Below, piece by piece: positions 1-64,000 of a stretch of 64,000 nucleotides of DNA. The position numbers and the translations under genes were made by a program. Position 1 is the stretch's first letter, and the number at the start of each line of letters is the position of its first letter. Below the pieces are notes generated by a model, which worked only from the letters and a program-made list of their open reading frames with translations, did not search any database and was not told the origin of the DNA. Origin of the DNA: Dehalococcoidia bacterium (lineage in GTDB: Bacteria; Chloroflexota; Dehalococcoidia; Plut-88900). The DNA lies in contig CBDBLV010000005.1 of NCBI GenBank assembly GCA_965207225.1, forward strand, positions 768,001 through 832,000. Direction: 5' to 3'.

Positions 1-334
1 CCACCACCACCCCCGACCCCAGCCTCACCCCATCCAGCACAACCGCATTCATTGCCACCAGCACTCCCTCCCCCAGCACCGCCCCGTGCACCACCGCTCC
101 ATGCCCCATCCGGCAGCGAGGCCCCAGTACAGTCTCGCCATGAATAACGCAATTGTCCTGCACGTCCGACCCTTCCTCTATCCGTATGCAGTGATCGTCC
201 CCCCGGATCGTCGCGTTTGGCCCGATCCAGCAGTTCCCCCCAATGGTCACGTCCCCGATTATCACCGCTGTGGGATGTATATAAGAGGAGGACGCTATCT
301 TCGGCCGTTTTCCTTCGAGTTCATAAATAGGCAT
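1..334 (-). CDS. gamma-carbonic anhydrase/hexapeptide-repeat family protein (3' end outside window)
   Basis: Manual translation from ATG at 334: MPIYELEGKRPKIASSSYIHPTAVIIGDVTIG...IRGD...VQDNCVIH...GHGAVVHG; paralog of 34125-34628. Confidence 0.85.
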   Translation of the reverse strand, partial: MPIYELEGKRPKIASSSYIHPTAVIIGDVTIGGNCWIGPNATIRGDDHCIRIEEGSDVQDNCVIHGETVLGPRCRMGHGAVVHGAVLGEGVLVAMNAVVLDGVRLGSGVVV

Positions 335-444
335 TCGAATATCCTGTGTTCTCGAGTTGCGCTCGGGGCATTGTATAACAGGGCCCCGACCTTCGTGAGA
401 TGTATAATGAAAACTGGAACTCTACTGGAGGGCGGGGCATAACC

Positions 445-1683
445 ATGAAGTGGGCATCAGCAATTTCCGAAAACGAATCCCTCAAAAACGCCATCCGGGA
501 GGCGACCCAGAAGGTTAAGGAAGACCTTGGAGACCAGGCCCCCGACCTCCTCCTCGCCTTCGTCTCCAACGTACACCAGAGCCAGTATGGCAGAGTCCCC
601 TCCTACATCGCCGACACCCTACCCATCGACAACCTCCTCGGCTGCTCCGGCGGAGGCGTCATCGGAGATGGCAAGGAGGTTGAGAACCGACCCGCCGTGT
701 CAATAACCGCCGCCATCCTCCCAGACGTTCACCTGAACCTGTTTCACCTTGAAGACGGAGACCTCCCCACCCCCGACGATGGCCCCTCAGCTTGGGAGGA
801 AATCGTCGGCGTCAAGGCCGAAGACACACCCCACTTCGTCATCCTCCCAGACCCCTTCACCATCCACGCCGACAGCCTCGTAGAAGGCCTGGACTTCGCC
901 TTTAACCAAGGAGTGAAGATTGGCGGACTCGCCAGTGGCGGCATGCGCGCCGGCGCCAACGCTCTCTTCCTCGGCCCCGAAGTGCATCGGTCTGGCGCCG
1001 TGGGCATGGCCATGCACGGCAACCTAAAAGTCGACACCATAGTCGCTCAAGGGTGCAGGCCCATCGGAGAGTCCGGAGTGATAACCAGGTGCAATGGCAA
1101 CCTGCTCATGGAGCTGGATGGCCAGAGCCCCCTGGAATTCCTGCGCGGTGTCTTCGACCAATCGGATGACCACGACCGCCGGCTTATCAACTCGGCCCTT
1201 CACCTGGGTGTCGTCATGGACCCCCTCAAGGACCAGTTCAGGCCCGGCGATTTCCTCATCCGAAACGTCATGGGCCTCCACCAGGAGACCGGGGCCCTCG
1301 TCGTCGGCGAAATGCTCAGCGAGGGACAGGTCGTCCAGTTCCACGTCCGGGACGCCGAGACCGCCCGCCACGACCTCGAAGCCGTCATGGACCGCTATGT
1401 CGAGGACAATGAGTCCCCATCAACATCCGGCGCCCTTCTATTCTCGTGCCTGGGCCGGGGCGAACACCTCTTCGGCCGCCCCAACCACGACAGCGACATC
1501 TTCCTCGACCGCATCTCCCGGGCCCCCCTCTCCGGCTTCTTCTGCAACGGCGAGATAGGCCAGGTCGGCGGCTCCACCTTCCTCCATGGATTCACCAGCA
1601 CCTTCGCCATGTTCAGCCCCACCGCCCCCACCCCCGTAAGCGAAACCACCTCTGACACCGGCATATCGGAAAGGTCCTGCTAA
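445..1683 (+). CDS. FIST N/C-domain protein
   Basis: GCSGGGVIG, GGLASG, VAQGCRPIG, FSCLGRG, GFFCNGEIG motifs; start MKWAS chosen within ORF 400..1683. Confidence 0.9.
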   Translation: MKWASAISENESLKNAIREATQKVKEDLGDQAPDLLLAFVSNVHQSQYGRVPSYIADTLPIDNLLGCSGGGVIGDGKEVENRPAVSITAAILPDVHLNLFHLEDGDLPTPDDGPSAWEEIVGVKAEDTPHFVILPDPFTIHADSLVEGLDFAFNQGVKIGGLASGGMRAGANALFLGPEVHRSGAVGMAMHGNLKVDTIVAQGCRPIGESGVITRCNGNLLMELDGQSPLEFLRGVFDQSDDHDRRLINSALHLGVVMDPLKDQFRPGDFLIRNVMGLHQETGALVVGEMLSEGQVVQFHVRDAETARHDLEAVMDRYVEDNESPSTSGALLFSCLGRGEHLFGRPNHDSDIFLDRISRAPLSGFFCNGEIGQVGGSTFLHGFTSTFAMFSPTAPTPVSETTSDTGISERSC

Positions 1684-1696
1684 AGGAGGCGCCGTC

Positions 1697-2326
1697 ATGT
1701 CTCAAAGCCAGCCATCAGCCCCGATAGTCCTGAACGTCCAACGCCCCGAAAACCTCTCCCGCCTTCATCTCCTGCTCAAGACCTTCTTCGGCTTCATATA
1801 CGTTGGCATACCCCACGGCATCATCCTCTACCTCCTGGGTATCGCGGCGTGGGCCCTCTCCCTCGTTGCCTTCGTCGCAATCCTGATTACCGGCCGGTAC
1901 CCGAGAGTCCTCTTCGACCTCGTCGTTGCCGACAGCCGTTGGACCTTGAGGGTCGCCGCCTACGCCGGCCCCCTGCTTGGCAACTTCATGGTCGACAAGT
2001 ATCCCGCCTTCTCCCTTGAAGAGACCCCCGAGGACCAGGCCTTCCTCCGAGTCGAATACCCCGAAAGACTCTCCAGGCTCCACGCCGTGCTCAAGCTCCT
2101 TCTCGGCTGGCTCTACGTCGCCATACCCCACGGTATCATCCTTACCATCTACGGCATCATCCTGCTGATCGTCCAGTTCTTCACCTGGTTCATCATCCTG
2201 TTCACAGGCCGGTACCCGGCGCCCGTGTTCACCCTCGCCGAGGGCTATCTGCGCTGGGCCGCCCGCGTCAACTTCTACCTCTCCTTCGTCCGGGACGAAT
2301 ACCCCAAGTTCAGCCCCTCCCCCTAA
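1697..2326 (+). CDS. DUF4389-like membrane protein with two internal repeats
   Basis: Twice-repeated LSRLH...IPH...ILxTGRYP...RW..RV..Y...D.YP.F; AAGGAGG RBS. Confidence 0.85.
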   Translation: MSQSQPSAPIVLNVQRPENLSRLHLLLKTFFGFIYVGIPHGIILYLLGIAAWALSLVAFVAILITGRYPRVLFDLVVADSRWTLRVAAYAGPLLGNFMVDKYPAFSLEETPEDQAFLRVEYPERLSRLHAVLKLLLGWLYVAIPHGIILTIYGIILLIVQFFTWFIILFTGRYPAPVFTLAEGYLRWAARVNFYLSFVRDEYPKFSPSP

Positions 2327-2349
2327 CCCCCCCGACCTGAACAAACAAG

Positions 2350-2380
2350 AAAGCGTCGGCTCACCGAGCCGACGCTTTTT
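2350..2380. terminator. probable bidirectional intrinsic terminator
   Basis: AAAGCGTCGGCTC-ACC-GAGCCGACGCTTTTT between convergent genes. Confidence 0.8.
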
Positions 2381-2398
2381 CCATACTCAAGCGGAGCG

Positions 2399-3613
2399 CT
2401 AGATCACAACCCCCGCCTCCTTCAATCCGACAATCTCCTCCCACGAGTACCCGAGACCCAGCAGCACATCTTCCGTTGACCCTCCAAACTCCGGCGCCCC
2501 CGCTCTAGATGCGAAGCTCTCGTTCTCCACCTTGTAGGGCGACGCTAGCTCCCTCATCAGTCCGTGTTCAGGATGCTCCACTTCAACTATCGACCCCGTG
2601 GCCTCCAGTTGAGGATTGACCGCAACTTCATCCACACTCGATACCGGCTCCCAGGGCAAGGTCGCTTCATCTAGGCGCTTGGCCCAGTAGTCCCGGGCTT
2701 GTGTTCGGAAATGCGCTTCCAAAATGGCTGTCAGTTGGTCAGTATGCACCGCCCTTTCTTCAAGCGAACCGTACTTCGATTCCTTTGCCAGGTCGGGCCT
2801 GTTGATGGCAGCGCAGAAAGGAAGCCAGGCGCGGTCGCTCTGGAGCAAACAAAGTTGCATCCATTTGCCGTCCCCGCACTGGTAGTACTTCACCAGCGGA
2901 TTGATGTTTATGTATTCGGCAAGCGATTTCAGAGGCCTGCCCGAAATAAGCATCGACCAGATCGACTCCGCACTCCCCCAGATGCCCGCGTTGTATAGGG
3001 AGGTGTCAACAACGCTCCCCTTTCCCGTACGCTCTCTCGCATAAAGCGCCATCATTATCCCGCCGAAGAGGAAGGTGCCCGTACTGACGTCGCCCAGCGA
3101 ACAGGCCAGGTCAACCGGCGGCCCGTCCGCTGGACTGAATATCGACATAAGTCCTGAACGCGCCCAATAGCTCAGCATATCGTAGCCGGGCCGGTCTCTG
3201 TCTGGCCCCTCCACCCCATAGCCGGTAAGCCTTCCGTATACAAGCCTTGGGTTGATCGCACTCACGCTCTCGAAATCGATTCCCAGCGAAAGGGCGGTAC
3301 CGGAACGCAGGTTGGTCACCAGTATGTCCGACTCCTTCACCAGCCTTCTGAAAATCTCCTTCCCACGATCGGCCCCTAGGTCCACCGCAAGGCTGCGCTT
3401 GCCCCGATTTATGTGCTCGAACACGTAGTTGATCGAGTCGGGCGGCGGGTCGGCCTCCGGAATCCATCCCCTCGTAGGGTCCCCGCCCGTCTGTAGATGC
3501 TCCACCTTGATTACCTCTGCCCCGTAGTCACCCAGCATCACCCCGCACGTCGGCCCCGACACCCAGTTCGCGACTTCTATAACCTTCAACCCCTCAAGAG
3601 GCTTCCGACTCAA
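2399..3613 (-). CDS. CoA-transferase family III (CaiB/BaiF)
   Basis: PLEGLKVIE, GAEVIKVE, NRGKRSLAVDL, RPGYD motifs. Confidence 0.92.
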   Translation of the reverse strand: MSRKPLEGLKVIEVANWVSGPTCGVMLGDYGAEVIKVEHLQTGGDPTRGWIPEADPPPDSINYVFEHINRGKRSLAVDLGADRGKEIFRRLVKESDILVTNLRSGTALSLGIDFESVSAINPRLVYGRLTGYGVEGPDRDRPGYDMLSYWARSGLMSIFSPADGPPVDLACSLGDVSTGTFLFGGIMMALYARERTGKGSVVDTSLYNAGIWGSAESIWSMLISGRPLKSLAEYININPLVKYYQCGDGKWMQLCLLQSDRAWLPFCAAINRPDLAKESKYGSLEERAVHTDQLTAILEAHFRTQARDYWAKRLDEATLPWEPVSSVDEVAVNPQLEATGSIVEVEHPEHGLMRELASPYKVENESFASRAGAPEFGGSTEDVLLGLGYSWEEIVGLKEAGVVI

Positions 3614-3683
3614 GTCTCAACACTCCTAACCAACATCGGATATGTAATATTCCTGGGACGGGAAGGGTGGAGGGTGTCCGGTA

Positions 3684-3718
3684 CCCTCTCCCTCGATGGG
3701 AGAGGGCTAGGGTGAGGG
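3684..3718. repeat. CCCTCTCCC/GGGAGAGGG-GGGTGAGGG palindromic dispersed repeat
   Basis: CCCTCTCCC-TCGAT-GGGAGAGGG-CTAGGGTGAGGG; related copies at ~38461 and ~58141. Confidence 0.7.
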
Positions 3719-3812
3719 TGAAACGCATGCAAGCTTCGCACTCCCCTACAATCCTACCCACCCAATCTGCCGCCCTCTTTCATCTCACCCCCCAGGGTGG
3801 CTGTCCCCAACC

Positions 3813-5159
3813 CTACAACATCCCCTTCTTCCGAACATCTTTGAACGACTCCTTCATCGCATCCACTATCTGGTCTACATCCTCGTCCGTGTGTGCCGTG
3901 GATATGAAGCCCAGGTGGATCCCCGGTACTATCACCCCCCTGTCCAGCAGGTGCAGGTAGAACTCGATCTCAGCGTCATGCAGAGAAGAGTCCACGTCCC
4001 GAGAGCTGTTAATCACCCCTCTCTGGAAGCGCAGATAGAACAAGGACTGCGCGCTCATCATCTGCGCCGGAAGTTCCTCCGCAACGCAGAACGCATTGAT
4101 CTCATCCGACAACCGAGTGCCCCGCTCCATGAGTTCGGAATACAACTCCGGGTGCTCCTTCAGATGGCTTACCGCCGCGTGCCCTGCAATCATGCTGATC
4201 GGGTTTCCGCTGAACGTCCCTCCCGAGAATATCCGCCGGGGCCCCGTTGGCCCCCCCTCGCTCGACTCCCGAGACGGTGTGAACACCTGCATGATCTCGT
4301 CCGAACCCGCCAGCGCCCCTATCGGCGTCCCGCCCCCGATGATCTTCCCGTAGGCCGCTAGGTCCGGCGTCACGTCGAAGTATTCCTGCGCCCCTCCGTA
4401 CCCCAGCCTGAACCCCGTGATCACCTCGTCGATCAGGAACAGAACGTCGCATTCCTTGCAGACCTGCTTCAGCTTCCTCAGGAAGTCTCCGTGGTTTAGC
4501 CTTGGGTTGGAGCTCTGCACCCCCTCAATCATCACCACCGCCAGCTCGTCCTTGCGCTCCCGGATAATCTCGAATGCTTCTTCCTCACGATATGGGAGCA
4601 AGATCACGTTCTCCGTGATCTCAAGAGGGATCCCCCCACCCAGCCCCCGGGCCACCGGCCGAGTCCGTGAGCTTCCCCTCCGCGCCCCGGCCAGCACCTG
4701 GTCGTGCGCCCCGTGATACCCCCCGTCGAACATCCCGATCTTGGTCTTCCCCGTGTACGACCTTGCCACCCTCACCCCGTACATCGTGGCCTCGGTCCCG
4801 GAGTTCATGAACACCACCTTGTCGGCGCACGGCGCTGCCTCCACCATCAGCGAGGCCAACGGTTCCTGGTACGGATTGTGCAGCCCGAAATGTAGTCCCC
4901 GACCCACCGCTTCCGAAACCGCATCCACTACAACCTCCGGCGCATGGCCCAGGATGTGCGGTCCGAACCCCATCGTCATGTCAAGGTACTCGTTCCCATC
5001 CACGTCCCACATCCTCGACCCCTTCGCCTTCTCGATGTACAGCGGGTACGGCATGTCCACCGTCCCCACCACCTCCTGCGCCACCACCTCCCGCGTCCGC
5101 TGGAACACCTCCTGTGACTTCCCTGTCCTGCTCTCCAACCTCTCAAGCACGCTCGCCAT
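3813..5159 (-). CDS. class III PLP aminotransferase (glutamate-1-semialdehyde aminomutase-like)
   Basis: WDVDGNEYLD, NSGTEA, YHG, DEVITGFR, YGKIIGGG, GTFSGNP. Confidence 0.9.
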   Translation of the reverse strand: MASVLERLESRTGKSQEVFQRTREVVAQEVVGTVDMPYPLYIEKAKGSRMWDVDGNEYLDMTMGFGPHILGHAPEVVVDAVSEAVGRGLHFGLHNPYQEPLASLMVEAAPCADKVVFMNSGTEATMYGVRVARSYTGKTKIGMFDGGYHGAHDQVLAGARRGSSRTRPVARGLGGGIPLEITENVILLPYREEEAFEIIRERKDELAVVMIEGVQSSNPRLNHGDFLRKLKQVCKECDVLFLIDEVITGFRLGYGGAQEYFDVTPDLAAYGKIIGGGTPIGALAGSDEIMQVFTPSRESSEGGPTGPRRIFSGGTFSGNPISMIAGHAAVSHLKEHPELYSELMERGTRLSDEINAFCVAEELPAQMMSAQSLFYLRFQRGVINSSRDVDSSLHDAEIEFYLHLLDRGVIVPGIHLGFISTAHTDEDVDQIVDAMKESFKDVRKKGML

Positions 5160-5266
5160 TGAATTCCTCCAGACTAACTGCCCTGCCTAACCTTGCCCCG
5201 ACATCGATTGCCCAATGGTATGGCGAGGCTCCAGCATCGTCAACGAGCAAAGCCCAAAGTAAGCCC

Positions 5267-8137
5267 TTAAGTCGAATAATCTTCATACGAAAACCGCTGC
5301 CAAAAATCCTCATCGCTAGCATCGTCTGGGTCAACCTGGATCGGCCTTTTGTAGCTGCATGAAGGATCAGCCCTATATTCAGTGCATCCCAGGAAAGGTC
5401 CATAGCGCCCCGGTATCTCAACCAAGACTCCCACACCACATCTGGGACATTTTTCAGCAAATTCCCCGATCCTCTTGATTTTGGAGTATGTCTGAAGCTC
5501 CTTAACAAAATCCGATGGATGTGTTGCGTCTGCCACTAAGTATGCGCCTATCCGTGCACGTGTCATCGCTACATAGAACAAGCGCCGCTCCTCAGCAAAT
5601 GGGTATGACTTCCCGGAAGCCGGAGGTAGCACGATATCTAACAGTGGGTCATCCTCGATCTTACAAGGGAAACCCCACCGGTCATCATCCTTTAGGTCAA
5701 GTACAACTACATAGTCGGCTTCACGGCCTTTGGCGCTGTGCACGGTTCTGGACTCTATCCGCAATGACTTGAAGGCCCTGCGGTCTTTAAGAAGCAAATT
5801 CCCGGTGCTCTTGTAGCGACCCAATACTAGGACGGATTGCTCCTTGCCTTTTGCTTTTGCTTCTATGTCTTGTAATGCCCCCCTAAAGCCTTCATCTGGA
5901 GTGTTGGTGGCAACAATGGTGATTCCCTTGTCTTCTGCATTGCTCTCGGATCGCAGGTCCCTCTGTGTCTGGTCAGTGTTCCGATGTATAAACTTAGTCG
6001 ATGGGTCAAGAATCCCATCTTTGAATCTGAAGGTTCTGGTCAGCGTTTGTTCTTGAACGTAACCCAGGTAGTCGCCACATTTGCCAATCAATCCAACATC
6101 ACTCCCCGCGAAGCGATAAATCGACTGCCAATCATCTCCTACGAGAAGGAAAGCGACATTTCGGCGGTTAAGGCTTTGAAGTAGCCTCATGCGCCCCTTG
6201 GATATGTCCTGAAACTCATCCACCAGCACGTATCGGTATGGCGGCTCCCATCCACCTTGTTGCACATGATTGGCAGCTAGGTTGATCTGATCATGAAAGT
6301 CTATCTCTTTAGCGTTTCTAAGCAGTTGTTCATAACGAATCTGTACTTGACAGAAGACGTCCAGGAAAGCCATAGCTCGTCTGCTGTCTTTCAGATAGTT
6401 GGCACGTGATCTCAACTCGCCTATGTTTAGGCTACTGGTCTTTACGTGGTTCAGGAAATTAGCCAAAAGCCCTGACAGCCATGAAATGCGTTCTTCACCC
6501 AGTTTCCCAATGATCGCTTCGACAGGTATGGGATTGAATTCAACGCCCAATTCTTCAAGCTTCTCGTGTAGCGTTCCAAGTAAAACGTCCTGCTGGTGTT
6601 GCCAACTGTAAGTCTCCAAAAGCATAGTCCCATATTTTTTATGGACTGTTCTTTTCCATTCCACCCCCTGCTTATAATCGTGCCAGTCAGTCGGAGGATT
6701 GCCTTTTTCGTCCAGAGCGAAATGCTCAATATAGATGTCATAGTTCGGAAGGAAGAAGTCGGGTTGATATTGGCGGCGCAACATGGTTGTCGTTGGAACC
6801 TTATGGGGACAATCGTGGCAGAACCTAACGCGACTCCTACCCGAACGCTTACTGTGGGAGCACGCCGGCCCTTCAAAGGTGCTCTCATAACGGAACTCAA
6901 TGCCATTCAACGTTAGGAAATTCGCTATCACAAGTTCTTCCAAGCTCTTGACCAAGTCGCCGCTCAGAGTCCGTAGCTCCATACCACCCACATATCCTTC
7001 ATATTCGGCGATCGTCTTAAAGTCGAAGGGCGAGCGCCATCGGTTCTGACGGGAAAGAATAAAATTGATGCAGGTCTGTGATTGTCGCGGGTCTCGCAGG
7101 AGCTCTCTGATAATGCCATCAATGGCTGATTTGAGCTTATATTCGTCTGCCGCAAGCTTGGAAACAGGACGTTTCTTACCTTCACATTTCCCAATTATGT
7201 CGTAGCCGAAAGCGTGAAAGTTAAATACATTAGCTTTTGAGAGATCAGTCGGAAGCCGTTCTCGTATCTCTTCGGCTGCCTTGACGTTGAATGCCAAGAC
7301 CAGTATCTCTGACGGATCTACAGTTTGGTTGCGGACCAGATGTGCAATCTTGCCAACTATCACCTTAGTCTTTCCCGTACCCGCTCCCGCAAGGACTAAT
7401 GTCACGTCTTCATCGGTGGCTATGGCCTTAGCTTGCTCATTCGTTAGATTTTTGCCCGCCGCATCTTTAACTGCTACAACGTTGCGTCTGATGTAATGTT
7501 CGTTAAGGTCTTTCCGATATTTTTCGAACACTTCAATAGGGAAGAGTTGTGCAAGCTTACCTATGCGCTCATGTGTCCTGTCATCTACGAGTTTTCTGAC
7601 GAGTTGTCCGCAATGCTGAAACGCAGTCACAAAATCCACAATTTGAGCGTGGACATCCAAAGAGTTGGAATGTCTCATGTAGCGTTTGGCGGAGAGCTGG
7701 TTGACGAGATATTGCAGACGCTTTCCCCAAGATTCCGCGATCTTGGCGGATCCCTCGAGTATGGCGTCACGGACATCTGCAGCTTCCCGTTCCGCAAGCC
7801 CTCCAATCGAGCGTTCACCCCTGTCAACCAAGCTAACCGTCAACTCTCTCCAAAAACATGAGCGTTGGAGAGTGACTTCATTTATAGAGGTAACGGGTAT
7901 TTCTCGTGCAGTGACCCCAAATTGCCCCTCAATGCGAACCGTGTCACCTGTCAACGAAATACGCCGAGGCCCTAGCCGCAAAAGACGGTATAACCATGCA
8001 CTTTCTGCGAAGATGTAATTGTGGAATTGCATGGACGTTCGGGTTTGGCCCACCTCTTTGGCAAGATTTAACCAAGAGGATATGCGGACTGTGAATGCGC
8101 CTTTGGGGTGACCTAATTGAACGTATTGGGGATGCAT
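5267..8137 (-). CDS. UvrD-family helicase (DNA helicase IV-like) with C-terminal topoisomerase-type Zn ribbon; start may be 8032
   Basis: Walker A AGAGTGKT, VDEFQD, VGDDWQSIYRF, TVHSAKGRE, EERRLFYVAMTRA, CPRC...FLGC..Y..C; lower GC than flanks. Confidence 0.9.
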   Translation of the reverse strand: MHPQYVQLGHPKGAFTVRISSWLNLAKEVGQTRTSMQFHNYIFAESAWLYRLLRLGPRRISLTGDTVRIEGQFGVTAREIPVTSINEVTLQRSCFWRELTVSLVDRGERSIGGLAEREAADVRDAILEGSAKIAESWGKRLQYLVNQLSAKRYMRHSNSLDVHAQIVDFVTAFQHCGQLVRKLVDDRTHERIGKLAQLFPIEVFEKYRKDLNEHYIRRNVVAVKDAAGKNLTNEQAKAIATDEDVTLVLAGAGTGKTKVIVGKIAHLVRNQTVDPSEILVLAFNVKAAEEIRERLPTDLSKANVFNFHAFGYDIIGKCEGKKRPVSKLAADEYKLKSAIDGIIRELLRDPRQSQTCINFILSRQNRWRSPFDFKTIAEYEGYVGGMELRTLSGDLVKSLEELVIANFLTLNGIEFRYESTFEGPACSHSKRSGRSRVRFCHDCPHKVPTTTMLRRQYQPDFFLPNYDIYIEHFALDEKGNPPTDWHDYKQGVEWKRTVHKKYGTMLLETYSWQHQQDVLLGTLHEKLEELGVEFNPIPVEAIIGKLGEERISWLSGLLANFLNHVKTSSLNIGELRSRANYLKDSRRAMAFLDVFCQVQIRYEQLLRNAKEIDFHDQINLAANHVQQGGWEPPYRYVLVDEFQDISKGRMRLLQSLNRRNVAFLLVGDDWQSIYRFAGSDVGLIGKCGDYLGYVQEQTLTRTFRFKDGILDPSTKFIHRNTDQTQRDLRSESNAEDKGITIVATNTPDEGFRGALQDIEAKAKGKEQSVLVLGRYKSTGNLLLKDRRAFKSLRIESRTVHSAKGREADYVVVLDLKDDDRWGFPCKIEDDPLLDIVLPPASGKSYPFAEERRLFYVAMTRARIGAYLVADATHPSDFVKELQTYSKIKRIGEFAEKCPRCGVGVLVEIPGRYGPFLGCTEYRADPSCSYKRPIQVDPDDASDEDFWQRFSYEDYST

Positions 8138-8252
8138 CTGGCCCGACCTCCCTACCCCACCACCCTTGTATCCTAGCCAGATTGCATAGAGATGTTACCC
8201 TGAAACCGCTAGATTGGTGGTTTCAGAGCCTTCTTAGGGAGGTCGACTAGCC

Positions 8253-9311
8253 ATGTTCACCATAGTCTTGTCCTGGCCCGTCAACGATCAGGAACTCGAA
8301 AAGCTTTACTGCTACGTCTCCGACACCTGCCGGATCATTGCGCCCAGGTCCTACGACCTGGAAGACCTCCTCGCCGTCGCCCCCGACGCCGATGCCATCG
8401 TCGGCGGCTTCATCCCCGAGAAGATGATCGACAATGCTCCCAATGTCAGGCTGGTCCAGACCCTCCACTCCGGTGTAACCCACCGCTCCCTTGTCGGTGC
8501 CGACCTCGGATTCTCCTTCAACATCCTCCGCGCTAGGAACATCCAGCTGTCCAACGTGGCAGGGGCCAACGCCGTCGCCGTGGCTGAGCTGGCCTTTGCC
8601 CTGACCATAACCCTTGCCAAGCGCATCCTTCCAGCCCACCGGGCCATCGCCCAGGGCGACTGGTACCCCTACACCCGGGACACTATGGGCTGCGAACTGG
8701 CCGGCAAGACCATGGGAATCGTCGGCCTGGGCGCCATAGGCGTTGAGCTCGCCCGACGCGCCAAAGCCTTCGGCATGAAAGTCCTCGCCACCAAGCGCAC
8801 CCCCTCCCCCGACCTCGCCCAAGACCTGGCTCTCGATTTCCTCGGCGGATCCCAAGACCTCCCCCAACTCCTCCGGGGGTCCGACTTCGTAGAAATCTGC
8901 GTACCCTGGATGCCCACCACCGATAAGCTCATCGACGAGCCCGCCCTGAAGCTAATGAAGCCGACCGGCTACCTCGTAAACATTGCCCGCGCCCGCATCA
9001 TCGACGAAGTGGCCCTGCACAAAGCCTTGACCGAGAACTGGATCGCAGGCTTCGGAACCGACGTCTGGTGGGACTACGACATGATGCCCGAGCCTGGCGA
9101 CGCCGTACCCTTCATCCACTGGGGTGTGGCCAACCCCATCGTTTCCCGCATGGGCATCCACAAGCTGGACAACGTCGTCATGACCGGCGACCGCGCAGCC
9201 TTCAACCCCGAGACCCTGGAAAACTTTCTGAAAGTCGGCCTCCAAAACGTCGATGCCTTTGCCCGAGGCCTCACCCCTCCCAACCTCGTAGATCTCTCCA
9301 CCCAGGCCTGA
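8253..9311 (+). CDS. D-isomer-specific 2-hydroxyacid dehydrogenase family protein
   Basis: GIVGLGAIG Rossmann motif, NAVAVAE, LVNIAR; GGAGG RBS. Confidence 0.88.
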   Translation: MFTIVLSWPVNDQELEKLYCYVSDTCRIIAPRSYDLEDLLAVAPDADAIVGGFIPEKMIDNAPNVRLVQTLHSGVTHRSLVGADLGFSFNILRARNIQLSNVAGANAVAVAELAFALTITLAKRILPAHRAIAQGDWYPYTRDTMGCELAGKTMGIVGLGAIGVELARRAKAFGMKVLATKRTPSPDLAQDLALDFLGGSQDLPQLLRGSDFVEICVPWMPTTDKLIDEPALKLMKPTGYLVNIARARIIDEVALHKALTENWIAGFGTDVWWDYDMMPEPGDAVPFIHWGVANPIVSRMGIHKLDNVVMTGDRAAFNPETLENFLKVGLQNVDAFARGLTPPNLVDLSTQA

Positions 9312-9352
9312 CCCCGAATCGGCATTCATCTCCAAGAGGGGAATTCCGTTCG

Positions 9353-9372
9353 CCCTGAGCGGAGTCGAAGGG
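9353..9372. repeat. CTGAG..TCGAAG-type REP-like repeat
   Basis: CCCTGAGCGGAGTCGAAGGG; related copies at 36724-36742 and two in tandem at 57894-57934. Confidence 0.65.
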
Positions 9373-9494
9373 TCTCAAGAACGGAATTGGGGCGGGGGGT
9401 TCTATCCCCTCGGACAGGTCATCAGAACGGAGTTGAAACACCAGCCGACTCCTGGCGTAGGCTGCTCGCTAATAGACACTAACCATCGTCGTCG

Positions 9495-9830
9495 TTATTG
9501 TATGGCCGCCTCTTTCGACAGCGTGTCCTTTATCCAGGTATTGATGCTCACGCCACTTTGAGCGGCGGAAACGGCCACGCGTCGGTGAAGGTCCGCACCT
9601 AACCGCAGGTTCAGCTTGCCGGAAAATGGCCGATTGGGCTCGACCCCGTCTTCCTTGCACCAGGCCAGGTAATCATCTATGGATATTCGAAATTCGCGCT
9701 GAAGCTCTTCAACGCTGGACGCCTCGAAGGTAACTATAGGGTAAGGAGCAGCATTGATAACCTCTCCATGAAGCAGCCCCACCGAATCGTCATATTCGAC
9801 CGTAGCCAGGTACCCTTTGTACTCCATCAT
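9495..9830 (-). CDS. hicB: HicB family antitoxin
   Basis: MEYKGYLATVEYD...TFEA.SVEEL..EF..SIDDYL..C...PFSGKLNLR. Confidence 0.92.
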   Translation of the reverse strand: MMEYKGYLATVEYDDSVGLLHGEVINAAPYPIVTFEASSVEELQREFRISIDDYLAWCKEDGVEPNRPFSGKLNLRLGADLHRRVAVSAAQSGVSINTWIKDTLSKEAAIQ

Positions 9831-10081
9831 GGCGTGACTCCTATATCCTCGAGGAATCGTGCGATAGTTCTAACGGTAGCCCTGCCGGTTTCCGGGCCCG
9901 GGTGCGGCCTGTGAATAACAATCCGTTTCTCGTCTTTCCTCAACCCCACCCGTGAACCCGTCCTCTCCAGGACTTCCACTTCCACCGCCCGTAGCAAGCT
10001 CTCTATATCTGCCCATCTAATATCCGATGGCACGGGCTTCGCGAAGATGCGTTGCAGGGTTCGGCGATGCCTCGTCCTCAC
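9827..10081 (-). CDS. hicA: HicA family toxin
   Basis: IF..PVPSDIRW.DIESLL...GSRV...HRPHP; ATGA overlap with hicB. Confidence 0.9.
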   Translation of the reverse strand: MRTRHRRTLQRIFAKPVPSDIRWADIESLLRAVEVEVLERTGSRVGLRKDEKRIVIHRPHPGPETGRATVRTIARFLEDIGVTP

Positions 10082-10093
10082 AGGACGATGGTA

Positions 10094-12370
10094 CTATTCT
10101 TCGGTACTTCTATCAAGCCTACACCCCTCCCCCGACGAAAACCGCCTCAACACATTCCCTGTCACCCGAGACACCGTGTTGTCGTATTCGTTGTATGAAA
10201 GGTTCCCGCACCAGCTTATAGACCCCACCGAGAACACCCCACCCCCCTTGGGATAAGGCACGTATACCATGTCCGCCCTCACCAGTGGGTTAGTACTCCC
10301 CCCCTGCTTGGAGTCCGACTGGTCCACCTCTTCCACAACGTGCTGGTATGAATCGCTGAACTCCGACGCCGTCGCTAGGTGAATAGTGTGTGGCGGAGTC
10401 CCGAACAACGGCTCCATCCTGTCCAGCTCGAACCCCGCCGCCCCGTACTCCATCACCAGCGACGGAAAGTCCCCGATCAATTCATCATCCCCAATACCTT
10501 CAAAGACGAACGCCGCCCTCGGGTCCCGACTCCCGGCTTCCCGCTTGTAGGGCGCGTTCACATCGTTCCCCTGCGACGTAAATCCTATCCCCAGCATTCT
10601 CTGCGGCGCCCGACCCCTCTCCCTCCAGATTCCCCCCGGCTCTCCTGTAAAGCTGATGTGCGCCTCCCCTGCCTTGGCCCGCCAAGTCTGAGTCCCGCCC
10701 GTGCGCCGTATCTCTATCGCATCCCCGTTCTCCGGGTCCAATTGCGTCACCCAGTAGAAGCCATTCCCTCCCAGGTACATCAGCCTCCCGCCCTCTCGCA
10801 GATACGACTCCATCGCATCCAGCATCTCCGTCGACCAGTACTCCGGGTGCGATCCCGTCATGATCACTTTATACGACTCGAGAAGCTCGACCCCCTCCCT
10901 GTGCAAATCATGGTCCGTGATGACGTCATACGCATGCCCCTCCGACTCCAGCCAGTCCACCAAATGTAAGTCCGCGCTCAGCTGGTGCGGGCTCCCCTGC
11001 CCCCGGGCCAGCCCCACCGAGTAGTACCCCGGCCTCATGTTCACTATCGGCCTCAGCCACGACGAATAGCACACCCCCGACCCATCCGTGTGCGAGTTGT
11101 ACAGGCTCGTCAGACCGTTATCGACTATGTAGTGGTCCTCAGGCTTCACCGGATACTCGAAACCCGGCAGGAAGTAATCTCCGAAGTTGCCTGTCGTCTC
11201 GTCCGTGTTCCGGCCGTCTCCGTAGGCCATGTAGCTGAACGTCGGGGCTAGGAACGCCGCAGGAGCGGTCGGGTTTCCAGTTTCCGGCCTCACGAAGAAC
11301 GGCACGTAGTCCGTGGCGTCGCCTGCCTGCAGCCGAGCCGCGTACACCCCGCTCCTCATCCCCTCCGGCACAGTGAACTCGAAGTCCACCTCCCAGCCGG
11401 CGTCTCCCAGGTCGTCATCGTGGAAATGGATCGCCCCGTACTCCTCCGGCCGCAGCACGAAGGCATTCTCCCGACTGCTCCAGTTGTACCCCGTCATCGC
11501 CCGAGCCGGCCTGTTGACTATCCGCCCGTCCAACCCCCGCCCCGACCCATCCCTGGCCTCCATCGACACCATGTCCCGCCAGAAGTCCCATTCCCCGATC
11601 AGGCTGTCCCCCACCCCCGGGGCCCCCGCCCCCCTCTCCACCGACCCTATTTCCTCAACCCCCAATGCCGCTTTGAACAACCGGGGCCTGTCGATCTTTC
11701 CGTTGAAATGACCATCTGTCAGCAGCTTGCCCTTCTCCGTACCGTTGTAGGAGGCCGCCATGATCAAAGGAGCATCCGTAACCCCCACCCCCGACCCCAC
11801 CCTACCCGACCGCGTAACCACCTCCAGCCCATCCCCCGGCCACTCCGACACCGGCGCCTGGTAAAGCACGACCTCCCCGCTCTCTGCATCAAAGCTCACC
11901 GCCACGAAATACCACACCCATCGATGCAGCGGCACACCTGAACTCACCTCGCTGACTTCACCACCCCCACCCCCGACCCTGAAACTCAGACACCCCGACC
12001 CATCGATGAACAACCCGAATCCCTTGCCCTCCTCCCCCGACCACTTGGTCACGATCCCCTGCAATCCCTTGTCCGGTGTCGTCGGCCAGATCCATGCTGT
12101 TATCGTTACCGACTTCAAATCGTGGACCACCGGCTCATCCGGCACGACAATACACGACCCCTTCCGGATAACCTGCTCCCGACCCGCATATTCCCCGTTC
12201 ACATCCGCATGAAACTCCTCCACCCTCACCCCCGGTCCCGAGGGATTCGGGTCCCCATGAATCAACCTCACCACATCCGCCCGGTACCTCGGCGCCCGGC
12301 AGCTCACCATAAACTTAACCGTCTCCCCCACCCTCACACCCGGCTTATCCGTATACCCAACTACGTCCAT
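10094..12370 (-). CDS. N,N-dimethylformamidase large (beta) subunit-like protein with LamG-like domain
   Basis: AIHFHDDD, SGVYAARL, PTFSYMAY, HPEYWS, YLGGNGFYW, VRADMVY; ATG 12370 preceded by GGAGG. Confidence 0.88.
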   Translation of the reverse strand: MDVVGYTDKPGVRVGETVKFMVSCRAPRYRADVVRLIHGDPNPSGPGVRVEEFHADVNGEYAGREQVIRKGSCIVVPDEPVVHDLKSVTITAWIWPTTPDKGLQGIVTKWSGEEGKGFGLFIDGSGCLSFRVGGGGGEVSEVSSGVPLHRWVWYFVAVSFDAESGEVVLYQAPVSEWPGDGLEVVTRSGRVGSGVGVTDAPLIMAASYNGTEKGKLLTDGHFNGKIDRPRLFKAALGVEEIGSVERGAGAPGVGDSLIGEWDFWRDMVSMEARDGSGRGLDGRIVNRPARAMTGYNWSSRENAFVLRPEEYGAIHFHDDDLGDAGWEVDFEFTVPEGMRSGVYAARLQAGDATDYVPFFVRPETGNPTAPAAFLAPTFSYMAYGDGRNTDETTGNFGDYFLPGFEYPVKPEDHYIVDNGLTSLYNSHTDGSGVCYSSWLRPIVNMRPGYYSVGLARGQGSPHQLSADLHLVDWLESEGHAYDVITDHDLHREGVELLESYKVIMTGSHPEYWSTEMLDAMESYLREGGRLMYLGGNGFYWVTQLDPENGDAIEIRRTGGTQTWRAKAGEAHISFTGEPGGIWRERGRAPQRMLGIGFTSQGNDVNAPYKREAGSRDPRAAFVFEGIGDDELIGDFPSLVMEYGAAGFELDRMEPLFGTPPHTIHLATASEFSDSYQHVVEEVDQSDSKQGGSTNPLVRADMVYVPYPKGGGVFSVGSISWCGNLSYNEYDNTVSRVTGNVLRRFSSGEGCRLDRSTEE

Positions 12371-12572
12371 TTCAACCTCCCGAATAGTACAGAACTGCGC
12401 CGCCATGAGGATTATATCGATATGAGACTTAGGAAGTGAGGAGGCAGCGGTGCCAAAGTTCGAATTCGGAACGTAGGGGTAGAAGAGGGTCGATTTTCCT
12501 GAGTTTCGTGCCTAGAGATCCTTTTCTAGAAAATTAGGCGCGGATCCAAAAGCCATTTTGGTCGTCAATGCT

Positions 12573-13124
12573 CTATATGAACCCGTCAACCCACAACTGC
12601 CGCCATACCAACGCCGCATCCAATGCCTTCCGGGGTATACGGACTTCTCCTCCGAACTGCACGTGATGAAGAACGCCTAATCTGGTAAGGGTTTCAACTT
12701 CTCGCTTCTCTATCCCCAGCACACGTGCTACTTCTACGAGTCTATAGGCCATGCGCTTGTCGGATAGCAGAGCCTCAACGGATGGTGTTAGGACGAGTTC
12801 CATCTCGTGTTTATCGGCTATCGATGTAGCCTTACCTTTCCGCTTGAACGGGAAGAAGTCGGAATCCGCTAGGGTGGCTAGCTCGTCGGAGTATCTGAAC
12901 CATTCGCCATGGAGGGCCTGCGATTGAAATAAGGCATGGACTTTCTGTTCCCATTCCAAAGCCTTGCTCGGGGATATCGGGCCGCAAGTCCAAAGGAGCT
13001 TTAGTTCGACGGGATTGGCGATTTGCAGGTCGGCCATTCGCCTCTCGGGATCGTCTGAGATGCCTACCTTGATCGCATCCCCTGCTTGAATTGCATAGAC
13101 TTGTTGCCAGCGTCCCTTAGGCAT
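12573..13124 (-). CDS. GIY-YIG/T5orf172-like nuclease fused to excisionase-type HTH
   Basis: VYAIQ...IKVGISDDPERRM.DLQ..NP..L...HGEWF; C-terminal AYRLVEVARVLGI...GGEVRIP. Confidence 0.75.
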   Translation of the reverse strand: MPKGRWQQVYAIQAGDAIKVGISDDPERRMADLQIANPVELKLLWTCGPISPSKALEWEQKVHALFQSQALHGEWFRYSDELATLADSDFFPFKRKGKATSIADKHEMELVLTPSVEALLSDKRMAYRLVEVARVLGIEKREVETLTRLGVLHHVQFGGEVRIPRKALDAALVWRQLWVDGFI

Positions 13125-13285
13125 TTCAACCTCAAAGAGTTGGCCCAGGATTCCCGAAGATGCATCTCGGGAATGGGGCCGTTGCGACTGTACCGTACAG
13201 CGCAATGATGAATCCACCACATGCTCCTGACACCCGCGAGACTAGTGTGCGTTGATGTCCGTTGTTACCGACACGTTCACACAAT

Positions 13286-13576
13286 CTAGCCCTCTGTAGT
13301 CTTGGCGATGGCTTTGGCAAAACGCTGGGCACGCACAAAATCTTCCATAGTCCATTCACGAGCGTCGGGGTCCCTAGCGATACCCGCGTTAATAGCGGTT
13401 TCTTCGCCATATTCGGCCGCGATCTGGGCAAAGGTCATGTCGCTAGCGGCAATTTCCTGGAAGGTGAGTTTGGGTTTGTTCGGGTCTCCGAATTCGGCGG
13501 CCCCCCTTTCCGCCATGACCTGCGCGTACTCTTCAAAGGGAAGGTTGTCTACGTCAGTCTCATCGTGAGCGTTCAT
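13286..13576 (-). CDS. putative BrnA-like antitoxin, apparently lacking the C-terminal RHH
   Basis: Overlaps the brnT 3' end; IARDPDAREWT.EDF.RA segment resembles BrnA N-terminal regions. Confidence 0.55.
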   Translation of the reverse strand: MNAHDETDVDNLPFEEYAQVMAERGAAEFGDPNKPKLTFQEIAASDMTFAQIAAEYGEETAINAGIARDPDAREWTMEDFVRAQRFAKAIAKTTEG

Positions 13577-13823
13577 ACCTTTTCCTTTCTCTGGCGTTTG
13601 CCCTGCGCAGGCTGATAATCCGCCGCACGTCGCCCCGGTCCGTGTATACAACAGCGTGGAGTAGTCCATACATGGATCCATAAGCCCTCCATCGCTCTTC
13701 ACCGGAACGATAACTCTCTTCGAGTACGGCCCCCTCCCAATCGAAGTTCTCGATCTCCTCAAAATCTATCTGGTGTTTATCTAGATTTGTAATCCGTTTA
13801 GCGTCGTCCCAGTCGTATTGCAC
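13560..13823 (-). CDS. brnT: BrnT family toxin
   Basis: YDWD.AK...NL.KH.IDF...EERW...VVYT.RGD..RIISLRRAN.RE...YE. Confidence 0.92.
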   Translation of the reverse strand: MQYDWDDAKRITNLDKHQIDFEEIENFDWEGAVLEESYRSGEERWRAYGSMYGLLHAVVYTDRGDVRRIISLRRANARERKRYERSR

Positions 13824-13930
13824 TAGCCTATTGTACTACTTTAGGCTGATGTCCAAATCCAGAATTAACCAGAGCCCAGATCAAGTGTCACGCAACGAGC
13901 TGCTCCCTGGAACATTCAAGAAACCAACCT

Positions 13931-14017
13931 TGGTGCCGAAGCCCGGACTCGAACCGGGACAGGGTTTCCCCCAGCGGTTTTTGAGACCGCCGCGTCTGCC
14001 TATTCCGCCACTTCGGC
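13931..14017 (-). tRNA. tRNA-Leu(CAA)
   Basis: GCCGAAG acceptor stem, anticodon loop CT-CAA-AA, long variable arm, GTTCGAG T-loop, encoded CCA. Confidence 0.97.
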
Positions 14018-14043
14018 CTAACCCGCCTGCGGGCTTAAATGGA

Positions 14044-14119
<76 letters not shown>

Positions 14120-14231
14120 ATCGGCCCAATATCTTAGCACACACCCCTCCCCCATCCAATCGAATCCACCCACTCCTGTGCTATAATCCCCCCGCCTGAA
14201 ACACCGCCCTCCCTACCCCAAGGAGCACAGC

Positions 14232-15104
14232 TTGACCAAGTCCCTCAACGTTGCCTCCCTATCCCCCGGCGACGGCAAGTCCACCATAATCGCCGCCCTC
14301 GCCCGACACTTCCAGTCCCTCGGCAAGACCGTCGATTGCTCCGCCCCCGACCCCATGAAATCCCTCCTCGGCCTCTCCGACTCCCCTCCCAACCCCGACA
14401 TCCTCATCACCGATTCCTCCGACTCCCAATCCGACGCCTCCCTCCTTGTTGTCTCCTTCTCCCGTGACCTCGACCTCGACGCCGTAAAACCCGCAGCCAA
14501 TGCTCTTGGCGACGGTTTTCTCGGCGTCATCATCAACCGTGTCCCCACCTACGGCGCCCGACTCGCCGAAAACACCCTCAAGCCCTCCCTTGAAGCCGCC
14601 GGCCTCACTGTCCTCGGCCTGGTCCCTGAATCCCGGGCCCTGTACGGCATCACCGTCGACGACCTCATCAACCGCCTCGACGCCCGCTACGCCCTCCAGC
14701 TCGAAAGCGGCGACGCCCTCGTGGAGCACGTCATGGTCGGCGCCAACGTCCTCGATGCCGAGGACTTCCCCGCCGGCCCCGAGTACTACGCCCAGCGCTC
14801 CAACAAGGCCGTCATCGGCCGAGGTGACCGCCCCGACTTCCACTGGAGCGCCATCGACACCCCCACCCGCTGCGTCATCCTCACCGGCAACTTCGAACCC
14901 ATCCCCTACCTCCTCGCCAAGGCCGAGGAGCGCCAGGTCCCCGTCGCCGTCGTAGATAAAGACACCCTGGACGTCATGGACACCCTCGAAGACATCTTCA
15001 ACGGCCCCTCCCTGGACTCCGGTGCCAAGCTCACCGCCTTCACCTCCCTCATCGAAAGCTCCGTCGACACCTCTGCCCTCGACTCAGCCCTGGGCGTAAA
15101 CTAG
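14232..15104 (+). CDS. BioD-like P-loop/DRTGG-domain protein (phosphotransacetylase N-terminal-like)
   Basis: GDGKS P-loop; KAVIGRGDRPD...CVILTG DRTGG signature; TTG start. Confidence 0.8.
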   Translation: MTKSLNVASLSPGDGKSTIIAALARHFQSLGKTVDCSAPDPMKSLLGLSDSPPNPDILITDSSDSQSDASLLVVSFSRDLDLDAVKPAANALGDGFLGVIINRVPTYGARLAENTLKPSLEAAGLTVLGLVPESRALYGITVDDLINRLDARYALQLESGDALVEHVMVGANVLDAEDFPAGPEYYAQRSNKAVIGRGDRPDFHWSAIDTPTRCVILTGNFEPIPYLLAKAEERQVPVAVVDKDTLDVMDTLEDIFNGPSLDSGAKLTAFTSLIESSVDTSALDSALGVN

Positions 15105-15240
15105 CTCCCACAACAGTCTCGCTCCCATAGACCCGCCCCCCATCCCTTCTCCAACATCCAACCCCCAACCCCCTCCCCATCCATCATTCCCGACCCCGAT
15201 CGGAAATCCATCCCCCTCCCCCCCAAATGTGACATACCCC

Positions 15241-15269
15241 TTGACATGCAAACATTTGAGCCTTATATT
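15241..15269 (+). promoter_or_regulatory. sigma70-type promoter upstream of the candidate ncRNA
   Basis: TTGACA-17 nt-TATATT in an AT-rich patch. Confidence 0.7.
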
Positions 15270-15387
15270 TGTTCTAAGTCTAGACCCAACACTAATTTTA
15301 AGGAGGAACCAAAAACCCGGGGAAGCCCCCGAGACCCGACCCGAGGACTCAACGCCCTAGCCCATCCCAAGACCTCGCCCCTCTCTT

Positions 15388-15412
15388 GTAGGGGCGACCG
15401 GCCAATCGCCCC
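15388..15412 (+). repeat. GTAG-family REP-like palindrome
   Basis: GTAGGGGCGACCGGCCAATCGCCCC; related copies at 36679-36703 and 56977-57001. Confidence 0.75.
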
Positions 15413-15498
15413 CCCTTGCGAGGAAGGAAGGTTGCGGCACAAGCGAACGTCGCCATCTCCTCATCCCACCGGGTCCCGTGCTCCTTCCCTGGTAGTCA

Positions 15499-16036
15499 GG
15501 CGATGGAAAGACGCCCTGGATAGAAGCCACAGCGGACCGGCCATTCCCCCGCCGAGAGACCCTCTCGGTGGCTGGTTAGCAGCGAGCTTACGCTATATCA
15601 AGCTAGGGGTGGGACGGACCGGCCATCCCCGCCCGGGACTGGCTTCCGGAGGTTGGCCCGTAGGCGAGCTTACGCCATATCAAGCAAGGGGAAATGCGGG
15701 CCGGCTCTACCCCGCCGGGACCGGTTCCCGGGGGTTGGCCCGCCGGCGAGCTTGCGCCATATCAAGCGAGGGGTTTGCTGGACCGCCCAGACCCGAGGGT
15801 GCGCGCCACGTAAAGTAACTCCCGGGGGCTACCCGCCGATCACTGGCCCCCACTGCGCCCTTAGGCGCCTGGGAGCGGGTCAAGGCCCGGCTGTCCGCCC
15901 GAACACCCGGGCACACATCGGGCAGAAGGGTGCGGCCGGCTGCAATCCGCCCCCCGGCGGACCTCCATGGCCCCCGACAGCCGAGCACCGCAAGAGAGTG
16001 GAGGCCACCGGCTCACCAGGTGCGTCTTCCATCGCC
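15499..16036 (+). ncRNA. candidate large structured non-coding RNA (family not recognised)
   Basis: Terminal helix 15499-15519/16016-16036; three 82-nt covarying modules; many additional stems; G-U wobbles favour the + strand. Confidence 0.6.
15532..15777 (+). repeat. 3 x 82-nt imperfect tandem repeat
   Basis: Core RGCGAGCTTRCGCYATATCAAGC at 15581, 15663 and 15745. Confidence 0.92.
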
Positions 16037-16127
16037 GCCCCAAAACCCACCAGACAGAACGGAAACCAAAACCCACAACTGAATAGCAATCCGGTGTCTC
16101 CCCTGCTTCCCCAGCAGACACGCACAG

Positions 16128-16156
16128 TTGCCAGCCTCCGCCTTGATTTATATAAT
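16128..16156 (+). promoter_or_regulatory. sigma70-type promoter of speD-speE
   Basis: TTGCCA-17 nt-TATAAT, ~45 nt upstream of speD. Confidence 0.75.
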
Positions 16157-16199
16157 GCGTCCTCTACGCGTGTGTAAATCCACTACGGGGGGCGGGTGA

Positions 16200-16574
16200 T
16201 TGAATGTCCTCGGAAACCACTTACTGCTGGAACTGAAGAACTGCGACAGCGTCCTCTTGGACGACCTGCCCTACGTTAGAGATGCCCTCATCTCCGCCGC
16301 CGAGCAGATGGGCGCCCGGGTCCTCGGCGAGTCCTTCCACAAGTTCCACCCCCAGGGCGTGACCGGCGTAGTCCCCATCTCCGAGTCTCACCTCTGCATC
16401 CACACATGGCCCGAGCACCGCTACGCCGCCGTAGACGTCTTCACCTGCAGCCAGACCTTCGACCCCCACCGCGTCGCCGAATTCCTCATCGACAAATTCG
16501 ACTGTAAGGACCCGTCCTTGATTGTCGTCAATCGGGGTATCCTCACCCCGGTCCCGGTCTCCCTCGGCTCCTAG
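16200..16574 (+). CDS. speD: S-adenosylmethionine decarboxylase proenzyme (SpeD/SpeH type)
   Basis: FHKF.PQGVTG...SESH..IHTWPE..YAAVDVFTC. Confidence 0.95.
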   Translation: MNVLGNHLLLELKNCDSVLLDDLPYVRDALISAAEQMGARVLGESFHKFHPQGVTGVVPISESHLCIHTWPEHRYAAVDVFTCSQTFDPHRVAEFLIDKFDCKDPSLIVVNRGILTPVPVSLGS

Positions 16575-16607
16575 CTAACTGGATTTCAAGTAGCGAAAGT
16601 TCGAGCC

Positions 16608-17522
16608 ATGACCCGGGACCCCAGCACCTGGTTCAGAGAGTCGGTATCCGAGGATCTTTACCAGGAAGCCAGGATCTCCGACATCGTCTACTCCGGCCGG
16701 AGTCCCTACCAGACAATCGAGATCATAGACACCCTCCCCTTCGGCCGCACCCTCGTCCTCGATGGCAAGACCCAGTCCTCAGAGACCGACGAGTTCATCT
16801 ACCACGAGATGCTCGTCCACCCCGCCATGATCACCCACCCCAACCCCGAGACCGTATTCATCGCAGGCGGCGGGGAGGGTGCCACCCTCCGGGACGTTCT
16901 TTGTCACAAGAGCGTCAAGCATGCCGTCATGGTAGACATCGATGAGCAGGTGGTGGAAGCTTCCCGCCGGCACCTTCCCGCCTGGCACGCTGGGGCCTTC
17001 GACGACCCCCGCACCACACTCCTCTACCAGGACGCCAGGGATTACCTCGAAAACACAGACTCTACCTTCGACGTTATCTTTATCGACCTCTCCGATCCCG
17101 TCGAAGGAAACCCCTCCGCCCTCCTCTTCACCGAGCGCTTCTTCAAAGTGGTCCGTGACCGGCTGGCCCCCGGTGGCATCATGGCCCTCCAGGCCGAGAC
17201 CGTTGACTACCTCCGCACCGCCGCCTTCACCGCCATCTGCCACACCCTCGCCCAGGTCTTCGAAAAAGTCCTCCCGTACCACATCGTTGTCCCCAGCTTC
17301 AGCGGAGACTGGGGTTTCGCCACCGCCAGCCGGACCCTTGACCCGACAACCCTCTCCGAATCCGACATAGATTCCGCCCTCGCTTCCCGCCTCACCAGAC
17401 CCTGTCGCGCCTATGACGGCAACACCCACAAGGGCCTCTTCCTCCTCCCCCGCCTCCTCCGCCAGGCCCTCGCCGCCGAGACCCACGTCCTCACCGAATC
17501 CAACCCTCTCATTGTCCCCTAA
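16608..17522 (+). CDS. speE: polyamine aminopropyltransferase (spermidine synthase)
   Basis: LVLDG..QS...DEFIYHEMLVHP, GGGEG, VDID, FDVIFIDLSDP. Confidence 0.95.
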   Translation: MTRDPSTWFRESVSEDLYQEARISDIVYSGRSPYQTIEIIDTLPFGRTLVLDGKTQSSETDEFIYHEMLVHPAMITHPNPETVFIAGGGEGATLRDVLCHKSVKHAVMVDIDEQVVEASRRHLPAWHAGAFDDPRTTLLYQDARDYLENTDSTFDVIFIDLSDPVEGNPSALLFTERFFKVVRDRLAPGGIMALQAETVDYLRTAAFTAICHTLAQVFEKVLPYHIVVPSFSGDWGFATASRTLDPTTLSESDIDSALASRLTRPCRAYDGNTHKGLFLLPRLLRQALAAETHVLTESNPLIVP

Positions 17523-17542
17523 CCTCTCCCCCACTGACAAAC

Positions 17543-17625
17543 GAATTGGTGGAAGCGCCGCACCGCAGCGCTTCCACCAATTCAATAAACTAGGGAGGGA
17601 GGGTGGGACTCCAATTATTCCTGGG
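17543..17625 (+). repeat. hairpin + G-quadruplex-motif element, copy 1
   Basis: 16-bp IR GAATTGGTGGAAGCGC/GCGCTTCCACCAATTC, then AATAAA, then GGGAGGGAGGGTGGG. Confidence 0.75.
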
Positions 17626-18471
17626 ATGGTTGAGGATCTCCCATCTACACATTCTCTGCGGGAGTTGGCCGGCATCAGGCTGACTCCCCCTACTCCTCCA
17701 TCCCGAACAACCGGAGCTTTGCGCCCGGATATACCTCTCACTCAAATGGTTCAACGCCCGACGCGCCAGTGTAAAATTCTCCGACAGCGTCGCCATCACC
17801 CCCCCAAGCTCTGGTATATCCAGCTCCCTCGCCGCCAGCCCGTAGAACGCGCTCCCCTCCCGCTCGTAGTCCGCCATCGTCCGACGGTGTGCGAAACGCC
17901 TCCGCCTGGGGCTGCGAATGGCCTGGTGTGGGAACACCCCCGTCATGAACAGCGCAATGTCCGCCACCCGACGGTAGTAGTCGGGCCGCTCCTCCGGGTC
18001 CGCGTGTCGTGCCGCATAGATCATGTCGTCCATGTCCATGCTGCTGAACCGTCGCTTCCTCAGCCGACCCCTCTCCAGCGAATACACAACCGTCGAATAC
18101 GTCCTGGCAAACGACGACATCATGTCCGCCAGGTACTCCCGGGAAGGCTCCTCGTCCAGCAGGTCCGCCACCCGCGACGACTCGAACACTGGGATCACCT
18201 CCCCACGCTCCCCGATATCGTTGATGTACGGCTGGTTGTCCAGGTCCCGACGAGTCTGCTTCAGCAGTATCGTGAACAACAGCCGCGGCGAGATGTGCAC
18301 TACAGCCTCCTCGTCATCCAGCACCCGCTCCACCAGCCGCGGGTCGCCGACCATCGCGTCCAGGATATCCGGCTTGTCCCGGACCGCCTCCGCCACCCTG
18401 TCCCGCTCCCGAGGGTCCGGGGTTACCGTCTCGACAACGAATTTCAGGTCGGTGTCCGAGAGTATGAACAT
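17590..18471 (-). CDS. conserved hypothetical protein (C-terminus possibly frameshift-extended)
   Basis: Long ORF with host-like codon use; ISPRLLF..LL, YLADMMSSF, ADIALFMTGVFP, YE.EG..FY. Confidence 0.75.
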   Translation of the reverse strand: MFILSDTDLKFVVETVTPDPRERDRVAEAVRDKPDILDAMVGDPRLVERVLDDEEAVVHISPRLLFTILLKQTRRDLDNQPYINDIGERGEVIPVFESSRVADLLDEEPSREYLADMMSSFARTYSTVVYSLERGRLRKRRFSSMDMDDMIYAARHADPEERPDYYRRVADIALFMTGVFPHQAIRSPRRRRFAHRRTMADYEREGSAFYGLAARELDIPELGGVMATLSENFTLARRALNHLSERYIRAQSSGCSGWRSRGSQPDAGQLPQRMCRWEILNHPRNNWSPTLPP

Positions 18472-19289
18472 AGGGTTGGGGGTGGAGCGGGCGAAGGGAT
18501 TCGAACCCTCGACCTCCTGCTTGGGAAGCAGTCAAGTCATTTCTGCCGCTGGTGCCGGTCTCTCAGCTACGAATTACCGACGAGGCCGCCTCCGACTCTA
18601 GACTAGGCAGGGTGTCGGATTACAGCCTCCTGTGATGCTTGCTTGTCCAACTCTACATGCTTGTCCGTCAGACATCAAGGCCATTGTCCAGGGCACAGGG
18701 GTTGATAAGGCAAAGCTACGTGGCGTGTTGATTCGTGCCACATCATCCAGTGTAGCTCCTATCCTCGGTCGTGAGCTCCGCTCCTCCCCCATTCGATCCT
18801 CTGGAGAGGATGTATCAACGGCGGCAGAAGAAGGTGTAGCCATGAAGTCCTCCGGGGTCGTGTCTGCGCAACTCGCATCACCCGGCGAGCATCAGCGTCA
18901 AATTCATCACTCCCGGCGCGGCCATTGGTTTTGTATTTCGGCATTCTCGTCTTCCGTCCTAAGGTTGGCGTTCTATCCACTGGCAGAGCAGTCGCCTTAT
19001 CGATGTGCGCCCTGAGTCCGGCGTTTCCGTTTCGGGACGGAGTGACCCTCTCCTATGCCACTTAGGGCTAGCGGTACCAGCGGTCGCCGAAGGAGTCCTG
19101 ATAGCGCGCCAGTTCCTCCTCGATCAAGCATTCCACACTACCACTGACAACCCCGTCAGTCGTAATACCCTTATGCTCATTGGCTCAGCATCCTCCTCCA
19201 TGGGATGCGTTGCCATGCTCGACTGGGAGATAGGGGATACTCTCAAGGAGACTGCCGACCAAGCGCGCCAGAGCCCACACAGCGCCCAA

Positions 19290-19517
19290 CTACCGAGCCC
19301 GCTCTGAGCAGGGGGGCCGCATGGTCGGCAGACAGTAAGGACAACCCGTTGACTGCTTGAAGTAGCGGTGCCTCGCTATAGATACGGCTGGCTCAGCCGC
19401 GATGAACATCCCTAGATAGATGGGGCTCTCGATTAGCGGGAACCATTGGCAGTCTTGCCGGTGTACCCTTCGGTGCCCATCGGCCTGCGGGTTCGGGTTG
19501 AGGTAGTAGTTCTGCAT
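19290..19517 (-). CDS. small Cys/His-rich hypothetical protein (possible metal binding)
   Basis: YYLNPNPQADG...VH...C.WFP.....YLG.F...AV..AR......GCPYC. Confidence 0.55.
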   Translation of the reverse strand: MQNYYLNPNPQADGHRRVHRQDCQWFPLIESPIYLGMFIAAEPAVSIARHRYFKQSTGCPYCLPTMRPPCSERAR

Positions 19518-19743
19518 AGTCTCAGTCCAGCGGATTACCTCGCCGGCAGTAATAGGGCTTGAGTGACCGATCTCTGCTCCAGTTGACTACCCAGTTGAGG
19601 GCAGAGGTCTTGGTTTCACAAGGATGCCGTTCACCTTCACTTAACGCATTGGATGATGGTTACCGTCAGGGCAGCCGTCTCTGTGGACCGCTACGAAACC
19701 CCCGAGAATATCGATAACGAATGTGTATTGGTGCCTCCGATGC

Positions 19744-20240
19744 TCAGTTGTCAGAGCCCCACCAGATGAATTCATTTACCAAGTCGATGTAGCCCTGCTT
19801 CACGCCGACCATCACCGTCCACTGGTCATCGACCTCCCATAGGAAGGTGGTAACAGCCTTCGCCTCCAGGGCTTTGGCATATGCGATATTAGTCTCTACA
19901 ATATTCGCGTGGGTTGCCCTTCGACACATTCGGTGATCCTGTCGACATCAAGATCCATCCGTTAGGCAGTGTTGTAGATGCCTTTGTCTTTGAGCGAACT
20001 GTGCGGGTAGACCAGCTTTATCCTACCCTTGCTGAAATCGGTGTCTCGCATGTCCATCCCGAGAGTTGTCGCCCACTGCTTGCACGCTGGGCATTGGAAA
20101 CCCCCGAACTTCACTAGGGTGGCTGGCGCATCCGGATTGCCTAGAATGTTCCAGCCGCGGTGAACAGGTACGAGTGGTAACAGCGGCGAGGGAGTTGGAG
20201 AAGGCCTCCGGGACTTTGGAACCGTGCGAAAGAGTTCCAC
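19744..20240 (-). pseudogene. decayed DsbA-like thioredoxin-fold gene with CPAC (Cys paralog of the UxxC genes)
   Basis: GWNILGNPDAPATLVKFGGFQCPACKQWA, a premature stop, then a separate fragment matching the C-terminus of 45963-46364. Confidence 0.7.
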
Positions 20241-20768
20241 CCGGCAACGGCGGAAGCGCCTGGGGATGTCCCGAAGGCCCTCATGTGTCTGATGTGTCCT
20301 CTAAACTCTTGTTGTACAGCGAGCCCTTCGACTTGAAGTCATTTGACCGAGTGAGCTGCTGGAAGGCTCTCTTCGACTCCCGTCTTCACGCGAATGTCAT
20401 GGAAGCAAGTTAACCAAAATCTACCGAAATGAAATTCAATGTATCCTCCTGCTAGCTCATAATGTTCATACCATCCTTGATTGTGGGATTGTCTTCAGAG
20501 GACTGTTACTCCGAAGGCAGTCACTTAGCATAGGACCCGTGACATCCCTCGTCTTATCCTCCGTGTGGGCCGGTTCGTGCCCGGTCCACTCGCCAGAAGA
20601 CCATACACATCCCTCATTTGAACAGACTCGTAAGTAATGGTACCAGCACGAGCATTTCTGTAGCATTACTATTCTCAGGATTTTATGTAACTTGTTGTAA
20701 CTCAGACCCAATTACCACATAATTGCCTCGACCGAGTTTCACAACGGCAGGCTATTAGGAGTGACGAG

Positions 20769-23132
20769 TTGAACCAACCGGACGAGCGAGCCCGACGGAT
20801 ACGTGAGCTGGAGGAACGCCTTTCCCGCTTGAGCGAGGCCAGCCTCCGCATCAACGAGAGCCTGGACTTCGACACGGTGTTGCAGGAGGTGGTGGACAGC
20901 GCCCGGGCGCTGACGTCCTCGCGCTACGGAGCGATCACTATCCCGGGCGAAGTGTTTCGGCGCCCCACATTCATCGCCTCTGGACTCACTAGGGAGGAAC
21001 ACCAGGGGTTTTGGGACATGCCCGAGGGATTGGGATTCTTCGAGTATCTCAGCGGCCTTGAGGAACCCCTGCGGGTCTCAGACATAGCGAGCCATCTTAA
21101 GGCACTAAACATGCCGGATTTCCTGCCCTCGGTACAAGTGGATTCCGTGCTGGTGGCCCCAATTCGTCACCTGGGGGTCGGAGTCGGCACCATCTACCTC
21201 GCCCATGAGCCGGGTGGCGGGAGGTTCACCCAGGAGGATGAGGAGACGCTGGTGATGTTCGCATCCCAGGCGGCATTGGTCATCGTCAATGCCCGGAGGC
21301 ACCGCGAGGAACGGCGGGCCAGGGCCGACCTTGAGACGCTCATGGACACCTCTCCCGTCGGCGTCGCAGTCTTCGACGCCGCGACAGGAGAGCCAAAGTC
21401 ATTCAACCGTGAGGCCGGCAGGATCGTCGACACCCTGCGCAATCCCGATCAGACGCCGGAGGACCTGTTGGAGCTGATGACCTTCAAGCGTGCAGACGGG
21501 AGGGAGATATCCCTGCGTGAGTTTCCGATGACCGAGCTCCTTAGCATCGGCGAGACGTTGCGGGCCGAGGAGATCGTCATGCGGGTCCCTGACGGGCGGA
21601 GCGTCACGGTGCTGCTCAACGCGACGCCCATTCTCTCCGAGGAGGGTGTAGTGGAGTCGATGATCGTCACCCTCCAGGACATGGCTGCAGTGCAGGAGAT
21701 GGAGCGAATGCGGGCGGAGTTCCTGGGCATGGTAAGCCACGAACTGCGGACTCCCCTGACCTCTATCAAGGGCTCTGCCTCTGCCATCATGGATGCCGGT
21801 CCGGATCTCGACCCCGCCGTGGTCCGCCAGTTTGTACGCATAATCGGAGACCAGGCGGAGCACATGCATGCCCTGGTCACCGATCTTCTGGACGTGGCCC
21901 GCATTGAGACAGGCACGCTGCCGGTAAGTCCCGAACCTGCCGACATGGCCGTACTGCTGGACCGTGCGAGAAATAGCTTCACCAATGCGGGAGGAAAAAC
22001 CAAGCTGGCCATCGAGGTGGAGCCGGGTCTGCCACTGGTAATGGCTGACAGGCGACGCATCGTCCAGGTACTCGCCAACCTATTGTCCAACGCGGCCCGC
22101 AACTCCCCGCAATCGTCCGTCATCAGGGTGGGCGCGGTGCGGGATGGCGTTCATGTCGCGGTCTCGGTGGCAGACGAAGGGCGCGGGATTCCTGCTGAGA
22201 GGCTACCCGAGCTGTTTCGGAAGTTCTCTAGGGCGCAGTCTGAGGAGCAGGCAGGGGACACGGGGTTGGGCCTCTCCATCTGCAAGGGCATAGTGGAAGC
22301 ACACGGTGGCCGCATCTGGGCCGAGAGCGACGGCCCTGGCACGGGGGCTTGTTTCACCTTCACGCTTCCATCGATCGAGGACTCCAAGGGCGGTGCGGTA
22401 AGCCGATTTCCTTCGATATCGACGCCCGAGGTGGGAGAGATGGAGAGTCGGGTGCGGGTTCTCGCGGTGGATGACGACCCCAATGATCTTCGCTACGTTC
22501 GGGACACTCTCGCCAGGTCGGGCTTCGACCCGGTCGTGACCGGGGAGCCGGAGGAGGTGGTTCGCCTCGTGGAAGACGAGAGGCCGGAACTCGTGCTGCT
22601 GGACCTGATGCTCCCCGGGGCGGACGGAATCGAGCTGATGAAGGACATCCTCGACGTGGCCGACGTGCCGGTTATCTTCCTGTCCGCCTACGGGCGGGAG
22701 GAGCAGATCGCCAGGGCCTTCGACGCAGGGGCCGACGACTACGTAGTAAAACCATTTTCGGCGACGGAGCTTTCGGCCAGGATCAGGGCGGCCCTGCGCC
22801 GTAGGGCGGTCTCAGAGCCGTCGGAGCCCTACGTTTTGGGCGCCCTGACCGTCGACTACGCCAGGCGCAGAGTGGTCCTGGCTGGCCGTCCTCTACATCT
22901 CACCCCGATCGAGTACCGAGTGCTGGCCGAGCTTTCAGCCAACGCTGGGAGGGTGCTGACCTACGAGCGTCTTTTGGGCCGGGTGTGGGATGGGAAGGGC
23001 GATGACGATGTGCGGCCCATGCGCACCATCGTCAGCAAGCTCCGCCGCAAACTCGGTGATGCCGCAGACAACCCCACTTACATATTCACCGAACCCCGTG
23101 TCGGCTTCCGGATGCTGGAGGGGGAGGCGTAG
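20769..23132 (+). CDS. hybrid sensor kinase/response regulator GAF-PAS-HisKA-HATPase-REC-winged helix
   Basis: SHELRTPL, NLLSNA, DEGRGI, GLGLSI, VDDD..LDLMLP..KPF, C-terminal LTPIEY...IFTEPRVGFR. Confidence 0.92.
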   Translation: MNQPDERARRIRELEERLSRLSEASLRINESLDFDTVLQEVVDSARALTSSRYGAITIPGEVFRRPTFIASGLTREEHQGFWDMPEGLGFFEYLSGLEEPLRVSDIASHLKALNMPDFLPSVQVDSVLVAPIRHLGVGVGTIYLAHEPGGGRFTQEDEETLVMFASQAALVIVNARRHREERRARADLETLMDTSPVGVAVFDAATGEPKSFNREAGRIVDTLRNPDQTPEDLLELMTFKRADGREISLREFPMTELLSIGETLRAEEIVMRVPDGRSVTVLLNATPILSEEGVVESMIVTLQDMAAVQEMERMRAEFLGMVSHELRTPLTSIKGSASAIMDAGPDLDPAVVRQFVRIIGDQAEHMHALVTDLLDVARIETGTLPVSPEPADMAVLLDRARNSFTNAGGKTKLAIEVEPGLPLVMADRRRIVQVLANLLSNAARNSPQSSVIRVGAVRDGVHVAVSVADEGRGIPAERLPELFRKFSRAQSEEQAGDTGLGLSICKGIVEAHGGRIWAESDGPGTGACFTFTLPSIEDSKGGAVSRFPSISTPEVGEMESRVRVLAVDDDPNDLRYVRDTLARSGFDPVVTGEPEEVVRLVEDERPELVLLDLMLPGADGIELMKDILDVADVPVIFLSAYGREEQIARAFDAGADDYVVKPFSATELSARIRAALRRRAVSEPSEPYVLGALTVDYARRRVVLAGRPLHLTPIEYRVLAELSANAGRVLTYERLLGRVWDGKGDDDVRPMRTIVSKLRRKLGDAADNPTYIFTEPRVGFRMLEGEA

Positions 23133-23383
23133 GCCTTGTTGGAATTACTTAGAGGTAGAAATAGTTGATGTCCATGCCGGGTCCCGGGGAATGACGAGTC
23201 TGCAAAAAGACGCGACGGCAAAAGCAGGGAGAAATCTGTTACATGACCGCGCGGTAGAGCCAGTCTCGGATTATACGCGGGTCCCACACACTGCAAAGGT
23301 CGGCGTACGGATGAGGAGGCAGGGGAAAAGGAGCGATCGTCAAGACGGTCTCTTTCGCTTAGTAGCTACGAAAAAGGCACGTT

Positions 23384-23458
23384 TGGAGCGGGCGAAGGGA
23401 TTCGAACCCTCGACCTCCTGCTTGGGAAGCAGACACTCTACCGCTGAGTTACGCCCGC
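23384..23458 (-). tRNA. tRNA-Gly(CCC)
   Basis: GCGGGCGTAACTCAGCGGTAGAGT...TT-CCC-AA...GTTCGAAT...CCA. Confidence 0.97.
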
Positions 23459-23506
23459 ACTTGCCGCTACTTTACGACCCTCGGGTCTAGGGCGTCAAAT
23501 CCTCAG

Positions 23507-24013
23507 TTACCTCAACCTCCCCACCGCATAGAAAACCCCCACCGCCAGGAACAGCAGCAGATATATGTCCACCGACAACACATACGCCCCAAACCCCTGC
23601 CCCGACAAATCATAGAAAAACGCCGCTTGGATAGCCTTTCCCGCAAATGCGCTGGCAATGACGCTCACCGCTGCAATCACCTGCAGCCCCACCCCCCGCT
23701 TCCGGTTCGCCACCCTCGATATTCCCTCCCCAATCGCCACCCCCACTATGATCGACGTGATGATCGAAGCGAACGGTATCCCCCGCAGCAGCGCCCACAC
23801 CACCCCTCCACCCAGCGCCAACCCGAGCCCTGCGCCCGCAGCCTTCAGGTAGTAGACCTTGCCTACATCATAGATAGGCGAACGCCGTACATTCGCACAC
23901 TGCTTGCACCTCGCCCCGACGGGCGTATGAATAAGACACTTCGGGCAGATCGCCTTGTCGCATTTGCTGCAGCTGAGGTAAGTCTCGACGTTTGGATGCG
24001 TTGCACACTGCAT
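23507..24013 (-). CDS. B-box-like Zn-finger membrane protein
   Basis: CATHP..ET.L.CSKC...IC..C....PVG.RC..C followed by hydrophobic helices. Confidence 0.8.
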   Translation of the reverse strand: MQCATHPNVETYLSCSKCDKAICPKCLIHTPVGARCKQCANVRRSPIYDVGKVYYLKAAGAGLGLALGGGVVWALLRGIPFASIITSIIVGVAIGEGISRVANRKRGVGLQVIAAVSVIASAFAGKAIQAAFFYDLSGQGFGAYVLSVDIYLLLFLAVGVFYAVGRLR

Positions 24014-24046
24014 AGGATCGAGGTTTAAGATCGAGTAGTAGGCGAA

Positions 24047-24490
24047 CTAGGCCAGATCGCCCAGGGCGAACGTAAGCTCCCCCGACGCCACCGTCTTCCC
24101 GCCCACCTTCGCTTCTGCTTTCGCCTTCCCTACCGTTCCCCTCATCCTCTCCAGCGACACCTCCATCACCAGCGCGTCCCCCGGCCTCACCGGCCTGCGG
24201 AACCGGAACGAATCTATCCCCGCAAAATACCCCACCTTCCCCCGGTTCTGCTCCAGGCTCAGCAGCGCCACCGACCCCACCTGCGCCAAAGCCTCCACGA
24301 TAAGCACCCCCGGCATGATCGGATAGCCGGGAAAGTGCCCCTGGAAGAAGGGCTCGTTGATGCTCACGTTCTTCAGCCCCACCGCCCGTGCCCCGGGCTC
24401 CAGCTCCGTTATCCGGTCCACCATAAGGAACGGATACCTGTGAGGCAGCAGGTCCTGGATCTCCTGCGCCGAAAGTTCCGTCCCGCTCAC
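24047..24490 (-). CDS. fabZ: 3-hydroxyacyl-ACP dehydratase
   Basis: [34 protein letters not shown]. Confidence 0.97.
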
Positions 24491-24491
24491 C

Positions 24492-25325
24492 CTATCCGCC
24501 TTTCGAGTTCCCGATTTCCAACAACCTGTGCACCGACGACTCCGGCACGTCCACGTCTCCCAGGTCGATGTCGGGCCCCAGCCCCGGGCCGTGATAGTCG
24601 CTCCCTCCGCAGGGGATCAGTTCGTATTTGTCTGCCAGCCGTTTCATCCGTGAAATCATCTCCGGAGTGTACCTTGCGTAGTACACTTCCATGCCCGCAA
24701 GCCCTTCCGCCTTCATGCTAGGAACAAGCGACTCGACGTTCCGCGTAAAGCTCGGGTGCGCCAGCACCGCCTTCCCCCCGACCGACTGTATCAGCCGTAT
24801 CGCATCCCCTGGCTTCAGCTTCTCCCGACCCACGTATGCAGGTCTTCCGTTACCTAGGTACAGGTCAAACGCCTCCTGCACCGACCCCACGTGACCCCTC
24901 TCCTCAAGAGCCTGCGCTACGTGCGGCCTCCCCACCGCCCCGTCCCCCGCTATCTCCTTCACCCTCTCCCAGTCCACTTCCACCCCCAGCTTCGCCAGCT
25001 TCTCCACCATCTCCCGCGCCCGACCCACCCGGCCATCCCTGAACTTCTTCATCTCCTCCTGGAAACCCGAGTCTTCATAAGTGTCCAGGTATCCGAGAAT
25101 GTGTACCTCGCTGCCCTTCACGTCGGCGCTAAGCTCGACGCCCGGAATGACGGTCAAGGAAGGATACCGCCCTGAGCGGCCCACGGCCCGCTCCAGACCG
25201 TCCGTAGAGTCGTGGTCCGTGATTGCAAGGAAATGGAGCCCCTTGCGGGCCGCATGATCGACCAGCTCTTCCGGGGTCAGCACCCCGTCCGAAACTGTCG
25301 TGTGGCTGTGCAGGTCGACGTGCAA
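24492..25325 (-). CDS. PHP-domain phosphoesterase (TrpH/YciV-like)
   Basis: DLHSHT..SDG, AITDHD, GRPHVA, LAHP, GGSDYHG. Confidence 0.92.
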
Positions 25326-25328
25326 GGC

Positions 25329-26096
25329 TCAGGCTATCCTTCGGTCGATTCGTTCAATGGCCGTGGCCTTCCCCGTAGTCCCGTCGATGTCTATCAACAC
25401 CGAACTGAAACGCACCGGGCCCTTGGCCACGCTCATCCGCTGGTTCATCTGCGTAAGAAACCGCTCAATGATCGGCGGTGGGTCATCCCCTATGATCGAC
25501 TCCGAAGGCCCGACCATCCCCAGGTCCGTCACGTACGCCGTCCCCTCCGGCAGGATCATCGTATCCACAGTCCCCACGTGCGTATGAGTCCCCACCACCG
25601 CGCTCACCCGACCGTTCAGGTACCACCCCATCGCTCCCTTCTCGGACGTCGCCTCCCCGTGAAAGTCCACCAGCGTCACCTTAGGCAGCTCCCGAGACCC
25701 GTTCAGCAGCCCGTCCATCGCCCTGAACGGGCAGTCGTAGTCCCTCATAAACACCCGGCCAATCAGGTTTACCACCAGCACGTCCTGCACAATCAGGCAC
25801 CCGCGCCCCGGCAAGTCCGGCGGGAAATTCAGCGGCCTGAGTATCGGCGCATCAGTGTCCAGGTATTCGATGATCTCCTGCTGGTCCCAGATGTGGTTCC
25901 CGGTCGTAATCACGTCCACCCCGGCCGAGAGAAGCTGCTCTGCGGTCTGGGGCGTGATCCCGAACCCCCCCGCCGCATTCTCCCCGTTCGCCACCACGAA
26001 GTCGACACCGTACTCGTTCTTGATTCCCGGCAACAGTGTACTGACGGCGCGCCTTCCCGGCTTCCCGACTATGTCTCCGATCATCAGGACGCGCAT
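25329..26096 (-). CDS. ymdB: YmdB/TIGR00282 metallophosphoesterase
   Basis: GDIVGKPGR, NGEN, GNH, DFHGEATSEK, GTHTHV; downstream of rny. Confidence 0.93.
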   Translation of the reverse strand: MRVLMIGDIVGKPGRRAVSTLLPGIKNEYGVDFVVANGENAAGGFGITPQTAEQLLSAGVDVITTGNHIWDQQEIIEYLDTDAPILRPLNFPPDLPGRGCLIVQDVLVVNLIGRVFMRDYDCPFRAMDGLLNGSRELPKVTLVDFHGEATSEKGAMGWYLNGRVSAVVGTHTHVGTVDTMILPEGTAYVTDLGMVGPSESIIGDDPPPIIERFLTQMNQRMSVAKGPVRFSSVLIDIDGTTGKATAIERIDRRIA

Positions 26097-26184
26097 CTAT
26101 ATCTCTCTGTTTCCAAGCTGTATGCGCGCCTCACCGTTGCGCTCATAGTCCTGCTGTGAAGTGGACGGGGACGCCGCCGAATTA

Positions 26185-27711
26185 TCAGCGTGCGGTCCCC
26201 AGCGCCCGAGTCTCCCGCACTACCGTTACCTTGATCTCGCCCGGGTAGACCAGTTCGTCCTCGATCTTCTTGACCACTTCCCTGGCCAGCCGTGACGCCC
26301 CGATGTCGTCCACCTTGTCCGGTTGGACCATGATCCGGATCTCGCGGCCCGCCTGGATGGCGAAGGACTTCTGCACACCGTCGAAACTGTCGGCGACATC
26401 CTCCAGGGCGCGTAGCCGCTTGATGTAGTTCTCCACGCTGTCCCGCCGGGCCCCGGGCCTCGCTCCGCTTATCGCATCAGCCGCAGCCACGATGAACGCT
26501 TCCACGTTCACCCGGTCTTCTTCGTGGTGCTCCTCTACAGCCTTAACTACCTCCGCGCGGATGTGGTACTTCCGGGCAATGTCCGCCCCGATCTCGGCGT
26601 GACCGCCCTGCACCTCGTGCGTCAGCGCCTTCCCGATGTCGTGCAGCAGACCCGCCTTCTTGGCAATGTCCACGTTAGCGCCGATCTCGGCCGCTATCAT
26701 CCCGGCCAAGTGCGCCACTTCCACCGAGTGTTTGAGGATGTTGTGCCCGTAGCTGTACCGGAATTTGAGTTGGCCTACCAGCCTCACCAGGTCTGGGTGA
26801 AAGCCCGTGATGCCGAGCTCGTACAGCGCCTCCTGCCCCGACGTCTTCATCCCCTCCTCCACCTCCACCTGCGTCTTCTGTACCACGTCCTCGATGCGCG
26901 CCGGGTGTATCCTCCCGTCGCTCACCAGCTTGGCAACGGCGACCTTCGCTACTTCACGGCGTACGGGGTCGAAAGTCGAAAGGGTAACGGCCTCCGGGGT
27001 GTCGTCTATGATCAGGTCCACCCCCGTGGCCCGCTCTAGGGCCCGGATGTTCCGCCCCTCCCGACCTATCAGCCTCCCCTTCATGTCGTCGCTCGGGAGC
27101 GGAACGACCGCCGAGGTAGTCTCGGACACCACGTCCGAGGTCAACCGCTGAATCGCAAGGGCGATCGCCTTGCGGGCCTTCATGTCGGCCTCTTCTTTCA
27201 TCCGGAGCTCTAGCTCGTAGGCCCGGCGGTCGATCTCGCCCTGCGCTATCTCTTCAGCTTCCCGGATAACCCTCTCCGTCGCCTCATCTACGGTGAGGCT
27301 GGAGATGGTTTCCAGCTTTTGTAGCTGCAGTTCTTTCAGTTCGTCTGCTTCCGCTGCTTTGCGGTCTAACGACTCCTCTTTCTCGCTAAGGGTCTGAAGC
27401 TTCCTGTCTGCGGAATCCACCTTGCGGTCCAGGGCTTCTTCTTTTTGGGTTATGCGTTTTTCCTGCCGTCTCAGCTCATTTCTTCGTTCGCGGTATTCGT
27501 TCTCTGCCGATTTCCGCATCTGGTGCGCCTCTTCCCTGGCTTCCAGGAGTAGCGCCTTCTGTTTGCCTTCCGCTTCCGTTAAGAGGGCCGACGCCTGCGC
27601 CTCGGCCTTCCTCCTTTTGCTGGCTTGCACCAAATAGCGTGCGAAGAAACCTATTAACCCACCTAGAAGAATGCCCCCAACGGCGCACAAGATGGCTACT
27701 AATATAGCCAT
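26185..27711 (-). CDS. rny: ribonuclease Y
   Basis: N-terminal TM, coiled coil, KH motif MKGRLIGREGRNIR, HD motif LLHDIGK, ADAISGARPGAR. Confidence 0.97.
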   Translation of the reverse strand: MAILVAILCAVGGILLGGLIGFFARYLVQASKRRKAEAQASALLTEAEGKQKALLLEAREEAHQMRKSAENEYRERRNELRRQEKRITQKEEALDRKVDSADRKLQTLSEKEESLDRKAAEADELKELQLQKLETISSLTVDEATERVIREAEEIAQGEIDRRAYELELRMKEEADMKARKAIALAIQRLTSDVVSETTSAVVPLPSDDMKGRLIGREGRNIRALERATGVDLIIDDTPEAVTLSTFDPVRREVAKVAVAKLVSDGRIHPARIEDVVQKTQVEVEEGMKTSGQEALYELGITGFHPDLVRLVGQLKFRYSYGHNILKHSVEVAHLAGMIAAEIGANVDIAKKAGLLHDIGKALTHEVQGGHAEIGADIARKYHIRAEVVKAVEEHHEEDRVNVEAFIVAAADAISGARPGARRDSVENYIKRLRALEDVADSFDGVQKSFAIQAGREIRIMVQPDKVDDIGASRLAREVVKKIEDELVYPGEIKVTVVRETRALGTAR

Positions 27712-27780
27712 CCTTTCCTCTCTTTCTATGTGCTTATGTGTTGTATGCCATCAGGGTACAGTGGGGCCATTTAACTCAGT

Positions 27781-27809
27781 ATCTTAGGGGTAAGCCCCAA
27801 TAGTGTCAA
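27781..27809 (-). promoter_or_regulatory. sigma70-type promoter of the rny operon
   Basis: TTGACA-17 nt-TAAGAT on the minus strand. Confidence 0.7.
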
Positions 27810-27899
27810 GCAAAACCGCTAGCGGACGAGGGCGCCCAGCCTTGGTGACAGCCCATTCTTGGGACCTCTCGGCTCCCCCACCCCACCCGAGCCCCTCCC

Positions 27900-29144
27900 C
27901 TACCCGCACACCTCCAGCGCCGTCGCCGCCAGCACCTTGACACACGTCTCCATCTCGCTAATCGACGTCCAGAAGTTGTCCTCCCCCTCCACCGACGACA
28001 CGAACCCACCCCCCGGCCCGTATTCCAGACACGGTATCCCTGCCTTCCACAACCACGTCACGTCCCCAGCCGAGTACGAGAACGGGTAGATAGCCCCCAC
28101 CGCCCGGGGCTTGGTCCCCGTCACTGCCTCGTGGCTCCGCTTCACTATCTCCACTATCTCCTGCCCCTCCGGCAGGTCGAACGGCTCCATCACCAGCCGA
28201 CGTCTCCCCTCAAACGATGCCGGAGGCGGCACCTCTATCTCATACTTCAACTCCGGGTCCTCTATGGTCAATGGGTCCAGCGCGCTGCGTATGTCGGCGA
28301 TTATCGTGTCCAGCGTCTGCCCCGGCACGAAGTGCACGTCAATCAGAATCGTGCAGTAGTCGGGAATGTATGGCGGCTCGATCAGCACATAGCTCTCCCC
28401 CCTCCCCCCGATAATGCTCCCCACGTTCACCCGAGGCATCGCCGGCAGCTTGTGGCTTGGCGTGTGGGTCAGCTTCATCGACTCTAGCGCATTGATGACT
28501 TTAGTCATCTTGCTCACCGCGTTTATCGTATGCTCCTGCACGCTGATGTGCCCCGTGACCCCGTATGTGTGAATAGCCAGGTGCGCTATTCCCGCGTGTA
28601 CCGTCGCTATGTTCCCCACACCCGTCGGCTCCGGCGACACCGCCATATCCGTCCTCAGCCCGCTCTCAGTCAAGAAATAAGTGCCCTCTCCGCCCTGCGT
28701 CTCCCCCACAACGCACGCCAGCACCAGGTCGCCCTTCAACCCCACCCTCGAGAGCCTTATCGCCTCCGCCGCCGTGATCATGCTCGCCACCCCGCCCTTC
28801 ATGTTCTCCACCCCCTGCCCGTACAGCCTGTCCCCTTCGATAGTCGGCACCGTCGGGTCCCGCTGCGCCCCCCGACGCAGCGAGTTGATGTCCGTATGCC
28901 CGTTCAGCATCAGGCTCCTCCCACCGCCCGTGCCCCTCAACGTTGCTATCGCCTGCAGCCTCCCCGGCTCCACCTCCTGCTGCTCGACCTCGTACCCCCT
29001 CTCCCGGAAATACCCGTCCAGGAAGTGCGCCACCGGCGTCTCGTTGGGCTTGAAGCTGGGGATGCTGATAAGCTGCTTCGCCAGGTCCAGCATCGCCTCA
29101 CGGTCTACGTGCGCAAGGACTTGTTCTTGCTGAGCGTCGTCCAC
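27900..29144 (-). CDS. M20/ArgE-DapE family amidohydrolase-like protein
   Basis: SLMLNGHTD, LYGQG..NMKGG, VVGE, EPT. Confidence 0.85.
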   Translation of the reverse strand: MDDAQQEQVLAHVDREAMLDLAKQLISIPSFKPNETPVAHFLDGYFRERGYEVEQQEVEPGRLQAIATLRGTGGGRSLMLNGHTDINSLRRGAQRDPTVPTIEGDRLYGQGVENMKGGVASMITAAEAIRLSRVGLKGDLVLACVVGETQGGEGTYFLTESGLRTDMAVSPEPTGVGNIATVHAGIAHLAIHTYGVTGHISVQEHTINAVSKMTKVINALESMKLTHTPSHKLPAMPRVNVGSIIGGRGESYVLIEPPYIPDYCTILIDVHFVPGQTLDTIIADIRSALDPLTIEDPELKYEIEVPPPASFEGRRRLVMEPFDLPEGQEIVEIVKRSHEAVTGTKPRAVGAIYPFSYSAGDVTWLWKAGIPCLEYGPGGGFVSSVEGEDNFWTSISEMETCVKVLAATALEVCG

Positions 29145-29164
29145 TGAAGGTCTCCCGTTGCAGT

Positions 29165-29836
29165 CTACGGCCCGGTTAGATGGGGCGCGGCGACATCCGG
29201 CCTTATAGCCCTGTCCATGAAGTCGTTCATCTGGGGTTCATATATGTCCCACAGCCGCCTCAGCTCCGAGATCGGTGCATCGTGCCAGTCCACCCTCAGA
29301 TCGATGATCGGGAACGGATACCGGTCATGCACCACCAGCGCCGCCGAGTGCTCGTTCTTCCCCACCTCCCCGCCCGCCGCCTTTCCGGCCTCCAGCCCCC
29401 TCACCAGCCGCTCCGCCAGGTGCAGGTCCGGGTCAGCCTCGAACCCCTGCCCAATCGCCACCGCCACCTGCTCCGAAAATAGCAGGTTCCCCACCGCAAC
29501 CACGTCATCCCCCAGGTACTCGTTGTTCTCCTTGTAGACCAGGCTCCCAGTATGCGCCGCCGTCCCCCCGACCCTGTCTACCACACCAATCTGTCGGTAC
29601 TCGGGGTAGGCGCCGGCCTTCACCAGTTCGTCTACCACCGCCTTCGCCGAATATCCCCGGCGCAGCAGGTCCAGCCCCAGCTTCCCCAGCCGCGGGTCGG
29701 TCAGGTTCTGCGATGCCACCGCCCCGACACCCGTCTCCACCCACACGCACCTCGCCCCGACGCAAATGCTGCTCGTCGATACTGCCATCCCCACCATCCC
29801 CGTCCGGCTGCAGTGTCCTACCAATGAGAATGTCAT
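29165..29836 (-). CDS. DUF1028 family (Ntn-hydrolase-like) protein
   Basis: MTFS...G.A.S...VG.R...GVGAVASQ, RQIGVVD, SAAL, DLRVD.HD.PI.EL.RL. Confidence 0.9.
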   Translation of the reverse strand: MTFSLVGHCSRTGMVGMAVSTSSICVGARCVWVETGVGAVASQNLTDPRLGKLGLDLLRRGYSAKAVVDELVKAGAYPEYRQIGVVDRVGGTAAHTGSLVYKENNEYLGDDVVAVGNLLFSEQVAVAIGQGFEADPDLHLAERLVRGLEAGKAAGGEVGKNEHSAALVVHDRYPFPIIDLRVDWHDAPISELRRLWDIYEPQMNDFMDRAIRPDVAAPHLTGP

Positions 29837-29870
29837 AGTCTTCTCCCTCTAATGTGGATAGGCGCGAGTC

Positions 29871-31319
29871 CTACCGTTCCTTCATCACCTCTACGGAGAG
29901 GTCCGCGGCCTTCCTGACCAGCCGCTTCATCGGGGTGGGATCGAAGTTGAAGTACAGGGCCAGCATGTTGGCGTAGGGCGGGCTCTGCGCAAACAGCTGG
30001 AAAGCCAGCTTGTGTCCCGCCATCGACGAGTCCACCAGGTCCCGGGTGAAATGGAGTAGCTTGATCCTGTCCTCCATCCCCCAGTCCCGGACCGCGTAGT
30101 ACTTCTCCAGGTACTTCCGCACCTCCGGGTTCTTCCATGCCGCAGTGTCTGGGGTGAGCTCCAGCTGACCCCCCGCCAGCTCCCTCACAATCCCGACCAT
30201 CGCCGGCAGATTGCTGGAACCATAGATGCGACCCGCGTAGATGATCGCCTGGTTCGGCATCATCAAGCCCCCGGGGCTCGGCTCCGCACAGTGCACCGCT
30301 GCGTGCAGGTGCGCGTTGATCGTCTCTCGGTAGCACATCAGCTGCGTCAGCTTCTCCCGTACCTGCGGCACGTTCTGCAACCCCGTCTGCTCGATATTCA
30401 AAAACGCCGTCCCAAGCAGGTAGTCGGCCCTGAACAGCGTCCTCAGCACGAAGGGAAACACCACGTACCTGTGCAGCGTTCCCCTGATGTACCCCGCCGC
30501 CTTCGGCTCCCGACAGAACAGCACGTTCTCCCACGGCACCAGCACGTTGTCGAAAATCAGTAGAGTGTCAATCTCGTCGAACTTCGTAGCTATCGGGTAG
30601 TCCTTCGGGTCCTTCCCCACCCCCAGCCCCGTGCGGCATATCAGCTTCAACCCCGGGGCATTCATGTCCGTAATGAACCCGATGGCATAGTCCCTCAGCG
30701 CATCGTCCCACTGGGCAATCGTCGGCTTCACGAAACCCTGGTTCGCATAGCAGGCCGCCGTCTCGTACTTCGCCCCCCGCACTATGATGCCCTTGTCGTT
30801 CTCATCCACAACGTGCAGCAGCATGTCGGGGTCCTGCTCCTGAGGTGGCCGGCTCCTGTCTCCCTTGGGGTCCGTGTTCCCGCTCACGTGGAACAGGTCC
30901 TGCTCCTGCAGCCGGTTCACGTGCCGTTCAACGTTCTCCGCGAACATCGGGTTGAACGTCCGCAACGTCTCCCGGGCGTCGTACATCGACCACAGCTCGC
31001 CCGCCGTGTCATCCCCCACCCTCTCCACAATCCCCCCGACCTCCGTCAGCACCGTCTCCACGTACCGCCTTTGGGCCATCAGGTCTTCTGCAGAAACGGG
31101 AGGCTTTAGTGATCGGGCCGCCGGTTCACCGTTGAAATCGAAGGTCGTAATGTCCTGGAACTCCGCCTCGTTCTGCATGTCGTACATGCGAGACCGGACC
31201 TTGATGATAGGTTTGAACGCCGGGTGCTCGGTGATGTCTTTCACCAGCTCCCCGTCGTAGTACACCTCCCGACCGTCCCTCAAAGATTCCCGATATTCCT
31301 CGCCTGTTCGTAGTCCCAT
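29871..31319 (-). CDS. 4-hydroxyphenylacetate 3-hydroxylase (HpaB)-family oxygenase component
   Basis: RTGEEYRESLRDGREVY, DPKGDRS, GIIVRGAK, FDE.D.L.IFDNVLVPWENV. Confidence 0.9.
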   Translation of the reverse strand: MGLRTGEEYRESLRDGREVYYDGELVKDITEHPAFKPIIKVRSRMYDMQNEAEFQDITTFDFNGEPAARSLKPPVSAEDLMAQRRYVETVLTEVGGIVERVGDDTAGELWSMYDARETLRTFNPMFAENVERHVNRLQEQDLFHVSGNTDPKGDRSRPPQEQDPDMLLHVVDENDKGIIVRGAKYETAACYANQGFVKPTIAQWDDALRDYAIGFITDMNAPGLKLICRTGLGVGKDPKDYPIATKFDEIDTLLIFDNVLVPWENVLFCREPKAAGYIRGTLHRYVVFPFVLRTLFRADYLLGTAFLNIEQTGLQNVPQVREKLTQLMCYRETINAHLHAAVHCAEPSPGGLMMPNQAIIYAGRIYGSSNLPAMVGIVRELAGGQLELTPDTAAWKNPEVRKYLEKYYAVRDWGMEDRIKLLHFTRDLVDSSMAGHKLAFQLFAQSPPYANMLALYFNFDPTPMKRLVRKAADLSVEVMKER

Positions 31320-31467
31320 TCTTTACCTCGAAAATGTAGGCGCCTATACGTGCCTGGGAATGCGCTTCGGAGTCAGACTGCATGAACGATGGCTGCCCCT
31401 CCCCCCAAAGGCGACGATTATCGTAACGTAGCCCTTTCCCCTTTGGCAACACGTCGAAGCGACCCCC

Positions 31468-32172
31468 TTAGCACCCGTACCTCCCCTCAATCGACCCCCC
31501 AAACACCACCCCGTCCCCCACCCCCAACCCCATCTCCTCCGCCTCGCCCGCGTTAATCTCCACTACGAACTGCATCTCCCCCGAGGGCCTCACCCTTGCG
31601 ATCTCCGAGTCTTCAGCATCGGTAGGTGGTGCCGGAATGTCCCGCGATATCTCCCCCACCGTGCAGTCTTCCCCTATCCACACAAAGTCCAGCGGAAACT
31701 GCATCCGCACCATCCAGAACTGCAGCGGCCTCGCCGACTCATAAACGAACAGCATCCCCGCCCCCGACTCCAAAGACTCCCTGTCCGACAACCCCTGCCT
31801 GCGTTGCTCCGGCGTCACCGCCACCTCTACCGGAAACACCACCTCCCCAATGATCACCGTAGGCCCCGTGTAGACCGGTGTCGCAGTCGGAGCCACTGTG
31901 GGCGTTGGCTCAGGCGGGGCGGTTGGGCTCGCGGCCGGCAATGGTGTTTCTGTTCTGACTGAAGTAGCCGTCGGATTGGGAGTGACTGCCGGGGCAGGGG
32001 TTACGATGGATGTGGCAGTCGGGACGACGGTAGCCGTAGCCGGAACGCTAGGGACCATCGGCGTAGAGGTCGGAAAAGCCGATTGCGAAGGGTTATGCAT
32101 ACAGCCAAAAGCCAGCGCCAGCGAAAGTGCCGCTATCGCAAACAACCCTAACCCTTTTACGTGTCTCCTCAA
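31468..32172 (-). CDS. DUF192-family lipoprotein with Pro/Thr-rich linker
   Basis: Lipobox AFGC; VEVA.TPEQR.QGL..R...GMLF...FWM..M.FPLD...VVEINAG. Confidence 0.88.
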   Translation of the reverse strand: MRRHVKGLGLFAIAALSLALAFGCMHNPSQSAFPTSTPMVPSVPATATVVPTATSIVTPAPAVTPNPTATSVRTETPLPAASPTAPPEPTPTVAPTATPVYTGPTVIIGEVVFPVEVAVTPEQRRQGLSDRESLESGAGMLFVYESARPLQFWMVRMQFPLDFVWIGEDCTVGEISRDIPAPPTDAEDSEIARVRPSGEMQFVVEINAGEAEEMGLGVGDGVVFGGSIEGRYGC

Positions 32173-32194
32173 CTTACAACGATGGCTTCCCCGA

Positions 32195-33016
32195 CTACCC
32201 CCTCACGTGCTCCCGCCACCCCGACCCCTCTGTCCTCTCCATGAACTCCCCGTGGATCGCAGCATTGGTGGCTATCACACTCGGAGTCCTGAAATCCGCA
32301 GGCGCACCCGACCCCGTCGTCACCACCCCTCCCGCCTCCCGGACCAGCAGCAGACCGCACATCACGTCCCACGGCGCCAGCGCATGGTGAAAGTACATGT
32401 CCACCCGACCGCACGCCGCCCACGCCATTCCCAGCGCCGCCGACCCCATGATCCGTATCGTCTGCATCCCTGGCCACATTTCTGCCAGCATCAGCACCGC
32501 CCGACGCGCCATCTCCTCGTCATACCCCATGTCCGTCGAAAGCACCGAGGCAGCGATCGTCTCCTGCTGGGACACGCTGATAGGTCTGTCGTTCAGGAAC
32601 GCCCCACCGCCCTTGCTCGCGTGGAACATCTCCTTCCGCAATGGATCGTAAGTAAAGGCCAGCTCCATCTCGCCTTCGTAGGCAAGCCCCAGGTTCACTG
32701 CAAAATGCGGGTTCTCCGACGCGAAGTTCCGGCTCCCGTCCAGCGGGTCCACTATCCACGTCCACCCCGAACTCCCCTCCACCGCCCCCCTCTCCTCCGA
32801 CAGAATCGAAAACTCCGGAAACTCCTGCTGTAGAAGTTCGAGGATGCGAGATTCGGCCCGGTAGTCCGTGTCCGTCACCACGTTCCCCCGACCCTTGAAA
32901 TACACCTCTTTCTGCTCCCGAAACCCGCGCACCAGCGTCCGGCTTGCTCTGGCAATGGCCTCCCGGGCGACCTGCTCTGCGGTCTTGCCCGACGCAGAAA
33001 GTGGCAATTCTCTCAC
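32195..33016 (-). CDS. inositol monophosphatase family (SuhB-like)
   Basis: SEE, WIVDPLDGS.NF, GSAAL, PWD. Confidence 0.92.
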   Translation of the reverse strand: MRELPLSASGKTAEQVAREAIARASRTLVRGFREQKEVYFKGRGNVVTDTDYRAESRILELLQQEFPEFSILSEERGAVEGSSGWTWIVDPLDGSRNFASENPHFAVNLGLAYEGEMELAFTYDPLRKEMFHASKGGGAFLNDRPISVSQQETIAASVLSTDMGYDEEMARRAVLMLAEMWPGMQTIRIMGSAALGMAWAACGRVDMYFHHALAPWDVMCGLLLVREAGGVVTTGSGAPADFRTPSVIATNAAIHGEFMERTEGSGWREHVRG

Positions 33017-34011
33017 TAAGCCTTGGCCTTAAGGCCCATCCTCTCCCGCACTTCTTCCAGGGTAGCCCGAGCAATCACGCTCGCCCTCCGCGCCCCGTCC
33101 TCCACGACTTCCCGCAGGTACTCGGGCCTCTCCGCCAGTTCCCGCCTCCGCTCCCGGAACCCCTCCAGCGAGCCGTTTATCCCCTCGGCCAGCATCTTCT
33201 TGCAGTCCACGCACCCCCGAGTCGCCCCCCGACACTGCTCCGCTATGTCCTCGATCTTGTCCGGATTGAACTGCTTGTGCAGCGAAAATACGTTGCACAC
33301 TTCCGGACGCCCGGGGTCCGACTTCCGCTGCCGCTGCGGGTCAGTCACCGCACCCATCACCCTCTTCCTAGTCTCCTCGGGAGTCGCCGCAAGCTCGACG
33401 TGGTTGTCGAGACTCTTGCTCATCTTGTTGCTCCCGTCCAGCCCGACAATCAAGGCCGTCTCCGTCAACTTCGCCTGCGGCTCCGGAAACGTCGGCCCGA
33501 AAATGTGGTTGAACCGGCGCACAATCTCCCGGGCCAGCTCCAGGTGCGCCACCTGGTCCTCGCCCACCGGCACCGTGTCCGCCTTGTAAATCACTATGTC
33601 CGCAGTCATCAGCACCGGATACCCGACCAGCCCGTAGTTGATGTTGTCAGGCTGATTTCGGGCCATGTCTTTGAACGTCGGCACCCGGGTCAGCCACCCG
33701 TGCGGCGTCACCATGCTCAGCAGCGTGTGTAGGGTCAGCACCTCCGGCACGTGAGACTGCACGAACAGTATCGACTTCTCCGGGTCCAGCCCCGCCGCCA
33801 GCCAGTCCAGCATCATCTCCTTGATGTTGTCCTGTAGCTGCCCCGTGTTCTCCAGCGTCGTCAACGCGTGGATATCCACGGCGCAGTAGATGCAGTCGTA
33901 GTCGTCCTGCAGCGCTACGTAGTTCTGTATTGCCCCGAGATAGTTCCCTAGGTGCTGCCGACCCGTGGGCCGGGCCCCGGAAAACACCCTTCCTTTTTTC
34001 CCGTTAACCAT
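33016..34011 (-). CDS. trpS: tryptophan-tRNA ligase
   Basis: RPTG..HLGNY, YPVLMTADI, VPVGEDQ, KMSKS. Confidence 0.97.
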   Translation of the reverse strand: MVNGKKGRVFSGARPTGRQHLGNYLGAIQNYVALQDDYDCIYCAVDIHALTTLENTGQLQDNIKEMMLDWLAAGLDPEKSILFVQSHVPEVLTLHTLLSMVTPHGWLTRVPTFKDMARNQPDNINYGLVGYPVLMTADIVIYKADTVPVGEDQVAHLELAREIVRRFNHIFGPTFPEPQAKLTETALIVGLDGSNKMSKSLDNHVELAATPEETRKRVMGAVTDPQRQRKSDPGRPEVCNVFSLHKQFNPDKIEDIAEQCRGATRGCVDCKKMLAEGINGSLEGFRERRRELAERPEYLREVVEDGARRASVIARATLEEVRERMGLKAKA

Positions 34012-34124
34012 GCATTTTGTCCATAAAGTAAAAAGTACGATGTCGAAAGCAGTTGCAGTTTAGCACACCTGTGGTAAATTTCACACACCCTTTCCCATTC
34101 CCGTTTCTTCTGGAGGCCAACACA

Positions 34125-34628
34125 ATGTCCATCCGCTCCTTCGAAGGCAAGTCACCCCGCATCCACCCCTCATCCTACGTCGACGAATTCGCCGTCCTCA
34201 TCGGAGACATCGAGATTGGCGAGGAGTGCATCGTCCTGCCCGGTGCTGTCATCCGCGCCGACCACGGGACCACCCGGATCGGCAACCGCTCCAACGTCCA
34301 GGACAACGCCGTCATCCACACCGGCGGCGTCGACATCGGGGAGGACGTCACCATCGGCCACGGCGCAATGATCGAAGCCCGCAAGATCGGCCACCACTCC
34401 CTCATCGGCATCAACGCCACCCTCCTCGCCGACTCCGAAATCGGCGAGTTCTGTCTCGTCGCTGCCGGCGCGGTAGTCAAGGAAGGCGCCCGTGTCCCTC
34501 CCTATTCCTTCGTAGCCGGCGTTCCCGCCCAGGTCAAGCCCCTGAAGAAAGAGCTCGCCGATCATCTCAAGATGGCCAGCAGCCTCTACACCACCATGGT
34601 CCCCAGGTACAAGTCGGGGCTGGGGTAA
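34125..34628 (+). CDS. gamma-carbonic anhydrase family protein
   Basis: IGDIEIG...AVIRAD...NVQDNAVIH...TIGHGA; GGAGG RBS. Confidence 0.88.
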   Translation: MSIRSFEGKSPRIHPSSYVDEFAVLIGDIEIGEECIVLPGAVIRADHGTTRIGNRSNVQDNAVIHTGGVDIGEDVTIGHGAMIEARKIGHHSLIGINATLLADSEIGEFCLVAAGAVVKEGARVPPYSFVAGVPAQVKPLKKELADHLKMASSLYTTMVPRYKSGLG

Positions 34629-34633
34629 GAGAA

Positions 34634-36541
34634 ATGGGCATAGAAGCATTAACCCATCGAGACGATGGCTCCGAAGTCCCCGTTCCCGTCACCCGAGACG
34701 ACTGGGACCTCTGGGTCAGCGCAGGCCGCACCCGCAACTGGGTCCTCAACGATCCCCTCGTCGATTGGCTCCAACGCTACGGCAAGACCCGAGACTATCT
34801 TCCTAAAAGTGAGCTCCCTGGCTACCGCAAGGACTTGGACTTCATCCAGTTCATCTTCGAAAAGGGCAGGCAGTTCAAAGCCGGCATTCTTCGCCTCCTT
34901 GAAAAGCAATACGAGGTAGCAACCGTGGCCCGTGGTCACGAAGATATCCGCAGCCTAGACAAAGCCCGCGACACCTTTGAGGCAATGCGGCAGGGCGTCC
35001 CCATCATCTACCAGCCCGTCCTCTGGGATGCCCAGGACCTGACCTACGGCTCCCCCGACTTCCTCCTCAGAAGCGACGTCCTTCACCGCCTCTTTCCCAC
35101 CAACCTCTCCGAAGAGGATGCACAGACAATCGCCCCCGACTTGGGAGACAACCCCTGGCACTACCGGGTTGTCGATGTGAAGTTCACCACCCTGTCTCTT
35201 AACGCCGCAGGCGATGAACTCGCCAACGGGGGCAGTGCAACGGCATATAAGGCCCAGCTATACGTCTACAACCGCATGCTGGGCCGACTTCAGGGATATG
35301 AGCCCCCCGCATCCTACCTGCTGGGTCGCGGCTGGCATTTCAAGAGCAAGGGCGTCGACTACCGGGGCGACAGCGCCTTGGACCGGCTCGCGCCCATCCC
35401 CCAGGGCGGGACCATCACCAACAAGGTCCCCATCGCCCATGCCGTCGAGCAGGCTTTGGCTTGGGTGCGCCGCGTCCGCACCGAGGGCCGGGACTGGCAG
35501 CTCCTCCCCACACCCTCCGTCCCCGAGCTCTACCCCAATGTCGGCGGCGTAGATGACGACATGATGCTGGACTCCGGCCCCGTAGATCTGGAAGGCGATG
35601 ATGAGGATGCGCTGTCCGGCCGCTGGGAAAACGTGAAGAAGTGGCTGGCACATGAGTTGAAGGAGTTGACCTTGCTATGGCAGGTCGGGGTCGCCAAGCG
35701 CATTGATGCCCACTCCCGGGGAATCTATCGCTGGGACGACCCCCGCCTGACCCCATTCGACGTGAACATTAGGGGCGAAAAACAGGCGCCGGTCTTGCAG
35801 ATGCTGTTGGATGTCAACAGGAACGACGGACCACCTGTCCTCCCTCGGCGTATCGACGAGACCCGTGATGCCTGGTTCTCCGACCGCGGCCTGGAGTTCT
35901 ACGTCGACTTCGAGTTTTGCAGCGACCTCAATGACGACTTCTCGAACCTTCCCAGGAAAGGCGGGCAGCCACTGATTTTCATGATCGGTTGCGGTCACCT
36001 TGAAAATGGCCGGTGGCACTTCAAGTCACTGGTCGCCGACACCCTCTCCCAGACCGAAGAATCCCGCATTATCCGGGAGTGGTTTGACCACATGGCCCAG
36101 GTCCGCAACCGGCTGGACCCGGGCAATGCAGCCCCTCGCATATTTCACTGGTTCGCCGCCGAGATTACCGCTCTCAAAACCGCCTACAACTCTGCATGGA
36201 ATAGGCACAGCCAGCCGTCCGATTGGCCCGATCTCGGTTGGTACGACTTCCTCCAGAACGTGATGCGCCGGGAGCCCGTGGTCGTGCGCGGCGCATTGGG
36301 CTTCGGCCTCAAGGCAATTGCTAACGCCATGCACGCCCGGTGCCTGATCGAAACCGACTGGTCCGACAGCCCCCTCGACGGCTTGGGGGCCATGGTCGGC
36401 GCCTGGCGCTGCGACGAAAAAGCCCGCAGGAACGGCGTCTCCATGACCGCCGACCCCTTTATGGACGAAATCGCCCGCTACAACGAGGTCGACTGCAAAG
36501 TCATGATGGAGATAGTCCGCTACCTCAGGTCCAACCACTAA
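34634..36541 (+). CDS. TM0106-like RecB-family nuclease with C-terminal RNase H-like domain
   Basis: PIIYQ..L...G.PDFL...YRVVDVK...YKAQL..Y; FYVDFE, GLKAIA, I..YNEVDC; start MGIEAL chosen within ORF 34226..36541. Confidence 0.8.
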   Translation: MGIEALTHRDDGSEVPVPVTRDDWDLWVSAGRTRNWVLNDPLVDWLQRYGKTRDYLPKSELPGYRKDLDFIQFIFEKGRQFKAGILRLLEKQYEVATVARGHEDIRSLDKARDTFEAMRQGVPIIYQPVLWDAQDLTYGSPDFLLRSDVLHRLFPTNLSEEDAQTIAPDLGDNPWHYRVVDVKFTTLSLNAAGDELANGGSATAYKAQLYVYNRMLGRLQGYEPPASYLLGRGWHFKSKGVDYRGDSALDRLAPIPQGGTITNKVPIAHAVEQALAWVRRVRTEGRDWQLLPTPSVPELYPNVGGVDDDMMLDSGPVDLEGDDEDALSGRWENVKKWLAHELKELTLLWQVGVAKRIDAHSRGIYRWDDPRLTPFDVNIRGEKQAPVLQMLLDVNRNDGPPVLPRRIDETRDAWFSDRGLEFYVDFEFCSDLNDDFSNLPRKGGQPLIFMIGCGHLENGRWHFKSLVADTLSQTEESRIIREWFDHMAQVRNRLDPGNAAPRIFHWFAAEITALKTAYNSAWNRHSQPSDWPDLGWYDFLQNVMRREPVVVRGALGFGLKAIANAMHARCLIETDWSDSPLDGLGAMVGAWRCDEKARRNGVSMTADPFMDEIARYNEVDCKVMMEIVRYLRSNH

Positions 36542-36600
36542 CCCCTCGCCGCCTCCTCACCGCTATCTCGCCCCCCTAACCAACCGACGTCTCTCTCCCT

Positions 36601-36840
36601 GTCATTCCGAACGGCAGTGAGGAATCTGGGGAGGTGCAGTGCAGGTCTCCCAACTCGCCTGGATATGCACCCTTCCGCGTAGGGGCGACCGGCGGGTCGC
36701 CCTGGGGGCGGCGGGGCCACTCATGCTGAGGCTCTCGAAGCACGAGCGGGGGGCGGGCCAAGCCCCTCCAAACCGTCACCTCTCTCCAACCCCACCCCAC
36801 CCTCCCTCCCTCCCATCCCGATGCCCTGCGAGGAATCTCC
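36601..36840. repeat. mosaic of REP-like palindromes (GTCATTCC..GAATC, GTAG and CTGAG..TCGAAG types)
   Basis: Units at 36601, 36679, 36724 and 36812, each with relatives elsewhere in the window. Confidence 0.7.
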
Positions 36841-36909
36841 AACACCCCTCCCCCAACCCACCCCAATCTTTCCCACTCTCACGCTTCCATAGCATCCCCC
36901 CTTGGTAAA

Positions 36910-36994
36910 GAATTATCAGGAATGCTGCCTTGCAGCATTCCTGATAATTCAAATAAAACAGGGCGGGCGGGTGGGACTCATATTACTCCCTGGG
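36910..36994 (+). repeat. hairpin + G-quadruplex-motif element, copy 2
   Basis: 19-bp perfect IR GAATTATCAGGAATGCTGC-CTT-GCAGCATTCCTGATAATTC, then AAATAAAA, then GGGCGGGCGGGTGGG. Confidence 0.75.
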
Positions 36995-37065
36995 CGGCCG
37001 GGAGGCGGTGAGGCTTCCCCTGGGGGCCCGGGGGAAATTCCCCCAAAACGCTCCCCCTCTGCCTA

Positions 37066-37093
37066 TTGACTTCTGTTATGTACGTTCTATACT
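37066..37093 (+). promoter_or_regulatory. sigma70-type promoter
   Basis: TTGACT-16 nt-TATACT, 14 nt before ATG 37108. Confidence 0.55.
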
Positions 37094-37107
37094 AATGTTC
37101 AGACCTA

Positions 37108-38289
37108 ATGTCTACACCCAAACTTCACAACAAACCATTGTCAATAGACCATCGCCCCTCCAACGGGGCGTCCGCTCAAGAGGCGGTTGATCCCTCCCCG
37201 GGGCCCGACCCGGCCCCGGATGCCCGCGGCCCTGCGCCGCGGAAGAACCCCCGGGGCCCGGCTCCTCAAGGAGCACTCCTCCAGGCCCCGGATGCCTGCG
37301 GCAACCTACCGCAGAAGAAGACCCGCACCCCCGCCCCTGCACGCCAGGAGCGCAGTCGACGCGGAAGACCGTACCCGCAAAACCGCGACGGGTCCGGTAA
37401 AGCCGGCTTAGCCGAAGGCTCGTTGCCGCGTCTGGCCCCCGAGGGCCAGGACATCGAGCAGGAGATCGCTCTCCTACGTTCCCTTGCCAACCGCCTCTTG
37501 AGCAGGCGCCGCATCAACTACCCCTATCTCTTCCGATGCCTCAACCTCATCGCCAGGTGTACCACCGTCAAGGCCCGCTACTTCAACAACGAATCGGACG
37601 AGGAAGTCGACAAGATTGCCGCAGGCATGAGAAGGTTCTGGGAGTCCACCATGGCCGACCGCATCATCGGCTACCGGGAACTCCTCCCCATGATCATGGC
37701 CTCACCCGGCAAGGACTTGACCCGCTACGACAACCTCCTTCCCATCCACCCTGAACTGCTGGACTCCCTGCTGGAAGTCAAGGATGCCTGGGAGCGGGAA
37801 CACGGCTCCCCCTTTGTAGACAATCCGACCGACGAAGAAGAACCACCGCCCTTCGGAATGCGCCCCCTCCCCCCTCACCTCTACCAACCTCCCGACGACG
37901 ACCCACCCCTCTCTCCCTCCGTCATTCCCGACTCCGATCGGGAATCCATCCCCGCCCCCCTTCCCATTCCGATGCCCCGCGAGGAATCTGACGCGCCCAC
38001 ACCTGAGCCGACCCCGTCCCTTCCCACCCACACCCTTCCATCCGTCGTTCCTGTAGAGGACAGAGCCTGCCCCTGCGAAGGCGGGGGAACCCATCCCCAT
38101 ACCCCAACCCAGGCTGCGCTCGACCCTCCTCCTTCCTTCACTCCCATCGGGGCAGGCGCCCCGAACTACTGGGAAACGGACTCGTTCTCCTCCCCCATAG
38201 ACGCGACCGGCGGGTCCCCCGAATGGCCCGACCCCAGCCCACCCCCCAACCCCAAACCCCGCATCGCCCGGGGCCGCCCTCCTCCCTGA
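37108..38289 (+). CDS. hypothetical protein with a helical core and Pro-rich disordered tails
   Basis: 393-aa ORF behind a promoter; central DIEQEIALLRSL...LIAR..TVKARY region looks globular. Confidence 0.55.
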   Translation: MSTPKLHNKPLSIDHRPSNGASAQEAVDPSPGPDPAPDARGPAPRKNPRGPAPQGALLQAPDACGNLPQKKTRTPAPARQERSRRGRPYPQNRDGSGKAGLAEGSLPRLAPEGQDIEQEIALLRSLANRLLSRRRINYPYLFRCLNLIARCTTVKARYFNNESDEEVDKIAAGMRRFWESTMADRIIGYRELLPMIMASPGKDLTRYDNLLPIHPELLDSLLEVKDAWEREHGSPFVDNPTDEEEPPPFGMRPLPPHLYQPPDDDPPLSPSVIPDSDRESIPAPLPIPMPREESDAPTPEPTPSLPTHTLPSVVPVEDRACPCEGGGTHPHTPTQAALDPPPSFTPIGAGAPNYWETDSFSSPIDATGGSPEWPDPSPPPNPKPRIARGRPPP

Positions 38290-38400
38290 CCCCATTCACC
38301 CGCACCCAACAACTGAATAACTGGGATTGCACCCTCCCAACCTTCCCGTCTCACCGGAAAGTCCCGCTCATCCTATCCCGTCATCCCCTCCCATTTACCG

Positions 38401-38523
38401 AGTACCGAACTAGAGGCCCACGTGGGTGCAACGCACCCACGTGGGCCTCTGTTCTTTCCTCCCCCTCTCCCTTGAAGGCCCCAAGGGAGAGGGGGATAAA
38501 GGGGGTGAGGGTTCCCCCTCCCC
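38401..38523. repeat. composite double-hairpin element, copy 1
   Basis: AGTACCRAACT + 18-bp IR + pyrimidine tract + CCTCTCCC..GAGAGGGGGATA.AGGGGGTGAGGGTTCC; homolog at 58080. Confidence 0.75.
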
Positions 38524-38528
38524 ACCCC

Positions 38529-40199
38529 TCACATCTCCTCCGGCGCCGACATCCCCATCAACCCCAGGCACCTCGCCAGCGCTATCCGGGCAGCGTACAC
38601 CAGCTTCAACCGGGCCTTGGAAAGCTCCTCATCCTCCCCCAGCACCCGACACTTCTCGTAGAAGCTGTGGAATATCGCCGCCAGGTCCTGCGAGTAGTGC
38701 GGCAGGTGTTGCGGCTCCAGCGTGTTCGCAATCAGCTCCAGCGTCTCCGGCAGCTTCAGCATCTGCCTTATTAGCTGCATCTCCGACTCCTCCCCCAGCA
38801 GCGACACGTCCCCCCCCGAGAAGTCGATTCCCTTCTCCTCCGCATTCCGCAGTATGCTGCACATCCGCGCATGGGCGTACTGCAGGTAGTATGCCGGGTT
38901 CTCCACCGACTGGCTCTTCGCCAGTTCCAGGTCGAACTCCATCTGGCTGTCCGCCGACCTCGCCAGGAAGAAGAACCGGCACGGGTCCGCCCCGACCTCA
39001 TCCACCACTTCCTTCAGCGTCACGATCTTCCCGCCCCTCTTCGAAAACTTGTCCACCTGACCGCCCCTCTTCAACGTCACCATCTGCGACACCAGTATGT
39101 CCAGCCGCGACGGATCGACACCCAGGGCCCCCACCGCTGCCTTCATCCTCGAAATATGCCCCTGATGATCGGCCCCCCATACGTTTATAACCCGGTTGAA
39201 CCCCCTGGTCACAAACTTGTCATAGTGGTATGCGATGTCCGACGCAAAGTACGTCGGGACGCCGCTGCCCCTCACCAGCACGTTGTCCTTGTCCTCCCCC
39301 AGCGCCGTCGACACGAACCACGTCGCACCGTCCCTCTCCCGTGTATGCCCCTCCGACTCCAGCCTCCCCATCGTCTCCTCGTACCTCCCCGACTCGAAGA
39401 GGCTCTGCTCGCTGAACCACACGTCGTGGTGGACGCCCATCTCCTCCAGGTCCCCCCTGATCAGGTCCAGCATCTTCCGAAGCCCGATCGCCCCGATCTC
39501 CCGTACCGCGTCCTCCTCCTCCTCCTCCTCCATATCCCGGAACCTCTCACCCTCCTCTTCTATGATCTCCTTCGCCACGTCCACCAGGTACGCCCCAACG
39601 TACCCCCCCGATGGCATTTCGGCCTCAATCCCCAACCCCTCCAGATAACGCGCATACAGCGACTGGTAGAAAAGCGACATCTGGTTCCCGGCATCGTTGA
39701 TGTAGTATTCCTGCTCAACAGACCACCCCGCCGCCTCCAGCATCCGCGCAAGCCCGCTCCCGAGCACCGCCCCCCGCCCGTGCCCCACGTGCAAGGGCCC
39801 CGTCGGGTTGACGCTCACGTACTCCACCTGCACCCGCTTCCCTCCCCCCGTGTCCACGTTCCCGTAAGACCCCCCGGCCTCGATGATTGTATCCACCTGC
39901 GCCTTCACCCACTCTGCCTTCAACCTGAAATTGATGAACCCCGGCTTGGCCAGTGTAACGCTCTCTATCTCCTCCGAGGTCTGCAGGTGGTCCAGCAGCC
40001 TCTGCGCTATGGCCATCGGACTCATGCTGGCGCTTCGGGCCAGCTTCAACGGTGCCGTAACCGCGTAGTCGCCGTGCTCTGCCTTTTGAGGTCTCTCCAC
40101 TACCACGTCCGGCAGTTCTATCTGCGGAAGTTCACCCTGCTCCTGGGCCTCTCGGAAGGACTTCCTGATCAGCGTATCAATATCGTCTCTGATAGCCAT
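38529..40199 (-). CDS. argS: arginine-tRNA ligase
   Basis: VEYVSVNPTGPLHVGHGR, YYINDAG.Q, WGADH, YLQYAHAR. Confidence 0.97.
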   Translation of the reverse strand: MAIRDDIDTLIRKSFREAQEQGELPQIELPDVVVERPQKAEHGDYAVTAPLKLARSASMSPMAIAQRLLDHLQTSEEIESVTLAKPGFINFRLKAEWVKAQVDTIIEAGGSYGNVDTGGGKRVQVEYVSVNPTGPLHVGHGRGAVLGSGLARMLEAAGWSVEQEYYINDAGNQMSLFYQSLYARYLEGLGIEAEMPSGGYVGAYLVDVAKEIIEEEGERFRDMEEEEEEDAVREIGAIGLRKMLDLIRGDLEEMGVHHDVWFSEQSLFESGRYEETMGRLESEGHTRERDGATWFVSTALGEDKDNVLVRGSGVPTYFASDIAYHYDKFVTRGFNRVINVWGADHQGHISRMKAAVGALGVDPSRLDILVSQMVTLKRGGQVDKFSKRGGKIVTLKEVVDEVGADPCRFFFLARSADSQMEFDLELAKSQSVENPAYYLQYAHARMCSILRNAEEKGIDFSGGDVSLLGEESEMQLIRQMLKLPETLELIANTLEPQHLPHYSQDLAAIFHSFYEKCRVLGEDEELSKARLKLVYAARIALARCLGLMGMSAPEEM

Positions 40200-40237
40200 A
40201 GATATCGCCTCTGCTTTTGGAAAACGCAGATTATAAC

Positions 40238-42667
40238 CTAAGCCTCGTTACCGCCAATGCTCCACCCCACCCCGAGCCCCTCCAGCTCCCTTGCCAGCCC
40301 GCGGTTCTCCGGCTTCTCGAGGAACGGGTCCGACTCCATTGCCTGCTCAGCCTCCTCCCTGGCCATCGCCAGCAGCTTCGTATCAGTTAACCTCGCCATC
40401 CGCAGGTCAGGCAGCCCGCTCTGCCGCGTCCCGAAGAACTCCCCCGGCCCCCGCAGCCTTAGGTCCTCTTCCGCCAGCACAAACCCGTCCCGGATCTCCG
40501 TCATCAGCCTCAGCCGTTCCTGGGCCTCCTCGGATGGGCGGTCTGCCAGGAGCAGGCAGTAGCTCTTCTCGCGCCCCCTCCCCACCCGACCCCTGAACTG
40601 GTGTAGCTGCGACAGCCCGAACCGCTCCGCACCCTCGATCATCATTACCGTCGCATTCGGAACATCGATCCCCACCTCCACCACCGCCGTCGACACCAGT
40701 ATGTCCAGCTCTCCCCTGCGGAACGCATCCATCACCTCGTCCTTCTCCACCGAGTTCAACCGACCATGCAGAAGCCCCAGTCTCAAATCCGGGAACACCT
40801 CCTCGGAAAGTCGCTCGTACTCCTTCGTCGCCGCCCGCGTCTGCAGCGCCTCCGACTCTTCCACCAGCGGGCAGATAACGAACGCCTGCCGACCCTTCTG
40901 CACCTGCTGCCTCACGAAGTCGTAGGCCAGTTCTCGCTGGTACGGCTTCACCCATTTCGTCTCTATCGGGATCCTCCCCGGCGGCATCTCGTCCAGCACG
41001 GAGACATCCAGGTCCCCATAGAGGGTCAGTGCTAGTGTCCTCGGTATCGGGGTAGCAGTCATAACTAGAAGGTGAGGACTCGCCCCCTTCTGCCTTAGTG
41101 CCGCCCGCTGCATCACCCCGAACCTGTGCTGCTCGTCCACCACGATCAGCCCCAGGTCCCGAAACTCGACCTCCTTCTGGATCAACGCCTGCGTCCCGAC
41201 CACTATGTCTATAGCCCCGTCCGCTATCTCCCTGTGCACCTCCCGCTTTGCCCCTTGTCTGATATCCCCGATCAGAAGCCCGACCCTCATCTCCCTCCCC
41301 ACCCTCGACCCCACCCTCTGCACCACATCACTCCCCGAAAGAGCGCCCGATTCATCCTCCAACAGCCCGCAAATGGTGCTGAAGTGCTGCTCAGCCAGTA
41401 TCTCCGTCGGCGCCATGATCGCCCCTTGCGCACCGTTTGCCACCGCCTGCAGCAGAGCCCCCGCCGCCACCACCGTTTTCCCGCTTCCCACATCCCCCTG
41501 CAGCAGCCGAGCCATCGGCCTCGATCCACCCATGTCCTCCAGCACCTCCCCCAACCCCCGACTTTGTGCCCCCGTCAACGGAAACGGCAGCGATTCAACG
41601 AAACGCCTCCCTAGGGCTTCATCCGCCGCGATGGGCCGAGCCTCCTGTCCCAGCTGCCACTCCCGCTTCCTCGCCAGTACGCGCAGTTGCATCAGGAGGA
41701 GCTCGTTAAAGGCCAGCCGCACCCGGGCCCTCTCCTTCACATCTTCATCTTCCGGATAGTGTGCCCGCGCTATCGCCTGCTTGATTGGCATTAGCTTCCT
41801 GCGTCGGATCAGACCCTCATCCAGGAATTCCGAGACCTTACCTATGCACAACTCCAACGTCCGACGCACCAGGTTTCGCACCGTCCTCTGGTACAACCCC
41901 TCCGTCAAGGGATAGACCGGCACCAGCCGGCCCGTGTGCGTCGACGACTTGTCGGAGATCACCTCGTATTCCGGGTTTTCAAACACCTTCCTACCCCGGA
42001 ATATCCTCACCCGACCCCCAACCGCAATCCTCTGATTGGCCTTTAGCGAGTGACCTAACCAGGTATTGTTGAACCAGACGATTTCGATGTTCCCTGTATC
42101 ATCTCCGATGATGACCTTCGACCCCTGCCTCCGTGGCCCGAGCCTCACGACCGACGCCTCCCAGATGAATCCTGTTGCTGTTTGGTCTTCGCCCGGCGTG
42201 AGGTCGGCTATCGGGTTCGTCTTTCGGAAGTCCAGGTGCCGGTTGGGGAAGAGATATATCAGGTCCCTCACCGTCGCAACTCCCAGCTTCGCTAACCTCT
42301 TCGCCGTAGCGTCCTGCACACCCTTGAGCGCCGTTACCGGATCAGCTGGATCGGGAGCTTCGCCTCGTGTCTCGGGCTTGGGTTTGGCTGGAGGCTTCCT
42401 CGCTGGCTTGGGCTTCGCCGCCGGTTCTCCCACAACTTTCCCCTCCCCCGACCTCTTCCCCAACGTTGCCAACGCCCCTTCTACCCACATCCTCCGCTCA
42501 CGTACCTCAAGGTCCTTGTAGCTATCAGGTATGGTCACCCCGCCCACCTTCATACCGCGCCACCGTTCCAGGAAGGAGTCGAGCCCCCCGATCATTGCCT
42601 TATCCTGGAACCCGAGGGCGCGCTCCTGTGATAAGACTTTCTTGAGGGTGTCCAGTCCAGGCTCCAT
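40238..42667 (-). CDS. recG: ATP-dependent DNA helicase RecG
   Basis: LQGDVGSGKT, DEQHRFGV.QR, MTATPIPRT, QLHQFRGRVGRG, DL.LRGPGE. Confidence 0.97.
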   Translation of the reverse strand: MEPGLDTLKKVLSQERALGFQDKAMIGGLDSFLERWRGMKVGGVTIPDSYKDLEVRERRMWVEGALATLGKRSGEGKVVGEPAAKPKPARKPPAKPKPETRGEAPDPADPVTALKGVQDATAKRLAKLGVATVRDLIYLFPNRHLDFRKTNPIADLTPGEDQTATGFIWEASVVRLGPRRQGSKVIIGDDTGNIEIVWFNNTWLGHSLKANQRIAVGGRVRIFRGRKVFENPEYEVISDKSSTHTGRLVPVYPLTEGLYQRTVRNLVRRTLELCIGKVSEFLDEGLIRRRKLMPIKQAIARAHYPEDEDVKERARVRLAFNELLLMQLRVLARKREWQLGQEARPIAADEALGRRFVESLPFPLTGAQSRGLGEVLEDMGGSRPMARLLQGDVGSGKTVVAAGALLQAVANGAQGAIMAPTEILAEQHFSTICGLLEDESGALSGSDVVQRVGSRVGREMRVGLLIGDIRQGAKREVHREIADGAIDIVVGTQALIQKEVEFRDLGLIVVDEQHRFGVMQRAALRQKGASPHLLVMTATPIPRTLALTLYGDLDVSVLDEMPPGRIPIETKWVKPYQRELAYDFVRQQVQKGRQAFVICPLVEESEALQTRAATKEYERLSEEVFPDLRLGLLHGRLNSVEKDEVMDAFRRGELDILVSTAVVEVGIDVPNATVMMIEGAERFGLSQLHQFRGRVGRGREKSYCLLLADRPSEEAQERLRLMTEIRDGFVLAEEDLRLRGPGEFFGTRQSGLPDLRMARLTDTKLLAMAREEAEQAMESDPFLEKPENRGLARELEGLGVGWSIGGNEA

Positions 42668-42698
42668 GGCCCGGCTATGCTGCTGCCAAGGGCCGCAC

Positions 42699-43553
42699 CT
42701 AGCCCGTGCTGAAGCCCAGCCCCAGTGCCCCCGGCCCGAGATGCGTCCCCAGTACCGGCCCGAATCGCGACAGTATCAGGTTCTCCGGGCTCACCAGTGG
42801 CCGCAGACTTTCCAGGACCGACTCCGCTTCCTCACGGTTTGTGCTGTAGGCAACCCCTGCCATCTTTATCTCCCCTTCTCCCCGCGCCTCTCCAATCAGA
42901 CGGTCCAGCCCCTTGCGCCGTGTCCTTACCCGCTCAAATGGATGGGCTTCGCCGTTTCTGACCTCCACTATCGGTATCACCTTTAGGATCGACAGCGGAC
43001 GCAGCGAGTTCCCCAGGAACGCCTGCACCTTCCCTATCCTGCCCCCCTTAGCCAGGTACTCCAGCGTCTCTAGCAGCGCCAGCGTCCTGGTCCCGGGCAT
43101 CATGTTCGTGACAAGCTGTTTCAGGTCCTCCATTGCCGCCCCTGCCTTCGCCGCCCGGGCCGCAGCGATTACTATCATGCCCAGCCCCATTGACACCTGC
43201 AGCGAGTCCATCACCTCCACCTTGTTTCCGCCTTCCATCTCCGACGCCGCCAACCGCGCAGAATTGTACGTCTGGCTCAGCTTCCCCGAGATGTGGATCG
43301 AGAGTATCTCGTCCGTCTCCTTCGCCACCTCCTTATATGCCTCAGCAAATACCCCCGCCGAGGGCTGGGACGTCGTCGGAAGCTTGTCCGAAGTGATCAG
43401 CTTCCTGTAAAACTCGTCCGCACTCAGGTCCACACCGTCCCGATATCCCTGGTCTCCGAACATGACCGTCAGAGGTACTACCGTAATGTCCAACTCCCGG
43501 CAAATCTCCGCCGGCAGGTCTGATGTGCTGTCCGTTACTATTCTCACTCCCAT
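42699..43553 (-). CDS. DegV family fatty-acid-binding protein (FakB-like)
   Basis: IVTDSTSDL, PTTSQPS, YLAKGGRIG, THLGPG. Confidence 0.93.
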   Translation of the reverse strand: MGVRIVTDSTSDLPAEICRELDITVVPLTVMFGDQGYRDGVDLSADEFYRKLITSDKLPTTSQPSAGVFAEAYKEVAKETDEILSIHISGKLSQTYNSARLAASEMEGGNKVEVMDSLQVSMGLGMIVIAAARAAKAGAAMEDLKQLVTNMMPGTRTLALLETLEYLAKGGRIGKVQAFLGNSLRPLSILKVIPIVEVRNGEAHPFERVRTRRKGLDRLIGEARGEGEIKMAGVAYSTNREEAESVLESLRPLVSPENLILSRFGPVLGTHLGPGALGLGFSTG

Positions 43554-43694
43554 CTTCCGCTCTTACCTTTCTTTGCCACTGTCTCCTTAACTCTCATTCT
43601 GATGCCCCACGAGGAATCTGGGTCAGGGCTTTAGGCATGGATGGCAATACCCGCTTCTCCAATAGCCCAAGAACAAAGAGTCATTCAAGGTACG

Positions 43695-45344
43695 CTATTC
43701 CAGCGAAACTATAAACTCGTAATGCGGCTGACCCCCGACCAACACTTCCACCTCCAGCGAAGGCACCACCTTCTCCAGAGCCCCGACCAATCGACCCTTC
43801 TCCTCTTCCCCCACCCCCTCCCCGCAGTACACCGTCGCCAGCGATACCCCCAGCCCCTCCAGCCTCCCCCCGAGCTCTCTGACCACTTCCTCAGGCTCGG
43901 AGCATGCTGCTGCCAACTCCCCATCCAGTATCCCAATCGAGTCTCCCTCATTCACCTTCAGCCCCTCCACCGACGTCTCCCGCACCGCCCGTGTGATTTC
44001 CAGGCAGTAAACTTCCTCCAGCGCCAAGCGCATCGACTCCACGTTCTCGTCCAGTTCAGCCGTCGAGTTAAAGGCCAGGGCTCCGGCCACACCCTGCGGC
44101 ACATTCACAGCCGCCACCACTTCAACCCGCTTGGAGACGACCTCCGCCGCCCTCTGAGCCGTAAGCACTACGTTCTTGTTGTTCGGCATCACTATCACCG
44201 ACTCAGCATCCAGAGACTCCACCGCTTCCACAATCTGTGCCACACTAGGGTTCATCGACTGCCCCCCCGACACAAAGGCCCCGACTCCCAGGCTTGCAAA
44301 CACTTCCTGTATCCCGGGCCCCGGCACCACCGCAACCATCCCTACCGATGCGTTTTGCCCATCCGAGCCCGCCCCCAGCCACGCCCCGTGCTGTTCGTCC
44401 ATGTCCTGCACGCTGACCTGGGATATCTCCCCGAAGCTCCTGCACAGCTCAACCACCTCATCAGGCGTAAAACTGTGGGTGTGCACCCTCACAACCTCAT
44501 GGTCCCCGACAACCACCGTCGACTCCCCAATCCCGCTCACTGCCGCTCTGATCTCCCCCGAGTCCAGCCCTTTCCCCCGGATTATGAACTGCGTGCAGTT
44601 CCCATATACCTGTTCACTGCCCTCCCCTCCCCCCATCGCCGAGACCCTTGCAATGGCATCCCGGTTTATCGCCGGTGGCGCCTCTCCGAGAGGTTCGTTC
44701 CTCAAGCCCTTCAGGGCACCTTGCAGGATTAGAAAAACGCCGTGTCCGCCCGCATCCACCACCCCCGCCTCCTTCAGTATCGGCAGCAGTTCCGGCGTCC
44801 TCTCCACCGAGGCCTCGGCCTCACTCACCGCATTTTCAAGCACCCCTTCCAGGTCACCCCCCGTGCCCGCCACCTCCTCCGCAGCCCGCGCCGCATCCTT
44901 GATCACCGTCAGCATCGTCCCCTCCACCGGCCTCTCCACACCCTTGTACGCCGATTCCGTCGCCAGCGATAGGCTTCTCGCCAGCGTCCGACCATCTAGC
45001 GCTCCTGCTCCGTCTATCCCGTCCGCAAACCCTTTCAGGATCTGCGACAGGATAACCCCACTGTTTCCCCGGGCCTCCATCAGCGCGCCCCACGCCAGCG
45101 CCTTGGCCTGTGGCCCGACTCCCGGCTCCGAGCACTCCATCGCCGCCTTCGACGCCGCGCGCAGGGTGAAAAGCATGTTCGTGCCCGTGTCGCCGTCGGG
45201 CACCGGAAAAACATTTAGGGAATCAACGTGGGCGGCGTTTACCTCCAGCCATCGCGTCGCCGCTTCGAACATGTTTAGCAGCGGCCCATGGTCGGCGCTC
45301 CGGCCATGGTAACGTGAAGTCTCGGCTTGTTCAGTGGATGTCAT
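43695..45344 (-). CDS. DAK2-domain fatty acid kinase subunit (FakA/YloV-like)
   Basis: LNVFPVPDGDTGTNM, ARGNSGVILSQ, GVVDAGG, GGQSMNPS, GGQPHY. Confidence 0.95.
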   Translation of the reverse strand: MTSTEQAETSRYHGRSADHGPLLNMFEAATRWLEVNAAHVDSLNVFPVPDGDTGTNMLFTLRAASKAAMECSEPGVGPQAKALAWGALMEARGNSGVILSQILKGFADGIDGAGALDGRTLARSLSLATESAYKGVERPVEGTMLTVIKDAARAAEEVAGTGGDLEGVLENAVSEAEASVERTPELLPILKEAGVVDAGGHGVFLILQGALKGLRNEPLGEAPPAINRDAIARVSAMGGGEGSEQVYGNCTQFIIRGKGLDSGEIRAAVSGIGESTVVVGDHEVVRVHTHSFTPDEVVELCRSFGEISQVSVQDMDEQHGAWLGAGSDGQNASVGMVAVVPGPGIQEVFASLGVGAFVSGGQSMNPSVAQIVEAVESLDAESVIVMPNNKNVVLTAQRAAEVVSKRVEVVAAVNVPQGVAGALAFNSTAELDENVESMRLALEEVYCLEITRAVRETSVEGLKVNEGDSIGILDGELAAACSEPEEVVRELGGRLEGLGVSLATVYCGEGVGEEEKGRLVGALEKVVPSLEVEVLVGGQPHYEFIVSLE

Positions 45345-45432
45345 TGGCTATGGAGCAACCCTTCCTCAGGTTGTAAATCGGGGTCGATTATGCTAATTTG
45401 ATATGCAGGATTCTACACTAAAGGCGACTAAA

Positions 45433-45618
45433 TTGGCCAAGTGCGAAATATGTAACAAAGTTCCCAGGTTCGGCCGGAATGTGAGCCACTCCAAGCGCCA
45501 TACCCCCCGTATGTATAAGCCGAACGTTCATCCGGTCCGACTGATGGTCAACGGAAAGCGTCAGAGGATGAACGTCTGCACCCGATGCCTCCGCACCCAA
45601 TACAAGCAGGTGTCGTGA
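45433..45618 (+). CDS. rpmB: 50S ribosomal protein L28 (Cys-containing form)
   Basis: (M)AKCEICNK.P.FG.NVSHS...PN...VCTRCLR; TTG start; divergent from DAK2. Confidence 0.95.
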   Translation: MAKCEICNKVPRFGRNVSHSKRHTPRMYKPNVHPVRLMVNGKRQRMNVCTRCLRTQYKQVS

Positions 45619-46364
45619 AGATACCGCGTTTTGTCTCCATACGCACATCCTTCCTCCCCACCATAGTTCTGTGCAGCCTGTTTACCCTTGCTATTGCCTG
45701 CGGAGGCTCTGCCGACTCGACTGCTACAGAGCCACCTCCCGCCCCCGACCCCACCGCAACCCAACCCCCCGCCGCAACTGATGTCCCCGATGAGGAGCCC
45801 GAGCCCACTGCACCTCCTGTAACCATAGATGTCTCGGATCGCGGCTGGAACGTCCTCGGCTCTCCCGACGCCCTGGTCACCGTCCTCGACTATAGCGACT
45901 TCCAATGAAGCAGCTGTAGGCGCTGGGCCCTTGGTACGGCCCAGGAGATTAAGTCCGCCTACGTGGACGACGGCCAGGTCAAAATGGTCTACCGTCACTA
46001 CGCTGTCTTGGGCTCCGAGTCTCGTACAATCGCCGAAGGTTCGGAGTGTGCCGGCGAACAGGGCGCTTTCTGGGATTACCATGACCACGCTTTCCAGGAC
46101 CGCAGCGGCGGTCGCGGCGTCGAAGGTCAGATCGCACGGGCTGAGACCCTCGGCCTCGACGTCCCCAAGTTCACCACCTGCATGGAAAATGCATCCCACG
46201 AAAGCACCGTTGCCGCCGACCTCGCGCAGGCCAGAGAAGACGGCGTCACTACCCAGCCGACCATTTTCGTCATCAGCGGCGACAAAATGACCAAGTTCGT
46301 CGGCGCCCGTTCCTTCGATGACGTTTCCGCCGTCATTGACGAATATCTGGGCGTCCAGTACTAG
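45615..46364 (+). CDS. probable selenoprotein: DsbA-like lipoprotein with U-S-S-C (Sec98, UGA 45906-45908), 249 aa
   Basis: GTG start overlaps the rpmB stop; lipobox LAIAC; VTVLDYSDFQ-TGA-SSCRRWA continues in frame into ORF 45963..46364. Confidence 0.85.
45923..45944 (+). promoter_or_regulatory. candidate bacterial SECIS
   Basis: CTGGGCC-CTTGGTAC-GGCCCAG beginning at +15 after the UGA. Confidence 0.65.
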
Positions 46365-46403
46365 TGACTCTCCTGCCAACCCGGAAACAACACCCTCTCT
46401 AGT

Positions 46404-47882
46404 ATGGTCACTTTTCCTCGCACCCCTTCTTCCTCGAAGTTCTTTCTCCTCATCGTCTGCATATCTGCTGTTGCTCTTGTTGCTTGGGCCTGTTCCTCCA
46501 CCCCTGACGCTGTAGTCCCCACCGCCACCTCAGCCCCAATCCCCACCAACACCCTCGTCCCCGGTGCAACTGCATCTCCTTCCGACACCCCCTCCCCCGA
46601 CCCCACAGCCACCGCCCCTCCCACCACTCGGGAATGGAATATCCTCGGACCCCTGGACGCCTCCGTCACCATCGCCGATTTCGGCGACTTTCAATGACCC
46701 GGCTGTAAGCACTGGGCCCGTGGAGCGGCCCTCGAAGTCAAGAAGACCTACGTCGATACTGGAATGGTCAACCTCGCCTACTTCCATTTCCCTCACATCA
46801 ACGACGATTCCTATCTTGCCGCCCTCGCCACCGAGTGCGCCGGCGAACAGGGTGCCTTCTGGCAGTACCACGACCACCTGTATATTAACCAGGGTGAAGG
46901 CGGCCGAGGCGCAGAAAGACTCGAAGGCTTTGCCGAAGACCTCGGCCTGGACACGGGTCAGTTCTCATCCTGCCTGGATTCTCGTAAATACGACGGCGTC
47001 ATCCAGAGGGACATTAACCTTGCCCTGCAAAACGATGTTTCCGTCACACCCACCATCTTCGTCCTCTCCAGCGACCCTACCGTGACCGGGGTAAAGTACG
47101 ACGGCTCCCCATCTTTCGAAGACATCTCTAGGGTCATCGACGAACTTCTGGCCACCCCCGACCCAAGCCCATCCCCCATCCCTGCCCCGACCCCAACCTC
47201 CACTACTGCCCACACGCCAACAACCGTGCCCATCTCACCCGAGCCAACCGCAACTTCTGTGCCCTCCTCCACCTCTGCCCCAACGCCTACTCCAACCCCG
47301 GCCCCTACGGCAACCCCAAGACCTACCCCAACCCCTTTCCCAATCTCCGTCCCTGAATCTGGACGCACTTGGAATGTCCTCGGTTCGCCTGATGCACCCG
47401 TCACCTTGGAAGACTTCAGCGACTTTCAATGACCGACTTGTAGGAACTGGGCCCTTGGACCGGCCCAGGAGCTAAAGCGAAAATACGTGGACAGTGGTCA
47501 ACTCAAACTTGTTTATAGACACACGGTAAATCTTGGCCGCAGTTCTGAGATTATGGCCCTGGGCGCGGAATGTGCGGGAGAGCAAGGGGCCTTCTGGGAA
47601 TTCCACGACGCCCGCTATCAGAGCCGCGCCGGAGATATCGCAGGTCAGGTTAGCTTGGCAAGTTCTCTCGGCCTGGATGCCGACCAGTTCTCTGGCTGCA
47701 TGAACTCTCAGAAATACTGGTCATCACTGGCCGAAGACAGAGCCCTGGCTAGAGGATATGGACTGGCGTACCAGCCCAACTTTGTAATATCAAGCGGCGG
47801 AGAATTCGAAATACGGATCGGATACAGAACCGCAGCGCAGCTCTCTGAAGTAATCGACAAATACCTGGACGTTGCTAACTAA
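46404..47882 (+). CDS. probable double selenoprotein: lipoprotein with two DsbA-like domains (U-P-G-C Sec98; U-P-T-C Sec343), 492 aa
   Basis: Lipobox AWAC; FGDFQ-TGA(46695)-PGCKHWA and FSDFQ-TGA(47430)-PTCRNWA; three track ORFs in one frame. Confidence 0.85.
46714..46731 (+). promoter_or_regulatory. candidate bacterial SECIS
   Basis: GGGCC-CGTGGAGC-GGCCC, with the loop at the same offset from the UGA as the other two. Confidence 0.55.
47447..47468 (+). promoter_or_regulatory. candidate bacterial SECIS
   Basis: CTGGGCC-CTTGGACC-GGCCCAG beginning at +15 after the UGA. Confidence 0.65.
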
Positions 47883-48562
47883 GCCTGACCAACGCTGGTC
47901 CTGAGCCGTGCAACAGCTTTCTCCACCGACTCCCGCTCATTAAACACCGCCGACCCCGCCACCAGCACCCTCGCCCCGGCCTCCACCACAATCGGCGCCG
48001 TCTCCGCATTTATCCCCCCATCCACCTCCAGCTCCGCCCCCGAACCCGCCTCGTCCAGCATAGCCCGCACCTTTGCAATCTTGCTCGTCACGCTGTGAAT
48101 GTACCTCTGCCCCCCGAAACCCGGGTTCACCGTCATTACCAGCACCAGGTCCACGTCCTCAATCACCGGCTCCAAGATAGACGCTGGCGTCCCCGGATTC
48201 AACGACACCCCCGCCCTCGCCCCCAGCTCCTTGATCTGGTAGATAACCCGGTGCAGGTGACGGCACGCCTCCGGGTGTACCGTCAGGATGTTCGCCCCCG
48301 CCTTGGCAAAGTCTGGGATCAGCTTGTCCGGCTCTTCGATCATCAGGTGTACGTCCAGTGGCAGCACCGTCCATGGCCTCACCCCCGACACTATGATCGG
48401 CCCAGCCGTCAGGTTCGGCACGAAATGCCCGTCCATGATGTCGACGTGAATGTAGTCCGCCCCCGCCCCCGACGCCTCCGCCACCTGTTCACCCAGACGA
48501 CCAAAGTCCGCCGAAAGAATCGACGGCGAGATCTTGATCTCAGTGCCTTCAGCCATCTGCAC
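47879..48562 (-). CDS. rpe: ribulose-phosphate 3-epimerase
   Basis: SPSILSADF, HVDIMDGHFVPN, DVHLM, MTVNPGFGGQ, EVDGGI. Confidence 0.97.
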   Translation of the reverse strand: MQMAEGTEIKISPSILSADFGRLGEQVAEASGAGADYIHVDIMDGHFVPNLTAGPIIVSGVRPWTVLPLDVHLMIEEPDKLIPDFAKAGANILTVHPEACRHLHRVIYQIKELGARAGVSLNPGTPASILEPVIEDVDLVLVMTVNPGFGGQRYIHSVTSKIAKVRAMLDEAGSGAELEVDGGINAETAPIVVEAGARVLVAGSAVFNERESVEKAVARLRTSVGQA

Positions 48563-49901
48563 CCTCCAGCATCTTCCGCGCCTCCACCAGGGCCTTCCTC
48601 ACCCTTTCAGGGGCCGTACCCCCTTGGCTCGCCCTCGCCCCTAGGGACGACTCCACCGTAATCTCAAAAACGTCCTCATCAAACAACCCCGAATACCGCC
48701 GGTACTCCTCTAACGTCAACTTGTCTAGCCCCACCCCCTTCTCCCCTGCATATACAACCAGGGCCTTTGTAGCCCCGTGCGCCTCCCTGAAAGGCACACC
48801 CTTCTCCACAAGGTAGTCGGCCAGGTCCGTCGCCAGTATCCCCGAATAGACCCCTTCCTCCGCCGCCTTCCGCGTCCGATCCCGATTGATGGTCACGGTA
48901 TGGACCATCCCGGCAAAGGAATCCAACGTCATGTTCAGCGTGTCCACAGTGTCGAACAACCCCTCTTTGTCCTCCTGCATGTCTTTGTTGTAGGCTAGAG
49001 GCAAGCCTTTCAGGATCGTTAGCATTCCCATCAGGTTCCCATACACCCGACCCACCTTCCCCCGGGCCAGCTCTGCCACGTCGGGGTTCCTTTTCTGCGG
49101 CATGATGCTGCTGCCCGTCGTGTACTCCGCAGCCAGCTTAGCAAACCCAAACTCCCCCGACGTCCAGATTATCATCTCCTCCGCCAGCCGCGATATATGC
49201 ATCATCGTGACGGACGCCGCGGCATGGAACTCCACTAGGAAGTCCCTGTCCGACACCGCGTCCATGCTGTTTCTTGCTACCCCCTCAAACCCCAGTTCCC
49301 GTGCCACGAACTCCCGGTCTATGTTATACGTCACACCCGCCAGCGCCCCCGCCCCGAGCGGCAGCACGTTCACCCTCTGCCGACAGTCCCGGAACCGCTC
49401 GATGTCCCTCTGTGCCATTTCGAAGTACGCCAACAGGTGGTGGGCAACCAGCACCGGCTGAGCTCTCTGTAGATGCGTGTAACCGGGCATGATCGCATCC
49501 ACGTTCGCTTCCGCTTGTGAAAGGAGCGCCTGCTGTAACCTCCTCAGCCCCGAAATCGCTTCATCAATCGTATCCCTCACGAACAAGCGCACGTCCAGCG
49601 CCACCTGGTCGTTGCGGGACCGGGCCGTGTGCAGCCTCCCCGCCGCCTCCCCGATTAGTTCCGATAGCCGGGTCTCGACATTCATGTGAATGTCTTCAAG
49701 CTCCTCCCGGAACGGAAACTCCCCCGACTCAATCTCGCGCTCAATCGCATCCAGCCCCCCGCATATTGCCTCCACTTCTTCCCCCGATACAATCCCCTGC
49801 TTCCCCAACATCCGCGCATGCGCCTTCGAACCGGCAATATCCTGCTTGTACAACCGCCGGTCAAACGCTATCGACGTGGTATAGGGATGGGGAGTGGTCA
49901 C
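48549..49901 (-). CDS. argH: argininosuccinate lyase
   Basis: EDIH, LHTARSRNDQ, MPGYTHLQ, TGSSIMPQKRNPD. Confidence 0.97.
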   Translation of the reverse strand: MTTPHPYTTSIAFDRRLYKQDIAGSKAHARMLGKQGIVSGEEVEAICGGLDAIEREIESGEFPFREELEDIHMNVETRLSELIGEAAGRLHTARSRNDQVALDVRLFVRDTIDEAISGLRRLQQALLSQAEANVDAIMPGYTHLQRAQPVLVAHHLLAYFEMAQRDIERFRDCRQRVNVLPLGAGALAGVTYNIDREFVARELGFEGVARNSMDAVSDRDFLVEFHAAASVTMMHISRLAEEMIIWTSGEFGFAKLAAEYTTGSSIMPQKRNPDVAELARGKVGRVYGNLMGMLTILKGLPLAYNKDMQEDKEGLFDTVDTLNMTLDSFAGMVHTVTINRDRTRKAAEEGVYSGILATDLADYLVEKGVPFREAHGATKALVVYAGEKGVGLDKLTLEEYRRYSGLFDEDVFEITVESSLGARASQGGTAPERVRKALVEARKMLEGADG

Positions 49902-49931
49902 TTTACCAAATGGGCGGTCAGGTGACCCTGG

Positions 49932-50411
49932 CTACCCCGCCCCATTCCCCCTCTTCGGTATCATCACCCGACGCCTCAGCGTCAGAATAGTCTCGTCCCT
50001 CTGGTTCCAAGCCCGCGTCTCGACATAGAGTATCCCGCGGTCGTTCTTGCTCTTCGACTCCCGCTTCTCCAGGATCTCCGTCTCCGCATAGACCGTGTCT
50101 CCGTGGAACGTCGGCCCCAGGTGCTTGACACTCTCGTATTCCAGGTTCGCTATCGCCTTCCCGCTTATCTCCCTTACCGTCATCCCGACCACCAGGCTGA
50201 TAACGAAAAGCCCGTTCACCAGCCTCTGCCCGAACTGGCTCCCCGACATGTAGTGCTCGTCGATGTGTAACGGAGCGTGGTTCATAGTGATCATGCTGAA
50301 CAGTGTGTCGTCGTACTCGTTCACCGTCCGGCCCGGCCAGTGCTTATAGATATCCCCGACCTGGTAGTCCTCGTACCAGCTCCCGAATGCCTCTCTTCCG
50401 TCGTGGTCCAT
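49932..50411 (-). CDS. MaoC-family (hotdog) dehydratase
   Basis: G.WYED..VGD.YKH.PGRT...D...F...TMN..PLH.D, PTFHGDT. Confidence 0.9.
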   Translation of the reverse strand: MDHDGREAFGSWYEDYQVGDIYKHWPGRTVNEYDDTLFSMITMNHAPLHIDEHYMSGSQFGQRLVNGLFVISLVVGMTVREISGKAIANLEYESVKHLGPTFHGDTVYAETEILEKRESKSKNDRGILYVETRAWNQRDETILTLRRRVMIPKRGNGAG

Positions 50412-50442
50412 AATGCTCTCCTGCCTGTGGTGTCTTGTCGGG

Positions 50443-51600
50443 TTAGATCTGGTGCTTCTTCAGCAAGTTCCTCGCGATAACCAGCTTCTGTATCTCATTC
50501 GTCCCCTCGCCGATCATCATCAGGGGAGCGTCCCGGAAATACCGTTCCACGGGAAACTCCTCCGTGTACCCGTATCCGCCGTGTATACGCATCGCCTCCA
50601 TCGTCACCTCGTGGGCCGTCTCACTGGCGAATAGCTTCGCCATCCCAGCCTCCAGGTCCGACCTCTCCCCCCTGTCCTTCTTCGCCGCCGCCGATAATGT
50701 GAGCAACCTCGCCGCCTCTATCTTCGTACCCATGTCGGCCAGCTTCAACTGGATCGCCTGGTGCTGTGCTATCGGCTTCCCGAACGTCACCCGCTGCTGT
50801 GCGTAGGCAATCGCCGCATCGAAAGCCGCCTGCGCAACCCCGACCGACCTCGCCGCTATGTTCACCCGACCCCCCTCCAGCCCCGACATGATGTGCTTGA
50901 ACCCTTGCCCTTCAACCCCGCCCAGAAGGTTCGTTATCGGCACCCGGAAGTTGTCGAAAGCGAACTCCGTCGTGTCTATCCCCCGGTATCCCAGCTTCTT
51001 GATCTTCCTCCCGACCGTGAACCCCTCCCCACCCTTCTCGATAATGAACAGGCTGATGCCCCTGTAGCTCGGACTTGCATCAGGGTCTGTTTTGGTCAGC
51101 AGGGCAAAGGTGTTCCCCTGTATTCCGTTCGTCACGAACATCTTGGCCCCGTTTATCACATAGTCGTCTCCGTCCTTAACGGCCATAGTCTGGATCGACT
51201 GAAGGTCGCTCCCGCCCCCCGGCTCCGTCAGCCCGATTCCGCCGCGCTTCTCACCCGTGACTATCTTGGGCAGGAACCGCTGTTTCTGCTCCTCCGTGCC
51301 ATAGTTGACGATGGCGTATGTCATGATCGAATGGCTGCCGATAGTCCCGCTTAAGCTCATCCACCCCTTGCAAAGCTCTTCGATGATCAGCGCGAAGGTG
51401 ACGTTGTCCAGCCCGAGACCCCCGTACTCCTTCGGCACCACTGCCCCGAACAGGCCCATCTCCTTCATCTTCTCCACCATCTCGTGCGGGTATTCATCGG
51501 CGTGCTCAAGCTCCGCGACGTATGGCTTAACATCCCGGTTTACGAAGTCCCGGATGGTCGAGACCATCTGCTTTTGCTCTTCGGTTAGGACAATGCTCAT
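50443..51600 (-). CDS. acyl-CoA dehydrogenase
   Basis: LTEPGGGSD, INGAKMFVTN, KLGYRG, FGKPI..HQAIQ, IGEGTNEIQ. Confidence 0.95.
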   Translation of the reverse strand: MSIVLTEEQKQMVSTIRDFVNRDVKPYVAELEHADEYPHEMVEKMKEMGLFGAVVPKEYGGLGLDNVTFALIIEELCKGWMSLSGTIGSHSIMTYAIVNYGTEEQKQRFLPKIVTGEKRGGIGLTEPGGGSDLQSIQTMAVKDGDDYVINGAKMFVTNGIQGNTFALLTKTDPDASPSYRGISLFIIEKGGEGFTVGRKIKKLGYRGIDTTEFAFDNFRVPITNLLGGVEGQGFKHIMSGLEGGRVNIAARSVGVAQAAFDAAIAYAQQRVTFGKPIAQHQAIQLKLADMGTKIEAARLLTLSAAAKKDRGERSDLEAGMAKLFASETAHEVTMEAMRIHGGYGYTEEFPVERYFRDAPLMMIGEGTNEIQKLVIARNLLKKHQI

Positions 51601-51637
51601 TCCTTCCTCCCTGGGTATCCCGATGTCGAAACTTGGA

Positions 51638-52882
51638 CTATTCCTTGTCGTTTGCCGGTCCCGTGATCCCGAGCGCCCCGCCCGGCTGGTCTAGCAGCTG
51701 GATCCTCGCCTGCGTTCTCACCGGCAGCCCGAATATGTCTATGAACCCCTTTGATGCGCCCTGGTCGAAAGTGTCACCCTGGTCGTAAGTAGCCAACTCG
51801 AACTGATACAGCGCCTGCGGGGCCTTCCGCCCGACCACCGTGCACTGCCCCTTGTGCAACCTCACCCGAATTGTCCCCGACACATGCCGTTGCGTGCTCT
51901 GCACGTATGCAGCCAGGTCCTGGTGCAGCGCCGTGAACCACAGTCCGTTGTAGATAAGGTCGGCGTACTCCTGTGCCACCCTTTCCTTGAACCGGGCTTG
52001 CTCTTTGCTCAGCGTCATGTCCTCCAGCGCCCGGTGCGCTGTGGTCAGCACTATGCCCGCCGGCGCCTCGTATATCTCCCGGGACTTGATTCCCACCAGC
52101 CGGTTCTCAACGTGGTCTATCCGACCCACCCCGTGCGCCCCGGCCGCCTTGTTCAGTACGTCGATTAGCTCTACCCCGCCCATCTCCCGACCGTCGAGCC
52201 GCGTAGGTATCCCGTTCTCAAACTCGATCTCGTGGTATGCCGGTTCGTCTGGTGCATTGGAAGACGACACCGTCCACTGGTACACGTCCTCCGGAGGCTC
52301 GACCCACGGGTTCTCCAGTACCCCCGTCTCTATGCTCCGGCCCCACAGGTTCTCGTCTATCGAGTACGGGTTCGCCTTGGTCAGCGGCACCGGGATGCTG
52401 TGCTCCTTCGCATAGTCGATCTCCTGCTCCCGAGTCATCCCCCACTCCCGGGCTGGTGCGATAATCTCGAGGTTTGGGGCCAGAGCCCCGACACTCACGT
52501 CGAACCGCACCTGGTCGTTACCCTTGCCCGTGCACCCGTGCGCCACTGCGTAGGCCCCCGTCTCCATCGCCACGTCCACCAGTAACTTCGCCATCAGGGG
52601 CCGCGCCAGCGCCGTCGCCAGGGGGTACTTCCCTTCGTACATCGCGCCCGCTTGCAGGGCGGGCCACACGAAGTAGTCGACGAAGTCCTCCCGGGCATTG
52701 AGCACTTCAGCCTGAATGGCCCCCGTCCCCATCGCCCGACGCCTCACCTCCTCTAGGTCTATCTCCCCTCCCACGTCCACAGTCAATGTCACTATCTCCG
52801 CGTTGTATCGGTCCGAAAGCCATTTGATGGCCACGGAGGTGTCGAGACCTCCGCTGTATGCGAGAACTATCTTCTGGGTCAC
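51638..52882 (-). CDS. argG: argininosuccinate synthase
   Basis: VLAYSGGLDTS, HGCTGKGNDQVRF, ENRLVGIKSRE; GTG start at 52882. Confidence 0.97.
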   Translation of the reverse strand: MTQKIVLAYSGGLDTSVAIKWLSDRYNAEIVTLTVDVGGEIDLEEVRRRAMGTGAIQAEVLNAREDFVDYFVWPALQAGAMYEGKYPLATALARPLMAKLLVDVAMETGAYAVAHGCTGKGNDQVRFDVSVGALAPNLEIIAPAREWGMTREQEIDYAKEHSIPVPLTKANPYSIDENLWGRSIETGVLENPWVEPPEDVYQWTVSSSNAPDEPAYHEIEFENGIPTRLDGREMGGVELIDVLNKAAGAHGVGRIDHVENRLVGIKSREIYEAPAGIVLTTAHRALEDMTLSKEQARFKERVAQEYADLIYNGLWFTALHQDLAAYVQSTQRHVSGTIRVRLHKGQCTVVGRKAPQALYQFELATYDQGDTFDQGASKGFIDIFGLPVRTQARIQLLDQPGGALGITGPANDKE

Positions 52883-52899
52883 CTTATTCCTCTTTTTGT

Positions 52900-54090
52900 C
52901 TAGCCTTGTGCCACGACCCCCAGGGCCGCGTCTATGATCTCGATCGCCTTGTCTGCCTCTTCCTCCGACACGATCAAGGGCGGGATCAGCCGCAGGGCGT
53001 CGGGCCTTACCGGGTTCACCAATAGCCCCCTCTCCCGACACTCGTTTACCAGGTCACCGGACACGTTATCAGCCAACGCCAGCGCCAGTAGCAGCCCCAC
53101 CCCCCTCACCCCGACCGCCAGGTCATGCTTCCCGGTCAACCCTTCCAGCTCAGACCGCAACCGCTCCCCTACTCTCTTTGCGTTCCCCACTACGTCATTG
53201 TCCAGTATGTATCTCATGTTCGCCGCGCCGACCGCAGTACCCAGCGGGTTGCCGCTGAATGTCGACCCGTGATCGCCGGGCTCAAATACGGATGCTTCCT
53301 TCTTCGCCATCACCGCCCCGATCGGGAACCCTCCCCCGAGCGCCTTGGCTAGCGTGATAACGTCCGGCTCCACCCCAAAATGCTCGTATGCGAACAGATT
53401 CCCGCTCCTCCCGATACCTGTCTGTACCTCGTCAAAGATAAGTAGCAGGTTCCGTTGGTCGCACCAGTCCCGCACCTGCTGAAGGTATTCTCGGGATGGC
53501 ACGTTTACCCCGCCCTCGCCCTGTATCGGCTCCAGCATCACAGCGCAAGTGCTCTCGTTCGTTGCCGATATGATCGCCTCTATATCGTCGAAGGGCACGT
53601 TCGTGAAACCCTGCGGCAACGGTGTAAACGTAGCTTGGTGTCCGGGCTGGCCCGTGGCCGCGACCATCGCAAAGGTCCTGCCGTGAAACGAGTCCATCGC
53701 CGAGATTACCTCGTACGCCCCGTTCAGGTTCACCTTCCCGTGCTTCCGGGCAATCTTGATTGCTGCCTCATTCGCTTCGGCCCCGCTGTTCTGGAAAAAC
53801 ACTTCGTCGAAGCACGAGTTCTCCACCAGTATCTGCGCCAGCTCCACCTGCGGGATCGTGTAAAACAGGTTCGACACATGCCATAGGGCCTGGCTCTGCT
53901 TCTGTATCGCCTCCACCAGTACCGGATGGCAGTGCCCGAGCCCCGTGACCGCGATCCCTCCTACGAAGTCCAGGTACTCCTTCCCGTCCTCGTCCCACAC
54001 CCTGACACCCTCGCCCCGCACCAGCGTCAACGGCTGCCGCCGGCCCGTCTTCATAAAGTACTTGGCTTCCAGCTCCTGCCAGTTCACCAT
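52900..54090 (-). CDS. argD: acetylornithine aminotransferase
   Basis: NSGAEANE, FHGRT, EPIQGEGG, DEVQTG.GR, LAKALGGG; arg operon context. Confidence 0.93.
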   Translation of the reverse strand: MVNWQELEAKYFMKTGRRQPLTLVRGEGVRVWDEDGKEYLDFVGGIAVTGLGHCHPVLVEAIQKQSQALWHVSNLFYTIPQVELAQILVENSCFDEVFFQNSGAEANEAAIKIARKHGKVNLNGAYEVISAMDSFHGRTFAMVAATGQPGHQATFTPLPQGFTNVPFDDIEAIISATNESTCAVMLEPIQGEGGVNVPSREYLQQVRDWCDQRNLLLIFDEVQTGIGRSGNLFAYEHFGVEPDVITLAKALGGGFPIGAVMAKKEASVFEPGDHGSTFSGNPLGTAVGAANMRYILDNDVVGNAKRVGERLRSELEGLTGKHDLAVGVRGVGLLLALALADNVSGDLVNECRERGLLVNPVRPDALRLIPPLIVSEEEADKAIEIIDAALGVVAQG

Positions 54091-54135
54091 CCTTCTATCC
54101 TTTCACTGTCTCCATTTGATTGTGATGCGGCGACA

Positions 54136-54918
54136 TCAGCCAAACCACGTCCCCGCCCCCCGACCCTCCACCGCCTCCAGCAAAGCACCCGCTCGACGCC
54201 CATCCGTTATAACCGCCCTCACCCCCGACTCCGCCGCCTTCAAGCACGCCTCCACCTTCGGAATCATTCCACGGGTGATTACGCCCGACTCAATCATTTT
54301 CTTTGCCGCGTGCCTCGAAATCGACGCTACACAGTTCCCATCCCCATCCAGTATCCCTTCCACGTCCGTAAGAAATATCAGGCTCGACGTGCCGATAGCC
54401 GACGCCAGCTCCCCTGCTACCGTGTCCGCGTTCACGTTCAGGAACCCCTTCCAATCCGAGCTCCCGTTCCGTTGCTGTGCCGCTATTGGCGATAACACCG
54501 GTAGACACCCGCTTCGCGCCAGCGCTTCCAGGGGCCCCGCATCCACCCCCGTCACCCGACCCACGTACCCCAACTCCGAGTCCTGCACCTCCGCCTTGAT
54601 AATGCCTCCGTCCACCCCGCTCACCCCTACCGCCCGACCTCCGCACCCCGCTATTGACGCCACCAGTTCTTTGTTTACAAGCCCCGCCAGCACTGCCGTA
54701 GCTACTTCCAGCGATGGCCCGTCCGTCACCCGTAGCCCCCGCACAAACCGCGCCTCCACCCCGTGACGCTTCTGCCACTCCGATACCACGTTACCGCCCC
54801 CGTGCACCACGATGATCTCGGCACCCTTCTTCTGGAGTTCAGCCAGGTCCGAGAAAAGCGTGTCTGCTGCCCCCAGCGCCCCGCCCCCTATTTTCACGAC
54901 TGCCTGGTTCATCCCCAT
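54136..54918 (-). CDS. argB: acetylglutamate kinase
   Basis: VVKIGG, VHGGG, GLRVTD, NVNAD, GMIPKV. Confidence 0.95.
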   Translation of the reverse strand: MGMNQAVVKIGGGALGAADTLFSDLAELQKKGAEIIVVHGGGNVVSEWQKRHGVEARFVRGLRVTDGPSLEVATAVLAGLVNKELVASIAGCGGRAVGVSGVDGGIIKAEVQDSELGYVGRVTGVDAGPLEALARSGCLPVLSPIAAQQRNGSSDWKGFLNVNADTVAGELASAIGTSSLIFLTDVEGILDGDGNCVASISRHAAKKMIESGVITRGMIPKVEACLKAAESGVRAVITDGRRAGALLEAVEGRGAGTWFG

Positions 54919-54933
54919 CGCCTCGCCCTCATC

Positions 54934-56154
54934 CTACGTCGTGTACTCGCTGTTGAACGTCACGTACTCCTCCGAAAGGTCGCACGTCCACGCCGTCGCC
55001 GACGCCTCGCCCACGTTCAACACCAGCTTGATCGACACCTCCTCCTGGTCCAGCGACCGGGACACGGCATCTTCGTAATACGGCACCGGCGTACCGTTGT
55101 TCAGCATGAATATATCGTTGATGAACAGGTCAGTCTTCGACTCCTCGATGTAAGCCCCCGTCCGACCCAACGCCGCCATCAGCCGGCCCCAGTTCGGGTC
55201 GTTCCCGTGTATGGCGCTCTTCACCAGCATGGACGTCGATATGATCCGCGCCGCATTCCTCGCCTCCTCCTTTGTACGCGCCTTCTCGATAACGAATTCG
55301 ATAAGCTTGGTCGCTCCCTCCCCGTCCCGTGCAATCTGCTTGGCCAGGAACGTGCAGACCTCGGTCAATGCCTCGCAGAAGCCCTCTGCACCAGCGTGAT
55401 CTGCCGTTATGGGTGCATTGCCAGCCAGCCCGTTTGCCAGTATCGCAACCGTGTCGCTCGTGCTGGTGTCTCCGTCAATGCTGATCATGTTGAAAGAATC
55501 GCCCACTGCATTCTCAAGGGCAGTCTGTAGAAAGGCCGGATCAACCGACGCGTCTGTCGCAATAAACGAAAGCATGGTCGCCATGTCCGGGTGCACCATC
55601 CCCGCCCCCTTGGCTACACCCCCCACCACCCCCCGCGTCCCGTCACCCGCGTCAAACGACACGGCTATCTCCTTCGGGTGCGTGTCAGTGGTCATAATCG
55701 CCCGTGCCATCAACCGGCCCCCGTCTTTCGTCACCTCAATTTCCTCAACCCCGGTCCGGATCCGAGCCATCGGAAGCTCTACCCCTATCACCCCCGTGCT
55801 CGCCACTAGCACGTCCTCCGTCGCCACCCCCAGCTTCTTCCCCGCCAGCTCAGACATCTCCACCGCGTCCACCCGACCCTGCTCCCCCACCGACACGTTC
55901 GCTATGCCGCTGTTCACCACCACCGCCTGCGCATGGGGGTCTTTCAAGTAGTCCCGGTCGACCAGGATTGCTGGGGCCGTGACCCTGTTCTTCGTGAACA
56001 CCGCCGCCGCCGAGGCCCGCACCTCCGAGTACAGCAACCCCAGGTCCAGCTTGTCAGCCCCGTAGGGCTTCACGCCGCAGTAAACGCCTCCCGCACGGAA
56101 CCCCTTGGGAGTGGTAACCGTGCCCCCTTCTATCCGTTCCATGGAGTCTTTCAT
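54934..56154 (-). CDS. argJ: bifunctional ornithine acetyltransferase/N-acetylglutamate synthase
   Basis: STGVIG, IMTTDT..K, KGAGM.HPDMATML, DGEGATK, DPNWGR, terminal EYTT. Confidence 0.97.
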   Translation of the reverse strand: MKDSMERIEGGTVTTPKGFRAGGVYCGVKPYGADKLDLGLLYSEVRASAAAVFTKNRVTAPAILVDRDYLKDPHAQAVVVNSGIANVSVGEQGRVDAVEMSELAGKKLGVATEDVLVASTGVIGVELPMARIRTGVEEIEVTKDGGRLMARAIMTTDTHPKEIAVSFDAGDGTRGVVGGVAKGAGMVHPDMATMLSFIATDASVDPAFLQTALENAVGDSFNMISIDGDTSTSDTVAILANGLAGNAPITADHAGAEGFCEALTEVCTFLAKQIARDGEGATKLIEFVIEKARTKEEARNAARIISTSMLVKSAIHGNDPNWGRLMAALGRTGAYIEESKTDLFINDIFMLNNGTPVPYYEDAVSRSLDQEEVSIKLVLNVGEASATAWTCDLSEEYVTFNSEYTT

Positions 56155-56306
56155 CGCTCCCTTTCCAGCCTGCGCTCCCCCGACACAAGCGTCGTGAAGT
56201 ATATCACTTTTGCCTTGATTTCCTGGCATGGGAAAAGCCGACGGGTTACCCGTCGGCTTTTCCACCGAGCTCTTTCTCTATTTCAAACTTCTAGCTCGGC
56301 AGTGGC

Positions 56307-56864
56307 TTATGGCCTCCTGCCGTTGGTCAGGATGTCGACCACCTGCGGCAGTGCATCCTTCGCCCGACCCTTCAGGTCGTCATCCGCCAGGCTCCCGATC
56401 GGGTGCTTCACCACCACGAACGGGTAGTCCGGCAGACCGCGCGTCCGGGCTATCGCCTCAACTCCGGGGATGAACTGGTCGCTGATTATCACCGCAGTCG
56501 GTACGCCCCGGTCTTCCAGGGAGATCGCGTCGTGCATACAGCACGTACTGCAGGAGCCTCAGTCACCTATCGCAATTAAGGCGGCGTCGGCCTTCTCCGC
56601 CAGCTCGTCCAGCATCTCCGGCGGAGAGACGTCGGAGACATTCGGCCTCGCCACGAACGTTACGTCGGAGATCTCGTAGTTCTCCTTGATCAGGTCCGTC
56701 ACCATCCAGAGGAGCTTGTCTCCGTTCAGCCGGCGGTCATGCAGCAGGCCGATCCGCTTCCCGTTGAGAGAGTCCACCTTCGGAGCCATATCAATGTGCT
56801 CCTCGATCATCTCCTCCCCCCTAGGGTCGAGGGCCATCATCGTTTTCAGCATCTCATTGGCCAT
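56307..56864 (-). CDS. probable UGSC-family selenoprotein (Sec102, UGA at 56561-56559), 185 aa
   Basis: GGAGG RBS + MANEML; ALIAIGD-TGA-GSCSTCCMHDAISLEDRGVPT continues in frame into ORF 56307..56537. Confidence 0.85.
56526..56552 (-). promoter_or_regulatory. candidate bacterial SECIS
   Basis: TGC(A)GT(A)CGTGC-TGTAT-GCACG-AC-GCG; apical loop 18 nt after the UGA, G at loop position 2. Confidence 0.55.
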
Positions 56865-57121
56865 AAACGCCTCCCCTTCCTGGCTAACTCCCGACAGTAT
56901 ACCACCCCACCACCTCTCCGTCATTCTGGTCCGGAGCCGGAAGGCGGAATGGATTCCGGAACCGAGGCCGTATTCCGTAGGGGCGACCGCCCGGTCGTCC
57001 TCCCCAGGGCTGGCCCACTGCCCTTCTTCGACAAAAGATGTTCCCATAGGTAGGATGGCGCTTGGTGTATCGCGCTTTGAGTTCCAATGCCCCGCCGAGT
57101 AGTGCACAAAGAGAGTAAATC

Positions 57122-57850
57122 ATGCCCCTGAAAGTCGTTACGTGGAACGTCGAATGGGCTGGCCCAAGGTCTGGGAAAGCCCCCGAAATCCGGGACCGCA
57201 TCAACTCCCATGCCCCCGAAATCATCTGCCTCACCGAGGCCAACATCCACCTCCTTGCAGGACCCGGCCACACAATCTACTCCCAGCCCGACGCCGGCTA
57301 CAAAGTCAACCTCAAGCGGCGCAAGGTCATCCTCTGGTCCAGAGAACCTTGGGACGAAATAGACGACCTGGGCATCGATTCGATGCCTCCCGGACGATTC
57401 ATCACAGGAGCCACCCAGACATCATTAGGCAGGGTAACGATAGTTGGAGTCTGCATCCCTTGGTTCGGCTCTAGGACGGAGGCCAAACGCGGAGCGGAAA
57501 AAAAGAATCAATGGGAAGACCACGAACAATATCTGGTAGGTCTAACCGACGTTCTTCGACGCTCTCCCTCGGAACGTCTCATAGTGATGGGTGACTTCAA
57601 CCAGAAGATAGGCCCCGACAGCCGAGCGCCTCACCCTCTCCAATCAGCCCTTCAAAACGCCTTCTCTCCGAACTTGACAATTGCCACCGCGAACATTGAC
57701 TTCCAAGGCCACAAAAGCATCGACCACATCGCAGTAACCCATGACTGGTCCGTCGAGTCCCCGCAAGTAATCAGCAACTTCCATGAAGGCAAAACACTCT
57801 CCGACCACTTTGGACTCGCCGCCAACCTGTCTCTCTGCAAACCCCGGTAG
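57122..57850 (+). CDS. endonuclease/exonuclease/phosphatase family protein
   Basis: TWNVE, ICLTE, GDFNQ, IDHI, SDH. Confidence 0.9.
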   Translation: MPLKVVTWNVEWAGPRSGKAPEIRDRINSHAPEIICLTEANIHLLAGPGHTIYSQPDAGYKVNLKRRKVILWSREPWDEIDDLGIDSMPPGRFITGATQTSLGRVTIVGVCIPWFGSRTEAKRGAEKKNQWEDHEQYLVGLTDVLRRSPSERLIVMGDFNQKIGPDSRAPHPLQSALQNAFSPNLTIATANIDFQGHKSIDHIAVTHDWSVESPQVISNFHEGKTLSDHFGLAANLSLCKPR

Positions 57851-58079
57851 CGCAATACTTGTCCCGACCCTCCCCAGACGTGAGGCCGCTCAAGCTGAGG
57901 CCACTCGAAGCATGTCCTGAGCCTAGTCGAAGGATATGAGCGGGGGGTGGCCCACCCCTGCCTATCCGTCGAGGCACATACCGCGGCATGAACCCCCGTC
58001 CCCCATGTCATCCCGAGGCCCCGCGAGGGATCTAGGATTTGCCCGCACAGGCCTTTCGGAGCTTCGTTTCCCTCCCCCC

Positions 58080-58222
58080 AGTACCAAACTAGAGGGCCAC
58101 ACCTGCGCCTTGGCGCAGGTGTGGCCCTCTGTTTTTCTTTCCCACTCTCCCTTATCGGCCCTAAGGGTCAACGATGCGCCTGTGGCGTGAGAGGGGGATA
58201 CAGGGGGTGAGGGTTCCTCTCC
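58080..58222. repeat. composite double-hairpin element, copy 2
   Basis: AGTACCAAACT + AGAGGGCCACACCTGCGC-CTTG-GCGCAGGTGTGGCCCTCT + the same tail as the 38401 copy. Confidence 0.75.
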
Positions 58223-59038
58223 CTACCCCCACCTCTGCTGCAAAAGCGGCTGATCTGTAATCCCCGTCGTCACGCTCAACCCCGCATCCACCGGCAGCGT
58301 CACACCCGTAACCCACCGAGACTCGTTGCTCGCCAGATACACCGCCGCCCACCCGACATCCCACCCCGTCCCCTCCGTCCCCAGAGGTGCAGCCTCCGCA
58401 CGCCTTTCCCGCATCCCCTCCACCATCCGCGGCGCCACCATCGGCGTGTACACCAGCCCCGGCGCTATCGCATTCACCCGGATTCCATCCCGACCGTGGT
58501 CCGCCGCCATCGAAAACGTCAGCCCGATTACCGCTGCCTTGGAAGTCGAGTAAGGCGTGCTGTGGTGCGCCCTCAACCCCGCCGTCGACGCAATGTTGAT
58601 TATCGAACCCCCACCCGATTCCCTCATCCTCGGGATGACATGCTGGCTGCACAGCATCATGCTCTTCACGTTCACTGCCATCACCCGGTCCCACTCCTCC
58701 GCCGTCACGTCCAGCACCGACCCCCGCTTCGATATCCCCACGTTGTTCACCAGAATATCGATCCGCCCGTACCGCTCGACCGCCGTCTCAGCCAGCCGAC
58801 AAGTATCCTCCTCCACCGTCACGTCCACCCCCACCGTCGAGGCCCCCCCACCCTCCCCATCTATTGCGGCCAGCGTCTCCTTTGCCCGCTCCTCGTGAAG
58901 GTCCGCCAGCAGCACCTTCGCCCCCTCCCGGGCAAACAAAATCGCCGTGGCCTTCCCGTTCCCAATCCCCGGCCCGCTCGACCCCGCCCCCGTCACAATC
59001 GCCACCTTCCCCGCCAATCTTCCATTCGCCTTATCCAT
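58223..59038 (-). CDS. short-chain dehydrogenase/reductase
   Basis: TGAGS...GIG.G, LVNNVG, YSTSK, IRVNAIAPG. Confidence 0.93.
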   Translation of the reverse strand: MDKANGRLAGKVAIVTGAGSSGPGIGNGKATAILFAREGAKVLLADLHEERAKETLAAIDGEGGGASTVGVDVTVEEDTCRLAETAVERYGRIDILVNNVGISKRGSVLDVTAEEWDRVMAVNVKSMMLCSQHVIPRMRESGGGSIINIASTAGLRAHHSTPYSTSKAAVIGLTFSMAADHGRDGIRVNAIAPGLVYTPMVAPRMVEGMRERRAEAAPLGTEGTGWDVGWAAVYLASNESRWVTGVTLPVDAGLSVTTGITDQPLLQQRWG

Positions 59039-59107
59039 GAATTCGTTTGCTCCCCAAGATGATATTATTTTGCCCAGCTTACATTACACACGCGTGAGGA
59101 AGGGCAT

Positions 59108-59437
59108 ATGAGCGTTCCCACCCAGTCACTATCGGAAAGAGCCGCCACAAGGCAAACATATATCCACGAGTATGTTGAAGCTTGCACGCTTACACAAGTA
59201 TTGGATTATGGTCGAAGTTTGTCGGACACTGAAGGTGATAAGGCTATAGAGTACCCTGCTCAAAAGCTGGAAGAGCATATCAATATGCGGGCCTCAATGG
59301 GCTGGACGTTGGTTTTCATGGAGCCGCATTGGCATCACGAAAGCAAATACGGCTTTGATGTGGGATTTGCCAGGCCCCTTGCTGTCGTTGGCTGGTACCT
59401 GACCTTCAAGAGGAAAAAGCGAAGGGCAAGGCGCTAA
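59108..59437 (+). CDS. hypothetical protein (DUF4177-like C-terminus), lower GC
   Basis: GAGGAGG RBS; LEEHIN..A..GW.LV...YLTFKR. Confidence 0.6.
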   Translation: MSVPTQSLSERAATRQTYIHEYVEACTLTQVLDYGRSLSDTEGDKAIEYPAQKLEEHINMRASMGWTLVFMEPHWHHESKYGFDVGFARPLAVVGWYLTFKRKKRRARR

Positions 59438-59446
59438 GCAAAACGC

Positions 59447-60454
59447 CTACTCTATCTCCACCGTCTCGAAAATCTTAGGCCCGAGTATCCCCAGCAGCCC
59501 GCTTGCCGCCAGGTGTACCGTCCTACCCGTCGGGTCCAGCGGCGGTGCCACCTCGCAGATGTCGACGGCCTTGATTATGTCGTAGCTTGCCAGGCAGTCC
59601 ATCATCTCCAGGAACTCCACTGCCGTGATCCCCGTGAACACCGGGGCCCCTGTCCCGGGCGACTCCGACCCATCCACCACGTCGATGTCTATCGTCACGT
59701 ACACCGCATCCACGCTGTGCCCGACAACCTCCATCGCGCTCTTCACAATCTCTGCAGGCCCCTGCTCTCGCACCATCTTCGCCGTCGTCACCCTCATCCC
59801 CCCCGACCTGAATATCCGATGCTGTGCCGGGTCGATCACCGACCCGTTCAGCCCCACCCACGCCATGTTGTTATAGGAAATGTGAGAGTCCTCGCTAAGC
59901 CTCCTCGCCTGCGTCCCGTGCGTGTACTTCCCTCCAACCCCGTGCACGTCCCTGAAGTCCGGGTGGCTGTCGATGTGCAGGTACCCCAGCCTCGGCGACC
60001 CGCCCCGCTCAGACATCCCCTTCGAAAAACCGGCGAACCCCGGGTATGCAACGTAATGGTCACCGCCCAGCAGCACCGGAATCCCGCCCCTCTTCACTAT
60101 ATCCGCGACCCCGTCGATTACTATCTCAGTGGTCTCCTGCGTGTTCGTCGGGTTGATGTCGAAGTCCCCGATATCCCCCAGCGGCGGAGACGACACCGGC
60201 TTCCTCCAGATCCCCGACTCCACGTCCAGCAAGGTATTCTCCGCCGACACCTCGTAAGCCCCCCGGTGCAGCATCGACGCCTCTCGTATCCCCCTGGGCC
60301 CATAACGCGCCCCCGGCCTCGCCGTCACTATCCCCTGGTCTATCGGCACCCCCGCCACCACCAGCATCCCATCCTCGATCTCCTCCGGCCCCATGATCTT
60401 CCCGCTGAAGAAAGACGGGAACCCTTTGTAAGACGTATACAGCTTTCCTGCCAT
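59447..60454 (-). CDS. ureohydrolase (agmatinase/arginase family)
   Basis: RPGARYGP..IR, GGDH, DSHPD, HGT, DIDVVD...PGTG.P, EVAP. Confidence 0.92.
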   Translation of the reverse strand: MAGKLYTSYKGFPSFFSGKIMGPEEIEDGMLVVAGVPIDQGIVTARPGARYGPRGIREASMLHRGAYEVSAENTLLDVESGIWRKPVSSPPLGDIGDFDINPTNTQETTEIVIDGVADIVKRGGIPVLLGGDHYVAYPGFAGFSKGMSERGGSPRLGYLHIDSHPDFRDVHGVGGKYTHGTQARRLSEDSHISYNNMAWVGLNGSVIDPAQHRIFRSGGMRVTTAKMVREQGPAEIVKSAMEVVGHSVDAVYVTIDIDVVDGSESPGTGAPVFTGITAVEFLEMMDCLASYDIIKAVDICEVAPPLDPTGRTVHLAASGLLGILGPKIFETVEIE

Positions 60455-60487
60455 CCGTTGACCTCCGGTTAGTCCTCTCGAAAACGA

Positions 60488-61528
60488 TTAGGGCTCAATG
60501 ATAGGTTCAATAACCCACCCACTAGAGCGCCCATGCGAAAACAGCGGCACCATCGCCGATACCGCCCCACCCGGACCCCCTGCCACGTACACGTGTAGCT
60601 GCTCGGGTTCCGTAGGCAGCGAGCGCTCATGACTCACCGGGTCCTCGAAAGGCGTAACGCCGCCCAGTTCATAAGCCCGTTCCGCATCGAACACCAGGCT
60701 CGGCGCGAATTCGTTCACCCGCCCGGCTATGTACTCCTTTAGCTCGCCTTTCGTCATCCCGGACGTCTCTATATTGGAAAGGTGCTCCCCGCTGATGATT
60801 AGCACCAGCTCCCCGTGACAGTTGACGTTCGCCGCTATCGCATGGCTGATCGTATCCAGGATCGCTTGTGGTGAGTTATCAGCGTAGTTAAAAATTGGTA
60901 TCGGAGGCAGTGCCCCGAACAGGCTCACCGTGCTCGTAGACGGATCGAAACCCTTCTCGACGTGGTACGGCTCCCAGATGCTCAATTCCTCGTCTTCTGC
61001 GATGCAGTACGTGTATCGCGCAGGACTCCCGAACGCCGACTTGTCAGTAAGGCCCGGTATCTCCCCCAGCACGTTCATCAATATCAGCCTCAACGACCTC
61101 CCGATAGTCGAGTTCGCCCTCCACCCGGGCCCGAACAGGTTCCACCCCGAGTTGATGTCCAGCTTCTTCCTGATCGGCCCGTTTACCACCACCATTGGCG
61201 TTGACATCCCCGACGTTGTCTCGCTGATCCCCGAAAGATTGAACTTCGGCTTCATCATCGCCCGAACCGACGCTGCCACCACCGGGGCGTACTCCGCCTT
61301 GCACCCTGCCATCACCGCATTCACCGCCACCTTCTGCGCCGTCACCACCCAGTTCCGGCTGGACCGTGTCCCGAGCACCTCGTCCGCCTTCAACCCACCC
61401 GCCTCTAGAAAAGACTCCACCGCCCCCTGAGTCGGCGGCACGACCGGCAACCCATCCGTCATCCCCTGCTCAAAGAAATACTCGATTGCTTGAATTGTGT
61501 CCGGTAGTTCGGTGCCTCTGGTAGTCAT
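60488..61528 (-). CDS. uncharacterised DGLPVVPPT-family protein (paralog 2)
   Basis: TDGLPVVPPT, VAVNAVMAGC..EY, NGPIR, RAN.TIGR, AEDEE. Confidence 0.8.
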   Translation of the reverse strand: MTTRGTELPDTIQAIEYFFEQGMTDGLPVVPPTQGAVESFLEAGGLKADEVLGTRSSRNWVVTAQKVAVNAVMAGCKAEYAPVVAASVRAMMKPKFNLSGISETTSGMSTPMVVVNGPIRKKLDINSGWNLFGPGWRANSTIGRSLRLILMNVLGEIPGLTDKSAFGSPARYTYCIAEDEELSIWEPYHVEKGFDPSTSTVSLFGALPPIPIFNYADNSPQAILDTISHAIAANVNCHGELVLIISGEHLSNIETSGMTKGELKEYIAGRVNEFAPSLVFDAERAYELGGVTPFEDPVSHERSLPTEPEQLHVYVAGGPGGAVSAMVPLFSHGRSSGWVIEPIIEP

Positions 61529-61537
61529 AGCGCCCTT

Positions 61538-62578
61538 CTAAAGATTGTTTACGGGTTCCATTGTAGTTTGGCTCAAGACCCCCTGCCCCCACAACGGAAT
61601 GATAGTCGAATGCCCCCCGCCCTCGCCCCCCGCCACGATCAAAGTAATGCCATCGGCAGTGGTCGGAATCGACGAGTCGTCCGGGTTGGTCGTGGTCGGA
61701 TACCATGTGCCGCCCAAAGCCCCGATCCGCTCCCGCTCGTATGCGAAGTGCGGCTGGAACTCGTTGGCCCGCCTGGCCAGGTACTCCTTCACGTCCTGCT
61801 TGCTCCACCCCGCCGGCCCGATATTCTGCGCATGCTCGGGGCTCATTATCAACATAACCGGCCCGTGACACACCGAGTTCGCCGCAATCGCGTGGCTCAG
61901 TGTGTCCAGGATCTGCTCCGGCACCGGGTCCGACTGGTTGAATACTTCCATCGGGTGGCACGCAGGAATAAGCGCCACCGCACTCGACTCCAAAGCCATC
62001 CCATGCTCGACGTGATAAGGCTCCCACGGGCTCGCTTCCTCGTTCTCCGCAATGCAGAACGTGTACCGACCCGGGTGCCCGAACGTCGACTTGTCCGTCA
62101 CCCCCGGTATCTCCCGACACACGTTCATCAGCACCAGCCTCAGCGTCCTCCCGATAGTCGCATTCGCCCGCCACCCGGGCCCGAACAAATTCCACCCCCC
62201 GTTCACGTCCAGTTCCTTCCGAACAGGCCCGTTGATCAGGATTAGCGGCGCCGACGTCCCCGCCGTCTCCGCTATCGCCGACGCGTTGAACTCTGGCTTC
62301 ATCAATGCCCGTACCGCGGCATTAACCACTGAGGCGTACTCCGTCTTGCAGCCCGCCATCACCGCATTAACCGCCACCTTCTGCGCCGTCACCACCCAGT
62401 TACGGCTCGCCCGGGTCCCCAGCACCTCCCCGCCCTCCACCCCTCCCGACTCCAGGAACGCTCCCACCGACTCCTGGGTAGGCGGCACCACGGGCAGACC
62501 GTCGGTCATGCCCTGATCGAAGAAATACTCTATCGCCTCTACCGTGTCTGGCAGCTGAACGCCTGAAGATTCTGCCAC
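61538..62578 (-). CDS. uncharacterised DGLPVVPPT-family protein (paralog 1)
   Basis: Same motifs as, and visibly highly similar to, 60488..61528; GTG start with GGAGG. Confidence 0.8.
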   Translation of the reverse strand: MAESSGVQLPDTVEAIEYFFDQGMTDGLPVVPPTQESVGAFLESGGVEGGEVLGTRASRNWVVTAQKVAVNAVMAGCKTEYASVVNAAVRALMKPEFNASAIAETAGTSAPLILINGPVRKELDVNGGWNLFGPGWRANATIGRTLRLVLMNVCREIPGVTDKSTFGHPGRYTFCIAENEEASPWEPYHVEHGMALESSAVALIPACHPMEVFNQSDPVPEQILDTLSHAIAANSVCHGPVMLIMSPEHAQNIGPAGWSKQDVKEYLARRANEFQPHFAYERERIGALGGTWYPTTTNPDDSSIPTTADGITLIVAGGEGGGHSTIIPLWGQGVLSQTTMEPVNNL

Positions 62579-62592
62579 GATGCCCTCCTGGA

Positions 62593-63627
62593 TTAGTTCC
62601 GGAAATGCGGCATGATCTGTTCGCTGAACTTCCGCATCATCCCAATCTTGTCGAATATCGTGAACAGCACAGTGGAAAACGTCGTCACCCCCATGTTGCC
62701 CAATTCCTCGATGCGCTGCCTGATCTCCTCCGGCGGCCCCGTCAGGTGGAACGCATCAACCATCTTCTGTGTCACCAGCTTGGAGTGTGGTGCATCGACG
62801 TGTTCGTGGAAATACTCGTCATAGGCCTTAGCAGCATTCGCCGAGTCACTCATCAGCTCCTCTACAATCCCCGGCTCCCGAGCTTCCATCCTCTTCCTCA
62901 AGTCGTGGATCTCCGGCACGTCCCGGCTGAAGAACTGGTGTATCTTGATATACATCGTCGGGTACGACGACACCTCTTTCCGTGCCTCCTCCTTCGTATC
63001 GGAAATGTAGGTCATGTTGCGGCACCAAATGTCTATCTCCCCCGGGTCCCGACCTGCCTCCTCAGCCCCCTGGTGGATTAGCTCTACTCTCCACTTCGCC
63101 ATCTCGGGATGCACACCTATGAAAATCGCTCCGTCCGCGACTTTCCCTGCCAGCTTGCACAGCTTCGGCCCGTCCACCGCCAGGTAGATCGGCATCTTCG
63201 TCCTGCACCACTCCGAGTGCATCTTTGCACCCCGCCACTCTACCTCCTCCCCTGCCATGTACCCCCGCAGGAATTGAATGGCCTTCTCTATCTCCTTCGT
63301 GGTTCGAGGCCGCATCGACTTCCCGAATCTCCCCCCTGCCCCCAACCCCAGTACCGCCCGTCCCCCCGAAACCTCGTTCAGCGTAGCATGCGCTGTCGCC
63401 GTCACCGATGGATGGTACGTAATCGGGTCCGTAACCGCCGACATCAGCCTGATTCTGCTCGTGTTCAGTGCCGCCACCGTCAGGCTCGAATACATGTCAC
63501 GAGACAGGTTTGGCTGGTCCACCCACCCCATCATGTCGAACCCGCATTCCTCCGCTGCCTTGGCATGGGCTGGAACGTCGTAGATGGGTATGTTCCTCCC
63601 CATCCCGACCGTAAAATTCATCTTCAT
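62593..63627 (-). CDS. LLM-class (luciferase-like) flavin/F420-dependent oxidoreductase
   Basis: AE.CGFD, ALNTSRIRL..AVT.P..YHP, SGGRA.LGLGAG, PIYLA..GPK...LAGKVADG. Confidence 0.9.
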   Translation of the reverse strand: MKMNFTVGMGRNIPIYDVPAHAKAAEECGFDMMGWVDQPNLSRDMYSSLTVAALNTSRIRLMSAVTDPITYHPSVTATAHATLNEVSGGRAVLGLGAGGRFGKSMRPRTTKEIEKAIQFLRGYMAGEEVEWRGAKMHSEWCRTKMPIYLAVDGPKLCKLAGKVADGAIFIGVHPEMAKWRVELIHQGAEEAGRDPGEIDIWCRNMTYISDTKEEARKEVSSYPTMYIKIHQFFSRDVPEIHDLRKRMEAREPGIVEELMSDSANAAKAYDEYFHEHVDAPHSKLVTQKMVDAFHLTGPPEEIRQRIEELGNMGVTTFSTVLFTIFDKIGMMRKFSEQIMPHFRN

Positions 63628-63669
63628 ACTGGGTTTCCCCGTTTTGTTACAGGTCTGCTCTCTAATGTA

Positions 63670-63999
63670 CTAATGCGGCATCTTCCTTGCCGCCGCCCGG
63701 TACCGGCAAAACTCACACCTCCGCCCCGACGCCGGAGGCTCAGGCTCCTCCAGCAGTCCCACCACCTCTCCCAGGAACGCATCGAACGCCGCGTCGTCCC
63801 GGGCCATCTCCTTCCATTCGACATTGCCCGCATAGGATATCCGCCCTCTCGTATCCCTCACAAGCTCGTCCGGCTCAACACATACCAGTCCCAGGCGTGT
63901 AATTGGAGAAAGTGCCAGGTTCCCTGGCGCCGCATTCTCCAGAGCGTAGGCGTAAGCGTGTAGTTGCCGCGTATAGAGGCCAAGGTGATGACTCTGCGT
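63670..63999 (-). CDS. PD-(D/E)XK (Cas4/RecB-like) nuclease, C-terminal part; start outside window
   Basis: Manual translation: LYTRQLHAYAYALEN...RLGL...PP..G..CEFC.YR. Confidence 0.7.
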   Translation of the reverse strand, partial: TQSHHLGLYTRQLHAYAYALENAAPGNLALSPITRLGLVCVEPDELVRDTRGRISYAGNVEWKEMARDDAAFDAFLGEVVGLLEEPEPPASGRRCEFCRYRAAARKMPH

Positions 64000-64000
64000 G

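Follow-up and report, generated by a model that had tools for sequence, protein, structure and literature searches.

Large non-coding RNAs such as OLE, ROOL and GOLLD are found in many bacterial taxa at low copy number. The element described here, which recurs as dispersed units in which a long-range helix, hereafter the clamp, encloses a variable body, resembles them in spanning hundreds of nucleotides with many helices, in lacking coding potential, and in being obscure in function at the time of its discovery. OLE, ROOL and GOLLD are, however, defined Rfam families, none of which matches the element, and the latter is modular, is present in at least 23–58 copies per genome within one Dehalococcoidia genus, and has been both gained at, and exchanged between, loci. 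HEARO RNAs are likewise present in many copies per genome. OLE, ROOL and GOLLD are described as forming RNA-only homo-oligomers, while the HEARO or omega RNA of IscB-IsrB, 343 nt long in Limnospira, is presented as an intricately folded non-coding RNA associated with mobile DNA (PMC12286853). As a large, intricately folded type of bacterial non-coding RNA linked to mobility (PMC12286853), HEARO is comparable to the units identified herein, which differ in having neither an Rfam match nor a TnpB-type match in their genome, in carrying their own promoter, and in combining a common leader and tail with at least ten interchangeable bodies.

Two classes of interspersed repeat are also pertinent. 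MITE-type repeats, reviewed in PMC3184786, share with the units the inverted terminal arms (here GGCGATGGAA...TTCCATCGCC, bounding every body), a size of 0.2–0.55 kb, the many copies, the subfamilies with the same arms, and the differences in presence or absence between species; the arm-bounded bodies differ in lacking a target-site duplication at the two empty/filled site pairs examined, in always residing within a promoter-driven unit, and in being branched and carrying compensatory changes. In one relative (G004) the same site is occupied by a textbook MITE, with arms of 19 bp and a duplication of 8 bp, which looks quite unlike the unit. REPIN populations are described as persisting over long times (PMC8049555), and some REP clusters as being transcribed into non-coding RNA (PMC4550694). 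The units resemble REP, BIME and REPIN sequences as intergenic mosaics of short palindromic modules, and the leader here contains REP-like modules, but the units measure 0.6–0.9 kb, carry their own promoter and long branched bodies, and have no RAYT-type match. Finally, the stems formed by sequences flanking rRNAs in their operons are RNase III processing substrates, and 5' Shine-Dalgarno-type sequences stabilise Bacillus mRNAs. The clamp resembles the former, being an approximately 20-bp long-range stem from sequences flanking a structured RNA, and the ribosome binding site that lies close to the 5' end and lacks a start codon resembles the latter; both likenesses bear on how the RNA may work.

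The window, the whole 64,000-nt stretch of Dehalococcoidia DNA that was analysed, contains one such unit upstream of speD (Table 1). The earlier note had singled out the 540 bases at 15499–16036 as a structured RNA closed by a 20-bp helix with one bulge per arm, and this helix was readily confirmed: 15499–15519 (GGCGATGGAAAGACGCCCTGG) pairs with 16016–16036 (CCAGGTGCGTCTTCCATCGCC) over 10 + 5 + 5 bp with a single-base bulge on each arm, the outer 10 nt of the arms are 100% complementary at a spacing of 518 nt according to a repeat finder, and the minimum-free-energy fold of the stretch retains the helix together with the inward AGCC/GGCT pairs. The helix is not due to chance, since the same arms close 41 units and seven more in this genome. 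The plus-strand fold of the stretch has an energy of -278.8 kcal/mol (z -3.61), which none of 100 shuffles reached, compared with z -1.57 for the minus strand, where five of 100 shuffles were as good. The enclosed sequence thus folds better than shuffled sequence. A possible CCCC/GGGG pseudoknot, recognised by eye, together with two hairpins makes up each of the approximately 82-nt modules in the body. Other copies hold two of these modules, as is evident from a gap of 81–85 columns in the alignment. The earlier note had missed the three tandem modules, as well as the copy number of the element.

Table 1. Features of the unit upstream of speD and its surroundings, in window coordinates.
Feature	Coordinates	Strand	Basis or remark
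Whole inserted block (unit and upstream spacer)	15105..16122	+	Four relatives lack it at this site
Small hairpin repeat ATTCCCGA...TCGGAAAT in upstream spacer	15186..15207	+	Sequence inspection
Sigma-70-like promoter TTGACA-17-TATATT (promoter module A)	15241..15269	+	11/12 matches
AAGGAGG, perfect Shine-Dalgarno mimic opening the conserved leader	15300..15306	+	No ATG/GTG/TTG in next 12 nt
Shared leader, ~200 nt	15300..15498	+	nhmmer and covariance-model matches
REP-like palindromic module in leader, core GTAGGGGCGACCGGCCAATCGCCCC	15373..15423	+	Missing from short-leader copies
Clamp 5' arm	15499..15519	+	Outer 9 nt GGCGATGGA recur in every unit of the genome (41 main-type, 7 type-D)
Body, class I, branched non-coding structure	15520..16015	+	Homologue alignment and structure counts
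Three tandem ~82-nt modules	15535..15790	+	Period 82, 2.4 copies, 81% matches
Clamp 3' arm	16016..16036	+	Pairs with 15499..15519
C/A-rich, G-poor tail ending in CACAACTGAATA	16037..16090	+	Common to main-type units
Terminal hairpin GGTGTCT...AGACACG, without U-run	16093..16122	+	Final part of inserted block; empty sites lack it
speD's own promoter TTGCCA-17-TATAAT, outside the element	16128..16156	+	Also in relatives without the element
speD (S-adenosylmethionine decarboxylase), downstream neighbour	16200..16574	+	Pfam AdoMet_dc, E 9e-38

Several of these features vary between copies. An AAGGAGG-type motif (A[AG]GGAGGA) is present in 38 of 41 copies, and at this locus it complements the 3' end of the 16S rRNA (...CACCTCCTT at C4:512292-512336), its pairing with CTCCTC being judged by eye. 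The leader ranges from 96 to 334 nt among the other copies, the differences stemming from nested hairpin modules. The tail contains six G in 54 nt, as counted by hand, and in other copies is followed by CCGGTGT...ACACCGG hairpins similar in kind to the one found here. The hairpin in the upstream spacer is a separate short repeat whose motif recurs beside or downstream of other units. With the shared leader and tail lying outside the helix, the transcript is likely to be longer than the helix-closed stretch, with predicted ends near 15278 and 16122.

To characterise the structure we used an alignment of 37 class I homologues, comprising paralogues and kin from six genomes. In the plus-strand consensus structure 94.6% of cells pair, compared with 37.7–43.4% when the partners are slid, the former value being inflated because the structure was derived from the same alignment. 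Covariation among homologues, which the earlier note had named as a check, was also seen: 15 pairs exhibit two-sided changes (2–10 with slid partners), and there are 136 double-change cells as opposed to 46 ± 10 in shuffles, none of 500 of which reached 136, although these counts are not independent events because the sequences are paralogues and kin, and the outer clamp, being invariant, gives no covariation of its own. The reported excess of G-U over A-C on the plus strand is equally apparent, with 448 and 77 cells, respectively, in the plus-strand consensus structure and 303 and 186 in the minus-strand fold of the same 37 homologues, a strand bias that alone cannot tell RNA- from DNA-level selection, since hairpins of single-stranded DNA accommodate G-T wobble as well. 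Together, the covariation and the G-U excess support a structure of the plus strand.

A protein-coding gene was considered for the class I body and rejected. Among 52 gap runs, 47 are not multiples of three and five are; the variable columns exhibit no codon phase bias (73, 74 and 80 of 137 per phase); and none of the three ORFs overlapping the body has a Pfam match. The longest stop-free stretch has a median of 57–78 aa out of 153–184. With these coding tests negative and a fold at z -3.61, the element is, as had been proposed, non-coding and strongly structured.

Nor does it correspond to a known RNA. Searching the whole window against Rfam at gathering score returned three tRNA matches only, two of which overlap one tRNA gene, and ARAGORN, which identified tRNA-Leu and tRNA-Phe at 13931–14119 on the minus strand, found nothing in 15100–16200. 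At 15100–16300, relaxing the threshold to E up to 10 gave three chance matches (E at least 5.5), and twelve other units searched at E up to 1 gave a best E of 0.05, all hits being to eukaryotic or viral families. Rfam 15 covers OLE, ROOL, GOLLD, HEARO, raiA, RNase P, tmRNA, SRP, group I and II introns, riboswitches, and Chloroflexi-1 (RF01698), the last being listed in PMC2864571 from Chloroflexus aggregans alone. These results agree with the earlier assessment that the element is not a tmRNA, RNase P, SRP or group I/II intron RNA and is undescribed in Rfam, and our literature search found no paper describing it.

We next turned to the number and arrangement of the units. Forty-one main-type units in the genome share the leader and the clamp GGCGATGGAA/TTCCATCGCC, and seven further units, designated type D, have the same arms and a different leader, giving approximately 48 units altogether. 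The order of parts in the main type is promoter (sigma-70-like), leader (with an initial Shine-Dalgarno mimic and no start codon), clamp-enclosed body, tail (C/A-rich and G-poor), and finally a hairpin or terminator. Inside the clamp we recognised at least ten unrelated body classes of 180–530 nt, and it is the outer 10 bp that are conserved, class-specific pairs lengthening the helix inward. In type D, the leaders carry AAGGAG followed by ATG in six of seven units, and the first 25 codons of this candidate small ORF exhibit, by eye, synonymous and non-synonymous changes.

The family is confined to a single genus. With up to 150 candidates scored per genome, the covariance model R1 found at least 41, 37, 40, 58, 38, 57, 52, 23 and 54 matches in nine genomes of this genus, at least 400 in total, and none in three other genera of the same family or in 145 other genomes of the class. 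A 19-mer scan of 185,579 species yielded 78 stretches: 69 in MAGs labelled Dehalococcoidia bacterium, one in another Dehalococcoidia MAG, which R1 confirms at 73 bits, and eight single matches in unrelated taxa, which R1 scores at no more than 18 bits or not at all. Two weak BLAST matches outside the genus involve the REP-like leader palindrome only. Thus the single stand-alone transcript envisaged by the earlier note gives way to one body class of a dispersed, one-genus family, and of its comparison with OLE, ROOL and GOLLD the size and the structure stand but the single ornate RNA does not. A single-copy ornate RNA of that kind would account for the dense pairing, the long-range closing helix, and the lack of coding potential and of an Rfam family, but it is contradicted by the copy counts (five copies of class I, and 48 or more units closed by the clamp genome-wide), by the leader and tail that units have in common outside the helix, and by a range of one genus; we regard it as very improbable.

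At this locus a promoter search found two where 0.2 were expected, and these are the separate promoters of the element and of speD that the earlier note had described (Table 1). Genome-wide there are eight copies of promoter module A, 18 of B and 12 of C, or 38 compared with 41 units, and every copy listed stands directly upstream of a unit; promoters 3' of other units were judged by eye. The three modules differ in sequence, yet all keep a TTGAC(A)-like -35, a spacing of 16–18 nt, and a -10. The downstream gene is co-oriented with the unit in 37 of 40 cases, a count based on a crude, home-made codon-usage gene caller. Three divergent modules with a retained promoter geometry, along with this co-orientation, point to selection acting on transcription.

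Comparison of the same sites across species revealed how units come and go. In four relatives (G001, G002, G003 and G006), which lack the block, no more than 0–43 nt separate the upstream gene's stop codon from the speD promoter region; the junctions of the block at this site share only CAC. Empty and filled sites could be paired at two loci, with microhomology of CAC and ACTC only (3–4 nt), and at both the inserted unit is the whole promoter-to-hairpin block, not the arm-bounded part, and the insertion point immediately precedes the -35 box of the downstream gene's promoter. At two further loci, distant species carry a unit as well. On these site comparisons, units are shown to have been gained at different times within the genus.

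Such positions raise the question of whether the unit is a cis-acting leader, that is, a mobile promoter and attenuator that controls the downstream gene, here speD-speE, for example by conditional Rho or intrinsic termination in the tail. The co-orientation fits this idea, as do the insertion points, the C-rich, G-poor tail, the location of 25 of 41 units in divergent promoter regions, and the distance from unit end to downstream gene of 27–540 nt, with one exception at 1364 nt. The downstream genes, however, are functionally unrelated: a Pfam scan of 20 of the 40 proteins encoded downstream gave 19 domain architectures, Amidohydro_2 alone occurring twice, such that no constant link to one gene family or pathway, as expected of a riboswitch or cis-regulatory leader, was seen among those scanned. 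They include UvrA, ribosomal protein S15, a KatG-like peroxidase, deformylase, Lgt, peptidases, and an IS481 integrase. (Two insertions were read by eye as IstB-like and IS481-like, and L081 was confirmed with Pfam as rve/IS481.) Also against a cis-acting role, speD retains its own promoter and relatives manage without the element, 13 units have a full terminator module within 300 nt downstream, and the same locus holds different body classes in different species. We accord this explanation a small probability.

Copying between units was seen as well. The identity of paralogues reaches 98.5%, compared with 89.9% for the orthologue pair L001/L019, and in two paralogue trios (in G007 and G008) near-identity begins at the 5' arm and ends at the 3' arm or approximately 14 nt beyond it, while leaders and tails differ. 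These alignments show that in the two trios the body and clamp were copied between units, arm to arm, and the coordinates that the earlier note had chosen coincide with the exchanged part.

Arm-bounded copying is what would be expected if the element were purely selfish DNA, with the arms acting as the terminal inverted repeats of a MITE-like, non-autonomous element that some enzyme moves in trans, the hairpins and compensatory changes serving DNA or single-stranded DNA recognition, and any RNA being incidental. Inverted arms of 10–21 bp bound the bodies of 0.2–0.55 kb, several classes have the same arms, the copies number at least 23–58 per genome and are confined to one genus, presence or absence varies by species, and further small repeats lie within and beside the units, a mosaic make-up that resembles selfish DNA. 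Of the MITE hallmarks invoked in the earlier note, the many dispersed copies were found, with presence/absence differences between them, but there is no target-site duplication beyond the 3–4-nt microhomology at the two empty/filled pairs. No direct repeats flank the arms in the copies inspected, the whole inserted block has no terminal inverted repeats at its ends at these two site pairs, and what was inserted there was the promoter-to-hairpin block. Furthermore, bodies are nowhere in the genome found outside the promoter-driven leader/trailer context, none of the arm pairs 0.6–6 kb apart encloses a gene-sized insert, and the bodies are branched rather than plain long palindromes. The promoter geometry and co-orientation noted above likewise speak against purely selfish DNA.

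Partner genes that would move such DNA were searched for in the genome (G000, 92.3% complete). There were no matches to TnpB (PF07282), the RAYT/Y1 transposase (PF01797) or the IS110 DEDD recombinase (PF01548), for which the control matched in eight, six and six of 14 genomes, respectively, and this too counts against purely selfish DNA. The TROVE domain (PF05731), expected if the units were Y RNAs with Ro60/Rsr, was also without a match (control in two of 14), while RRXRR (PF14239) matched neither here nor anywhere in the control, so that search is uninformative. On balance, we consider purely selfish DNA unlikely, while allowing it an appreciable chance.

Inverted arms some 500 nt apart, together with arm-bounded exchange between copies, would also suit an invertible DNA switch in which a recombinase flips the segment between inverted repeats. 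All-against-all comparison of 41 bodies gave no minus-strand match, and hence no flipped copy exists; collinearity with the flanks holds for every one of the 37 class I homologues, and the promoter lies outside the arms, all of which makes a switch scarcely credible. A run search listed 23 sequencing runs, none of them recorded as RNA. Contigs of four runs were mapped on 14600–16800, where the depth of the unique body equals that of the flanking genes (approximately 14 for X1 and 30 for X2), and thus the mapped runs behave as DNA. The contigs break at the repeated parts, and each of the three joints listed is a skip consistent with other members of the family; none of those listed changes strand, an observation with little bearing on inversion as contigs drop rare variants. 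Runs labelled sponge, coral or marine metagenome hold 0.12–0.26 of the words, from which we draw no habitat.

The explanation that we favour, with somewhat better than even confidence, is that the stretch comprises the body and clamp of a single unit belonging to a dispersed family of self-propagating, possibly domesticated RNA genes that is specific to the genus, and is not a regulator of speD. The plus strand would give rise to a stable structured RNA. By analogy with the systems introduced above, the clamp may be the part that something recognises, either as a double-stranded, RNase III-type stem for processing or stabilisation or as a docking site for a factor; the 5' Shine-Dalgarno mimic may bind 30S subunits and thereby shield the RNA from RNase J; and the C/A-rich tail may load Rho. 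The genome encodes Rho_N, RNase J and RNase III, with one match above cut-off for each, and has four reverse-transcriptase loci, none of them tied to the units.

A bolder version of these ideas, to which we assign only a modest chance, is that the bodies represent a novel class of mobile cassette encoding RNA, which moves between promoter-equipped docking units that themselves land beside host promoters. Movement would be clamp-specific and independent of any classical transposase, perhaps proceeding via one of the genome's reverse transcriptases or RNA catalysis, and the approximately 400 RNAs in nine genomes would constitute a diversified, functional repertoire of ornate RNAs, with the invariant 10-bp helix as the feature by which they are recognised.

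If the units are transcribed, nine genomes of one uncultivated Dehalococcoidia genus would contain approximately 400 promoter-driven structured RNAs, which would place them among the largest bacterial families of large structured RNAs, built from one scaffold and at least ten interchangeable bodies, and would join ornate non-coding RNAs with interspersed repeats, fields that are usually separate. If they are instead selfish DNA, they would still constitute an unusual mobile element, arm-bounded, with no target duplication or known transposase, and residing in its own transcription unit. The conserved clamp provides a handle for seeking a partner protein or processing enzyme. The family also offers natural experiments, in the form of a given body placed in different scaffolds, a given locus holding different bodies, and filled and empty sites in sister species, that could reveal how new RNA genes originate, spread, and are tolerated beside host promoters.

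The ~540-nt stretch closed by a long-range helix folds stably on the plus strand. The two arms of this closing helix, or clamp, pair over 10+5+5 bp with a single bulge in each, as the earlier note described, and their outer 10 nt were found by a repeat finder to be perfectly complementary and spaced 518 nt apart. The minimum-free-energy fold (-278.8 kcal/mol, z -3.61) kept both the clamp and the proposed inward AGCC/GGCT extension, and none of 100 shuffles was equally stable, as compared with 5 of 100 for the reverse complement (z -1.57). The enclosed body contains three tandem modules of ~82 nt that the first reading had overlooked. The promoters proposed upstream and ahead of speD were both located (2 promoter matches observed vs 0.2 expected in shuffles), and Pfam identified speD as AdoMet_dc and the gene upstream of the unit as a DRTGG/CbiA protein. 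A direct repeat with copies near the leader start and in the tail could be a chance match in low-complexity sequence, or could mark the unit's ends as a terminal direct repeat.

The feature had been proposed as a single stand-alone RNA; it is instead one of 41 + 7 arm-sharing units in the window's genome (4.03 Mb in 5 contigs, C1-C5, 92% complete), and the repeated unit, as delimited by alignment of the copies, is larger and includes the promoter. Searching this genome with the body returned four further copies at 81-92% identity and two more places with the arms alone in common, while a leader profile identified 41 units, all carrying GGCGATGGA followed 176-531 nt downstream by TTCCATCGCC or a near variant. 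Their bodies fall into 10 classes dissimilar in sequence (14, 10, 5, 2, 2, 2, 2, 2, 1 and 1 members), the feature under study belonging to the class of five, hereafter class I. All units retain the outer 10 bp of the clamp, and the inner clamp is class-specific complementary sequence, for example GACGC/GCGTC and CCTGG/CCAGG in the window unit and GGTCC/GGACC in the two largest classes. The seven additional units have these arms too, with a promoter, leader and trailer unlike those of the main type, and in 6/7 the leader has AAGGAG and then ATG, with a possible small ORF entering the 5' arm. One unit is interrupted by a ~2.6-kb insertion whose reverse-strand translation resembles, by eye, the IstB-type ATPase of an IS21 element.

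Coordinates of the features in the window, its genome and related genomes
Feature	Location	Strand	Remark
tRNA-Leu(CAA) + tRNA-Phe(GAA)	window 13931-14119	-	1.1 kb upstream of unit
Repeated unit	window about 15218 to 16090		promoter included
Upstream promoter	window 15241-15269		TTGACA-17-TATATT
Direct repeat, leader copy	window 15305-15318		GGAACCAAAAACCC
Feature under study	window 15499-16036
5' arm	window 15499-15519
3' arm	window 16016-16036
Direct repeat, tail copy	window 16061-16074		GGAAACCAAAACCC
speD promoter	window 16128-16156		TTGCCA-17-TATAAT
Other-leader units	C2:179536, C5:1005080, C5:1737119
Other-leader units	C3:167328, C3:255807, C5:1330718, C5:1189888	-
Interrupted unit	C1:66970-69728
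Promoter-like duplicate	C5:68257-68380		3' of unit at C5:67901
Terminator + palindrome	C4:237475, C5:315466		examples, directly 3' of the units at these positions
Mini-hairpin example	L005:1393-1430
MITE in genome G004	L073:1035-1500		window 15105 site
384-aa ORF in genome G008	L019:141-1295	-
Reverse-transcriptase loci	C2:158087, C5:1548409, C5:1553608-1554405, C5:1671488-1672288

Promoter, leader, clamp around body, and tail form a conserved architecture. Three promoter modules (8, 18 and 12 genomic copies, 38 in sum vs 41 units) are unlike in sequence, and all have a -35 box resembling TTGAC(A) and a -10 box, spaced 16-18 nt apart; among the copies listed, they lie immediately upstream of a unit. 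The leader opens with AAGGAGG, which is complementary to the 3' end of this genome's 16S RNA (...CACCTCCTT) and is followed by 12 nt without a start codon. Nested small hairpin and REP-like modules account for the range of leader lengths, 96-334 nt. The mini-hairpin CCCCGAGAAGTCGGGG is found in many units, at varying positions in leaders and in the DNA around the units, which gives it the look of an independent small insertion module. The C/A-rich, G-poor tail is followed by a hairpin or by a full terminator module, a separate repeat with 102 genomic copies (AGTAYYRAACTAGAGG, a GC hairpin and a T-run). A palindromic module, GGGAGAGGGGGA..AAGGGGG, is likewise separate (95 copies). The two modules often stand side by side and often flank RNA units, with 19 terminator modules upstream of nearby units and 13 downstream. 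Elsewhere, a promoter-like stretch of ~29 nt, TTTGTACACCCCCGACCCTCGGGGTAGA, is duplicated in tandem between a unit and the next gene.

Class I bodies have evolved in a manner that preserves structure, with a plus-strand bias. For 37 distinct bodies from six genomes, RNAalifold predicted 101 pairs, and compensatory double changes occur in 12 of these. Pair statistics were counted on a second consensus of 140 pairs, derived from the same alignment of related sequences on which it was tested: 94.6% of cells were standard pairs (37.7-43.4% with partners slid), 15 pairs were altered on both sides (2-10 slid), and the covariation score was 0.128 (0.094 shuffled, 0.03-0.06 slid). Consistent with the covariation expected of a structured RNA, there were 136 double-change cells vs 46 +/- 10 in shuffles, 0/500 of which reached 136. 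Clear compensatory hairpins read GCGCC/GGCGC, CGCAA/TTGCG or ATGCC/GGCAT, depending on the copy. The excess of G-U over A-C pairs first noticed in one sequence extends to the 37 homologues (448 vs 77, and 303 vs 186 in the best minus-strand fold), although G-T is tolerated in single-stranded DNA too. We consider it unlikely that the units are purely selfish DNA. A coding function for the class I body was rejected: 5/52 gap runs are multiples of three, no open frame is maintained, variable columns are evenly spread over codon phases (73, 74 and 80), and overlapping ORFs have no Pfam match.

Rfam searches agreed that the feature matches no known family, recovering tRNAs alone in the window and only chance matches (E >= 5.5) over the feature region, within which ARAGORN found no tRNA or tmRNA. 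Genome searches gave no match to TnpB, Y1 transposase or IS110 recombinase, arguing against a known mobile-element guide RNA, nor to TROVE, arguing against a Ro60-linked RNA; no body among the 41 is flipped, as an invertible switch would require. Reverse transcriptases are encoded at four loci of the genome, two of which have the same score and a 586-aa frame.

Judged by sequence identity, bodies are not tied to loci. The window body is 93.5% identical to a paralogue 45 kb away vs 89.9% to its orthologue in genome G008, and that paralogue's own orthologue matches it at 81.7% identity but a third locus of the window's genome at 95.6%. Paralogues within a genome reach 98.5% identity, and 21/37 bodies have their nearest relative in the same genome. 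Exchange is bounded by the arms: in two near-identical paralogue trios, one each from G007 and G008, identity runs from the 5' arm to the 3' arm or ~14 nt beyond, while leaders and tails differ. One leader per trio is built differently: that in G007 has no REP-like module, and that in G008 belongs to a different type. The arm-to-arm stretch is therefore a real exchangeable module, and the boundaries originally drawn coincide with it.

Unit placement avoids reading against neighbours. By a simple gene caller, the downstream gene is co-oriented with the unit in 37/40 cases (one-sided binomial probability near 1e-8 under 1:1, with copies that are not independent), and the upstream gene lies on the opposite strand in 25/41. 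Such placement might suggest a cis-acting leader, which we regard as very unlikely. The downstream proteins are unrelated among the 20 of 40 scanned (including UvrA, ribosomal protein S15, a peroxidase, deformylase, Lgt, peptidases, amidohydrolases, transport proteins and an IS481 integrase), and speD has its own promoter, present also in relatives without the unit, which argues against a riboswitch-type leader.

Units have been gained over time. Among the nine genomes of the genus (the window's, G000, and G001-G008), the window locus is occupied in G000, G005, G007 and G008 and empty in G001, G002, G003 and G006, where the upstream stop lies within 0-43 nt of the speD promoter. The closest-paralogue locus is occupied in G000, G005 and G008; in the remaining six genomes, 31-162 nt separate the flanks. 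Empty and filled junctions at both loci have only CAC or ACTC in common, and the insertion point directly precedes the -35 box of the promoter downstream. Two further loci are occupied in distant species as well, and therefore some insertions are old. At the exact site of the window unit, G004 has an unrelated textbook MITE of ~459 nt with ~19-bp inverted ends (GGTACTGTCTCAGTTTGAA...) and an apparent 8-bp duplication, GGCTAGCC. In G008, the upstream gene is separated from the orthologous unit by an ORF that resembles, by eye, an IS481/IS3-type integrase, and this unit has promoter module C in place of module A.

By BLAST, the unit was present in 8/8 other genomes of the genus, and it was not found in 3 further genera of the family or in 29 further families of the class. 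A covariance model built from the last 90 nt of the leader plus the 5' arm, whose per-genome counts may be lower bounds, gave 400 matches over the nine genomes (G000 41, G001 40, G002 57, G003 54, G004 23, G005 58, G006 52, G007 38, G008 37) and zero in three sister genera and 145 additional genomes from the class. When 185,579 species were scanned for exact 19-mers, 78 stretches were returned: 69 in records whose titles name Dehalococcoidia MAGs, one in a further Dehalococcoidia MAG, confirmed by the model at 73 bits, and 8 single chance matches.

Collectively, these data point, with somewhat better than even confidence, to an expressed structured RNA family propagating as cassettes. Transcription of each unit would begin at its own promoter; close to the 5' end, the ribosome binding site that has no start codon could bind the 30S subunit and in this way shield the transcript from RNase J; the ~20-bp clamp may serve RNase III as a stem for processing or protection, or be the place where some factor docks; and the C-rich, G-poor tail may serve as a Rho loading site. 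The genome encodes RNase J, RNase III and a Rho_N protein. The nearest known systems are HEARO/omega RNAs, large ornate RNAs, MITEs and REP/BIME mosaics; the element differs from each in the membership tests applied, and a literature search found no description of it. That it represents a new class of RNA cassette is a bolder reading that we hold doubtful; we rate it as a variant belonging with the interspersed mosaic repeats and multi-copy structured RNAs.

Follow-up and report, generated by a model that had tools for sequence, protein, structure and literature searches.

Putative tandem 82-nt RNA modules in the variable domain of a multicopy non-coding element from a Dehalococcoidia genus

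Introduction

Three similar sequence units stand in tandem in front of speD and speE in the window analysed here (the whole stretch of Dehalococcoidia DNA under study, 64 kb in length), and the question raised by this locus is whether they sense a metabolite of the genes that they precede or belong to a larger structure that lies there for other reasons. The genes are identified on the + strand as speD (16200-16574; AdoMet_dc, E = 9.2e-38) and speE (16608-17522; Spermine_synth, E = 3.1e-46), and a resident speD promoter-like site (TTGCCA, 17 nt, TATAAT) is located at 16128-16156 on the same strand. At the other end of the intergenic region, the protein encoded at 14232-15104 (+ strand) combines a DRTGG domain with a nucleotide-binding domain of the CobQ/CobB/MinD/ParA type, and its gene is syntenic with speDE in four related genomes (G001, G002, G005 and G007). 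Genes for tRNA-Leu(CAA) and tRNA-Phe(GAA) lie on the - strand at 13931-14119, about 1.1 kb upstream of the element described below.

Results

The three tandem units of 82 nt that a first-pass annotation had placed at 15532-15777 were recovered by repeat detection, motif counting and model-based search. Tandem Repeats Finder reported a period of 82 over 15582-15774 (2.4 copies, 81% matches), and the three occurrences of a 22-nt core in the 64-kb window, at 15582, 15664 and 15746, compare with an expectation of 0.00 derived from 100 shuffles. A covariance model of the unit, R1, matched 15531-15614, 15613-15696 and 15695-15778, and the unit starts are therefore exactly 82 nt apart. All units are read on the + strand. 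Unit 1 (15532-15613; R1 E-value of 2.7e-15) is composed of an outer stem, a C-rich internal loop, an inner hairpin, a core hairpin closed by an A-U pair and the words CAAGC and GGGG, whereas the core hairpin of unit 2 (15614-15695; 4.1e-16) is closed by G-C. Unit 3 (15696-15777; 3.0e-16) is a younger duplicate of unit 2 that is present in some species only. The 82-nt windows flanking the array on its 5' and 3' sides did not align as units. A partial fourth unit, proposed to start at 15778, proved to be only a look-alike of ~13 nt of the unit 5' strand, with no R1 match at that position; the same look-alike trails the last unit in all 27 aligned copies, irrespective of whether they carry two or three units. 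The view that the array is not a protein repeat was upheld, since both the period of 82 and a unit number of either 2 or 3 rule this out. A coding reading of the region was likewise rejected, because its ORFs match no Pfam family (three ORFs spanning the region) and no PHROGs family at E ≤0.1 (seven ORFs). A CRISPR array was also considered and rejected, as the units abut head to tail without unique spacers and are only 74-77% alike between neighbours.

A blastn search with 14900-16400 against the window's own genome (G000; 4.03 Mb, 5 contigs) revealed that the whole intergenic stretch is part of a large dispersed family, of which 35 copies were collected in this genome, with elements spanning ~0.55-0.85 kb. 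In the window, the element is non-coding, promoter-driven and ~850 nt long (~15241-16127), and the array sits in its variable domain, which is closed by a helix. Of the first-pass reading, non-coding units that fold into the nested helices as drawn are borne out, but the array is not a free-standing series of aptamers; it is an internal expansion of one cassette type. The whole inserted segment, which has no counterpart in two sister species, spans 15112-16127 on the + strand (boundaries within ~3 nt, with CAC on both sides). It may be compound, and contains at 15160-15215, upstream of the element promoter, a REP-like hairpin repeat that belongs to a separate dispersed family. This repeat, formed by CATTCCCGA, a few bases and TCGGGAATCCATCCC, gives 75 blastn matches in G000; it is frequently, yet not invariably, found beside element copies, and many of the matches lie apart from any of them.

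The element itself reads on the + strand from a promoter-like site, P1, at 15241-15269 (TTGACA, 17 nt, TATATT; 11 of 12 consensus positions), with a predicted start near 15276. A conserved 5' domain (15300-15498) opens with a Shine-Dalgarno-like box at 15300-15309 and is followed by the 5' strand of the closing helix (15499-15519), in which ten outer pairs are invariant and the inner part is cassette-specific. The 3' strand of this helix (16016-16036) changes to match the 5' strand, so that inner pairs differ by cassette type while both strands change together. Between the array and the 3' strand, the post-repeat part of the variable middle domain (15778-16015) has covarying hairpins of its own: in the alignment, columns 373-387 present GC 15 / AU 12 and CG 15 / UA 12, and columns 469-498 show five double changes in each of three pairs. 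The helix is followed by a C/A-rich conserved 3' tail (16037-16085), ending ...CACAACTGAATA, for which 36 blastn matches were obtained in G000, and by a terminal hairpin, GGTGTCT ... AGACAC, read from the sequence at 16093-16122 directly before the -35 box of the host gene. A similar terminal hairpin is seen in the G007 and G005 copies at the speDE site.

All 35 copies share the layout of conserved 5' domain, long closing helix, variable middle domain and C/A-rich 3' tail. One of three sigma-70-like promoter modules was identified upstream of each of them, which suggests that the element is transcribed from its own sigma-70-type promoter; the ends of the RNA and its processing are putative in the same manner. 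Two blocks of the 5' domain gave 45 and 39 blastn matches in G000, and the domain presents hairpin-sized indels whose lengths are not multiples of 3. Together with the absence of Pfam or PHROG matches for the ORFs noted above, these non-triplet indels indicate that the element is non-coding. Promoter type and middle-domain type combine freely, and the five unit-bearing copies use all three promoter types. The 35 dispersed copies and the presence or absence of the element at the orthologous speDE site recall MITEs; none of the 14 inverted pairs detected in 15090-16135 is a terminal inverted repeat, and in the one comparison of a filled and an empty site only the 3-nt CAC is common to both insert junctions.

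Several smaller features accompany the family. Mini-hairpins that resemble the REP-like repeat (CCCCGAG, a few bases, TCGGGG) are inserted at multiple points of the 5' domain in copies of the family. On the 3' side of several copies lies a repeated module with a strong intrinsic terminator and a T-run (CCAGTAC..AACTAGAGGCA ... TGCCTCTGTTTTT), as exemplified in G000 at C1:~100-337, from C5:315869 onward and at C5:1654563-1654824; three copies of it were found by a crude pattern search, and more by eye. A 17-nt match that is 76% complementary links 15319-15335, in the first hairpin of the 5' domain, with 16096-16112 in the terminal region of the element, and could bring the ends of the RNA together.

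The fold of a single unit was analyzed on an alignment drawn from 30 loci, in which 65 core matches yielded 58 distinct 84-nt windows; four windows without unit features were left out, and the remaining 54 distinct units come from eight genomes of one genus. The outer stem comprises ten pairs, with 94.1% of its cells paired and three pairs changed on both sides (GC 20 / AU 19 / AC 15 in one example), and the inner hairpin is paired in 85.1% of cells, with one pair present as AU in 31 units and GC in 22. The outer stem and the inner hairpin noted from the window's units alone were thus confirmed, the pairing in both being kept by compensatory and G-U changes. RNAalifold recovered the outer stem, to which it added an eleventh pair, and the small core hairpin. 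The covariation score of the structure was 0.167, compared to 0.140 ± 0.004 after shuffling (none of 500 shuffles reaching 0.167) and 0.05-0.10 in controls with slid partners; since the units are close kin, shuffle controls overstate the support, and the score amounts to moderate support rather than proof. The 918 helix cells contain 163 G.U but only 21 A.C combinations, an excess which identifies the + strand, the strand behind the promoter, as the one that folds. Folding energy of the variable domain was also more extreme on the + strand (z -3.03) than on the - strand (z -1.18). Judged by these substitution patterns, the nested helices are a property of the + strand RNA. Single units gained nothing over shuffled sequences in folding energy (z -1.05, 0.12 and -0.69), and with z-scores near 0 thermodynamics was rejected as support for individual units; for unit 2, the fold of minimum energy is a different structure, which counts against a reading of the units as modules.

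Each unit had also been credited with a covarying H-type pseudoknot, formed by the core hairpin (stem 1) and by pairing of its loop with a downstream word (stem 2). Stem 1 keeps GCG/CGC unchanged in 53 of 54 units; its fourth position holds A-U in all of the 22 first units, G-C in 26 of the later ones and U.C in 6 units. The change between A-U and G-C at the base of the core hairpin is hence genuine, and may trace to a single event. In stem 2, at least four contiguous pairs between the loop GCUU(G) and (C)AAGC are possible in 53 of 54 units. The most frequent combination, AGCUUA with CAAGC, forms four pairs (33 units), and AGCUUG with CAAGC forms five (11 units). Five units with several loops and one partner changed present a wobble at one position, in three kinds; the loop AACUUG, with CAAGA or CAAGC, loses one end pair and gains the other in four units, and pairing of AGCAUA with CAAGC is broken in one. 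In all four units without the G-C end pair, where A.A or A.C takes its place, a G at the opposite end supplies a new G-C pair. No compensatory double change was observed in stem 2 among the 54 units. Of the covarying pseudoknot as proposed, the compensatory change in stem 1 was recovered, whereas stem 2 shows near-universal complementarity without covariation. The loop lengths (1, 0-1 and 4-5 nt) would allow a compact H-type pseudoknot on steric grounds.

A second contact, between CCCC and GGGG, is possible in nearly all units, and the bases involved are almost invariant. Because the bases of the loop and tail words and of the CCCC/GGGG contact hardly vary, covariation neither supports nor refutes either pairing, and a double compensatory substitution is seen in neither of them. 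Linker length, on the other hand, does vary, with 4-9 nt before CAAGC and 1-7 nt after it, while CAAGC and GGGG persist; the retention of both words in the face of linker indels points to selection on them. A 4-nt complement to a 6-nt loop, or runs of C and G in DNA of 60% G+C, can also originate by chance. In the alignment of the full domain, RNAalifold paired some GGGG tracts with other C-runs, and the 54 units include one with a broken core hairpin and one with a mismatch inside the pseudoknot.

The distribution of the family was assessed at increasing phylogenetic distance. The 5' domain was detected in all nine genomes of the genus (G000 and eight of eight others), with no match in three other genera of the family and two weak matches among 29 further genomes of the class, and the unit-bearing middle domain was present in eight of the nine genus genomes. 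R1 identified 91 units in 8 of 12 family genomes, invariably as tandems of two or three within one RNA type, including 12 units in G000 (arranged 3+3+2+2+2). It returned no matches in three other genera of the family, and in 145 other genomes of the class it gave only two marginal ones (E of 0.023 and 0.028 per genome), which is chance level. The cassette looks dispensable: G004, a genome 93% complete, has no match to it, and G001 and G003 have one copy each. A scan for the core motif with one genome per species yielded 26 stretches, 22 of which are in records titled 'MAG: Dehalococcoidia bacterium', and the other four are single matches in unrelated taxa, about the number expected by chance. 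A degenerate pattern for units with variant pseudoknot bases returned at least 120 stretches from metagenomes, but this pattern is too loose for G+C-rich DNA, and none of 80 loci among the matches listed fitted R1 at E ≤0.01.

A FastTree phylogeny of the 54 units has its midpoint root between the first and the later units, with several species in either clade, and places the third units as a group inside the later ones. A split of this kind implies that the step from one to two units is old, and on this tree it happened before the species searched diverged; the step from two to three, as placed by the same comparison, is younger and occurred in one clade (G000, G005, G007 and G008). Units keep their positional identity across species and have not been homogenised. 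A second three-unit copy in G000 (C5:737544-738428), which precedes folD and lies 45 kb upstream of the window's copy, is 88% identical to it over 892 nt.

Comparison of orthologous sites separates the history of the element from that of its cassette. At the folD site, G000 has three units and G008 and G005 have two, and G007, G001 and G002 are without a unit-bearing copy. At the ribF site, the 5' domain is matched 380-620 nt upstream of the gene in five of five relatives, and units are found in G000 only. The speDE site is filled in G000, G005, G007 and G008, and empty in two of the five relatives examined (G001 and G002). The G008 copy is of the three-unit type, and G005 and G007 have a family member there but no unit-bearing match. 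Taken together, the folD, ribF and speDE sites indicate that element positions are largely inherited and that the middle cassette is exchanged; by this comparison of sites, the unit domain is one of several cassettes swapped between resident copies of the element.

In the two genomes with an empty speDE site (G002, locus L070, and G001, locus L068), which lack a counterpart of 15112-16122, only about 10 nt at most separate the stop of the upstream gene from the speD promoter, which is retained as TTGTCA, 17 nt, TATAAT. In the window, the element stops directly at the upstream edge of the resident speD -35 box (16123-16133), a position that could reflect either targeting to promoter edges or selection for that position. 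Several other copies in G000 have a promoter-like site 11-50 nt past the tail. The five unit-bearing copies in G000 are all co-oriented with their genes, which begin 43-154 nt downstream and are speDE, folD, ribF, a peptidase S58 gene and an MFS transporter gene. Across the family, and with downstream genes called by a crude GC3 filter, the first downstream gene is co-oriented in 30 of 35 copies and opposite in 3, and none was found in 2.

These neighbors bear directly on the proposal, based on the adjacency of speDE, that the units respond to SAM or a polyamine. Since unit-bearing copies also precede folD, ribF, peptidase and transporter genes, a SAM/polyamine sensor is unlikely, and the link is further weakened by the empty speDE sites of G001 and G002. 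A cmscan with 4227 Rfam families at E ≤10 found nothing on 15200-16130, and only three tRNAs exceeded the Rfam gathering thresholds in the whole window; the suggested comparison with small ribozymes and the Chloroflexi-1 motif gave no match on the array at E ≤10. A tandem SAM/polyamine riboswitch was rejected as an assignment, given that there is neither an aptamer family match nor a consistent pathway association. Repeats of a ToxI-like type III toxin-antitoxin system were rejected too, the genes after the five arrays being metabolic or transport genes.

Discussion

The reading that we favor, and whose chances of being right or wrong as a whole we consider evenly balanced, is that the array represents duplicated structural modules forming a docking arm of a multicopy RNA. 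The three units would be tandem duplicates of an RNA structural module of ~82 nt, and the array one arm of the helix-closed variable domain of a non-coding RNA of ~0.55-0.85 kb, from a family of which G000 has 35 copies. Each module would consist of an irregular hairpin, made up of an outer helix of 11 bp, an asymmetric internal loop that is C-rich and conserved, and an inner hairpin of 6-7 bp with a freely variable loop, followed by a mini-hairpin of 27 nt and by the short single-stranded words CAAGC and GGGG, both invariant. Tertiary pairing is predicted for the invariant loop and tail words: the hairpin loop would form an H-type pseudoknot with CAAGC, and GGGG would join CCCC, thereby compacting each module, and two or three modules together would then offer a repetitive, multivalent docking surface for a protein or another RNA. 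Docking is possibly the function of the array, and the modules would not sense a metabolite of the adjacent genes.

Neutral expansion deserves to be taken seriously, although we would not expect it to be correct: replication slippage or unequal recombination in a length-tolerant part of a selfish mosaic repeat element would have copied an 82-nt stretch and produced functionless, VNTR-like modules. It would account for a unit number that varies between 2 and 3, for cassettes swapped between copies and species and for the absence of the cassette from G004 and its single copies in G001 and G003, and it is in keeping with the unremarkable folding energies of the units and with a genome full of other small repeat modules. 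Units under neutral expansion, however, would hardly keep position-specific signatures across species without decay or homogenising, maintain their helices through G-U and compensatory changes on one strand, or retain CAAGC and GGGG amid surrounding indels. Unlikely, too, is a cis-acting role in which the element is a portable strong promoter with a nuclease-resistant structured leader and the units serve as ballast, RNase-processing or insulating hairpins. The orientation of downstream genes (30 of 35 copies co-oriented, 3 opposite and 2 with no gene found; all five unit-bearing copies co-oriented at 43-154 nt) is what such a cassette would produce, but the same bias is expected for any strongly transcribed insert. 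The absence of a terminator-like site on the + strand between the element and speD, the Shine-Dalgarno-like box near the 5' end and the end of the element right at the -35 box of the resident promoter also fit; yet host genes retain their own promoter, and in at least three copies, by a crude pattern search, a module with a strong terminator intervenes before the next gene, which implies that the RNA can also end on its own. Furthermore, a cis-acting cassette leaves unexplained why cassette-specific structure is kept.

It is doubtful that the units are autonomous pseudoknotted modules, binding a protein, a small ligand or RNA, within plug-in cassettes of a new class of large RNA genes that have their own promoter, have spread to ~35 sites, settle at promoter edges and exchange their middles by recombination. 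Release of the units as small RNAs of ~82 nt, whether by self-cleavage or by a nuclease, to act as repeat-derived antitoxin or guide RNAs, we consider very unlikely. The head-to-tail layout and fixed period are suggestive of it, and the closing helix of ~20 bp resembles a substrate of RNase III; against this, no Rfam self-cleaving ribozyme matches at E ≤10, the five loci share no gene for a nuclease or toxin, there are only two or three units per array, and the units differ by position instead of being uniform. Slightly less probable still are tandem aptamers for SAM, decarboxylated SAM, MTA or a polyamine that regulate speDE. The placement of the array upstream of speD and speE in the window invites this idea, and the mini-hairpin together with its downstream complement matches the smallest known pseudoknot aptamers in size, but the same units precede folD, ribF, peptidase S58 and MFS transporter genes, G001 and G002 have nothing inserted at the speDE site and G005 and G007 have it occupied without a unit-bearing match, speD has a promoter of its own downstream of the element, and no riboswitch family matches.

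Read as a modular RNA with a duplicated docking arm, the element shares traits with several known systems. The BOX elements of Streptococcus pneumoniae, built from boxA, tandem boxB and boxC, are dispersed, multicopy, intergenic and modular, and the Correia/NEMIS elements of Neisseria are modular intergenic repeats. Like both, the present element is dispersed and gene-adjacent, has a variable tandem sub-unit, folds as RNA when transcribed and can bring promoters. It differs from both in its far greater length (0.55-0.85 kb), in a full consensus promoter upstream, in helices kept across species by compensatory and G-U changes and in the lack of detected terminal inverted repeats, and has no sequence relation to them. 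OLE, GOLLD, ROOL and raiA are large structured non-coding RNAs of bacteria that were found by comparative sequence analysis; the element resembles them in its length of hundreds of nucleotides, its many conserved helices and an obscure biochemical role, but is present in 35 copies in G000 instead of one or few, has an exchangeable middle and no Rfam match, and is restricted to one genus among the genomes searched.

Analogies for the array itself are found in CsrB/RsmZ, protein-sponge RNAs with repeated hairpin sites, in which a small structured site likewise recurs several times, in similar form, along one RNA, and which provide a working model for the units. The array has only two or three units, each spanning 82 nt and considerably more elaborate in structure than a GGA hairpin. 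The class I preQ1 aptamer is a minimal H-type pseudoknot, and the unit is comparable in that the loop of its 4-bp hairpin has a potential pairing partner of 4-5 nt a short distance downstream; unlike the aptamer, the unit has no Rfam match, no covariation in its second stem and no gene association pointing to a ligand. Expansion segments of rRNA, helical insertions that differ between lineages, vary in length and occupy a helix-closed position where a conserved scaffold tolerates them, offer an image of an insertion such as the array, which is also helical, variable in length and set at a helix-closed site. Here, however, the scaffold itself is a multicopy element, and whole cassettes are swapped between copies. 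No such element was found among the best-ranked matches of full-text literature searches that covered open-access articles.

If the favored reading is correct, an uncultured Dehalococcoidia genus known from sponge and other marine metagenomes would carry a structured RNA family, with 35 copies in G000, that is absent from Rfam and from the literature searched, in which a conserved scaffold has a helix-closed slot for exchangeable cassettes, one of which grew by duplication of an 82-nt module. It would provide a natural example of modular RNA architecture and of new RNA domains arising via tandem duplication, as well as a small (27-82 nt), well-delimited candidate tertiary motif that could be tested in vitro without culturing the organism; the polyamine/SAM riboswitch, a tempting but probably mistaken lead, would stand corrected. 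Parts of the stretch were encountered in public runs (X9-X23), the labels of which are mostly sponge, coral or marine metagenomes. The array is also represented in public contigs: record 11 of X3 spans 15449-15865, and record 29 of X9, a sponge metagenome, covers 15515-15716 and carries units 1-2 with two differences.
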